NCBI GenBank assembly: GCA_002104945.1
Contig: MCFH01000012.1
Span: forward strand, 868,001 to 932,000
Direction of reading: 5' to 3'
DNA length: 64,000 nt
DNA from: Piromyces finnis finn
Taxonomy: Eukaryota; Fungi; Neocallimastigomycota
A model generated the notes under the pieces. It ran no database searches and was not told the DNA's origin. It saw only the letters and a list, made by a program, of their open reading frames with translations. Positions 1 through 64,000 of this stretch are shown one piece after another (position 1 is the stretch's first letter; each line of letters opens with the position of its first letter). The translations under genes were made by a program, and so were the position numbers.

Positions 1-579
1 AATATAAATTTAAAATATTTTGAAATTTTTTTTTAATAAAAATTTTTTTTTTTTTTTAAAAGATATACGTAGTATTTATATAAAAATAATAATAAAAATA
101 AATACTAATAATAATAAAAAAAAAGTATTCTGGAAAAAATCAAAAAATAAAAAACGAAAAAAAAAAAACAACTTTAATTTGATGTCATGGATGGTCAAAA
201 AAGGTTAATTAGAATATAAAATTAATTTAAAAAATTTTTTTTTCATAATTAACTTTAAATTTTAATTTAAAGGATAATTAATAAATTATCAAAACTTTAT
301 AAATTGTAAAAAAAACATGCCAATCGAATGGCAACCATAAACTATTTAAACTCTAAACCTAAATTGTTAATTAAATCTTAACAGACTATTGATAATAAAT
401 TATCACAAAGTTTCGGAATTTGACAGATAATTTAGTAAACTTAATTTTTTTTTTTTTACTGCTATGAGATAAATGAAAAATAAATAATTTTTTTTCGCCA
501 ATAAAAAATAATGAATGATCAATCATTCATCTCAACGCTATAAAAATCTAAACTTTAAATTTTAATAGCTACATGTGAC

Positions 580-3165
580 CTAATTCTTTTTATGGTAGGT
601 AAAAGGATGAAATAAAATAGTACTGGAAAGAAAAGAAAAAAAAAAAAAATACTTACTGGATGCAATATTTATACTAGCATGACGAGAATGAGCAGCAGCT
701 TTATGAGGCACATTTTTGTTTTCTTCTTCACGAATAAGATTTTCATTTAAACTAAGAGTAGAACCTTTAGTTTTTAAAGTATTTTGATTCTTTATATAAA
801 TGTAAAAGAGAGAAACAATGTTTTTATACTTGTATTCTTTAGCAATAGTTAATGGTGATTTTCCATTCTTATTTTTAAAAGAAATACTGGCTTCATAATC
901 CAATAAAAGACTTGCTAATTTTCTATTGTTATTTCTGACGGCGTGGAAGAGAGCAGTTTCCCCGTTCAAATCATATCTTTTATTAATAATGGCTTCATTT
1001 TCCAACAAGATTTTAGCTATTTTAAAGTTATTCATACGACAAGCAGCAATTAATGGCGTTTCTAACTGAACATTTAATGGATTAATGTTGATGCCTTTAC
1101 ACTTTAATAACTCATGAATAATTTCAACATTATTTTCATAGACAGCAAGCATTAAAGCAGTGTTACCATTATAGTTGGGTATGTTAACGTTAATTGATTC
1201 TTGGGCGAGCAATAAACGAACAATAGAAGTATAATTCTTTTTACATGCATTATGAAGAGCAGTGTTACCGTAGCGATCAACAGAATTTACATCTATGTCT
1301 AATGCATTTTCAGAACTTTCTTTTAAAAGTAATTCAACAATATTTCTTAAACCATAACGACAAGCTAAAATAAGAGCAGTATCCTTATATTCATTAGAAA
1401 GATTAACTTTTGCTTTTTTACGCAAGAGACCGCGAATGATATCATAGTAACAATTATCGACATTAATACTTTCATCCTTAACCCTGTAAACCTTGTCAAA
1501 GGAAACACGATGATTAATCACAGGAATATCTGTGTTAATGATATTCCTTCTCTTGGATATTTTATCGTCAATGGAAGAAGTAGAGGCACCGGAGAATGAT
1601 CTTTGATGACGATCATTTGTAGGGAGAATTAATTCATTTTCAGCAAAGGAACAGCTATGAATAGAGGCTTTATCCTCAAAGTTTTCTTCATGATCTGAAA
1701 GAGTATTATCACTATCACTAACATAAAGGGGTATAATAGTGTCGTCATTTTCTTGATCAATATTGGTAAAGATTCGGGAGTAATAATTATTATCAGTGAT
1801 TGAACTATTTTTGCTTGCGGCAAGGGTAGTAGAAGAATTAGAAGAAACTGTACTCACACTATCATCTTCTGGGAATGAGTCATTGGAATAAAGGTTGGAT
1901 AAATTAAAATCATCCTCTTCTGAAGTATCGATATGATGTTTCTTTAAGTATTTTTTAATGGCATAAATTAAAGGTGTATTCTTTTCAACGCCGAATTTTA
2001 CATCAACATTAATATTGATGTCTAAGAGACGATTAAGGATATTAACATTTCCAATACTGATAACTTTTTTCAACAAATTTTCATTTTCAGTTATTAAGAG
2101 AAGACGACCACCATAGTTAATGAGAGTTTCAACGATCGGAAGATTTTGATTTTCAATAGCAATACGAAGTGGATTTTTATCATCATTGGTAAGATGATGA
2201 ATATTTATACTACGACATGTTAATAACAATTTGACCATATCTAGTTGACCCTCACGAATAGCAATGGTTAAAGCACTTTCCCCTTGATTAACAAAATTCA
2301 AATCAACCTTGTTTTTAATCATAAATTTAGCGAGTTTTATGTAACCACGACGACAAAATTCCATAAGAAGACTATCTCCTTGCTTATTTCTGAGAGTGAG
2401 AATCAAATTCTTTTTATTTGGACTATTACTTTCAATTTCGATAACCTTTTTAAAGAGTTCTGGATGTTCAATTAATTGGAAAATAATATATTCATCATTT
2501 GCATCTTTAACCAAAGTAGTAGCTCCATTTTCAATCAACAATTTTATTAAATCCATATCTTCATTAGCTAAAGCCATTTCCATTGGGGTTTTTCCTTTTT
2601 TATTTTTATAGTTTATATTAATATTTTTATTTAGGAGAGATGCAACAATATTGTATTGTTTTTTTTCGATAGCTAAGAATAATGGACTTTCATCTTGATT
2701 ATTACGGGCATTGACATTAACATTGTATTGTAAAATTAAATCCACTAATTTTTCATTTCCGTTTGCAATAGCTAACATTAAGCAATTATCACCATTATTG
2801 TTTTTAATATTAAAATCAGAAGTGTAACTAATAATTTTTTCTATTACATTTTCATTTTTATTATGAATAATAGATAACATTAATGGTGTATTGCCGTTTT
2901 TATCTTTTTTATCGACAACAGTTGGATTAATTCTTAATAATTTTTCTAATAATTTAATACTATTTAAAGTGTCAATAAGATTAAATAACTTTAAGCCATT
3001 AGAGATAGCATTATTTGGACCCTTTTTAGCATTATTTTTTCCTTTTTTTAAAGAATGTTTAGCAGTTTTTTTTGAAATATCCTTTCCAAAAAATTTAATA
3101 TATACGCTATAAATACAAAGGAGTATGGATATTCCAAATACCATTAATTTTTTTCTCATATTCAT
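580..3165 (-). CDS. Ankyrin-repeat protein with N-terminal hydrophobic anchor; two ankyrin blocks separated by an acidic Ser-rich linker
   Basis: 861-aa ORF with many G-x-T-[PA]-L-x-x-A repeats (GNTPLMLS, GDNCLMLA, GKTPMEMA, GNTALHNA, GETALFHA). N-terminal LMVFGISILLCIYSVYIKFF segment. A GTAAGT donor at 656-651 suggests the last ~25 ORF codons are intronic; a possible tiny last exon lies at 579-569. Confidence 0.9.
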   Translation of the reverse strand: MNMRKKLMVFGISILLCIYSVYIKFFGKDISKKTAKHSLKKGKNNAKKGPNNAISNGLKLFNLIDTLNSIKLLEKLLRINPTVVDKKDKNGNTPLMLSIIHNKNENVIEKIISYTSDFNIKNNNGDNCLMLAIANGNEKLVDLILQYNVNVNARNNQDESPLFLAIEKKQYNIVASLLNKNININYKNKKGKTPMEMALANEDMDLIKLLIENGATTLVKDANDEYIIFQLIEHPELFKKVIEIESNSPNKKNLILTLRNKQGDSLLMEFCRRGYIKLAKFMIKNKVDLNFVNQGESALTIAIREGQLDMVKLLLTCRSINIHHLTNDDKNPLRIAIENQNLPIVETLINYGGRLLLITENENLLKKVISIGNVNILNRLLDININVDVKFGVEKNTPLIYAIKKYLKKHHIDTSEEDDFNLSNLYSNDSFPEDDSVSTVSSNSSTTLAASKNSSITDNNYYSRIFTNIDQENDDTIIPLYVSDSDNTLSDHEENFEDKASIHSCSFAENELILPTNDRHQRSFSGASTSSIDDKISKRRNIINTDIPVINHRVSFDKVYRVKDESINVDNCYYDIIRGLLRKKAKVNLSNEYKDTALILACRYGLRNIVELLLKESSENALDIDVNSVDRYGNTALHNACKKNYTSIVRLLLAQESINVNIPNYNGNTALMLAVYENNVEIIHELLKCKGININPLNVQLETPLIAACRMNNFKIAKILLENEAIINKRYDLNGETALFHAVRNNNRKLASLLLDYEASISFKNKNGKSPLTIAKEYKYKNIVSLFYIYIKNQNTLKTKGSTLSLNENLIREEENKNVPHKAAAHSRHASINIASSKYFFFFSFLSSTILFHPFTYHKKN

Positions 3166-6100
3166 TCTAGCATATTCATTTAAACGGAAATAAATGAAAG
3201 TTTTTTTTTTTTTTTAAAATAAGTATTATGAAAGAAAGAAAAAAAAAAAAAAGAGGTTAGTTTGTATTATAAATTATATTAAAAATATTATTATCTTTTA
3301 AATCTCTCGAAAAGAAAGGGTTAATTTTAGAATAAAAAGATTTTGTAACAAAGAATCTATTAAAGTTTAAAACTTTATTTTTTTTTTTAATTATTTTTCC
3401 CCCTAATAATAAAGTACAATTTTTTTCTACATAACGACGACAATAACAATAATATATATACATATATTTTAAATATATCCCATTTTTTTTATCTCTATAA
3501 TCTTTCTATAATTTTCACTATTCATTATTGACATAAAACTACCGAAACATATATTTTTTAATTGTTAAAATTTAAATTTTTATAAACTGCATTAAATGAA
3601 AACCAACAATAATTAAAAAAACAGTGATAAAAAAACAACAATAGTTTTAAAATATATCGCAATAATGTCAAAGAGATACATTATTTTCAAACATTTCTAT
3701 CAAGATTTCTATTATCTTATCGAGGATACTTACATAAATGAGTTCATTTTTTCATACTTTTTTCAAAAGTGCTTATTCTTTTTTTTCTTAATAATGTTAA
3801 TTCTGAATTAATATTATTATATATTTATTACAAATTACAACAATTTTGATGATTTGTTTTTTTTTTTAGATCTTTCTGTAAAGAAAAAAAAAAAAAAAAC
3901 AATTCAAAGTGTACTTTTCAATATATATATAAGCTAAGCTTTTTTTTTTTTCTGCTGTATTTTATTAGCTAATTTTTTTTAATGATGATACACATTTTTT
4001 AATAAATATTAATGAATAAATACTAATTATTTAAATAAATAGATATAATATTAATAAATGAATATTAATTAATAAATAAATAAATTAATAATATAATAGA
4101 TTATAATACTTTTAAATGTACATAATAAATTGTAATACATTTTGAAATATAAATAAAAAAGAATGAAATGTAAAGACAATTGAATTATAATATGTGCGTT
4201 ATATGTATTGTATTATACTACTTTGATATATTACATTATAATATATTATATATTAAATAAGAAAATTAATTAAACTATAAAAAAGAAACTTTTTTAACTC
4301 TTTTTAATATATTATAATTTTAATATGTATAAATAAAGATACTACATATATTAAATATATTGACATATATTATAATACATTACAATTATATACATTTTAT
4401 GATAAATTAAACTTTTAATATATTTTTTTTATATTTAAATTATCATTTTAATTAAACATTTATAATATATTGTAATCATATATACCTCATATATTAACTA
4501 TGAATTGATGAATACATTTCTATTAAATCAAAGTTGGCAAAGAAAAAATTTTATTCTTTGTGAAATTAATATTTATTTAAATTATTATTTATATATCCAT
4601 TTATATATTTAGTAGAATTAATATAGAATGATTAAATTTATTTAGTTATTCACTCATTTAATTGATGAGCAATTTAAATTGTTTTTGGTCACTTTCAGAA
4701 AAGAAAAGAAATTTGTTCTTTATATCTGCAGCGTTTGTGTGAATAGGAGTGTTGATGCGTGTAAATTCAAGTATTTGTGTATAAAATAAAAGAATAGAAG
4801 AAAGGTAAACCTACATTGCTATTATTTATGCCTATTTCATTTTCTATAATGCTGATATTTAGTTAAAAAAATAAGGATTTTAAGTTAAATCAATTATTTC
4901 ATGACTATAAAAAAAAAAGGCTTTTTTTATTATTCTATTTGCTATTATTCTATTTGTTATTTGCTAGTATTATGGTTATTATTAGCCTTTTTCTTATTAT
5001 TTTTAAAATATTAAAAAAATAATTTTTTAATTAATTAATAAAAAGTTTAATAACCTTTTTTTTTTGGTTTTAATCTGTCTCTTTATCTTTATTTTTTAAG
5101 AAAAAAAAAAAAAGTTATTAAACTATTTTTAAGTTTTAGGAAAAGTTATTATTATTTGTATTTTCTCTTCTTTTTTTTTCTTCTTCTTTTATATATTTCT
5201 TATATATTTATTCTATTAAGGATCAAGTTATTTAGAGAGGGAAAAAGTAATATATTAAAGTAATTCCATAAAATCAAAATATGAAAAATTTAAAGTAGAA
5301 AAAAAATTTTTTATAGGTTATTTTTACTGAACAAAAATAAAATTTTAATTGAAATACTAAAAAAAAAAAAAAACTATTTTGAAAAAAAAAAAAAAAGTAT
5401 CATTTTCATTTAATTGGAATATAAAAAGTTTAAAACGTTCAAATGTCTTTTTTTTTTTTTTTAAAAAAAAATCACTTATTTATTTATTATTTATTCATCT
5501 ATTTATCTATTATGAGTCAGAAAAAAAATAAATTGATGGTTTTTAATTAAAAAGTAAAAGGTTTCAAAAAAAAAAATATATATATATATATATGGTAGGA
5601 ATAATAATTTTTTAGATTTATTAATAATGAATTTTAATATTTATTCATTATTATTTATGTATGTATGTATGTATGTATGTATGTATGTATGTATTTAGTA
5701 TAAAGAGGATTAAATAATTGAATGAAGGAATAAATAGATTTAAGGAAAAATATAATCATTTTCAAGTTTAATTAATAAATGGAAGATCCATTTTAAATAC
5801 TTTATTTGTTTAAAAGGTTTTGTTTTCACTATTTTATAATAATATTATTATACTTTTATTTGTGGCAAAGAATAAATGGTTTTTATTAATATTATATTTT
5901 TTTTTAAAAAAAAAGTCAACTTCTTTCAATGAATAAATTAAAACTTATTAATAAAGTCTATAGAAAATATAATATATATATATATATTCATAGAATATAG
6001 TATCTAAGTATATATATATATGAAAAATATAAAGAGAAAAATAAAAAAAAAAAAGGTTTTATGTTTATAGTGTGTATTAACAGTTAAAATGAAGAAATAA

Positions 6101-6578
6101 TAGTTTTAAAATAAAAAATTAATTTATATATAAAAAATAAATAATTGATCCAAATTATTAATTATTAATTTTAATTGTATTTAAAAATGAATAATTAAAT
6201 TTGATAATGGAAGTTGTATAGTTTTAAGATATCAATATTAATTATAGATATTTCAAACAAATAGTATAGAATATGATAAGGACAATAAGGATTATATTAA
6301 AATTACTATATTTATTATATTAAAAACATTTAATAAAAATTTAAGTATATTAATTAGTATTGGTCCTTAAAAACTTACTATGAGACAATAATTATTCATT
6401 GTTATTAGTATTAATCATGAAGATAATTATAATGATTAGTAGTAGAAAAAGACTAATAACTAACTAATTAAATATATATAATACAAAACTAATTAACTTA
6501 CTAATTATTCTAATACTACTACTATTACTACTACTACTACTACTAATTTTCATTGATAAAAAGGGTAATGAAATAATA

Positions 6579-6950
6579 ATGGATAATAACAATTGTAATT
6601 GTAAATTATCAACAATTCACTTTACTGAATTACCTAAATTTAAAATTAAGAATAAAAACAATAATGACAATTTTATTTACAGTGATAAATTAAGTAAATT
6701 TTATAAGGATAACAAAAATGATGACAAAGATGATATTGAAGATGGTGCTATTAGCGATGAAGACGTAAATTCATGGGTCAAATTTTTAAATAATCCAAAT
6801 GATCCAATGTTTAGAAAAGAAGATACAGAAGATATATACAAAAAAGCAAGATCTGAATTATTATTTTTACAAGATGATGAAAAATTTAAAAAAGAATATA
6901 ATAAAAGACTAGATTCAATAATAGCAGAAAAATCAACTCGACTCCCATAA
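6579..6950 (+). CDS. Hypothetical 123-aa acidic/basic protein
   Basis: Single ATG-started ORF with protein-like composition (DEDVNSWVKFL...KKARSELLFLQDDEKFKKEY). No recognisable domain. Confidence 0.45.
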   Translation: MDNNNCNCKLSTIHFTELPKFKIKNKNNNDNFIYSDKLSKFYKDNKNDDKDDIEDGAISDEDVNSWVKFLNNPNDPMFRKEDTEDIYKKARSELLFLQDDEKFKKEYNKRLDSIIAEKSTRLP

Positions 6951-7844
6951 ATTTGAAAATTAGTTTTTCAATAATGTACACTATTGAAATAATGTTTTTG
7001 AATATTAACATAAAAACTAGCTAACTAAAGTATGAACAATTCCTTATACATATTTATGTATATAGTTGTATTAGAAGGTGTTTTTTTTTTTATTTTTTTT
7101 TTTAACCCAGAGCTATAATCTTCCTCAATTTTTAAAATTATAAAAAATGCTTTGCGCTTCTTTTCTAGATTATTAATAGTTCTAACCCTTTGAAAATGAA
7201 TAATTATGTTTCTTACATAGATGAAATAAAAAATAAAAAAGATAATTTACATTTTTATTGGTTTATTAATTTATTTTATTTTATTTTATTTTATTTTATT
7301 TTTTATTTTGATAAACATCTACTTCAATATTGAATACTTAATATATATAAATAATTTATTATTTATTATTTTTATCATTATTAATGTAATATATAATATA
7401 TATATTTTTTCAATATAATTTTTATACCATTCCTTTTCTTTTTTCTTAGTTGAAGCTTTTCTTATAATATCAGACATATAAAAATTAAATTTAAAAGTTT
7501 TAATCTAATCAATATCTTAATACAATAGGCCTTGGTTCTTTGCATTATTTAAGCCTCTTTTTTATATTATAAAAGAAATGTTATCATATATTATTACTGT
7601 AATAATAATATTATTATTATAAATGTAAAAATAGGTTATTTCATAATTTATTATTAAATTAGACGTTTTTATTTTAAAAAAAGGAGTTAAATATAAAACA
7701 AAAAAGAAATGTCTAAAATATTATTATTAATAAATTAATAAAAAAAGTATAAAAAAGAAGCTTTTCTTTTTTCTTTTTTTTTTTTTTTTTTTACGCGTAT
7801 TAATATAAATTTATCCAAATTTTAAATTTATAATATAATTAATA

Positions 7845-10321
7845 ATGAAATATAAAGAAATTAACATTAGCAAACTTTATAATTTTATTAAAGAGATAAA
7901 GCAAAAAGAAACAATATATAAAAGAGAATTATTGAACGAAAATGAACTAATAAACGAAAATGAAGAATACACTATTGCATTTTATGGTATGATATGGAAA
8001 TGATTAATATAATATATACTAATATTGAAAAATAAATTCTAATTTCTTTATATATGACGGCAGGGATGCAATCGCATGGTAAATCAAGTGCTATCGAATC
8101 TATAACAGACATATATATCCCACAAGGAAATAACACCGTTACATTATGTCCATTAAAGTTGGTAATAAGAAATTCAATAAAAAACTCAATAGAAGAGAGT
8201 GTAACTATAAAGTATGAAAATGATGAAGAAATTGAAAGTATACGAATTGAAGATATTGGAGATAAGGTTGCCGAATATCAAAATAGATTAAAAGAAAAAT
8301 ATAGAGATGAATTAAGTGAAGATGATAGTGTCACTTTATTTGACGAAGTAATTGAAGTAGAAGTCCATAGGGGGGATTATCCAAATTTAACAATATATGA
8401 TTTGCCTGGGATAACTTTGAATAATTATAAGATTCAAGATCATAGTGAAAGAATTAGTCGAAAGTATTTAATGAATGAAAAAACTACAGTTTTTCTTGTT
8501 ATTACTGCAGGCGATGAAATGGACAATATGCGTTCAGTACAATTAATGAAAGAAATTCCAAATTATAAGAAAAAATTTATTCCAGTAATAAGTAAATCTG
8601 ACATGTTAAATGAAAATAATGTCAATAGTATTGTAAATCAAGTTAAAAATTTAGAATTAAAGAATAAACCATATTTTATTGTAAATAAGTATGGAGAATA
8701 TAAGAACCTTTCAAATGAAGATATGAAAAAGAAAGAAATGAACATACTTAATGGAATAAGCTCCTTAAAAAATGATCCAAATGTTAATTTAGGAACAAAA
8801 AAATTAATAGATAATTTAATTAATATTGAAATTAAAAATTTATTCAAAACATTAAGCAATGTTAATGCTAAATTAGAAAAAAACATAAACTTATGTAATA
8901 GAAAATTAACTAATTTTCAGAATAATAAGGATAATAATAAACCAGAAGATGCTCGTAGTACAATCCATGAACTCATAAATGAATTTTCTAGAGAGATAAT
9001 AAAAAAAACAAAAATGTTAGAATGTAATGAGGAGGGTTTACCAAGAAAAAATTTAATTATTTATAAAATAAAACTTAATTTTAGAGAATGCATAAAAGAT
9101 GTTAAAACTAAAATGAATAAATTGTTAACAAAAGAATTTTGTAATAAGGTCACTAACAACATTATTCAAAATAATGCTGATAATATATCAATTGTAGGAG
9201 ATGGTATTCCCTTTAATCTTTTACTGACTGAAGAAATTGAGAATATTTTTGAAGTTGATATAAAGAATAGTATAGATACAGTTTACAATATCATGTATGA
9301 TGATATAACATCTTTTATTGATGATTTTTTTAAAGATTATCCATATTTAAAAGATGAAATTAATTATTTCTTTGAAGAATATGCAATGGAAAAAAAGAAT
9401 GCTGTTATAAAGTTTTATAAAGAATTGAAAACTTTAAATAGTAATAGAATATCTACATATAATAGTGATTTAATTATAAAACATAATTATTTAGTTAAAG
9501 AAATCAATTCCTGTCTTCTTGAAGGATCTATTGATATATATAAAAGTAATAATGATCTTAATGTAGATGATGAATATACAGATAATGATAATACACAATA
9601 CGAAGAAACCGAATATGTGAACAATAATGATTCAACCTATAGTTTTGGTGAAGAAACAGATTATGTGAACAATAATGATTCAACCTATAGTTTTGGTGAA
9701 GAAACAGATTATATGAATAACAATGATTCAACCGATAAGTTTGGTAAAAAAATTTTAAAAAGAAATAATAAAAATACAAAAAATAGTATTTTATTTATTA
9801 AATGTCTTGTCAATTACGAAAATGATAAAATATTTAAAAAAAAAGAATATAATGAGTGCATTGGAAGAAATAAAGTAGCTCTTTCTTTAGATAAAATATT
9901 AAATTTTGATGACAAACTTTATGATAATAATACTATTTCTTTTATTGATGAATATGCATTTGTTCCAGGATTCCAATATATTAAAAAAGATAACCTTGAC
10001 AAATTTAAAGAACATATCAAAAATGGTAGTATAGAAATTAAAACAGCAAATATTGTCGTTCAAATGTTATCCTATATAGAAATTATGTTGAATAGGGTTC
10101 TTGATATGATATTTATGAGTGCAGAAACAAATTTATATGATAAATTAATAGACAATGATATGATTGGATATATAAAGAGTAAAATTGGTTCAAATGATTT
10201 ACCAAGGTTATTAGAAATGCCACAAAAGCAAGCTGAAGAAAAATTAAAATTAGAAAATAAATTAAAAGAATTTAAAGAATTGAAGAAGAAGTATGATGAA
10301 TTAAATATTAATACTAAATAA
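7845..10321 (+). CDS. Dynamin-superfamily (Mx-like) GTPase; exons 7845-7986 and 8064-10321
   Basis: Splicing GTATGA(7987)...CAG(8063) restores the P-loop IAFYGMQSHGKSS. Also G2 VTLCP, G3 DLPG, G4 SKSD, a helical middle domain and a C-terminal GED-like segment (QMLSYIEIMLNRVLD...LKLENKLKEFK). No PH domain. Confidence 0.9.
9602..9745 (+). repeat. In-frame 48-bp tandem repeat x3 (EET[ED]Y[VM]NNNDSTxxFG) inside the Mx-like gene
   Basis: Units start at 9602, 9650 and 9698; read directly from the sequence. Confidence 0.95.
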
Positions 10322-10322
10322 A

Positions 10323-10353
<31 letters not shown>

Positions 10354-10763
10354 TTAGAATAATAATAATATTTTTAATAAATTATAGTATATAGAATAGG
10401 TATAAAATGTTTTTTTTATAGAATAATATTTAGAATATTTTTTTTATATGTAAAACTGTTTTAATAAAAATAAAATAAAGTTATATTTTTATAAATATAA
10501 CGAAAACAAATTTTAAAAGTTTCAAATATTCCTTAATTGTAGTAGAAAATATTTAGTAAATTTTATTCGAAAGATTTTTATTTTTATAAACTTTTTTACT
10601 ACTTATTATATTTATTATTTTATAATAATTAATGATTAATAATATCAAGAAAGACATCTTTAATTTTATATCTTTTTAATATTTTAATATACTAAAATCA
10701 TAAAAATCATAGAATTTCTTTATATATTTCATATTAAATATATTTATTATATATTTAAGCAAA

Positions 10764-11173
10764 TACTACTACTACTACTACTACTAATACTAATACTAAT
10801 ACTAAAATACTAATACTAATACTAATACTAATACTAATACTAATACTAATACTAATACTAATACTAATACTAATACTAATACTAATACTAATACTAATAC
10901 TAATACTAATACTAATACTAATACTAATACTAATACTAATACTAATACTAATACTAATACTAATACTAATACTAATACTAATACTAATACTAATACTAAT
11001 ACTAATACTAATACTAATACTAATACTAATAATACTAATACTAATACTAATAATACTAATACTAATACTAATACTAATACTAATACTAATACTAATACTA
11101 ATACTAATACTAATACTAATACTAATACTAATACTAATACTAATACTAATACTAATACTAATACTAATACTAA
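10764..11173. repeat. Microsatellite (TAC)n then (TACTAA)n, about 65 hexamer units
   Basis: Near-perfect hexamer array with two 3-bp interruptions near 11030-11050. It explains the LV-repeat shadow ORF. Confidence 0.98.
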
Positions 11174-12013
11174 CACTTGGTAAATATTTTTATATTTAGT
11201 TACTTAAAAAGAAATATTATTAAATGATTAATCTATTTCAAAAATTAATAAAAATGAATATTTAAATAGGAATAAAGTTTCATATATTCATATTTCAATA
11301 ATACTACTTTTTTTTTTTTAATGCTCTCTTTAATTTCATTTTATAATTTTTTAAAAGGAAACATTTCTTTATATTATATCAATGTAAAAATATTATTATT
11401 ATTTCATTTTTTTTATTTTATAATAGTAATATTAAAAGTAGCCAACGTTATTCCATTTCATTTCGTTTTAAAATTGCATAAAAAAAAAAGAAATTTAAAA
11501 CCAATACAATATTTCAATTTATTATATAAATGATACTATTACTTATTATTTTTTTTCTTTTCTTATATTTTAATTGTTTTTATATTACTTTATGTTATCC
11601 TTGAATTATCTTTTAAAGTATTCAATTTTTTTCTTTTTTAAAAGAATTTGAAAATATTTGTGTAACTTAAATCATATAAAAAAGTAACCGCAATTAAAAT
11701 TTTAATTTATTTTTTAATTTAATTACATGAAATTTGGAAAATTTCTTTTTATTAAAAAAGAAAATAACGGCAAAAAATTGAAATGGAATTAAATTAAAAA
11801 TAATTAATTCTATATATAAAAATAAACTTTTTCATATATAATTATTCAATAGTCAAATAATTAAAATAATTTTCTGTAATTTTGATGATGAGCCAATAAA
11901 AATTGAAAATTATAATTTTTAATAATAATAATAAAAAAAAAAAAAACAATATAAAATTAAAGAGAAACGACTTTTTTTTTTTTTTTAAATAGTTTTACTT
12001 TATAAAAATAAAA

Positions 12014-13726
12014 ATGAAAATAAATAATATCATAACATTTATTAGTTTAATTGGGATTTCTTCAGCTGCTTGTCGTAAGTTGAAAAAAAAATTCTTCAAA
12101 TTATAAACTTTAAAATATTTGAAAAAAAGAAAAAGAATATTAATTTTATATAATATATATATTTTTATAATAATAATAATATAAAAAAAACAGCTCAAGG
12201 TTTAAGCTCCTGTGGTGAAGCATGTTACAATCCAACAACTTATTCTTGTGATGAAGGTGTTTTATGGTAAATTAAACAATTTAATATATTTTATATTTGT
12301 ATAAAGAAAAAAAAATTTTTTTCTTCAATTTTATTGAAATTGAAATTAACAAAAATTTATTTTTTTTTATGTATATAAATATAAATATTATTTTTAAAAT
12401 ATTCACAAAAAAAAATATAGTCCATATGGTATGAAAAATTGTGCAGGTGCTTGTTATAATCCAAGTGAATATCATTGTACTAATGGCTCATTATCTTATG
12501 GTGCTTCAACTCAAGTAAATACTCAAGCAAACACCAATACTAATAACAATAATGTTTCCAACAATAACAACAACAACAACAACAACAAAAACGACTGGAA
12601 TAACTGGAATGGATGGAACGGATGGAACTGGAATAACAACAACAACAACAATAATAATAACGGATGGAATGGATGGAATTGGAATAACAACAACAACAAT
12701 AACAACAACAACAACAATAATAATAATGGTTGGAATGGTTGGAATTGGAATTGGAATAATAATAATAACAACAATAACAATAACAACAATTCTAATTCCA
12801 AACCAAACAACACTAATACCAATGCTAATGTTAATACTAATGTAAACAACAATATCAATAATAATGCCAATACAAATGCTAATTCAGGTTCTGATATTGC
12901 TGGATATAAATTAGTATTTTCTGATGAATTTAATGGTAATTCTCTTGATCGTTCAAAATGGACTCCAGAAGTTAATTGTTGGGGTGGAGGTAACAGTGAA
13001 AAACAATGTTATGTAGACCATCCAGAAACCATCTTCCTTAAGGATGGTCAACTTCACTTGAAGGCCATTTATAAAGGTTCCTACCAATTAAACGGCAATG
13101 ATAAATGTACCTTAAATAATGAAGATTCTTGTTCCTGGAGTCAACCAGTTATTAGTGGTCGTATAAATTCTAAATCTAATAATTTAGCATGGAAATATTG
13201 TAAAGTTAGAGTTAGAGCTCAATTACCAGCAGGTCCATTCCTTTGGCCAGCTATTTGGATGCTTCCTCAAGATGATGTTTATGGTACCTGGGCTGCTTCA
13301 GGTGAAATAGATATTATGGAAGCCAGAGGTCAAGATCCAACAAAAATTAGTCATGCTATTCACTATGGTGGTCAATGGCCAAATAATGTATATTCCGATA
13401 AGATTGTTGATGGTATTCAAGGTCAAAGTGGTTTCCATGTTTATGGTTTAGATTGGAATGAAGATTCTTTAGTATTTTCAATTGATGAAAAAACTACTTA
13501 CACCGTTGATTTAAATCGTAGTTTCTATTCTGGTAAAGGTGATAATCCATATTCTGGTAATCGTCAACCATTTGATCAAAAATTCCATTTACTTTTTAAT
13601 CTTGCTGTTGGTGGTGGTTTCTTCCCAGAAAATTCTTATGGTGCTTTTGATGCTGCTTCTCACTCTCGTCAATGGACTCGACCAGAATTAATTATCGATT
13701 ATGTTCGTGTTTATCAAAAACAATAA
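12014..13726 (+). CDS. Secreted GH16 beta-1,3-glucanase (laminarinase-type) with N-terminal tandem CBM52-like repeats; exons 12014-12074, 12194-12266, 12421-13726
   Basis: Signal peptide MKINNIITFISLIGISSAAC. Two CG/AxACYNPxxYxCxxGxL repeats assembled across GT-AG introns in frame. Asn/Trp linker. GH16 motifs LVFSDEF, WPAIWML and catalytic GEIDIME. No dockerin. Confidence 0.93.
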
Positions 13727-15854
13727 ATACCCCTAAAAGAAAACTTTAATTATTAAGGATAAATATATATATACATATTTTTATCATTAATTCTTTTTTT
13801 TTTTATAAATCTTTTATTTTTATTTAATATGTATAAAAACCTGTAGATAGAAAATAATAAATTATTATTAAAAAAAAAAACCAAAATAAAATATAAAAAA
13901 TATATATATATAAATAATATGATAAATTTATATTCTACTTTTTTTTTTTTTTTATATAATTTCAAGATTATACAATCAAAAACCTAAATATTAACAAGTT
14001 TTATTTTGTATATACACTAACAACGACACTTTAAATCTTTAAAATGAAATAATTATTTTGTATTTTGGTTGAAACTTTATTTTTTAAATATTAGATTAGT
14101 GAATCTTCTTTTTTAATAACATTATTAAAAATATTAAAAAGAAAAAAAAAAAGAAAAAAAAAAAAAATCTTTTTTTCCTTTTTTAAATCAATAATAAAGT
14201 TAACATGTTTCAAAATGTAATAGAAAGATAGAGAATTATAAATTTATTTTTCTTATTTTCTATTTACTTATTTAATATTGAATAAAATTAAAAAAATACC
14301 ACAAATTTTCATTTTTTTAATTTTGGATTATTTTAACTACAATAGTTTTATTTTAAAATTTTCCTATTTTTCAGTTGTATTATTCCCATTTTCTTCCAAG
14401 TTTTTAATTTCATTTTTTACTTTTTTCTTCATTTTTAGCATTGATAATGTATTTCATTATAATAATGTAATAGATAATCTATATTTTTATAAAAAAAAAA
14501 ATACAATTGATTTTTAGTATTTATTATCTTTAATAAAAAAAAAAGAATAAAATTATAATTCTTTTATTAGACTTCCTTGTATTGCATATAACACATATAG
14601 TAAATAAATCATTTATGAAAAAAAAAATTTATAATAACATTAATATTTAGGGAAAGTTCTGCCTATATTGGGTAGATATATATAAAAGGAATAACACTTT
14701 AAATTTTTCTATTACATAATTACATAAGAAATATTTAATTAATATTTATATTTATCTTTTTTTTTTTTTTTAATTTAAAAATAGTATTATTTATCATTAT
14801 TATAATTTAAGGTAAAAGAGAAAACAATTCTATTTACCTGTTTGAGTGAATCTTTCAATAATATTAATAAAATTAAAATTATAAGAACTATTATAAAATC
14901 AGTTACATCATGTTCATATAAGCAATTTCCTATATGTTTTGATATATGTTGTTGTAGTAATGGATTAAAATATAAATTATAAACCTTAATTATTATAAAT
15001 TGGTAAATTTATACAAAAGTTGGATTTGTGACTTATATTTAAATGATGATTATCACGAGAAATTCTTGCACATAAATAAATGTTATTTCTTATTTTATTA
15101 ATGTTTTTATATTTATTTTATGTAGTGTTATTAATTTTATATAATATCTATACTAGCTCCAAGTTAGTTTATACATTAATTCTTCTTAAAATATATTATG
15201 AAAATGATGAATTATTAAAAGCACATCTTTTTACTGTCATTAATAAAGTATTTTAATCACAAAAACCCTTAAAAACGAAATTGTAATGAACCGAGTTATA
15301 TAATGTAGTAATTTAATATTAGTTTATTTATAATTTATTATTAATTATAAAAACCTCTTCTAATTAATTATTAAACATCAATATTTTTATAGTATAAAAT
15401 TCCTATAATGAAATAGGTACATGAATTCTATAATTAATATTTTAAATTTTGTATTGTAATATATATCAATTATTATAATATTATTAATTATTATATTATT
15501 ATTATTATGAAATATTTGATATTAATTTTTAAATAGGAAATTGAATATTTTAAAGAATAAAAACGATTTTAAATAGGACTAAAAGGTAGCTAGACATATT
15601 AGTTTTGTATCAGAAACTTCAATGCTAGAATTGAGCTATAATTATTAATTCTTTGATATAATGATAGAATTAAAATAATTATATACGAAATAATTTAATA
15701 ATACTTTTATTTTTATATTAATTATTAATTTAAAAAGAAATAAAAACTTTGTGAATTTTTTTATATTACATTTTTATATATATAGTTATCTTTTTATTAT
15801 CATTAATATAATTATTAATCTATTAACTTTGTAATTTTTTTTTTTTTATTTCTA

Positions 15855-16190
15855 CTCCCCTATTTTATTAGAGAAATATCTTGGAATACGGCCAAATTAC
15901 AAGATGAACTTACAGGAAAATATTTAGAAAGAAATGTTCATTTTAAAAATATATTACCATTCAGGGTTCTAATTTATTTCTTTGTTGATTTCTAATCTTT
16001 ACTTTATCCCTTATTTTATAGTTGTTTTTATTCAACATATTTTGTTGTGCTAATCTTTTTATCTTTCCAATAATTTATTGTCCCTAACATTTTACTGGCG
16101 GCTTATTTTACCCATTTGGTGTGGTCTAGAAATCTCTCCATTAATAATTCCTCTATTGATCTTTCTTTTACACTTAATGAATTTCTTATA
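15855..16190 (-). mobile_element. Fossil Ty3/Gypsy integrase C-terminal fragment with an internal ~95-bp inversion
   Basis: The minus strand gives ...MERFLDHTKWVK*AASKMLGTINYWKD..(fs)..YKIRDKVKIRNQQRNKLEP. The plus strand 15867-15962 gives the expected continuation IREISWNTAKLQDELTGKYLERNVHFKNILPF. A PPT-like AGGGGAG follows on the minus strand near 15855-15861. Confidence 0.6.
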
Positions 16191-16737
16191 TTAGTATATT
16201 AGTATTACCATGATGAAAAAAACAAAAAAAACAAAAAAAAAAAAAAAAAAACAAATGAACATAATATATATATATAATATATATTATATACATACACTAA
16301 AATTACACAAAGTATTAATATAAACTATGGTCACAAAGCTAACGATATCATCTTAATTCAAAGTAAGACGTATTTAACTTTTATTAACCAACTATGTATA
16401 GTACTAAAATATAACTTTAAAAAATTAAATTAAATAAAATAGATTTTCTTTTTTTTTTTTATTTTTTTTTTGTTCAAATATATATATGTAAATGCATTTT
16501 GAATATGTATTATTTTATATTTTATGATTATATTTAACTATTACTGTAATATTATATGACAGTGACTATTTTGTACTATAATTTTTTATTTCTATTATCA
16601 TTCGTGATTTTATGAAGATGATAATTACTTTTATTTATACTATTGTTGTTGTTATTCTCATTATTCATTTCATTATACAACCATAATTAATTTACTTTAT
16701 AGATTTTTTTTTTTTTAATTTTATTGTCAATCCTAAC

Positions 16738-16977
16738 TAAATCCTAATAATATTAATAATTCATTATTATTTTCTTTTTCTTTTCTTTTCTTTTCTTTTT
16801 TTTAAATTAAAACCTTTAAACCTAAATACTATCAACCATAACCAAATCCTAATAATATTAATAATTCATTATTATTTTCTTTCTTTTTTTTTTTTTTTTA
16901 AATTAAAACTTGCAAACCTAAATATTTATCAACCATAACCAAATCCTAATAATATTAATAATTCATTATTATTTTCT

Positions 16978-17008
<31 letters not shown>

Positions 17009-17033
17009 AACTAAAACTTGCAAACCTAAATAC
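16738..17033. repeat. ~100-bp tandem repeat x3 downstream of EMC7
   Basis: Unit AAATCCTAATAATATTAATAATTCATTATTATTTTC-(T-rich)-AAATTAAAAC..AAACCTAAATA.TATCAACCATAACC repeated with a variable T tract. Confidence 0.85.
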
Positions 17034-17217
17034 TTTGAAAAAAAAATAAAAATTAAAAATCTATAGGTATCATTGCTTTTGAAATAGAGTGATTTTAAAT
17101 GGATATATGAGGGCGTATATGGGTGTGTAATCTTTTTATTATTTTATTATTATTTATATGTATATAAATATATATATAAAAAAAAATAATGGTATTTTTT
17201 TTTTTTTTTTAATTCTT

Positions 17218-18318
17218 TTATTTTTTCTTTTGTTTATTTTGACTAGCCATTTGAGCTTCAGCCAAGAAATTAGAAAACATTTGTGAAAAGTCACCATTTT
17301 GAGCTTTGTTCATAAAGTCTTGAACATTTCCTTGATTTCTCTTCATTTCCTTTAATTCTTCTTCATCTAAACCACTAACTAAACGTGGCATAATATACAT
17401 CATACCAATAGAAAGAGTCATAAGTAAGACAAGTGGGTTCTTGAAGAAACCAAGAATATTAATAGTTTGTCTTGGCTATTTTATTATTGTTACATATTAC
17501 AGATTGCAAAATGATATACGTTAATATATATTATTTTATATTATATTTTAATGGGTAAATTAAAAAAAAAAAAAAAAAGTTTTTTGTTAATATCAAGTTT
17601 ATTTTAAATAATGATTAATTTTTAAAGATTATTTAAGGTTTGTAAAGTATTGAAATATAGATTGTAGGTATGAAAAAAAAATATTTACTTCAAAGTAATC
17701 TTTTTTGAGGACAGCTTGAACTTCTAATGGGTAATTACACTTGTTGCTTTTGAAGAATTTATCATTAAATTCAATTTCAGTAGCTTCCTTAGAAGCTGAA
17801 ACGTTGTTGGTTTCGTCAACAAGAATCCAGAACTATTTTATATTATATATATAAATATTTAATTATATTAATATACACATATATTATGCATGTATATAAT
17901 TGCGGGTTTATTATTAGTATTTCATTTTTATTTATCTTTATTTTTTTTATTTATAATCACACACATATACAAAATACAAAAAAAAAAAAAAAAAATTACC
18001 TTGTCAAAGAAGTAATTTTTAGCATTAATTTGAGCAATGTAAATTCCTGGTTTAACATTTTTACTATAAATAGATTTTTAATTATATATATATTTTTTAT
18101 ATTAATAGAAATCCAATTTGATTAATTTTATTTATTCATTGTGATTTGCTTTTATCAAAATATTATTTTATCAAAGAAAAAATAAAATGTTATTTACATT
18201 TCGAATGAACTATCAGCCTTTAAATAGGTAACGTATTCTCCACCATTTAAAATAATTTCAGTGTTTGAGGATAATTCATGAACATCTGTCATTAATAAAA
18301 ATTAGTTAAATAGTATCA

Positions 18319-18367
<49 letters not shown>

Positions 18368-18897
18368 TTCGATTATTATCATTTTTGTTTATTTATTTAA
18401 TTGATATAGAATTTAGAATATAAGAGAATAATGATTAGTTGTTAGTTTTCCTTTTTCTAATAACATATATAAAAAAGTATAATTAATTTTTGAATTTATC
18501 TTACCTGGTAAAATAACGTTTGGATAAATTCTACCTGTGACTGAAGCAGAATAACATGAACTAGAATAGCATATAAATAAATATTATTTTTAAATGAAGA
18601 AAAAAAAAAATAATTAATGATTAAGTGTTTTGAATTTTATAATTTCTAATGTCTTTTTATATATTATAAAGTATATAACTATAAATTAAATAATGATAAT
18701 TGATTAAATAAATGGATGATTTTTCTTTTTTTTTTTTTTTTTTAAAATGTTTATGTTTATTTTCTTTGATATATATAATAATATAATAATACGTATATAT
18801 AAATATATTATTAAAAAGTTTTTTATAAAAAAAGAAAAGATAGTTACATTATGTTAAATATGAATATTATAAGAGCAGTAGATAATATTGATTTCAT
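17218..18897 (-). CDS. EMC7: ER membrane protein complex subunit 7 (multi-exon)
   Basis: Spliced product MKSILSTALIIFIFNIISCYSASVTGRIYPNVILP..EIILNGGEYVTYLKADSSFE..VKPGIYIAQI..DYFEPRQTINILGFFKNPLVLLMTLSIGMMYIMPRLVSGLDEEELKEM: signal peptide, beta-sandwich and the NP-TM-helix pattern of EMC7. GT-AG introns. Confidence 0.85.
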
Positions 18898-19547
18898 TTT
18901 TTTTTTTTTTTTTTTTTTTTTTTGCTAAATAATAATAAAAAAGTTCTATTCTATTCTATATAATAATAATAATTTTTTTTTTTTTTTTTCTGATTTTCTC
19001 TTTTTCTTAATCTTTTTTTTTTTTCTTTTAAAAAAAACAAATGATTTCTTGATTAATTTCCTTTTTTTTTTTTTTTTTTGGTTTTCTTTTTATTATATAA
19101 TTTATTTATTTTTTTATTTTTATTTTTATAATAATAATCTTTTTTAAAAAGAAAAAGAAAAAAAAAATAAAATTTTTTTATTATTAAAAATAAATTAAAA
19201 TGGATTTTTTTTATTAAATGAAATTTTGTTATTGAAGAAGAAAGAAAGAATGAACGAAAAAGAAAAAGATTTAACCAGAAATAAAGTAAAAAAAAGAAAA
19301 AAAAAACAAGCAAACAATAAAAGAAATTAATTTTAAATTTAGGAAAAGGGATTGTTTAAAAAAAAAAAAAGAAAAAAAATGAGAGTTATTGATATAAACT
19401 ACTTTTTATATAAAAAAAACTTTTCATTTTTATTTTTATTTTATTTTTTTCTTTAAATTTACAGAATTTCAATATTTAATATACATATTTATATATATTT
19501 TATATTTATACATATTTTTTGAAAAGATATGGAAGGGGGTTTTTTTT

Positions 19548-20512
19548 TTATTCAAGTAAGAATAAATACTCTTCTAAAACCTTATAAGAAATATTCCAAT
19601 TAAAGAGGTACATAATACCAAAGAAAACAAAGTATATAAATTTATATTTACTCATTAAACCAACAAAGAACCATATTGGGAAAAGAATGAGACGAACAAA
19701 CATGACATGTAATAATTTAACAATAGTCACTTTTAAATTAAATTCATAGACCATACTTTCTTTTAAACCATCCCAAAATCCATCAACTAAAAGACATAAA
19801 GAAGCTGTACCGATACAACGAATATCATTATTATGGCGGAAGTAAAGAGCAATACCAATAAGGAATAATTTACCAAAGAATTTTACGTTTTCTTGAAGAC
19901 CATTGACATAGCGTTTGACAAAAATTCTTTCCAGTAAAAGATAACAAAGGTAAATGGTGTAAAGAAGACTATAGATTTGTGGATGCATATCATAATTACG
20001 AGTAATATTATGTAAAAGTACGGTAAGAAGAGAAAGACATAATAAGAATTTAACATATCCAAATGCCTTTTTTCTTTCTTGATATTTTATAAAGGTGGAG
20101 AAAGAAGGATAAACATAGGATTTACAGGATTGTTTTTGTGTATACATTCTATCTTGATATTGATTACATTTATCTATTAGATGGGTATACCTATCAATAA
20201 AATCATCATAGGCATCTCTGTTTTTTCCAATTAATTCTTCTTCATTAATACCATATTTTTTAATCCATTCATCTTTTTGTTGTGGTGTTAAATTTTTATA
20301 GTCTTGATCAACCTTACCTTCTTCTTCTTCTTCATACAATTTTCCAGTGGATGAAGTTGGTACTTTTGACTTTAATTTTGAACTTGGTGTATATTCATGA
20401 ATTTCTGGTTCATTTGATTCATTGGTACTATGATCTTTTGCTATTTGATTTTCTAAATCTTTATTCCATAATGAAGGTAATTTTTTTTTTTTTTTTTTTC
20501 GATTATTATCAT
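19548..20512 (-). CDS. Multi-pass membrane protein, possibly TLC (TRAM/LAG1/CLN8)-like; probable start at 20512 with an apparent frameshift in a 19-nt homopolymer
   Basis: The frame stays open upstream of the tracked start to about 20480. ATG at 20512 is out of frame across the T19 run at 20481-20499. The C-terminal half has 5-6 hydrophobic helices including FVRLILFP. The family call is weak. Confidence 0.6.
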
Positions 20513-20724
20513 TATATATAATTTTAGTGTGTGTTGAATAATATTAATGTAGTGAGTGTATATATATGTATGAATATATGTATGTATATAGGTGAGGGTG
20601 TAAAGATTATATTGAAATAATAAAAATATTAAAAGTGTTTTTTTTTTTTTTTTATTAAAAAAGATTAATTATTATTTTTTCTTTTTTATATTACATATAT
20701 TTATTAAAAAAAAAAAAAAAAGTT

Positions 20725-21399
20725 TTATTTTTTTTTGTTGTTACCTATATTTTCTTTTGTTTCTTTTTGTTTAATGCTTGGATTGTTATTAGAAGAGGTG
20801 AAAACACCATAATAATTATCAACATTAATAGAATTATTTTTTTCTTCTTCATTATACTTTTCTTCACTTTCCATATGAATGGAATAGAGGGTCATTTCAA
20901 GATCATCAATAACAATATGTCTTTCATCAATACGTTGTTCTCTAAGTATGAGGGAATGAGCTCTCTCCTCCACATTACTATATACGATAGCATCAGCGGA
21001 ATTAAAAGCATAATCTTCTACTCTGAAATAATCAGGATTAACCTTTCTATCTACTTCAGGAATATTCCAATGACCATGATAAATCCATGGGATTTTCCAG
21101 AAATATCTTTCAAATAATGTATTACAAACATATACAGCACCTGGACCGATGGTAATAATTATTGATGGTAAAAGATGTGGATTGGCCATCCAATGATTCC
21201 ATATATCATTAGCAAAAGAATCTATTATAATTAATATTAGTTATTAGTATTTAGTGTATTTTGCATAGTATTATTTGTTTTTAAGTGAAAATAATTAATA
21301 AATAAAAAAGAGACAATCATTGATACTTCAAATATATATATTTATATGCATATTTTATATATTATATATATGTATACTGTATGTTTTTTTTTTAATAAC

Positions 21400-21430
<31 letters not shown>

Positions 21431-21944
21431 CAAATTATAAATGTAAAATTTTTAAATTATTTTAAATTTCTTATATTTATAAAATGCATTTCTATTTTAT
21501 AATTTTATATAGGTATAAATAATAGTGATAAAAAAAAAAAAAGACTTTAACAGATTTAAGGAAATATAAAGTATAATGTTTATATTGTTACCTAAAGTAG
21601 ATTCAGACCAATATAAGTGATCAGTAACTTCTATTGGGAATGGAGCTACATATTGATAAGGTAAATTAAATTTTGTTTCGTTATCTGGATAAATATCAAC
21701 AATAACACCATTCATTTGTTGTAAAACTTTAATGTAAGCTTGAACAAGAGGTGAAGCTCTTTGTGTTTCTTCTGGATCACCATTTCCGTTAACATGGAAT
21801 AAAGCAATTCTTTTTAAAGCTATTCAAAGTTGTTTAAAGAGTATTATGGTCCATTTTATATTGTTTGGAAATAAAAATAATTATCAAATTTTATGAGTGA
21901 AAAAAAAGGTTGAATATATACAATAGATATATAATAATAATAAT

Positions 21945-21985
<41 letters not shown>

Positions 21986-22305
21986 AATGAAATTTAAAAT
22001 ATATCCAATGAATACACACACACATATATATATAAAATATAAATATTTTTATTTATCATTGATGGTTCATTATATTTTTTTTAATAAATAAATAAATAAA
22101 TAAATAAAAAATTGTAATTTAGAAATGTATTTCAATATTTTATGTTATAAAAATTAAAAATAAAATTATATATATAAAATATTAAAAAAAAACCTTTTGA
22201 ACCAGTTTCCGGTTTTATTTTTTTTACTTGTGGTTTATTTTCAACAGTTTCTTCTGTTTTTTTTTCGAATTTTGGTCTTATATAAGGCTTACTTTCTTCT
22301 GTCAT
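20725..22305 (-). CDS. 278-aa protein resembling only the N-terminal Rossmann domain of GT4 (MshA-like) glycosyltransferases; exons 22305-22194, 21819-21592, 21221-20725
   Basis: Three exons join in frame via GT-AG introns. KRIALFHVNG..VIVDIYP, WKIPWIYHGH and RVEDYAFNSADAIVYSNVEE parallel the GT4 N-domain elements KRIALISEH..VDVFTR, IPFVxTFH and RxExxxxxxADxIIA. Confidence 0.6.
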
Positions 22306-22919
22306 ATTGAACTCTTTTTTTATTTTATTTTTTATTTTTTTTTTTTGTAAAGTTTTTTTTTTGTAATTGTATTATCGGCGGTAGATTTATCCTTCGTTTT
22401 CTTCTTCTTCTTTTTCTTGCTTGTTACTATTATGATTGATAAAAGGATATGTCAAGTCGCCGTTAAAAAAAGCAATTTTTTTTTTTTCTTTTATTTTTAA
22501 AATATAAAAATTATTTTTTTGTATAATAAATATTTTATTTTATTTTTAAAAAAATAATTTTAATAAAATGAATGAATGAATTATTAATTATACAGATAAA
22601 TTATTACTATATTTATTATAAAAAGTCAATGAATAAATAATAATATTTTTAATAAATTATTTCTAATAAAAAATTAATATTTAAAATTTAAATTAATTTA
22701 AACCAATCATTTTTTATAATTATATTTAAATCTACACAAAAAAATTCCTTTTTTTTTTTTTTTTTAAAGTATACATAAAAATAATTAAAAAAAAAATAAC
22801 ATTATTACCTTTTATAAAAGGATATAATTAGTTAATAAAGTAACAGCAACCACAACTATAACGCTTTTATCTGTAAATACTCATATTTTTATTAATATAT
22901 TATAAATAAATAAAAAAAA

Positions 22920-24340
22920 ATGGTAAGTAAAATAAATGTTTAAAAGTAGTTATTAAAATAATACTTTTTTTTTTTTTTGATTTTAAATAATTCATAAAAA
23001 AAAAACTTTTAAATTGACCTATATATTCTATTTTTAATATTATTAAAACTCTATGCTTTTAAATATATTTATCTATTTATTAATATTTAATGTTTTTTTT
23101 ATTACATTATTTTTTTTTATTACATTACTTTTTTTTTTTTACTTATTTCAAAAAGCCAAAAAAGTTAACGGTCAAGTCAGTTAAAGGTTATGAAAATGCT
23201 CACCCATATTCCAGAAAAGCACATCAAGTTCAACGTGCTATGTTAAGAGAAGAAAAGAATTCTAAAACCAAAACAGCTAAAACAGCCGAAAATAATATTG
23301 AAAGTAATTATTTGTATTGAATAATATAATCTTTTTATTTTTATCAATATATATATTATAATAATATATACTTTTTTAAATTTTATAATTCGAAAAATTC
23401 TTTTTTATTTTTTTCTCGATAACCGAAATTTCTGGGTTAAAAAAAAAAAAAAACTAATTTATTTAATACTAAAATTATTGTTATTATAATAATTATTATT
23501 TTTTAATAATATATAGTTGAAAAGTATCAATTCTTTAGAAGTCAAGTTCCAGAAGGAAAGGGTAGATTAACTTTAGAAGAATTAACAAATGCTATTGAAA
23601 AGTATGTATTCTTGTTATAAGACATCAGGATCATTACAATTATTTATTTTTCGATAAATTTGGAAATTTTAAAAATTAATAATTTCAAAAAAAAAAAAAA
23701 CTTTTCTTTTTATCTATTTATTACAATTATTATAATTATTATGTTCCTTTCTCTTTCTCATTGTATCAACTATAATTTTTTTAAAAAAAAAAAGATATAT
23801 CGATCGTAACAATGAAGAAATTGAAAATATTACTGCTAGTTTAAGAAAGGGAAGAGTAGCCCCACCAAGATTAACTTTATTAAAAGCGTAAATAATTTTT
23901 ATTGAATATTATAAAATTTCTTGAAATAAGCGCAATAATATATATATCAATTTTTTTATTTCATATTTTTTTTATTTATTTATTTATTATTATTTTAAAT
24001 ATTAATAATTCACTTTCCCCACTTTACTATATATATATAATAAAATGAATATTTCTTTATGCTTGGATTGGTATAATGTTTCCTCTTTACTTTATATAAT
24101 TAATATTTTTTTTTAAAAAAAAATAAAACAGTTTAAAGAAAAAGGAACAAGAAGAATTTGACCATGGAATGTGTAAATATTATAAAAATAGTCATCCCAT
24201 TATATAATGAAATTATGAAAATAAAATTTAGTAAATTAATCTATTCAATGGTATATATTTAATGATAATGTTAAAATAGTTGTTCCAGACTTAACTATTG
24301 TAAAGAATGTCGAAACTTTAAGGTAGATAGTGGTGTTAAC

Positions 24341-24396
<56 letters not shown>

Positions 24397-24686
24397 TTAT
24401 TTATTTATTTTTTTATGTTTATATATGTTTTATCTTCTTACCCTACGCCCAAAAAAAAAAAATTTTTTATCTATATTTTTTTTACAAAATAATTTGAAAA
24501 ATAAAAAAAAAAAATTCCTATAGAAAATGGAAAAATGATTGGAATTCCATTAAGCTTATTAGATTAGTCAAGGTTTACTCTAGAAATTCACAAAAAGTAA
24601 AGGAAGAACAAAAAAAGATAAATAAGGAGAAAGAAGAACAAAAACAATTAAATCATCAAAAGAAACAAGAAATGCAACTTGACTGA
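22920..24686 (+). CDS. TMA16: Translation machinery-associated protein 16 (multi-exon)
   Basis: ATG|GTAAGT at 22920, then PKKLTVKSVKGYENAHPYSRKAHQVQRAMLRE..YIDRNNEEIE..RKGR..LKEKEQEEFDHG..VPDLT..WKNDWNSIKLIR. The HPxSRKA, YIxR and PDLT motifs match Tma16. Confidence 0.88.
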
Positions 24687-25593
24687 AGAGGAAGAAACGG
24701 AATATTATAAAATATAAAAGCTACTCTTTTTCAAAGGATTTAATTTTTATTTATTTAAATTTAAATGGTTTGGTTAAACAACAACAAGAAGAAGAAGAAT
24801 ATACAAACATCTTTAGAATTTATAGTTTGAATTTTTTTTTTTTTTCTCTTTTTTTCCTTTTTATATCTACTTTGAAAAGAAAAACAAATATATAATTTTA
24901 TATATCTATGATAGAATCTATTATTTATTTTTAATATTTTTTCTTTTTATACCTTTTTTTTAAATATTTTTACTATTTCATTGTATCTACTTGTTTAATT
25001 TTAAAAAATAAAATAATCATAATCATAATAATAATAATTAAAAAAAGTCTAGAGTGTTTTTTTCACCTTTAACCACCCTTGGGAATGATTCATCATAAAA
25101 AGATAAAAAAAAAAAAAATATTTACATCTATTTTTTAAATTATTTTTATTATTATGTGGCATTATGTTTATTTTTTATTTTTAGATTAGTATTACATTTT
25201 TTTTTTTTTTATTTTACCAAAATATTATGATTATTTTTATAATACTAATTTATGATTTATATATATATATATACTATTTTTTTTTCCGCTTGTTGTGTAA
25301 TTTTATTTCTACAATACATCTGTTTTTATATAAAACTTTTTTTTTATTATTTGTAAAATATAATTGCAAAAAAATAATACTTTAAATATATTAATATTAC
25401 CTAATAATTAATAATAAATATATAAAAAAATAATATTAATTAAAAATATTATCTTTTTTTTTTTTTTTGGATAATTATTTCAATAATATTATTTTAATAT
25501 TTTATAAAAGATGCTATTAATATATTTGGTATTCTAATTTTTTTTTAGTTCTTTTTTCTTTTATTATTTTGTTTTTCTTGGGGTGAAATTCAT

Positions 25594-28500
25594 TTAAAGG
25601 AATGGTTCAACATTGATTTCTAAAGCAGAACATGGGTAAGAAATATCGAACTTTTCTAAAGTAGATGGGTGAACAATACCGAAACTACCAATAACCTTGT
25701 TGTTTAAGTAAACATCAGCTCTACGACCTGGGAAGAAAGTTGGGTCTAATTTTTAAGAATAAATTATATTAGAATTAAACTATAAATATATATAAAAAAA
25801 ATTTAAAAATTAGGATGAATTTAACTTACTTTCAGATTCCTTAATGTAGTAACCACCTTCTTCACCAACAGCAACACGGTTAGTGCTGAGCATAGCCATA
25901 ATTCTGTCAACCATACCGTGGATAACCTATATATTTTTGAAAATTATTATTTTTAGTTAAATTTATACCGAGAAAAAAAAAAGTCATGATCACAATTCCG
26001 TATTCTATATCAACATTAATTTAATAGACAAAAAATATTTACTTCAAAACCGGCAGTCTTGTTGGTATATACGGCAGCCATGTTTCTTTGGTTTCTAGCC
26101 TTTCTTTCATAGGTTTCATCCTTGAAAACAACATCAGAAACTTCAAAGACCTTAAGTGGAAGTGGCATTTTCTTGTTTTGAGCGATAGTCTTGAAAATAC
26201 CTGGTAATAAACTGTTTCTGACAACCTTTTTTATACAAGAAAAAAATATATAAAGATGCATTAAAAAACACTACACAATATCATTTTCATAATAATAAAA
26301 ATACTTTTGATTGTAAATATTTACTTGGTATTCAGCAGTCTTTGGGTTGGCTAACTTGACAGCAGTCTTACCATCATCAACTCTGTTTAAGAAAGCAAAG
26401 TTTTCATCATGGGAACACTATTAATTGTATCATTAATATTTTATTGAATATACGTAAATAGAGAGATACGAATACACATTAGTTTTTCCTATTTTTCCAA
26501 TATGATTTTTCCAAAGTTTTTTTTTTTTAAAAAATTATTTGAGGTGGAAAATAAATACTTACTAAGATTAATGGAAGAACTTCAGTGAAACCAGAGAGGG
26601 CAAATTCTCTTCTAATTAAATCAGATAATTTGTTTAATGGGAATGGAACACCAATAGTGTTAGTGTGTGGCTTAGTCTTTTCAATGTTGTTGTAACCGTA
26701 GGCAATAGCAACATCTTCAATAATATCACATTGATGAAGAACATCACTTCTGGTTGGTGGAACCATTACCTTAAGCTTATCGGTATCTTCCTTGTTGTAT
26801 AAGGAAGCATCAAGAGACATCTTAGCTAAGTAGTTAATAACTTCATCAGTTTTAAGGCTAACACCAACAGTTTCATTAATTAACTTAACACTAGCTTCAA
26901 ATTCCTTGTCAGATAAATCTGGGCAGACTCTAACAGTACCATCTGGGTAAACAACTTCAACTGGTTCAACACTAGATATTTCATTTTTTTATAATGCATA
27001 TATTTTTTAAAACGAAAAATATTTTTTAATTATTTAATAAAAATTTTTGTATAGCTTTAGTTTCAAGTACATATTGTGATGCTTACGTGAATTTTTCCTT
27101 ACAGTAAATAGAGAAAGTAGTAACAATAGTGTTTAAGACAATATTAGCCTTAGTTAAATCAGTAGCGGTACATTCAATGAAAATGTTCTTAGTGTCAAGA
27201 GAAATCTTTGAGTGATCACCATTAATAATTGGTGGTAAAGATAAAACAGTTCTGTTACTATCGAAAAGAATTGGGTAACGTGGTTTGTCACGAATGATAT
27301 GTAAGTATCTTCCGAGTTGTCTGTGGTTCTTTTATGATTTAAAATTATAATATTTATTAGATTTTAAAAAATAAATAGTTTTTTTAATACCAAGTAGATA
27401 AAATTACGTAAGATATTTTATGTTCTTTATATAGAAAATTCAAAATATTTAAATTTTATGATTTATTTACTTCATAGTAAGACATAATTTCATCACCATC
27501 CATTTCCTTTTCAGTGTTTAATGGCTTGAACTTTAAGTCCTTTGGAGCAAGAGCTTCATAGGTGAATGGACCTTGAATGGTGTCAAGATCGTGAGTACCA
27601 ATAGCAACAAGGGTACGTCTTCTGCAATTATCCCATAAAAAAGAATTGTAAAAAGATTTTTTAATATTACTTTACTTTGTTCATCTAAAATCGACACATA
27701 AAAATAATAAAATAAAAAAATACAATTAAATCACACAAACCTGCAAATGTTGTTGTGAAGCTTATCTTGAAGATCAATGAAGTTATCATAAGCAAATTTA
27801 TCAAAAGTAACATTTCTAAGAATGGCACAAGCACAGTATGGTCTAACATCTTGAGTCTAATAACATTTCCATTAATTTTATAAATAGTATTAATTTATAT
27901 GTTTATTACAGTTTTTGATTAAAAAATAATGAATGATTTTTTAAATATTAAAATAGTATAGTTTATAAAAACATTTATATAATGGTAATACTGGTAATAT
28001 TTAGTATATTTATAAAAAACTTTTTATTTACTTCTGGTTTGATAGTCATTCTAGTAATCTTTTCTGGCTTAGTAACAACGTATCTTGGTGGTTTGATTTG
28101 GCCAAGGTAAATCTTTAAAGCTTGTGAAATACCTTCTGGACATAATAAATCGTATCTTTTGTTATTAATTTAAAAGTTTTTGAATTATAATAAAGGATAA
28201 ATTATTATTATTGTTTTTTTTTTTTTGATTAATTTTTTTATTCATTAATAATATAAATCAAGAATCAAAAAGTTTTTTTAAATCAAGCACTTTTTTTTTT
28301 TTTTACAACATTCTATGCAATACTATTTTTATGTAAATATATATATTTAATTACCTGTTGGCTGGAATATCAATTCTGTAAATTCCTCTGTCAGAAAAAG
28401 TGGAAGCCTTTTCAGCACCCATTTCCTTAGTAGCCATTTCTTTTTCGGAGGTCTTTTAGTTATTTTAGAGGTATATCAAGTTATTAGTAATAATCTCAAT

Positions 28501-28943
28501 GAATCATTGTTATAATCAATTTTTTATATTAAAAAACATTTGAATATTTATCATTGTTATGCTTACATCATCTTCTAATTCAATACCGAATTCGAAACAT
28601 AAATCTCTGAATTCCTCGGTAGCTTTTTTTTTTTTTTTAATTAAATTTTATTTAGCATTTTGATGTGAATTTTATTTAAAATTTATTATATATCAATTCA
28701 TTCATTTATTTTATTATTATTATTATTATTATTATTTTAAGGTAATAAATATAAGGAATTAAAAAAAATAAAAAAAGATTTAAAATTGATGGTAACACAG
28801 ATTAATATTTTATTGATTTCAATTTTTTAATTTTATTTTTATTTTTATGGGAATAAGTAAAAGATTTAAAGGTATTTTTATTTACTGTAAACTTTGCCGA
28901 GTTCTTTGAAAAGATTTTCCTTGTCTACGTTTACTGTTGGCAT
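25594..28943 (-). CDS. FARSB: Phenylalanyl-tRNA synthetase beta subunit, cytosolic (many short exons)
   Basis: [121 protein letters not shown]. Confidence 0.96.
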
Positions 28944-30181
28944 TCTTACAAATTATAATCTTTTAATAAATTTATTATAAAATTTTTTTTATAATATTAA
29001 ACGTGAGGAAAAAAAAAAAAAAAAAAAATTAATAATTTCTTTTATTTTCTTAATATTACATAAAAATTATTACATAAATTATCATTTTTTTTAATTATTT
29101 ACATAAAATATTTTAATATATAAATATATAAAATTTTTTCATTTAAATCATAATGTATATAATGTATTATTAAATATTAAATAATAAATAATAATAAATA
29201 ATAAAAAAAAATTTTTTTTATTTGCCAATAATATGACAAAAAAAGGTGTGCAGTACATTTTGTAATAATGTATAACGTAATTAAAATGTATCACCAAAAG
29301 TAATAATGTATTTCATCAAAAATAGAAGATATTATGGTGATACATTAAAGTGAACAATTCATAAATTTTATTGGATTATAATATTTGGCTTACAAAGCCA
29401 CTAATAAAATTCATTAAACTAAATTAATTGTAATGTAATGTATCTAAAATGTACATATTATAATTAAACCTTCCAAGTTAAGTCCTTTTTATAATTTAAT
29501 AAAACTATGGAAATTAATTAAATATGAAAAATCTATTATATTTCAATGAAATTTATTAAAACCCATAAACTACGGAAATTATTTAAATATTATAAACTAT
29601 CCTTTTATTTTTATGTATATTTAAACATTCATGAGCATAATTAGGTTCATTAGGATGAAACACAGAGATAATATATTTTTTTGTTTTTTTTTTAAAAAAA
29701 ATAAACCTTTATAAAAGGGCTTTATTTTAATTTATTTTATTATTTATTTTTTCAAAAATTAAAAAGTATTATAAAACTTTTTTTGAAATTTTTGGATTAT
29801 TTATTTCCTTAATACAATGATTTGCTTTACTTTCTTTTTATACAAATGACTGTAGAGATATATGTAATCTAATTATTTAATTATTTCGGTATATTCATAA
29901 TTTACTGATTTTTAAATAAAAAAATATTGAATCAAAAGTTTCCCCCATACCATAGATGTGAAAATATAATATTTATTTTTTGAATGAATAAAATCCGGTT
30001 ATTAACAATAAATTTATAAGAATCCAGTTCGTATATTAACAGTTTAATTACATTAGAAATAAAAATTAAGAATAAAAAAAAAATAATAAAAATATATATA
30101 TAAGAAAAAAGAGGGGAAAATAGTAATAATTTTTCAATTTTTTTTCTCTTTTTTTCTTTTTTTTAATTTTAATTATGTAAC

Positions 30182-31123
30182 TTATTTATTAAAAATCAAT
30201 GGTGGAGTTGTATAAGGTTGACAATATTGTGATGATTGTGATGATGTTGATATTTTGGATTGATGTAATTGTTGCATTTGCATTTGTTTCTGATAAAAAC
30301 TTTTCTTTTTTAAGAAATCCGAATATTTATATAGGCATTGGAATGGTACAACACCCATTTCACCAGTTTCCATTGAAATAGCCATACACCATCCATCTTC
30401 ATATATTTCCCTGTTTTTTTTAAAAAAAATTTTTTTTAAATAGTAATGAAATTAATATTATTTAGGATGAAAACAAAGTATGTATTATTTTAATGATATT
30501 CCACATCAATTTTATCATTAATATTTTTTTTAAGAAAAAAAAAAAGAGACTTACTTTATACTTAATATTTGATTTTTTTTAATTGGTAATTCATCAACAC
30601 TTTTTGGAACGAATTCTTTTCTTACTATAAAGGTACTGTCATTAATTTCTAATATCAAAATTATTTTGAAATATATTTGTTAATTATAGGATATTTAATT
30701 GGTCAAAGTCATTGAAATTTTATAAACTTACCAAAATCTGGATGTAAATAGGGTTCATTATTAATGAGGTCCAATGTACTACTATTTTTTGAAATATTTT
30801 GACGACTATTATTATGACTATGATGATGATGATGATGTTTATTATGGTTACTTGATATTGGGGAAGGGAAGGGAGTATCGGATTTTATTCCTTTTGTTAC
30901 CTCTTCTGGTAAAGAGTATTTTCTTCCATAACTTGCAATAACATAACTTATTATTACAAACTTTTAAAATATTTATAATTTTAATATATTGTTTCATTAT
31001 ATATTTTAAAAATGTATTAATTTATATTTTAGTATATTATTTCATTATATATATTTTAAAATATTAATTTATACTCACGATTATTAAAGTTACTAATATA
31101 AATATTAATAATTGAATTTCCAT
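30182..31123 (-). CDS. Single-pass membrane protein with C-terminal SH3 domain (multi-exon)
   Basis: Exon 1 MEIQLLIFILVTLII (GTGAGT donor) plus FVIISYVIASYGRK forms a TM helix. His/Ser-rich spacer. SH3 elements KKEFVPKSVDELPIKKNQNI..IYEDGWCMAISMETGEMGVVPFQCL. Confidence 0.7.
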
Positions 31124-33177
31124 TTAAAATTTGTTTGTCAATTAATTAAATTATTGTGACTTGAAATGTATAGTTTATAAATATTCCTTTTCAATGATTT
31201 ATATTAAAACCAGTAATAAATATCTTTTTTCTTTCTTTCTTTCTTTCTTTATATTTACAATATGAATAATTTTTTATATCAACATAAAAATGTTTATTTT
31301 TTTGAATAAACGATTTTATAATGAAAATTAATAAATATTTTTTTCTTATGACTATTATATACAAATTTTTAATTTTGAAAGAAAACTAGTATTGATAATA
31401 ATAAAAAAATATTAATATTTCAAAATTATTGCATATCAAAATTAATCTTGATTAAATTCTATATATATATAGAAATTTGGTTTAATAAAATCAATTACTT
31501 AATTATTTAATTATTGATTTCTTCTCTTGGAAAAAAACTTTAAAATTTACTTTATATATAACTTTTACTCTATATCGCTATTTTTATTTCTTTTCCAAAG
31601 AAAAATTTTGAGTTTCTTTATCAATCGAGAATAGATATAATTAAATAAATTTTAAATTTAAAAATTAAATTATTTCTTTATAATAGATTATTTATTACTA
31701 TACTTTTATTATTAACACTTTGTATACTGTTAAAATATTTTTCTTTCAATTTTTGCAGTGTAATGTGTTTATAATGGTTTGTATTTAGTAGGGTTTTTTT
31801 TTTATTATTTTATAATATTTTTCTTGTGAAATTTTTTACTTTAAAAATAAAAAACAAAATAATATTGTTTATTATTATTACTACTGACTTTTATACTTTT
31901 AATATATCATACATTTTTTTTTCGTTTAATATATTATATTCGAGTAATAAAGTTAAATTTCAAAATAGTTTTTCTTCTTCTTCTTCTTCTTCTTTTAATA
32001 AAAATATAAAACTATATTTTCAATGTAACTAAAAAAAGAAATATTAATAGTCAATGATAATTTTCATTTTATAATATTTTTATCATTTACTATTTATTAT
32101 TATTGTTTTTTTTTCTTCTTTTTCCTTTTTTTTTTTTTTTTCTAAAAAGTATTCAACTTTTTTTTTTCCTTTTTGAATTGAATACTTGTTAAAAATTTCC
32201 TTTTTTTTTTTTTTTTTAAAAATAAAGATTTGATTTTTTTTTTTTGGTGGTGGTAGTTGTTTTGAATAATAATAAGGAATAATAAAAAAATAATTTAAAA
32301 ATAAATTAAAAAGAATTTATTTCATTTGTTATCCTTTAATTAATTAAAAATTTTATTTTATTAAAAATTTTAAAACTTTTTATTTTTATTATTCATTAAA
32401 ATTCTTTTATAATATTAAAATAAAAAAAAAAGACATAATATGAAAAAAAAATATTATATATTATATATAGAATAAATAGATAGAAAATAATAGGTATTTC
32501 TTTTATTTACATATTATTTTTTATACGATGATAACTATTGAAATGGTTTTTTTTTATGACATTTCATAATTACTTTTTTTTTTTTTGTTTTAAATTTATA
32601 TTTATTGAATTTAGGAATAATAGTAATCCTTTGAAAATTTGCAGTTTCAAAAAAGAAATTATTGTATTTCGATCATTTAAAAAAGTCAAAAGCAATATAT
32701 TACATTATATATTAATATATAGAATAAATAAATTCAAATTTAATGTAGAAAAGGATGTAAACAAAAAATAAATTAAAAAATAAATCCAAAATATATTTAT
32801 TAATATATTTAATATATGTAATATATATTATAGAATTTAAAATTTATAAAGTTTATTATAAATTGAATCTTATCTTTATTCATTTTTATCTTTCCATATA
32901 AATTAAACTTTTATTCCATTGTACCATATTTTTATGTAATCATTGCATAAATTAGAAATGAAAATCATTCCTGTTAGAATATGTGAAACGTTATGTCACA
33001 TGTATTCAAATGTATTGAAATGTATTAAAACGTATTTGTATATATTGTATTTAATTATATGTTTAAGCCACAATGTAAATGTTAGTTTGAGAAGAATGTA
33101 ACGCAAGTAGTTCTTTATCATAAAATATATTAATAAAGTTGACATAATTATAAACCTAAATTAAACAACTCTTAATA

Positions 33178-33188
33178 GATTAAGAGTC
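33178..33188 (+). promoter_or_regulatory. Primer-binding site complementary to the tRNA-Lys(CUU) anticodon arm (also at 43987-43997, minus strand)
   Basis: The reverse complement GACTCTTAATC is GA-CTCTTAA-TC, i.e. the anticodon loop with CTT and its closing pairs. It abuts the LTR end in both copies. Confidence 0.72.
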
Positions 33189-34100
33189 TCAAGACTCTCA
33201 AGAGAGAATCTCATTAATTCTCAAATGATTCTCTGAAAGATGAATCAAACCGCCAGATATGACATTTTGTCATAGGAGAAAACTGTAGGAAATTCTAACT
33301 ATCAGAACTAAATTATTTAATCTGAAATTTTCTATGTTTGATAAAATTATCTTGAGATCTAAAATTTGAGATTTCAAAATTTTAAGATTGAAATATTATT
33401 TTCGCCATAAATAAAAGATTCGAAGTAACTTAATATAGAAAATAAGGAAATAATCAATCTGATAAATAAAACATAGAAAGTAGTATATTTTCTAATATGA
33501 TATAAGTTAATCTACAATGATAGAATTCAAACATTAAATTTCCGAAAAACTAGTAAATTATTAAAATTTAAATTATTTTGAATTCAATAAACTCAGAAAA
33601 TATACAAATCAAATTAAATATAAATAAATAGCTTAACCCCCCAAGGAACAATACCTATATCACTATATTGATTTGATAACTTTGTAGCTTAAAACAAATC
33701 GTCAATAGTAAACTACAAAAAGCTTTCAGTAAATTTAATATTCCTTGAATATAGACATAATATCAATAGTAACAAAACTTCTATTCTCAAGAAGATATGA
33801 TATAGTAGTATTAACATTAAGAATATAATATGTGAAATTTGAATAAATAAGTTCCTTAAGCTTAGATTATTTATCAGGATAATTTTAAAATTTAGGTAAC
33901 AAAAAGAATATTTCCTAGCATTCCATATTAATTCTATAATAAAGCAAAATTTTATAAAGATCTCTACATCCATTATCTAAAGAAAGGATATGAGAACACA
34001 ATTATGAAAATTAGTATTTATCAATTATGATATATATTGAAAATTGTAATATGTAATATCTCCGATAAGGATCTTAACACTGATGAAATTAGAAATCCTA

Positions 34101-34865
34101 TATGGTTTATATTTCCTTAAGAAGCGTGGTTACAGAAAGATTTTAATTCCACTCCTTATGAAGAGTGATGTTATGACCAAGACAGCTCAATTATCTGATA
34201 TTGATGAAGAATTATACATGGTTTCTAAAGTTAATGATGATCCAGAACCAAAATGTTAGTGAACAACCAATGAGTACTTTCTATAGAGGTGAATGGTTCA
34301 GTGAACCAGAAAAGTAATTATTAGCCAGAGATGCTAGTTATTCAATTTGTTTCAAAAAGAAAGCTGGTGCTCACTGCAAAAAATACTTAGGGTCTTTTCC
34401 AGCATTAACTAATTCGAAAAGATTGAGCAATCCATTTTTTGTCAATCAGAAAAGAGCTGGGAAGAATTAGAACAATTAATTAGTACTACTGAAGATTTCT
34501 ACCAATCTCTTAAACTTCCATATCACGTTATTGCCATTGTTTCTGATGTCATAAACAATGCTGCTACTAAGAAACACGATCTTTAAGCTTATTTTCCATT
34601 CCAACCTGAATACAAGGAATTAGATAGTTGTCGTAACTATACTGATTACCAATCTAGAAACTTAGGTAACATGTTTGGTGTTAAGAAGATGAACTCCCAT
34701 GTTAAGAACTACGTTCACTTATTAAACGGTACTCTTTGTGCTAACGGACGTACTTTTTGCTGTACTCTCGAAAACTATCAAACCGAAAATGTTTTAATTG
34801 TTCCAGAACTATTAAGACCATATATAGATGTTGTTAAATTTATTTGTCAAAGAACTCACTTCTGA
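34101..34865 (+). pseudogene. Intronless, disabled seryl-tRNA synthetase catalytic-domain fragment captured in LTR element A
   Basis: YGLYFLKKRGYRKILIPLLMKSDVMTKTAQLSDIDEELY..EQPMSTFYRGEW..SWEELEQLISTTEDFYQSLKLPYHVIAIVS..NNAATKKHDL*AYFP..KELDSCRNYTDYQSRNL..VHLLNGTLCANGRTFCCTLENYQTE..VPELLRPY matches cytosolic SerRS. Contains stops and deletions. Confidence 0.92.
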
Positions 34866-36812
34866 CAAGAAAATAGTTAAAATATAATTTAGGAAGATAT
34901 AAAGTTTATTATATAGCATGAAGATTATTCAACTTGATATTGATCTACTCATTATGTCAATTTACATACAATAACATTAAATATCCATATATCCAGTTAT
35001 TAAAATATCCATTCACAAATATTCATGAACACATAATTACATATATTTACCAATATTTCATCTTATTTTCAAAAGAACTAGTTTTATTAACATTCATAAA
35101 ATAGCATTATTGTTATTGAAAGTATAGCATACATATTTATTTCAAGTAAATAAATTGTTTGTGAAATATTCAAATACTTTAACTACTACTATTTTAATGA
35201 GAAAATATTCTTTCCGCCATAGAGGAAAGATAGAACATAAAGAAAATACATAAAATTTATACAATTAGAAACATGAATTAGAATAATTAAACATTATTTG
35301 ATAAGTTTGTATAAAATATCCTATTGTAATGAAATTATGCAATGAACATTGAAACTATCCTTGTGAAAATGTCAATCAATTTCTTTATGATAATTTCACT
35401 CAAATCAGTATTATATAATTTAATCCAGTATACTATTCTTTGAATTAAATCATTATAACAATACTTTAAGATAATATTTAGCCTCAAAAGCATTATTTAA
35501 ATTATTGCTACCTATAAAGCAAATATATTACTGGTCAAATGCTCATCCCGTAGGCTGTTATTGCTAATATACATAGCAAATATTTCAAATGAGGTAATTT
35601 ATTAAAGTTAGAAATGCTTAGCGTGAAATGAGCATATTCTACATATATATATACTTTGAATAACCTAGCGTGAAATGGGTATATTCAATAATATTTTAAC
35701 AACTTATCATGATTTAACTTAGCGTGAAATGAGTTATATTCATAGATAATTATTAATGATGGTTTTAGACCTATATATATTTAATTTGGTCCCATCAATA
35801 ACAATGTAGTACCTTCATAGTAAGGGCTCCTTAGATTTAGATGACATTGATTCATCATATTTATTTATTACCAACATTCAAGAATGTTGTGACGCCGTTT
35901 TAAAATATAATTTACGGTGATTTAGTAACCTCATATATAAATCGCCACTTTCAACGTAGTGAGTGATCGCCGACCAATTAGCTGACATTCTAATTAACCG
36001 AGCCGACTTCGATATAATTTAGAAGAACTTTATTCTCTTCAACAATCGATATTTTAAATGTCATTATCTTACAATATTAACTTGTTATAATTTTACTGGT
36101 ATATCTACTTATTTTAATTTGAAGTAAAGAAATACATAATTGAGGAATATTTTATTCATTAGTTTGATATTCTATGATTATCACTACATTAAAATATATT
36201 ATCATGAAAATATTATTTCACTATATTTTAAAGGATAAGCAATTGAGAAAAATGAATGAAAACATTAGAATATGTTATTTATTATTTATGTAGGTATTAA
36301 TACTTATCGTATATGTTATGGAAAATTATTCATTATTATGAAAATTTGATGCAAAATGAATGAAATTTTATGAAATTTAAATTTCTCTTTTTCAAATCTA
36401 AGTATTTATTACTAAACATCTAGATTTGAGGGGGAAGTAGTGAATATACGAAATTTAAAATTCAAGATAATAATTTTTGTTTCTAGTTAAACATTGGAAA
36501 TAACTAAAACATTGCATAGAAACTAAGGCTTAATAAATAGAATGAATTGAAATTCAAATTGTAAAAATTTATAAGATTCAATATTCAATATGTAAAAATG
36601 AAAAGAACAAAATTTCAAATACAAAGTAAAATATTCTTAAATATTATAAGAATAATTAATCAATACAAAAGGCATAAAAGGAAATGTTAAAATTCAATAT
36701 ACATAAACTAAATAACTATTAAGAATTTAATTAAAATTTTACCATTATTAATTAGTATTTACAAATAGATTGAAATACAATTATGCTAATATTCTAAAGA
36801 AAATTGTAATTA

Positions 36813-37045
36813 TAAGGACATAAAACCAGAGAGTTATCCATAGGTTGTCCGAAGAACGTAAAACCAAGAAGATTAACCATAGGTTGTTAAGAGAACGTAA
36901 AACCAAAAAGAGTTATCCATATGTGTTGTCATAAGGACGTAAAATCAAAGGTTAACCATGAGTTGTTAAGAAAACGTAAAACCAAAGAGGTAAACCATGC
37001 GTTGTCATAAGGACGTAAAATCAAAGAGATAAACCATGTGTTGTC
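36813..37045 (+). repeat. Degenerate ~37-40-bp tandem array (6 units) in the 3' non-coding region of element A; 5 units in copy B (40164-40357)
   Basis: Unit approximately TAAG[GA][AG]CGTAAAA[CT]CAAAGAG[GT]TAACCAT..GTTGT. Copy B lacks the unit CCGAAGAACGTAAAACCAAGAAGATTAACCATAGGTTGT. Confidence 0.85.
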
Positions 37046-37668
37046 TATAATTCTGTGTAAATCTCAGAGAGATTACCAATATAGTTTATAGGATAATGTA
37101 AAACCGGAAGGGTTTTCAATCCTTAATGGATGGTATAACAATTTATGAATATCCAATCCAAATTTTAAACTTTAATACTACCCAATTATACAAAGGTTTT
37201 CAGTTTATCCATAAAAACGAAGTTATAGGGTAATATTTAAATTCTTTAAAACAATTAGTGAATAATATATGTGAAATATTTTAAATTCCAGTTAATGAAA
37301 TATAAAAATTTTAAACATTAGATTTAGTTTATAGTTAATAGTTTAGAAATAATAAAATGCACATATTCACCAGCAAACCAAATTTTACTTAGTAGAAAAT
37401 TAGGTTTGAGGGGGAATGTTAGAATATGTGAAACGTTATGTCACATGTATTCAAATGTATTGAAATGTATTAAAACGTATTTGTATATATTGTATTTAAT
37501 TATATGTTTAAGCCACAATGTAAATGTATAAATACATGTAGTTTGAGAAGAATGTAACGCAAGTAGTTCTTTATCATAAAATATATTAATAAAGATGACA
37601 TAATTATAAACCTAAAATAAACAACTCTTAATATAATCATTGCATAAATTAGAAATGAAAATCATTCC

Positions 37669-37885
37669 TGTTAGAATATGTGAAACGTTATGTCACATGT
37701 ATTCAAATGTATTGAAATGTATTAAAACGTATTTGTATATATTGTATTTAATTATATGTTTAAGCCACAATGTAAATGTATAAATACATGTAGTTTGAGA
37801 AGAATGTAACGCAAGTAGTTCTTTATCATAAAATATATTAATAAAGTTGACATAATTATAAACCTAAATTAAACAACTCTTAATA
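37669..37885 (+). mobile_element. Third LTR copy, preceded by a 35-bp duplicate of element A's left flank and followed by TSD ATTCC
   Basis: 37634-37668 equals 32937-32971 (TAATCATTGCATAAATTAGAAATGAAAATCATTCC). ATTCC at 37886-37890. Confidence 0.92.
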
Positions 37886-38864
37886 ATTCCAATGCCTATA
37901 ATATTAATTTAATATATGAATCAATGGTAAGAATAAACATTTTTATATATTAAAATTTATTAAATTGAACCAAAAAAATAATACACTCAAAAATTAATTA
38001 TAATATATATAATATATTATAAAAATTAATTTTTACTATAAACAATTTTAATATAAATTTTTTCTTTTTTTTTTAATTAAAAAGATTGGTAATTTAATTA
38101 AAGTAACGTAACACAAATATAGTTATGTGTAACTATTAATATTTTAAAAGAAAAAGTTTAAATTTCAATTGTCATTCCATGGAAGGTTATCATGAGGATG
38201 GTTGTGAATAGGGTAGATAGGGTAGATAGGTGGTTGTAAATGAGATAGTAAATGGTGTAGGGTAGTAGGGATGAAAAAAATAAAAATTAAATAAAGGTTT
38301 TAAAAAAATGTAATGAAATACAATAATAATAATAGTTAATAATAAATATAATAGTTAATAAAATACTAATACTACTAATAATAAAATAGTATTCCCTAAA
38401 TAATAATAAATGTTTATTCTTTCTTATTCTGTATTATTAATTATTGTTAATGATCTATCAAAGATTGGTGAATCAAGAAAAAAATTAATTTTAAATAATG
38501 AAAAGATAAAAGATGAATTTATATTGTGACATTTCAATAAAAAAAGTTTTCTGATACATTTAAAATTAAAACTATATAGATATATATAGATACATTAATA
38601 TTTAAATATACTTTTTTCCCATCAATTTTTATTTGAACAAGTTAAAAGAAAAAAGATCCTTTCTAATCAAAGAATAAAAAAACTTTTATACTTCCTATTT
38701 AACTAATATATATAATAATATATTATAAAAAAAGCCATATTGTATGCTTATTTTTATATTATAAAAAAAAAAATAAAAATTATCTATTATTAATTTCAGT
38801 AAAGAAACAATAACTATTGGTTCTATTATTTTAATTAGTACTACAATAATTATATAATTATACT

Positions 38865-38951
38865 TGATAACTAATATTGTAAAATATACAAAGTACAAGA
38901 TAGTATAATAATAACTAATATTGTAAAATACACAAAGTACAAGATAGTATA
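38865..38951. repeat. 44-bp tandem duplication in the spacer between the two elements
   Basis: ATAACTAATATTGTAAAATA[TC]ACAAAGTACAAGATAGTATA occurs twice in tandem. Confidence 0.8.
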
Positions 38952-39574
38952 TTAAACAAAAAAGTATTATTATTGTTATTACAAAAAAAATTATTATAGA
39001 ATAGTAATTATTATAATGACTTTTAATATTACTTTATTATTATGCTTTTTATACCACTAATAAATAATAACTTCGGAGATTTTTACCTTTAGGAATTATT
39101 ATGATGCTTTGTACTACCAAAAAATAAAATTTATAATAAATAGAGTTTACTTTGTATTTGAAATATGAATTTGAAATAAGAGGTGATGAAATTATAAAAT
39201 TATATAAAAATGAATATTAATAATATCACAATTTCTAAACTCAATTATATATAATCTATAGTTTGTTTTATTTTTAAGTATTTGGTATTATAATAATAAT
39301 AACAATAATTATTATTGTTACTTGAATATTTCCATTAAAAAAAAAATATCTATATATCAGTTATTAATAAAATAATTCGTTTTTTACATGATTATAGATT
39401 TATTTTGAATTCATATCCTTTAAAATAAATTGAAATATACTTGTATATAGAAATGATTATTTCATCAAGTATTATTTATATGATAGAAACTTTCTTTTTA
39501 TTATTATTATTTATATTTAAAAAAAAATGATATATTAAATTATATAGTAAAAATAGTATTTAATGAATAATTAT

Positions 39575-42500
39575 TATTAAGAGTTGTTTAATTTAGGTTT
39601 ATAATTATGTCAACTTTATTAATATATTTTATGATAAAGAACTACTTGCGTTACATTCTTCTCAAACTACATGTATTTATACATTTACATTGTGGCTTAA
39701 ACATATAATCAAATACAATATATACAAATACGTTTTAATACATTTCAATACATTTGAATACATGTGACATAACGTTTCACATATTCTAACATTCCCCCTC
39801 AAACCTAATTTTCTACTAAGTAAAATTTGGTTTGCTGGTGAATATGTGCATTTTATTATTTCTAAACTATTAACTATAAACTAAATCTAATGTTTAAAAT
39901 TTTTATATTTCATTAACTGGAATTTAAAATATTTCACATATATTATTCACTAATTGCTTTAAAGAATTTAAATATTACCCTATAACTTCGTTTTTATGGA
40001 TAAACTGAAAACCTTTGTATAATTGGGTAGTATTAAAGTTTAAAATTTGGATTGGATATTCATAAATTGTTATACCATCCATTAAGGATTGAAAACCCTT
40101 CCGGTTTTACATTATCCTATAAACTATTTTTGGTAATCTCTCTGAGATTTACACAGAATTATAGACAACACATGGTTTATCTCTTTGATTTTACGTCCTT
40201 ATGACAACGCATGGTTTACCTCTTTGGTTTTACGTTTTCTTAACAACTCATGGTTAACCTTTGATTTTACGTCCTTATGACAACACCTATGGATAACTCT
40301 TTTTGGTTTTACGTTCTCTTAACAACCTATGGATAACTCTCTGGTTTTATGTCCTTATAATTACAATTTTCTTTAGAATATTAGCATAATTGTATTTCAA
40401 TCTATTTGTAAATACTAATTAATAATGGTAAAATTTTAATTAAATTCTTAATAGTTATTTAGTTTATGTATATTGAATTTTAACATTTTCTTTTAGGTGT
40501 TTTTCCTTCCTTTTATGCCTTTTGTATTGATTAATTATTCTTATAATATTTAAGAATATTTTACTTTGTATTTGAAATTTTGTTCTTTTCATTTTTACAT
40601 ATTGAATCTTATAAATTTTTACAATTTGAATTTCAATTCATTCTATTTATTAAGCCTTAGTTTCTATGCAATGTTTTAGTTATTTCCAATGTTTAACTAG
40701 AAACAAAAATTATTATCTTGAATTTTAAATTTCGTATATTCACTACTTCCCCCTCAAATCTAGATGTTTAGTAATAAATACTTAGATTTGAAAATGAGAA
40801 ATTTAAATTTCATAAAATTTCATTCATTTTGCATCAAATTTTCATAATAATGAATAATTTTCCATAACATATATGATAAGTATTAATACCTATATAAATA
40901 ATAAATAACATATTCTAATGTTTTCATTCATTTTTCTCAATTGCCTATCCTTTAAAATATAGTGAAATAATATTTTCATGATAATATATTTTAATGTAGT
41001 GATAATCATAGAATATCAAACTAATGAATAAAATATTCCTCAATTATGTATTTCTTTACTTCAAATTAAAATAATTAGATATACCAGTAAAATTATAACA
41101 AGTTAATATTGTAAGATAATGACATTTAAAATATCGATTGTTGAAGAGAATAAAGTTCTTCTAAATTATATCGAAGTCGGCTCGGTTAATTAGAATGTCA
41201 GCTAATTGGTCGGCGATCACTCACTACGTTGAAAGTGGCGATTTATATATGAGGTTACTAAATCACCATAAATTATATTTTAAAACGGCGTCACAACATT
41301 CTTGAATGTTGGTAATAAATAAATATGATGAATCAATGTCATCTAAATCTAAGGAGCCCTTACTATGAAGGTGCTACATTGTTATTGATGGGACCAAATT
41401 AAATATATATAGGTCTAAAACCATCATTAATAATTATCTATGAATATAACTCATTTCACGCTAAGTTAAATCATGATAAGTAATTAAAATATTATTGAAT
41501 ATACCCATTTCACGCTAGGTTATTCAAAGTATATATATATGTAGAATATGCTCATTTCACGCTAAGCATTTCTAACTTTAATAAATTACCTCATTTGAAA
41601 TATTTGCTATGTATATTAGCAATAACAGCCTACGGGATGAGCATTTGACCAGTAATATATTTGCTTTATAGGTAGCAATAATTTAAATAATGCTTTTGAG
41701 GCTAAATATTATCTTAAAGTATTGTTATAATGATTTAATTCAAAGAATAGTATACTGGATTAAATTATATAATACTGATTTGAGTGAAATTATCATAAAG
41801 AAATTGATTGACATTTTCACAAGGATAGTTTCAATGTTCATTGCATAATTTCATTACAATAGGGTATTTTATACAAACTTATCAAATAATGTTTAATTAT
41901 TCTAATTCATGTTTCTAATTGTATAAATTTTATGTATTTTCTTTATGTTCTATCTTTCCTCTATGGCGGAAAGAATATTTTCTCATTAAAATAGTAGTAG
42001 TTAAAGTATTTGAATATTTCACAAACAATTTATTTACTTGAAATAAATATGTATGCTTTCAATAACAATAATGCTATTTTATGAATGTTAATAAAACTAG
42101 TTCTTTTGAAAATAAGATGAAATATTGGTAAATATATGTAATTATGTGTTCATGAATATTTGTGAATGGATATTTTAATAACTGGATATATGGATATTTA
42201 ATGTTATTGTATGCAAATTGACATAATGAGTAGATCAATATCAAGTTGAATAATCTTCATGCTATATAATAAACTTTATATCTTCCTAAATTATATTTTA
42301 ACTATTTTCTTGTCAGAAGTGAGTTCTTTGACAAATAAATTTAACAACATCTATATATGGTCTTAATAGTTCTGGAACAATTAAAACATTTTCGGTTTGA
42401 TAGTTTTCGAGAGTACAGCAAAAAGTATGTCCGTTAGCACAAAGAGTACCGTTTAATAAGTGAACGAAGTTCTTAACATGGGAGTTCATCTTCTTAACAC

Positions 42501-44214
42501 CAAACATGTTACCTAAGTTTCTAGATTGGTAATCAGTATAGTTACGACAACTATCTAATTCCTTGTATTCAGGTTGGAATGGAAAATAAGCTTAAAGATC
42601 GTGTTTCTTAGTAGCAGCATTGTTTATGACATCAGAAACAATGGCAATAACGTGATATGGAAGTTTAAGAGATTGGTAGAAATCTTCAGTAGTACTAATT
42701 AATTGTTCTAATTCTTCCCAGCTCTTTTCTGATTGACAAAAATGGATTGCTCAATCTTTTCGAATTAGTTAATGCTGGAAAAGACCCTAAGTATTTTTGC
42801 TGTGAGCACCAGCTTTCTTTTTGAAACAAATTGAATAACTAGTATCTCTGACTAATAATTACTTTTCTGGTTCACTGAACCATTTACCACCATAGAAAGT
42901 ACTGATTGGTTGTTCACTAACATTTTGGTTCTGGATCATCATTAACTTTAGAAACCATGTATAATTCTTCATCAATATCAGATAATTGAGCTGTCTTGGT
43001 CATAACATCACTCTTCATAAGGAGTGGAATTAGAATCTTTCTGTAACCACGCTTCTTAAGGAAATATAAACCATATAGGATTTCTAATTTCATCAGTGTT
43101 AAGATCCATATTGGAGATATTACATATTACAATTTTCAATATATATCATAATTGATAAATACTAATTTTCATAATTGTGTTCTCATATCCTTTCTTTAGA
43201 TAATGGATGTAGAGATCTTTATAAAATTTTGCTTTATTATAGAAGTAATATGGAATGCTAGGAAATATTCTTTTTGTTACCTAAATTTTAAAATTATCCT
43301 GATAAATAATCTAAGCTTAAGGAACTTATTTATTCAAATTTCACATATTATATTCTTAATGTTAATACTACTATATCATATCTTCTTGAGAATAGAAGTT
43401 TTGTTACAATTGATATTATGTCTATATTCAAGGAATATTAAATTTACTGAAAGCTTTTTGTAGTTTACTATTGACGATTTGTTTTAAGCTACAAAGTTAT
43501 CAAATCAATATAGTGATATAGGTATTGTTCCTTGGGGGTTTAAGCTATTTATTTATATTTAATTTGATTTGTATATTTTCTGAGTTTGTTGAATTCAAAA
43601 TAATTTAAATTTTAGTAATTTACCAGTTTTCGGAAATTTAATGTTTAAATTCTATCACTGTAGATTAACTTATATCATATTAGAAAATATACTACTTTCT
43701 ATGTTTTATTTATCAGATTGATTATTTCCTTATTTTCTATATTAAGTTACTTCGAATCTTTTATTTATGGCGAAAATAATATTTCAATCTTAAAATTTTG
43801 AAATCTCAAATTTTAGATCTCAAGATAATTTTACCAAACATAGAAAATTTCAGATTAAATAATTTAGTTCTGATAGTTAGAATTTCCTACAGTTTTCTCC
43901 TATGACAAAATGTCATATCCGGCGGTTTGATTCATCTTTCAGAGAATCATTTGAGAATTAATGAGATTCTCTCTTGAGAGTCTTGAGACTCTTAATCTAT
44001 TAAGAGTTGTTTAATTTAGGTTTATAATTATGTCAACTTTATTAATATATTTTATGATAAAGAACTACTTGCGTTACATTCTTCTCAAACTACATGTATT
44101 TATACATTTACATTGTGGCTTAAACATATAATCAAATACAATATATACAAATACGTTTTAATACATTTCAATACATTTGAATACATGTGACATAACGTTT
44201 CACATATTCTAACA
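39575..44214 (-). mobile_element. Non-autonomous copia-type LTR retroelement, copy B (LTRs 43998-44214 and 39575-39791), TSD ATTAT
   Basis: Reverse-complement copy of A. The two 217-bp LTRs look identical by eye. ATTAT at 39570-39574 and 44215-44219; PPT at 39792-39800; PBS at 43987-43997. Confidence 0.95.
42313..43075 (-). pseudogene. Second copy of the captured SerRS fragment (element B)
   Basis: Reverse complement of 34101-34865 with scattered substitutions (e.g. KNYVH vs KNFVH). Shares the disabling KHDL* stop. Confidence 0.92.
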
Positions 44215-45555
44215 ATTATTATCTTTCTTAATTATAAATATTAAATACAATAGTTTTATTATTATTATTATTCTATTTATTACATATTAGTATTGGTATT
44301 ATTATTATTCTATTTATTATTATTTAAATAAATAAAATGATTTTTATTATGGATATAGAATATTCTAAAATTCTTTCAACATCAAATAAAAATTTCAAAA
44401 TTTTTTTATTTTGATTTATAGAAATGGTGGGTGGATTGAAAGGAAAGAAATAAAAAAAGACTTTTTTTATTATGTTCAATACCAATTTACTAAATAAACA
44501 AGCATTTTTAATAATTAGTAAATAGTATTAAATGAAAGATTTTAAAAATATAAATATTTCTAATATATAATACCTTATAATATCATATAGGAATAAATAA
44601 TGATTATTATATTGTGAATAGAGTCATCAATAGTTGAAAATATTAAAAGTTTAAATACTACTTTCATTTTATGATGAGAGAAATGCCCTCAGAAGTTAAA
44701 AAAAAATACATTTTTATTTTATGAAAAGTGGATGTGATGCTTTTAATTCAAAACTAAACTATGGTTCTATAAACTGAAAAAAATTATTATATATATAAAA
44801 AAATTTAACTTTTTATTTAGTAAAATGATGAAATACTTTCTCTTTTTATAGTTTATTTAGAGAGTGTATGGACTTTATTATTTTATTAATCAATATGTAT
44901 TATATATTATTATATATTTAGTATTCATTGTTTTATTAATGATTTCAAAAGATATTGATACTAATATATAAAACTTTATCATAACAATTTAAAATGAATA
45001 TTTATATTTATAAAAAAAAATATATATATATATAAAAACATTTTCATGTCACTTTATTTTTCAAAACAAAAAAAGATTTAATATAAAATTTAATTAATAA
45101 TTTTTTTTTTTTTTTTCTTATTAATTAAAAAAAGAAAATGGAATTTACTTTTTTTTAATAAACATAATTCTTATTAACTTTTTATCTTTTCTTTTTTTTC
45201 ACTTCACCTCATACCTCATTGATATAACATTTTCTTTTTTTAAAATAAAAAAATAAAAAGAAAATAAAGAAAAAGATATATATATAAACATTTTAAATTT
45301 TTAACAACAACAATAATAACAACAAATTCTTTTTAAATAAAAGTGTACAAATTAAAAACGACGTATTTAAATTTTATTAAATAAATCAAAACAAAACAAG
45401 AGTTTATTAAATAATTAATAATAAATAAATAAATAAATAAACAAACAAATTAAAAAATAAAAAACAAGATAAAGTTTCTCATTCCATAATATAAACCTAT
45501 ACATTTTACAAAATTGTATCATTCATTTATAATTTTTTAAATAAAAAAAAAAACA

Positions 45556-46813
45556 ATGTCAAAATATATCAATAGGTAAAAAAAAATATTGTTTAAATTC
45601 ATGTAATAAAAGTATTAGATAATAATTAAATTGATAATAAAAAATATAACAAAAAAAGTATTTTTTCACTTCTTATTAAGAAAAAACATAATTCTTTTTT
45701 TTTTTTTTTTATTTTTACATTTAACCCATTGTAAAGATTCAAACAACAAGCTACAGAATTTGTAACAAGATCAGGAAGTCAAACTTCTATTCCAATAGAA
45801 GTTTCTCAAAGTTCTTCTAAAGTTAATACTTTTATTAAACAAAAAAAGTAAATTATATAGAAAAGTTCATTTTATTATTATTATTATTATTGCTAATTTT
45901 ATAGAAAATATAAAAATTGAAAGCATAACGATTTAATACTTACATTATTTGTCTAATTTATAAAATAAAAAGTGAACTTGTCGATCGTATAAAGCAATTA
46001 ACATATGAAAATCAAACACTTTCTCTTAATATTAAAAATGGTCAACCATTATTTCATGTTAGTAATTCCTGGCAAATTATCATTGATTCTTTAAAAAAGT
46101 AAGTTTTAAATAATGGTGCTATTTCCTTGTAATAATTTAAAATTATAATAAAACAATTATTAATTAAATTTTTTTAAATATGTATATTCTCAATAATCAG
46201 TGGTTCAAATTATAGCTCTTCTGCTCAGTCTATTAGTAAATATTATTTATATGTTTAAAATATTTTATTTATATATTTTATAAATAAACGTCTAAATATA
46301 CGGTTTTAAATATATCTCTATTCAAATTATTATTATTATTATTATTATTATTTTTATTTTTTAGACCAGTTATCTCGATGCAATGAAACTATTAGAAAAT
46401 TAGGAGAGGTATAATTATAATATAAAGGATTAAGAATATATATAAAAAAGATATTAAATAACAATATTTTTATATATCCATTTAATATATATATATTAAT
46501 AGTATCAAAATGAATTAAAGGATAATATTAAACAAGGATATATTACGTAATTAAAGGATCCATAATAGTACCATATATATATATTATTTCATTTTATTAA
46601 TGAAATATTGAAAGTCATAATTATATTTACTTTTATACCTATTTTTATCTATTATTATTTAAAAGACCAAATACAGATTTTTTAAAAGGAATTGCTAAAG
46701 ATTTCAAAACATACTCTGATAGGTTAAATAAATGTCGTTTAGATTTAGATGTAGAAAAATCAAAACTAGCAAAATGTAGTGATCCATATAAACGTGATAA
46801 ATATAATGGTATT

Positions 46814-46849
<36 letters not shown>

Positions 46850-47956
46850 CTTTGTTGTTGTTGCTGTTTTATTTTATATATAAATATATTTAAAATTTTA
46901 ATTTTCATTTTATAAATAGGAGTTTATTTTTTTTTATATTTTTTAAAAAATAAAAAAAAGTTCTTTCACTAATTTTTCCATATACATATAATTGATATTT
47001 TAAAGATAATATTAATAGTTTGCAAAAGAAATTTGATGAATACTCTTATGTGACTAAACGTTTAGCCGAACCATTATCAGATACATATGAAATATCTGAA
47101 AAAGAAAAATCTGATATGGCTACTTTTTGTAGAATTTCAAGAAATTATCATCAAAAGTGTTTAGATGAATTAAATATACTTGATCGTGAAATTAACTTTG
47201 AAAGTAATAAAAATGAGAAAAACAATAATTCATTTTCAATATTTAAATCATTTTTTGTTTTGATGAATAACCATTAAATTTTAATTCCAATTTTTACCCC
47301 CCCTCTTCTTTTTAATAAACGTATAAATATTAAATAATATTTCTTTTTTTTATATATAAATTAGATATACCAACATTCCAAATATCTTCTTATCCAAAAG
47401 CCGAGGATTTATTTATTGAATATAGAAGTCAACTCACTACTTCAAGACAAGCAAGGTAAATAAAAAAAATTTTTTTTTGAATTATTTATAATTATATTTA
47501 ATGATGATGAATAAAAGTAAATTTGTTAATCTGTTTATATTTATCTATTATTTTGTTATCTCTACCGATCTTTATTATCCAACACTCTAAAATAAAATAA
47601 AAAAAAGTTGTAAGTATTATTAGTTAAATTTTATAAAGTATTTTTTTTATTTTTTATTTTTTATTTAACACTTTGTTTTATTTAATTTTTTTTTTAAAAA
47701 AAAAAAAAACTATATAGTATGTAGTTTATCATCTGTTCAATCCAGAAATGGTACTCCTCCACAATTACCAGCTCGTCCAGCACCACAACTTCCTCAATGT
47801 CGTGCATTATATGATTTCGATGCTCAACAACCTACAGATTTAGGTTTTAGACGTGGTGATATCATTACATTAATTAAATCTGATGGTAATTGGTGGAAAG
47901 GCACTTTAGATGGTCAAACTGGTGATTTCCCATCTAATTATGTACAAATGATTTAA
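45556..47956 (+). CDS. BAR-domain + C-terminal SH3 protein (endophilin-like architecture; multi-exon)
   Basis: Helical exons ..GYITPNTDFLKGIAKDFKTYSDRLNKCRLDLDVEKSK..FCRISRNYHQKCLDEL. Pro-rich PPQLPARPAP. Canonical SH3 CRALYDFDAQQPTDLGFRRGDIITLIKSDGNWWKGTLDGQTGDFPSNYVQMI*. Confidence 0.8.
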
Positions 47957-49580
47957 AAATAACTAAAAAAAAAAAAAAAGTTGAAATGATCCTATCAAAA
48001 ATATTTAATAACTATTCAATTATAAATAAAAATGATAATGTGGTGTATATATATATATATATTTTGTTATCGAAAAGTATATTAAAGGGCATTTTATTTG
48101 CAATAAGTAAATATGATCTATATAATTTTTGGTTTTTATAATTATTATTATAAAATATAATGTAATCATAAAGTACTATTGGAATAATATTAATAATGAA
48201 AAAAACAATAGTTAATAAAGTAAAAAAATATATAGATAACAATAATCAATATATATAATTTGTATCATTATAAAATTATAATTCATTATCCTATAAATAA
48301 ACCATATATTCAACATTTAGAAATTTGTGATGTTTTTAATAGTTTAAAATATTTTATTAAATATTTATTATAAAATAAAAAAATTAAATAAATAAAAATT
48401 TTAAATCTCTATATCTCTTTTTTATAATTTTTATATACTAATTTCCTTTTTATTCAATGCTATTATTAACTACTACTTTCAATAATTGACTTTTTCTTCT
48501 TCTTCTGACTACCATCAGTTAAAAAAAAAAAAAATTAAAATATTTTTTCATATTTAAATAGTTTTATTTATTTCAATATAATGTAATATATTATAGTTAA
48601 TAAATTAAATTATATTAAATTTTTTATATTAAAATAAAAACTTTAATATTTTTTTTTTTTTTTTTATTTCACAACCTAGCATTAGAATATTTTTTTTATA
48701 TATATATATTATATAATATCAGGATCAAAAAAAATACAATATACAAACAAACAAACAAAAAAAAAAAAAGGTTTAATAGAAAAGACACTATTTATTCTAT
48801 TAAGAGAGTTATTTTCAACCTATGGAATAGAGAAAAATAAAAAAAAAAACATTTGTTCATTTCATAATATAAAAGTTTTTTTTTTTATTTAAACATATGC
48901 TAAATAAAAATTACTTTTAAATATATACATACTTTTAAAAAATTGTTAAAAAAAATAAAACGAAAACCATTGTATGAATAGAATTTTTTTTGTTTTTAAA
49001 AAAATAATCATTTTATAAAAAGGTATTAAAATATTTTATTATTAAATATTTTTTTTTTTTTCATTTATATATATTTTTTAAAACAATAAAAGAAATTTCA
49101 ATTTTAAAAGATTTTTGAAATTTGAATTTCTAATAAAAATTCATTAAAATAACATTAAATATATATATATTTAAAATTGATAATAGTAAGGTATATTTAT
49201 ATTCTCAAGCTATTATCAAATATTATTAACCTTTAAGAAAATATTTTTTATAGAAATCAATTTGATTTAGAATATATATTTATTAAAATCAATTTCTAAT
49301 TTTTTTAATGTATAACTTGTATAACAATATATATATATATTTTAATAATTTATTACATATATTACTAATAAATATTAATTGAAAACGTACAACTAGTTAT
49401 ATAAAATAATATTTAAATACCATAACATCAGTTATTAAAATAATACTTTCTCTTTTTAAAATTCTAAAATACAATAATACCAATTTTTTTTATATTTTTT
49501 TTTATGAAAAAGTAAAAATCAAATATTTAAATGAAAAGTTAAAAAAGAGTTAAAAAAATTATATATATACAAAATATACC

Positions 49581-52500
49581 ATGGAAATAGAAAATAAAGA
49601 TACCAAAATAAAAGAACCTATTCCTTCAGTAATACCAATATCAAATGATAGTAAGACAGAAGAACAAATAGATAATAAAAAAAATGTATTAAATTTAGTA
49701 AAGAAAGAAATTCACCAAGAAAAGGAAATAACTTCATATAAAATAAAAGAAGATATTAAAGAAATAAATAGAGAAAATGAAATAAATATAAACAAAAATG
49801 AAAATTCCAATGATAAAAATTCCAAAGATAAACCTTCTTTACAGGAAACTCATAATAACAATGAAGGGATAATACCATTAGTGAAAACAAAAGAATTCCA
49901 TTCACCTTTAACTCTTGAAAAATTAGATTATCCTTGTTATCCGAATAATCAGGAATTTGAAAATCCATTAAATTATATTGAAACCCTAAATTTAAAATTA
50001 AGAGATAAAGGTGCTTGTAAAATAATTCCACCTACCACTTGGACTCCAACCAACCTTTCAAATTTTAAGGTAAAAAGAAAAAAATTTTTTCAAAATTTTT
50101 TAAAAAAATAAAATTTTGTATCATGTGATCATTTCATTTTTTAATGGATGTTAATGAGGGGATCATTCATTCATTCTTATAAAATTTAAATCCACATAAA
50201 TTGCTGTTGTATAGAAAGCTTTATTAAAAACAACAACAACAATAACTACTACTACTACGACAACAACAATTTAATAAAAAAAATGACTAAAAGAATTTTT
50301 TACATATATATATAAAAGTATTGATTAGCTAATACAATAAATTTATATAAATATAATTTTATTTTTTGAATAAAGGAATGCCAATTTGAAGCTAAAAATA
50401 ATTTTTTTAGTCAAGAAAAAATGAACTATTGTCGTAGTTATAATGAAAAATTATTACAATTTCATGAACAAAATGGTTACAAGATACCTCAAATAGATAA
50501 TAAACCAATAGATTTTGAAAGAATAAAAATAGAAATTGCCAAAAGAAATGGTTATCCTACAGTAATGTCAAGAAATATATATATACATATATTTAATATT
50601 GTATTGTATAATGGAAATATCATTTACAAATGTAATATAATTAATTTTTTTTTTCATTTTATTATAGGTATGTAAAGAGAAAAAATGGTCAGAAATTGGA
50701 AGAGCTATGAGTTCAGGTGAAAAACCAAATACAACAGTTTCCTCCATTATTAAACAAGCCTATATACGATGGATTCTTCCCTATGAATATTATTTAAAAC
50801 GTATTTAAAATTTTATACTTTACGAATAATTTATTTAAAAAAATTTAATCATAAAATATATATTAAAAATAAATTAATTATATTAATTTTAATCTATTTT
50901 TATATTGCACTATATGACATAATTTAATGAATAAATGTATCTATCTCTTTGGTATTATTTTTTGTGCTTCATTTTTAAGATCAAGAAGAGGTGATAGATC
51001 AAACAAACTGTTTTATATGTCATGATAAAATTATAGAAAATACCGAATTTTTAAAATGTAATTGTTGTGAACATTTATATCATTTTGATTGTATAGCAAA
51101 AGAAGAAAATGAAACTATAAAAAATAATAATAATAATGGTACTTCAATTAATGATAGTGGATTAAGTTCCCCTCTACTTTCTAATTCTATTGTTAATAGT
51201 AAAACAATTAAAAATTGGATTTGTTCAATGTGCTATGAAATGACCAGTTTACCATCCTTCTATGAAATTTCAAAAAAGGATAAAGAAGAAAGGAATCAAA
51301 TCCAACGTCAATTTAATTTAGATTCTTTTGAAAATTATGCTAATAAATTTAAAAATGATTATTTTTCATTACCATCAGAGACGCCTCAGGATCATTCATC
51401 AAAAATAGTTAAGATGGATATAGATAGTAAAGAAATGAGTAGAGATGATCACCAAAAAGATACCTCGTATAATAATAATATGGAAGGAATTGAACAAGAA
51501 AAAATAAAAAATGAAAATAGAGATGATAATGAAACTTTAGTAAAAAATGAAAATGGGAAAGGGGATTCAAAAAAAGAAACTATCATGACAGAAATAAAAG
51601 ATCGATCAAGTATAGCTTATGTTTCGGAACAACAAATTGAAAAAGAATTTTGGAATTTAATGAAAGAATCATCAGATATAATTATAAAAAGTGGATATCA
51701 TTTAATTAATGAAAGATATGGAAGGTAAAATTTCTATATATAATTTTTTTTTCTTCTTGGTTATGTATTAAGCTGACAATTTATATATAATTATGATTAA
51801 AAACCAAAATAATATATAAATCATATTTTTTTTAGTGGTTTTCCAACATTTGAAAGAGATCCATTAAATCAATATTCATTTTGTGGTTGGAATTTAAATA
51901 ATTTACCATTTTTACCCAATTCATTATTAAATAATAATTCTTTTAATTTCCATAACATCGAAACATTCATTCCTCATGTTAATTTCGGTATGTGCTTTAA
52001 TTATGTGCCTTGGTCATTTTCTAATTATTATACCTATTATATTGATTTTCTTCATCATGGTGAATCACGATTATGGTATATTATACCACCATCAGAAATG
52101 CCCAAAGTTGAATCATTATTGAAATCGAGTGAAGTTGATTTAAAAATAAACGATTCAAAAACAAAAATACCATTCCTTTTTTCTCCACAAAATTTATTAG
52201 ATTCAAATATAAAAGTACAAACTGTCATTCAAAAAAAGGGTGAATTTTTACTTATTCATCCACAAACTTATTATTGTTATATTGATCTAGGTGTAAGTCA
52301 TCAAAAAAAAAAAAAACTTTTATCTATGCATATATATTTTTTATTTATACTATATTTATATTTATGGATTTTCCTAATATACATATATCTCCCTATCCTT
52401 ACTATTTATGTATGATGTAGTATAATATATCAGAAAATGTTAATTTCTTATTACCTAGTTGGCTTTCCTACGGAAGAAAATATTTAGATAGTACATATCA

Positions 52501-55500
52501 AAAAACAAATCCAATGTCATTTTCTTTTGAACATCTTGTATTGACTTCTGCTAAATCAGATACTAATAGTAGATTATCTCATTGGTATGGGTCACTTTTT
52601 TTTTTTTTTTTTTTCCTTTTAAATAATTATTTATTAAAAAAGTAATTAATAATAATCATAAAACTTTTTATTATTATTATTATTAATATATAATTAAAAA
52701 AAAAAAAGGTTAAATAAAGAATTAGATTTAATAGTAGTTAGAGAACAAACTCAACGAGATGATCTATTTAAAAACCATCCCACCATCGAAACAAAAAGAA
52801 TAAATAATAATAATAATAATAAATATGAAATAGATGGTCATTCTTTTGTTCAATGCCAATTTTGTCATCGATTTTGTTATATTTCCTATATAATGCATAA
52901 TAAAAACCAAGCCATTTCTTGTCTGGAGCATTATCATCAGGTAAAAAAAAAAAAAAAAAAAATTAAATTGGAAAAAATTTTTTTTTCTTATAATATATGA
53001 TTTGTTTATCGAGAATTTTTTTTTTTTTTTTACTTATATTTTTGATTATATTCATAATCTTTACTTCTTTTATTAAAATTAAAATGAAATCAAGTTAATG
53101 GAAAATGATAAAAAGGAATCAATCCAACTTTATGAAAGATATTCCATGGATGAACTTAATTCAATACATAAACATATACAGAAATTATCAAGTCGAGTAT
53201 CAGACTGGAGAAAAAAATATAAAAAATACATGAAAGAAAATAAATACCCTTCAATAATATACCTTCAACAACTTTTAAGTATGACAGAAAAATTCCCATA
53301 TACCATTAAAGAAATACATAGTTTGAAAAATTATTTAAAGGTTGTTAATGCTTGGTTAGAGGAAGCAAATCAATTTCTTTTAAGAGATAAAAGAAATGCT
53401 AATAAGGAAAATTTAAAACCAAGATCATTAAATCAAATTAAAATATTAATTGATAAAGCGGATATCTATTCCTTTGAATCACAAGAAATTAAAGCATTAA
53501 AATCTCTTTATGATGCTGTTACCAATTATCAAGCAAGAGTGTCTAGTTTTCTTAAAAATCCAGAGATAGAAAAAGCTTCGTTAAATGATGTAAAGGAATT
53601 AGTGAAAGAAGGTCGAAATTTAGATGTTGATATTTATGAAATGAAAGAATTAGAATTACTTTATGAAAATTTAATTTGGAGAAGGGAAAGTGATCTTGTG
53701 ATTGTTGATGGAAAAATTGAAGCTGATTACAAAACAGTAAATAAATTAATTGACATGGCAAAGGAATGCAATATTCCTCCTGATAATAAAATATTTAAAG
53801 ATCTTTGTCATGAAAAAGAAATTGCAGACGATTGGAAAACAAGAGCGGAAAAGTTAATGGAACAAAGTGAAATTGACTTAAATGATTTGGAAACTCTCTT
53901 AGATGAAATTAACGATATACCCAATATTGAAGGATTAATGGAAGATTTACATAATATGAAAGTGAAAGCAGAAGATTATATAAAATTGGCAAAAATGTAT
54001 ATTGATGATGATGATGATAACGATAATGATAATGAAGAAGAAGAAGAAAAAGAAGAAGAAGGTAAAAAAGAAGAAAAGAAAAAGGAGAGTGAAAAAGAAG
54101 AAAAGGAAGAAGAAGAAGTAGTAAAAAAGGAAGACGAAGAGTTAAATAATGAAAATTTAAAGGCACAAAAAAGTTGCCAAGAAACAATTTTAGAAAATGA
54201 GTCTAACGACAAAGAAAAAAATGAAACTACCCCACATCAAAATGAAAATGATACAGCGACAAAAGAGGTTCAATCCAATACTAAAGATGCCATGATACTA
54301 GAGCATTCTAATAATAAGGAAATCATTACTCCAATGGTGGAAGAAAACGATCATGAATTATACCGTCATTTTGATAATGATCATGAAGAGGATGAAGAAA
54401 CCGTATTTGAAGATAGTATGGATATTAGTAAGGAGGATTATCAAAAAATAAAAAAGAATAAAGAAAAAATGGCATCTAAATATCATGAAACATCTAAATT
54501 TGATTTAAAATACATATTAAATAACAATTCGAATTCATCTGAACAAGATTCAAAAGAAATTGAATTAGACCGTAAAGTTAATCAATTAGTATATCAATCT
54601 ATTCGTGATGCCGTAGATGAGATTAAAAAAGAAAATGAACATCTTTCAAATCTACCTCATCAAACGACAACACCGCCATCCACCATAGAGTGTAAATCAA
54701 AGGAATCATTAAAAAAACCAATCTATGAATTACCTGAAAGAAAAATAAATATTAAACAATGGAAAGAAATCTATGGGTTGGATGAGAATTATAAGTTGAA
54801 AGAGTTGAAAAAATCCAGTAGTAAAAAGAAGAATGATAGAAAAAATAAAAAGAAAAAAACATCTATATTAACCATGGAAAATTTTAAAGAATTTTTAACT
54901 ACTTTAAATTCTCAAAAAGTAAAAATTGATATTCAACAATCATTAAATAATCAATATCATCGTATAGAAAGTCTTTTCGAAAAAGGTAAAACTATTTTTG
55001 AATCGGAGGAAAATCATTCTTTCAATGAAATCTTAAATGAAGTATTTGAAAATATTAAAAATTGTGTACAAACTTTAAATTTAATGGACGAAAGTTCCTC
55101 TTCCGCTTCCTCACCAATTATGGATCATTCTTCCGAGCATAAACTCCCACAAAAAAATGATAAATCTAAAACTGGAATGAACAGTGGTAAAGATTCTAAA
55201 AACAAAAAAAGGAATCACTCAGCAAAAAATGTTTATTGTTTCTGTAGAACAATGAGTGAGGGATTTATGGTAGCTTGTGATATTTGTAATGAATGGTATC
55301 ATGGTCAATGGTAAATTATTTATTTAATTTATTTATTTAATTTATTTATTTAATTTATTTATTTAATTTATTTATTTAATTTATTATATATCTATATATT
55401 TTTATCAATATTTAATTATTTTTTATATTTTATTAATAGTTTGAAATTATCAAAAAAAGATACAAAAAGTAAGAAAAATTTCATATGTCCATTATGTGAT

Positions 55501-58500
55501 TTAAATCAACCAAGATATAATGCTAATCGCAAAAGACCTACACTAGAAGATTTAGAAAATTTAATCAAAGAATTTGATTCAATCAAAAAAATCTTTATAC
55601 CCGAAAAAATTACCTTGGTAAAAATTATTGAATTATTATACGAATGGAGGGAGAATATCAATGAATATCTTTTAAAGCCATTTAATACATTATCAATTGA
55701 AAATATTAAATCTTTAATAAGAAACACAGAAGGAATGATGGTTGATCTTCCTATTGAAACGGAAATACTTTATTCTGTTTTAAAGAATATTTTAAAACTT
55801 CAAGAAGGTAAATCTAAAAGAAAAAAGGAAAAAGAAGAAATGGAAAAAAATGAAAATGAATCTTTAAAAGAAGAAAGTGCAGACGAAGAGAATGGAAAGG
55901 TAGATTCAGCAAAGAAAAATCTAACAAAAAGACCTAGCCTTGAAAAAGGCAATAATCAAATGAAAAAGAAGACCAATAAAATTTCAAATAAAGCTAATAA
56001 TAAGAAAAAGTATTATTGCATTTGTCAACAAGAATATGACAAAAATAATCCAATGATCGCCTGTGATCATTGTCAAGAATGGTATCATTTTTCGTGTATT
56101 GGATTATCGGAAGATAAAGTTGATGAAATTGATCAATTTATATGTCATATTTGTAAAGAAAGACTTAATGAAGAGAGTAAAAAAGAAAATTTAAAGAAAA
56201 GGAAAAATAAGTATTCAAATAAATCCACCGAAAGTATCGTACGTGAATGTCAAAATCCATTAAAGAAAATAAAATTAACGGTTAAAAGAAAAAGTGAAGA
56301 TCAATTAAATTCCGTAGAATCTAAAAGTAGTAGTGCCGCATTATCTTCATTAGAAATAAATAACCGAAAAATTTCAATTAAAAAGATATCTAAAAGTAGT
56401 ACAAAAAAAACATTGGAATCCGATGACGGTAATCTATCAGATAACCCTAAAAGATCAGTGAAAAATAAATTTAGGGAAAAGGAGAATGATTCTGAAAGTA
56501 ATACTTCACAAGATATTAATGCTGAACCAGAACTAGCTACATTTGAATCAAAAGAAAGAACGGATGACAGGTTGAAGGATAATGATGATGACGAACATAA
56601 TTCCATTAAAATTAAACAAGAAGCGTCAAATCGTAATAAAGTTATAAAATCTACTAGTAATGACAAATCAAAAGAAGACAGTGTTCGACCCTACAGAAAA
56701 AAGAGTCTGGAAGATATAATGAATGAAAAATTATTGAAGAAAGAAAAACAAGAAAAGAAAAAATTAGAGATGGAAATGGAACGAAAAAGAAAGGAAGAAG
56801 AACGTGAATTAAAACGAAAACTTCGACAAGAAAAAAAAGAAATGATGGAAAAGATGAAAAAAGAAAAACAGGAAAAAAAGAAATTGGAAAGAGAAAAAAA
56901 ATTAAAAGAAAAAATGGAATTAAAAGCACTTCAGCAAGAAAAACGTAATATTAAATTGGAAGAAAAAAAGAAAAGACAACGTCAAAAACAACTTGAAAGT
57001 GAAATGGACGGTAAACAAGGCAAAAGGAAAAAAATTAAAAATAAAAATGATATTTCTTCCCTATCTGCTGCTGCTAATACTATATCTCTTCTTAAAAATA
57101 GTAGTAATAATGGTAATGGAGGAAATGGTGGAAATACCCCGCTTTATAATAACCAACCTTTAGGTATTACCCAACCATACATTCCACCACAATTAGTTAA
57201 ACCAATTATATCAGCCTTGAGTGTAAATTCCTCAAGACTTCCGTTATTTAATCCAAATCCTAATTTTAATAATAATATTGGTAACAACAATAACAACCCA
57301 AATGATAATAATCATATCAATAACAATGACAATAATAATAATAACAGTAGTAGCAGTAATATGAATATGATGAATCATATCAACTTTAATAACACTATTA
57401 ATAATGATAATAATAATAACTTTAATAATAATTTTAATCATAATATGAATAATTATAATAATGGTTATTATAACAATAACAGCAATTATAATAATAATAA
57501 TAATTTCAACAGCAACAATAATAACAACAACAACAATAGTAATAATTTCAATAATAATAATAACAATAATAATTATAACATCAACAATAATAACAATAAT
57601 TATAATAATAATTTTGATCCGAATAATAGCAACAGTAACAACAACTACAGTAATAACAATAATTTTGATAATTATCATGGTATACCTCATAATAACGGCA
57701 TGCATTCACATAGTGCTCCAGCAAGTTGTAATAATTCTGCTAATACCACACCAACTAATCTGTATCCACCATCTAATAATTTAAATGATAATAACAACAT
57801 CAACCAAAATAATAACAGTAGTAGTAGTAGTAATAATAGATCAAATAATAATAGTAATGTTCCAAAAATAAAGCCTAGACCATCTTTACCGGAAATTCAA
57901 CCAAATCCTCAAACATCTAAACATATACCCGTAATCCCACAATTTCTTCATAAGGATTTGGCTATATGGTATGCAGCTCAATTTATGGCTGTTGCTTCTG
58001 GTAATATGAATAATATACCTTTAAACAATAACAATAATAATAATAACAACAACAACAATAATAATAATAATAATAACAACTATAATAATAGTAATAATTT
58101 TAATAATAATGGTAATAATAATAATAATCAATGTAATAATAATAATAATAATAATAATGGTAATAATAACAATAACAACGATTGTAATAACAATAATGGT
58201 AGTAATAACAGCAACAACAACAACAACAACAATTGTAATAATAATGGTGGCAATAATAATAACAATTGTTTATCAAATGGAAATAATATGGCCAACTTTA
58301 ATAACTTTAAGAATAATATGAACTTTGGAGGTAATACTAACAACAACAATAATGATAGTAATAGTAATAATTTAAACTTTATTTTGAATAATAATAATAC
58401 TAATTTTATGAATAACGGTGAGAATTCAATGAAAAAGGATGGAACCAAAAGTAAAAAAGGTAGAAAACCAAAGAATAATAAACAAAATAAAAATGGTAAT

Positions 58501-59007
58501 GATAAGTCCAATGATTTATTTTCATTTGGTAATCGTTTATTATATAATCAATTACCGCCATTAAATTCAAGAAGATACTCTATGCCTCAAATTGGATATG
58601 GATCCTCTTCATTAAATTTACCACCACTTCTTAATTTACAATTAATGGGTAAACCTCCTATACTTTCCCAGCCACTCTTTAACAATAATAATAACAATAG
58701 CAACAACAACATGAATAATAATAACTTTAATAATAATGGTATCAACAGTTTTAATAATAATGGTTTTAATAACGCCAACAACAATAATAATAATTTTAAT
58801 AACAACAACAATATGATTATGATGAATAATAATTTCAGCAATAAATTTAATAATAACAATAATAACAACAACATTAACAATAATAATAGTAATAGCTTTA
58901 ATAATAATGACAATCATGGATTTAATAGCATAAATAATAATTTCAATAATAATAACAATAATAATAATAACTTTGATGGTAACAACAACAACAACAACAA
59001 CAACAAC

Positions 59008-59056
<49 letters not shown>

Positions 59057-60078
59057 GTTTTAATGTTAATAACAATAATAGCAACAATAACTTTAATCAA
59101 AATATCAACAAAAACTATAATAACAACTATAACAATAATAATGAATTCCATAATAATAATTTTAGTCCTAACTTTAATAACAATAATTACAGTGCAAATA
59201 GTAACTTCTCTAATCAAAACAGCTATAATGACAATAATGGTAGTAATAATAAAGATAACTTTAACAATTCAATGAATAACAATACTATGAATAATAATAT
59301 GATGAATGTCAATGCTATGAATAACAATACCATGAATAATAATATAATGAATAGTATGAATAATAACGCTATGGATAACAGTATGATAAATAACAATACC
59401 ATGAATAGCAATATCATGAATAACAGCGCTATGAATAATAATGTTATGAATATTAATACTCTAAATAACAATAATATGAATAATAATGGAAATAACTCTT
59501 TTTACGGTAACTTGAATAATAATAATTTTAATGATGAATCTAAGCATAGCAATAATTTCAAAGATAAAAATCTAAATAGTTATAGTGATGACGATGTTAA
59601 TACTAATACCAATAATAGTAATGTTAATAAAAATAAGGATACAAACGATAGAAATAGTAACCACAATAGTAACGATAATACCAATGACAATACTAATGAT
59701 AATAAAAACAAGAATAATGATAATGATATAAATAATGGTGAAGATGATAATAATAATGAAAAAAATAGTAATGTTAGTAATGATAATGATAATAGCAGTG
59801 ATGTTAATAATGATATTCATAATACAAGCCACGAAAACAGTACATATACCAATGATAATATTGATAATTCTACTAGCCAATATGAAAATAACAATACTAA
59901 AAATAGTATACCTTCTAAGGACAATGTCACGACAAATGACAATGCAGAAAATAATAGCAATATTGATGCTAAGGATAGCAAAAATGAAACTGTCGATGAT
60001 GATGAAGCAGCAACTGTTCAAGATTTGAATAAGTCAAATCCAAATGCAATATCGCCAAATTCATCCCCAAATATTTAA
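49581..60078 (+). CDS. KDM5/JARID1-family chromatin protein (JmjN, ARID, PHD, degenerate JmjC, zf-C5HC2-like, PLU-1-like, 2 more PHDs, ~900-aa Asn-rich tail); multi-exon
   Basis: JmjN YPNNQEFENPLNYI..GACKIIPP. ARID ..KWSEIGRAM..IKQAYIRWILPYE. JmjC GFP..GWNLNNLP..GMCF..HGESRLWY..GEFLLIHP..ENVNF. PHDs CFCR..MVACDICNEWYHGQC and YCICQQEYD..MIACDHCQEWYHFSC. Confidence 0.9.
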
Positions 60079-60093
60079 TTCTATGAATAATAG

Positions 60094-60133
<40 letters not shown>

Positions 60134-60370
60134 AAAAGAAAATATGAAAAACAAATAATCATTCAAAATACACTATTTTATTGCTTAGTATCTATACGTG
60201 TAGATATAGATATAGATATAGATAGATATAGATTTGTTTATATAAAAAAAAAAAATTTGATTTTTAATTATTGTTATTACAATAATTGATTTTAGAAATG
60301 TTTGTTAAAGGGAGTTTATTCTTTTTATCTTTTTATTTTATTTATTTAATCCATACAAATTGTTACTATT

Positions 60371-60523
60371 TATTTATTTTATTTTATTTTATTTTATTTT
60401 ATTTTTTTATTTTTATTTTTATTTTTATTTTTATTTTTATTTTTATTTTTATTTTTATTTTTATTTTTATTTTTATTTTTATTTTTATTTTTATTTTTAT
60501 TTTTATTTTTATTTTTATTTTTA

Positions 60524-60583
<60 letters not shown>

Positions 60584-60678
60584 TTTATTTTTATTTTTAT
60601 TTTTATTTTTATTTTTATTTTTATTTTTATTTTTATTTTTATTTTTATTTTTATTTTTATTTTTATTTTTATTTATAT
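60371..60678. repeat. (TTTTTA)n microsatellite, about 50 units
   Basis: Long hexamer array downstream of the KDM5-like gene; it produces the FY/IF shadow ORFs. Confidence 0.95.
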
Positions 60679-61113
60679 TTATATTTCAATGTTTATTTTA
60701 CATTTTCTTTTTTTTTAAAAAAAAAAGGAAAAAGAAAAAAAAATTAATGTAATAAAAACTATTAAACATACCTTAACTACTCTTATAATAATTCTTAGAA
60801 AACTTATATAATAATCAAATAAATATATTATTTTATAAAAAAAAAAAAAAAAAAAAAAAAAAGATTATTAAAAAGACCATAAATAATTCATTGATATAAT
60901 CACTTTTGTAATTTTTTCTGAAATAATTTAAAAATCATTATTACTACTATTTATTATAATTAAAAATATTATTAATATTACTGGTATAGAATAATAATAG
61001 TAGTAGTAGTAGTGGTAGAAACTTTAATATTTAAATTTCTTTTCTTTTTTTTTTTTTTCTCAATTTCTCTCCACATTACTATTAAAATAAATTTTTCTTT
61101 TTTTTTTATTTAT

Positions 61114-61902
61114 TTATTTCTTAACTCTAAGTTCAGCAATTGCTGCAAAATGTTTAATATCAAATTCGCCTTCAGGAGCAATAGTTTCTAATAGTTTCCA
61201 GTGTTCCTTATTCCACATTTCAAGTTCATTGTCATTAAGAGAAGCACCAACACCACGACATGCTCTCATTCTACCATGCCAAGTTTCTCTTGTAAATTTT
61301 ACAGGTAAAATATATTCTTCATGAAAAATAACATCAAAATATTCTTTTAATTCTTCTGATATAGGAATTGGTTTTAACGTTTCACCAGCTCCAGACCAAT
61401 TTGGACTATATTTTAATATCACTTCTTCACTTGCACCTGCGATCTTATCTTCAAAAGGTAACCATTCCATACATAATAGAATAAATCTTCCACCTTTTTT
61501 TAACATTTTTGAAAATTTTGGCGCTATGGTTTTATAATCAAAATACCAAAAACATTGACAAGCCGTAATAATATCAAATGAGTTTTCTGGAAAATCTAAT
61601 TGTTCTGCTGAACTTGTTATATAGGTAATATCTTTATTTTTAGATAAAAGCTTTGCTTGTTCAATTTGATTCTCTGCAATATCACTTCCTATCCATTTAG
61701 CGCCATAATGATACATATTTCTTGGTAAAACCCCTGTACCAGTACCAATATCTAATATCTTTTGACCCTTAATACCAACATTTCTTTTTAAAATTCTATC
61801 ATAAAATTCCTTTGGATAAATATCTCTATATTTTGCATAATCTTCAGAAGTTTTACCCCAATCGAAAGCTTTTCCTTTGTCAATCCTGTCATCAACTATC
61901 AT
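61114..61902 (-). CDS. Class I SAM-dependent methyltransferase, intronless, bacterial-like
   Basis: 262-aa single ORF. Motif I ILDIGTGTG, post-I IGSDIAENQI, motif II FPENSFDIITACQCFWYF, LKKGGRF. Confidence 0.93.
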   Translation of the reverse strand: MIVDDRIDKGKAFDWGKTSEDYAKYRDIYPKEFYDRILKRNVGIKGQKILDIGTGTGVLPRNMYHYGAKWIGSDIAENQIEQAKLLSKNKDITYITSSAEQLDFPENSFDIITACQCFWYFDYKTIAPKFSKMLKKGGRFILLCMEWLPFEDKIAGASEEVILKYSPNWSGAGETLKPIPISEELKEYFDVIFHEEYILPVKFTRETWHGRMRACRGVGASLNDNELEMWNKEHWKLLETIAPEGEFDIKHFAAIAELRVKK

Positions 61903-62398
61903 TTTTTTTTTAAAACTAATTTTAATTATTACTCTCTCTTGAATAAATAATTTTAAAATATATATATTACTTTAATATTGGTTTTTACTATTTATTTATT
62001 TATTTAATATTAATGGTAATTATAAATATCTAAAAGAAAAAGAAAGGTCTTTTTATGTACCATTTATATTAAAAGTTATTGAAAAGGTGAAAGGATATTA
62101 TTTTATAGTAAAGATGGTAAAAATATACATACTATAATGATTGGTTAAAATGTACCATCAAAATTTATATTAATCTTTAATAAATTTATTTACCACAAAA
62201 AAATTAAGAAAGTATTGCTTGTGAAATTAAAATATATTATTATTATTATTATTTAGAGTTTTCAGAAAATTTAAATGTTTTAAAATCGGCATAGAAAACT
62301 TTATTTACTTTACGCCATTTAATTTTATAAAAATAAAATAATATAATATAATATCGAATATAGAATATAGAAAGGCAATAATAATATAAATATATAAA

Positions 62399-63365
62399 AT
62401 GAATTTTCAATCTGTACCTGTAAATTCTTTATCAGACATTAATAAATCTTCAAGGTAAAATATATACATATTTTATACATATTATATATACATATATATA
62501 TATGCATTCAAATCTTTTTTATAAAAAAATAAAAATTATAATTAAAAATTAATAATATCTAATCATGACGAAATTTTTTATTCATTTTTATATATTATAT
62601 TGCATATAACTGAAAAATAGGAAATCTAATTATGAAAAATTTTGTCAAAAATGTTTAGTTAAAGGTCATTATACTTATGAATGTAATAAAACACCAAAAT
62701 ATGTAGCTCGTCCTTCTAGAACTAAAAGACTTGAAAATCCAAAATTAAATAAATTTAAAAGATTAAGATCACCTTCAACTAGTATTGCTAAAGATATATT
62801 AAAAAGTAGAGAAAAGAAACGTAGATTAAGGTAAATGGAATGGATTAATTTTAATATTTTTTTTTAGAAAATTGTAAAAAAAAAAAAAAGAAAAAAAAAA
62901 AATCAATTTAGAAATTCAATTTAAATATTAATTTTTTTAAATGAAAATTATTTATTTTTTATCACATATATAAATATATATAAATTAAGCAGTAAACGTC
63001 GTCGTCATAGACATCGTTATTCAGATTCAGAATCAGAATCTAGTTCTTCAAGTAGTTCAAGTTCAGGTTCTAGCTCAGAATCTGATTCTGATTCTGATTC
63101 TGATAGTTCTAGCTCAGGATATGATACCCAATATGATTCAGATTCAAGTACTTCTTCATCCTCTTCAACCTCATCATCTTCATCTTCTTCTTCTTCTTCA
63201 TCCTCTTCATCATATACATCATCATCATCCTATTCATCATACACCTCCTCCTCCTCCTCTAGTTCATATTCAAGTAAAAGTTCAAGAAGTAGCAGTAGTA
63301 GTCACTCTTCTAACTCTTCTAGTTCTTCTAAATCATCTTCCTCTTCAAAATCTTCGAAATACTAA
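62399..63365 (+). CDS. ZCCHC10-like zinc-knuckle protein with Ser-rich tail; exons 62399-62454, 62621-62830, 62990-63365
   Basis: CQKCLVKGHYTYEC..YVARPSRTKRL knuckle followed by a basic stretch and long poly-Ser/Asp. Introns join in frame. Confidence 0.82.
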
Positions 63366-63928
63366 AAACACATACATGTAATAAATATATTATTTGCAAT
63401 TTATTAGTTTCACTTGCAGAGAGTATTTATCATAAATAGTCAAGTCATAAGCATATATCATATATCATATTAACACAATAATATATTATATATAAAAAGT
63501 TTTATTTTTTTAAAATTAATAAAAATAGATTTTTCAATAATTATATACCTAAACAGTTTAATATGAAATTTTGTATAAAAAGAAAAAGCATTCTTAATAA
63601 AAACTAATAAACATTTTTTTTTAAATAAATAAAAAATAATTTAAAAATTGTTTATAAAAAAAAAAAAAAAAAGAGATGTAATATACATATAATATAAATA
63701 ATACCATTTATCTTTTTATTTTATTATCAATTAAATAAAAGAGAGAGAGAGAATATTAAATAACTCGAAGTATTGTTTTTATTTTAGCTGTTTTATTATT
63801 ATAATTTATCTAAAAAGAAAAAAAAAAAAAGATATTTACAATATGTTGATAAAAAAAAATAAATAGATAAATATAATCAGATTAAAAATTGTTTATTCAA
63901 GAACTATTAAAATTTTTAAAATGATGAT

Positions 63929-63969
<41 letters not shown>

Positions 63970-64000
63970 AAGATAGATAGAGAATAAAATTATTATATCT

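Follow-up and report, generated by a model that had tools for sequence, protein, structure and literature searches.

The window analysed here is a 64,000-nt stretch of the Piromyces finnis genome (GCA_002104945.1, contig MCFH01000012.1, positions 868,001 to 932,000 of the forward strand), and all coordinates below are positions within it. Two copies of one LTR element lie in the window as an inverted pair spaced 1.9 kb apart: copy A at 32972-37633 on the plus strand (4662 bp) and copy B at 39575-44214 on the minus strand (4640 bp), lengths that agree with the ~4.65 kb given by an earlier, sequence-only reading of this DNA. The two differ by substitution at 40 of 4608 aligned positions (0.87%). 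Both are confirmed as LTR elements that lack ORFs but have 217-bp LTRs, a primer-binding site (PBS) and a polypurine tract (PPT), and every one of these signals claimed by that reading was located in A and in B. Each also carries a dead fragment of the host seryl-tRNA synthetase (SerRS) gene. The gene neighbouring the elements carries a PheRS-beta B5 domain (Pfam). Scanning the window for Rfam families and tRNA genes gave no matches, and copies A and B thus show no tRNA-gene targeting. CBM_10 dockerin genes are present in the genome. The features of the two copies are, in order of position:

32937-32971, plus strand: upstream flank of A, 35 bp, ending ATTCC; repeated exactly at 37634-37668
32972-33177, plus strand: 5' LTR of A, 206 bp (the 217-bp LTR minus 11 bp); starts TGTTAGAATATG, ends CTCTTAATA
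33178-33191, plus strand: PBS of A, GATTAAGAGTCTCA; complement of nucleotides 27-40 of tRNA-Lys(CUU), in the anticodon stem-loop
33192-34093, plus strand: non-coding leader and old backbone "X", 69-87% identical to the older ORF-less relatives L010 and L011
34094-34871, plus strand: cargo of A, dead intron-free SerRS, covering the host exons from the middle of exon 2 through the end of exon 5
34872-37401, plus strand: non-coding 3' backbone, which from element position ~1954 on is shared by all ~27 copies of the family at 91-97% identity
37402-37416, plus strand: PPT of A, AGGTTTGAGGGGGAA, adjoining the 3' LTR
37417-37633, plus strand: 3' LTR of A, 217 bp, with two private substitutions
37634-37668, plus strand: spacer, 35 bp, 35/35 identical to the upstream flank of A
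37669-37885, plus strand: third, solo-like LTR, with ATTCC on either side (37664-37668 and 37886-37890)
39570-39574, minus strand: target-site duplication of B, ATAAT (partner at 44215-44219)
39575-39791, minus strand: 3' LTR of B, 217 bp, adjoined by the PPT at 39792-39806
42307-43082, minus strand: cargo of B, the same dead SerRS fragment
43984-43997, minus strand: PBS of B, GATTAAGAGTCTCA
43998-44214, minus strand: 5' LTR of B, 217/217 identical to the 3' LTR of B
44215-44219, minus strand: target-site duplication of B, ATAAT, second copy

Terminal repeats, flanks and priming signals

The LTRs of copy B are identical over all 217 positions, as the earlier reading had judged them to be, and the element sits between two copies of ATAAT. 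The LTR pair of copy A differs by an 11-bp deletion in the 5' LTR and by the two private substitutions in the 3' LTR. Copy A is a composite, in which the LTR-internal-LTR unit is followed by a 35-bp copy of the upstream flank and then by a third LTR, and the ATTCC duplication brackets the whole composite rather than the LTR-internal-LTR unit alone. The 5-bp target-site duplication claimed for both copies was thus found for B but not, in simple form, for A. The LTRs start with TG and end in TTAATA rather than forming the canonical TG...CA; among the autonomous copia families sampled, the LTR of L016 also ends in TTAATA, and that of L021 in CA.

An inverted pair at such close spacing, with an odd 35-bp flank repeat and an extra LTR at the right end of A, might be taken to have arisen without transposition, by segmental duplication in inverted orientation at this locus or as an assembly artefact. 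We consider this extremely improbable: A and B have unrelated flanks, B has a target-site duplication of its own, private changes separate the five LTRs in the window, and other contigs hold nine further copies. The stretch, in whole or in part, is also contained in nine public runs from five studies, most of these runs being only guessed to be RNA, although the shares of its words found in them are not assignable to one copy.

In both copies the PBS lies immediately 3' of the 5' LTR and the PPT immediately 5' of the 3' LTR, and GAGGGGGAA, which has 28 exact matches in the genome, adjoins the 3' LTR in every one of them as in A and B. Over nucleotides 27-40, a tRNA-Lys(CUU) gene of the same genome (L032:1470-1543) is exactly complementary to the PBS, and the same PBS occurs in all nine autonomous copia (RVT_2) families sampled. 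Half-tRNA priming is known from Drosophila copia and yeast Ty5 (PMC5371799), and as in those elements the PBS here pairs with the anticodon stem-loop region and not with the tRNA 3' end. Copia and Ty5 use initiator tRNA-Met, whereas the complementary tRNA here, the putative primer, is tRNA-Lys(CUU).

The non-coding backbone and the SerRS cargo

The claimed absence of a gag or pol ORF holds. The longest ORF in the elements is at most 87 aa under the standard code, and tblastn against 13 long ORFs (at least 300 aa) found no similarity; these ORFs, of which eight are full polyproteins, were taken from 12 loci surrounding copia RT matches. Pfam searches of stop-free pieces returned nothing except the SerRS core, in keeping with the view that SerRS is the only recognisable coding content. 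Neither search gave a match in the 2.5-kb 3' domain, and the idea that it holds a decayed pol was rejected. An alternative genetic code was also rejected: ciliate translation gave no gene-like pattern, and the standard code yields long ORFs elsewhere in the window. Tandem repeats of ~77 bp lie within the 3' backbone, at 36812-37044 in copy A.

Each copy carries ~259 codons of SerRS (~255 had been estimated) in sense orientation relative to the element. The only SerRS locus in the genome besides the elements is C1:662516-663663, the exons of which encode Seryl_tRNA_N and the class II core and were compared and searched one at a time. Within the captured span this gene has three canonical GT..AG introns of 160, 95 and 92 bp; all three are absent from the cargo, where the exons are joined exactly at those points. 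The cargo therefore derives from mRNA, as had been proposed from its lack of introns, and the objection that the host gene might itself be intronless over this span falls away.

The cargo begins in mid exon 2, and the score for SerRS homology 5' of 34094 was not above that of shuffled sequence (198 of 500 shuffles reached it). Its 3' end coincides with the exon-5 splice donor of the host gene (GACAAGAA, followed in the host by the intron GT), and in the SerRS fragments of relatives exon 5 closes at this place too. The only match of the bases downstream of the cargo to host intron 5 or exon 6 is AATAG, 5 nt that may agree by chance. No source was identified for ~55 nt at the 5' cargo junction or for 5 nt at the 3' junction. 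Because in the older relative L010 the exact place of the SerRS piece is taken up by 589 bp of AT-rich filler, the piece is best read as a substitution for backbone rather than an insertion into it.

A fragment that is intron-free and 5'-truncated has the usual look of a processed pseudogene, and a LINE-made SerRS pseudogene could in principle have landed by chance, at the DNA level, in one copy of the element and been propagated from there. That history is very unlikely. The cargo has none of the complete 3' end, poly(A) tail and flanking duplication of a processed pseudogene, stopping at the end of exon 5 without exon 6 or the 3' UTR; it replaces the 589 bp of backbone and does not add to it; and no free-standing SerRS pseudogene was found in the genome.

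A random template switch would not be expected to place the end of the cargo at a splice donor, and a splicing-linked route may have been involved. Under one such route, which follows the manner of retroviral transduction (PMC6431247), an element in or beside the SerRS gene would have given rise to a read-through or spliced chimeric transcript in which SerRS exons were linked to element sequence, and a single recombination in the course of reverse transcription would have restored the other end of the element. The exact exon-5 boundary and its recurrence in relatives are what oncogene-type capture would leave behind, but no element is present at the SerRS locus today (L001), the L010 backbone has no AG acceptor beside the junction, and the 5' junction falls in mid exon, so that we rate this capture as unlikely. 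It too would draw on mRNA, and it is therefore a variant of the main reading rather than its opposite.

The cargo is dead. Its host-frame stops in A (34315, 34388, 34410 and 34584) are homologous to those in B (42861, 42789, 42767 and 42594), and the two copies also share an 11-bp and a 5-bp deletion, both frameshifting. Divergence from the host gene amounts to 96 of 775 positions (12.4%), at 12.0, 10.8 and 14.3% over the three codon positions, with 54 GC-to-AT changes and 24 AT-to-GC changes. An identical 92-codon stop-to-stop frame is found in 10 of the 11 genomic copies. The shared lesions, the evenness of the divergence and this common frame place the capture long before the present burst. 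The fragment was never a complete gene; it has decayed neutrally and has been carried since then as inert cargo. The sequence-only reading had noted one shared stop and argued that the cargo died before both insertions; four stops and two deletions in common bear this out and go beyond it.

Family membership and candidate helpers

The SerRS elements number 11 copies on ten contigs and are 97-100% identical, and the LTRs of several other copies differ from those of B at 0 or 1 of 217 bases. The nine copies besides A and B are at C153:291480-296174, C152:238493-243184, C214:136570-141254, C112:500916-505599, C1:~896417-901072, C185:242242-246929, C215:~75915-80500, C157:283958-288558 and C165:488781-493392. 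The identities and LTR differences uphold the earlier claim of recent mobilisation and support A and B as recent insertions. The 11 belong to a copia-type family of ~27 copies, in which sister copies carry intact secreted ORFs; a search of copy A for a remnant of the sisters' ORF found none. The SerRS elements are an ORF-less subfamily and not a stand-alone family, so that of the "undescribed LARD-like family" proposed earlier the LARD-like character stands and the rank of family does not.

The elements have no pol, and their assignment to copia is drawn from the PBS, which is that of the nine RVT_2 families, and from the PPT and LTR ends, which resemble those of L016, L022 and L028. The L016 family encodes a 1539-aa gag-PR-IN-RT and shares both the PPT with the LTR start (32 nt, 91%) and the LTR end with the PBS (25 nt, 96%); two further copia families share the PPT and LTR start. 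Three copia lineages fit the helper role about equally well, and the candidate helpers comprise several copia families whose LTR ends and PPT match those of the elements. Searches with the leader and the 3' end returned only non-autonomous copies and no autonomous sibling. Together with the lack of gag and pol, this agrees with the claimed dependence on a partner in trans, and candidates for the partner that had been sought match at the PBS, LTR ends and PPT but not in the leader or 3' end. Exact-pattern scans of JGI metagenome contigs, with the cargo/backbone junction and with the LTR end plus PBS, gave 0 matches each.

Proposed origin and relation to known systems

Taken as a whole, copies A and B are likely to be recent insertions of an ORF-less, helper-dependent copia-type subfamily that carries captured SerRS mRNA. 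Long ago, an ancestor would have exchanged ~590 bp of its non-coding middle for ~780 nt of spliced host SerRS mRNA, most likely through two template switches of reverse transcriptase between element RNA and a co-packaged SerRS transcript. The enzyme would have entered the SerRS transcript at, or a few bases from, the 3' end of exon 5 and left it in mid exon 2. We infer that present copies are transcribed from their own LTR and that a fragment of tRNA-Lys(CUU) acts as primer at the PBS they share with copia elements; reverse transcription and integration, with a 5-bp duplication, would be carried out by the proteins of a resident autonomous copia family with matching LTR ends and PPT.

A broader reading, which we offer tentatively and hold to be possible rather than probable, is that the family serves as a natural retro-vector whose middle is a slot prone to recombination, and that the dead SerRS is a fossil of the way in which this slot is loaded. 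Reverse transcriptase would have switched to a spliced host transcript at its free 3' end, perhaps produced by cleavage at exon 5, and then switched back, and the intact secreted lysozyme-type ORFs of the sister copies could have been taken up or swapped in this manner as well. The SerRS lineage, free of working cargo, might then be a purely selfish branch that is now the most numerous.

Gene capture by LTR elements is already known from maize Bs1 and from retroviral oncogenes. The pieces captured by Bs1 are processed and in sense orientation. Bs1 is a non-autonomous LTR retrotransposon that has transduced fragments of host genes (PMC13317346, citing Jin & Bennetzen 1994; Elrouby & Bureau 2001, 2010). 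The likeness is that an LTR element without replication genes propagates, between its LTRs, part of a host gene of housekeeping type (PMC13317346); the fragment propagated here is intron-free. Bs1 built a new expressed chimeric ORF from three captures, whereas the present elements hold one capture, dead through four stops and frameshifts, and have no open, expressed frame. Unlike Bs1, they reside in an early-diverging fungus and are small, with 217-bp LTRs. As in retroviral oncogene transduction (PMC6431247), spliced host exons replace internal sequence in a defective, helper-dependent genome; unlike retroviral oncogenes, the cargo is under no selection, has no intact ORF and is carried through an intracellular life cycle.

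The elements also resemble LARDs and TRIMs, which have no coding genes, a conserved non-coding internal domain and intact cis signals, and are mobilised in trans. At 4640-4662 bp they exceed 4 kb, their ORFs are at most 87 aa, and conservation of the 2.5-kb 3' domain between subfamilies stands at 91-97%, as expected of LARDs. Classic Triticeae LARDs are gypsy-related and have LTRs several kb long. Neither the very long LTRs nor a gypsy-type partner was found here; in contrast to Triticeae LARDs, the elements combine 217-bp LTRs, a copia-type PBS and a 4.6-kb length with a middle that can be exchanged and that, in sister copies, contains intact ORFs.

A review lists host-gene capture by LTR retrotransposons for animals and plants only (PMC6431247), and a literature search for such capture by fungal LTR retrotransposons found none. 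The SerRS elements are an unusually clean fungal example, with exon joints exact to the base, one identifiable source gene, eleven young copies and an older "empty" relative that reveals which sequence was replaced. They bear on the sisters with intact antibacterial-type genes, in that the middle of the element can take up spliced RNA, and the cargo is not needed for the spread of the element. The public P. finnis annotation labels pieces of the dead cargo as "hypothetical proteins" (e.g. BCR36DRAFT_365483), which should be masked as transposon-borne pseudogene fragments.

Structure and source of the SerRS-carrying element

The window (G000:C24:868001-932000) belongs to the very AT-rich Piromyces finnis assembly (56.46 Mb, 232 contigs), in which the standard genetic code applies. 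Neighbouring loci encode CBM_10 dockerin proteins. Self-comparison of the window identifies two inverted copies of an LTR element, A and B, each with a seryl-tRNA synthetase (SerRS) fragment as cargo.

LTR features in the window
32972-37633, plus strand, copy A (window self-comparison)
37669-37885, fifth LTR, beyond the 3' LTR of copy A
39575-44214, minus strand, copy B (window self-comparison)

The LTRs are 217 bp long, with TGTTAGAATATG at the start and CTCTTAATA at the end. The primer-binding site (PBS) and polypurine tract (PPT) reported by the sequence-only reading are present in both copies, as GATTAAGAGTCTCA directly 3' of each 5' LTR and AGGTTTGAGGGGGAA directly 5' of each 3' LTR. Over 4608 aligned bases, the two copies are separated by 40 substitutions (0.87%) and a few indels. 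The LTR pair of copy B is identical, as had been claimed; in copy A, the 5' LTR has an 11-bp deletion and the 3' LTR two private substitutions. A 5-bp target site duplication, claimed for each copy, holds for B (ATAAT at either side) but not for A, where ATTCC brackets an entire composite, as it does the fifth LTR by itself. This composite continues past the 3' LTR with a 35-bp stretch that matches the flank upstream of the 5' LTR at 35/35 positions and leads into the fifth LTR (37634-37885). Local duplication of flank and element followed by LTR-LTR recombination is the simplest account, or else this end might reflect an assembly problem.

The element has no evident genes of its own, in line with the claimed lack of a gag/pol ORF. 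Its longest ORF is a spurious-looking 86-87 aa, tblastn with 13 long ORFs from loci around copia reverse transcriptase matches in the same genome finds no match in the element, and Pfam searches of its stop-free pieces return nothing besides the class II synthetase core.

The cargo (copy A element positions 1123-1900, window 34094-34871) matches one other genomic locus, C1:662516-663663, in four blocks at 83-88% identity. The exons of this locus encode Seryl_tRNA_N and tRNA-synt_2b, making it the host SerRS gene. Exon-by-exon comparison shows that host gaps of 160, 95 and 92 bp, each starting with GT and ending with AG, separate blocks that abut exactly in the element. These gaps bear out the claim of an intronless fragment and dispose of the objection that the host gene might itself be intronless over this span. 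A protein-level whole-genome search recovers 11 element copies and the one SerRS gene on C1, with no SerRS paralogue or free-standing SerRS pseudogene. The cargo begins mid exon 2, upstream of which similarity to host SerRS is no better than to shuffles, and ends at the last one or two bases of exon 5; it has no exon 6, UTR or poly(A). The SerRS-carrying LTR element is real, and the earlier reading of the family is supported.

Capture and decay of the cargo

An older ORF-less relative (L010, ~80% identical) shares the element backbone on both sides of the cargo, yet where the SerRS piece would sit it has AT-rich filler of 589 bp; capture was therefore a substitution at a defined place. Two reverse transcriptase switches between co-packaged RNAs would replace filler with SerRS sequence, and we infer such a template-switch route; a LINE-type insertion is not what would produce a substitution at a defined place. 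Because the cargo's 3' junction coincides with a splice donor, a version of this route linked to splicing is also conceivable, for example through a chimeric read-through transcript or through the free 3' end of a cleaved splicing intermediate. LTR-element capture of gene fragments is already known from plants (Bs1) and from retroviruses (PMC13317346, PMC6431247). A literature search returned no description for Neocallimastigomycota or for the SerRS-element family.

The cargo was inactivated early and is now dead. It differs from host SerRS at 96/775 positions (12.4%), almost evenly across codon positions (12.0, 10.8 and 14.3%) and with an A/T bias (54 GC-to-AT against 24 AT-to-GC changes). 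This divergence belongs to the cargo's branch, since exon 5 protein identity to the host is 97-100% for SerRS genes of relatives and ~79% for the cargo. Where a shared stop had been noted, A and B in fact have four host-frame stops in common, along with deletions of 11 bp and 5 bp, and 10 of the 11 genomic copies keep the same 92-codon stop-to-stop frame. Together with the divergence, these common lesions place capture long before the present burst. Two public P. finnis predictions annotated as hypothetical proteins, P0002 (BCR36DRAFT_365483) and P0011 (BCR36DRAFT_109022), are built from pieces of the dead cargo; the P0002 model bypasses the stops by splicing.

Predicted priming and candidate helpers

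All 14 nt of the PBS are complementary to nucleotides 27-40, the anticodon stem-loop, of a tRNA-Lys(CUU) gene (L032:1470-1543, G000:C227). The same PBS abuts the LTR in 9/9 sampled autonomous RVT_2 (copia) families (L014-L021, L028). PBS complementarity predicts half-tRNA priming in the SerRS element and these nine families, resembling copia/Ty5 (PMC5371799) but with a lysine tRNA rather than initiator Met tRNA.

The check for an autonomous partner, proposed earlier, yields candidates. The L016 family encodes gag, protease-barrel, integrase and RVT_2 domains in a 1539-aa ORF, and at least four of its copies have ORFs of 1539-1542 aa. It resembles the SerRS element both across PPT plus LTR start and across LTR end plus PBS, whereas for the L028 and L022 families the shared part is PPT plus LTR start. 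Genome searches with the leader and with the 3' end find no autonomous element sharing either. These matches narrow the candidate helper, which would mobilise the SerRS elements in trans, to a copia clade rather than a single element. The autonomous L028 copy (G000:C164:437000-446900) has a ~875-bp insertion within its 5' LTR, the flanking parts of which are 98-100% identical to its 3' LTR.

Sister elements and wider occurrence

The proposed copy-number check gives 11 SerRS copies genome-wide, with about 11-13 occurrences of the SerRS-type leader and 27 of the internal-region 3' end (98-100% identity). Sister copies (L002-L006) have the LTRs and a 2.5-kb 3' domain (91-97%) in common with the SerRS elements, and their middle holds an intact intron-free ORF of 400-434 aa. 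This ORF begins with a signal-peptide-like stretch and a Cys-rich N-terminal module, continues with a variable middle and ends in a hydrophobic tail. In L007, a more distant family whose LTRs are about 70-84% similar, a homologous ORF has another middle.

Sister and cousin ORFs (locus coordinates)
L002:1421-2719, sister ORF
L003:1500-2702, sister ORF
L006:1438-2742, sister ORF
L007:6730-8178, cousin ORF

These four ORFs share the C-terminal hydrophobic tail and the first ~130 aa (L002/L006 type 83% to L003; 37-39% to L007). Their middles are swapped: L003, like L004, has Phage_lysozyme, L002/L006 have an unknown domain, and L007 gives a weak PPPDE-like match. The main value of the SerRS element lies in its exact evidence and in the implication for how the sisters' intact genes entered the same slot.

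All or part of the stretch occurs in nine public runs from five studies, one recorded as a gut metatranscriptome; with 11 near-identical copies in the genome, these occurrences do not point to A or B in particular. Two pattern scans of JGI metagenome contigs (cargo/backbone junction; LTR end plus PBS) gave 0 matches. At G000:C200:349990-351021, two LTRs identical to those of copy B lie 412 bp apart, with just ~82 bp from the leader and ~326 bp from the 3' end between them, possibly a TRIM-like miniature derivative of the family.
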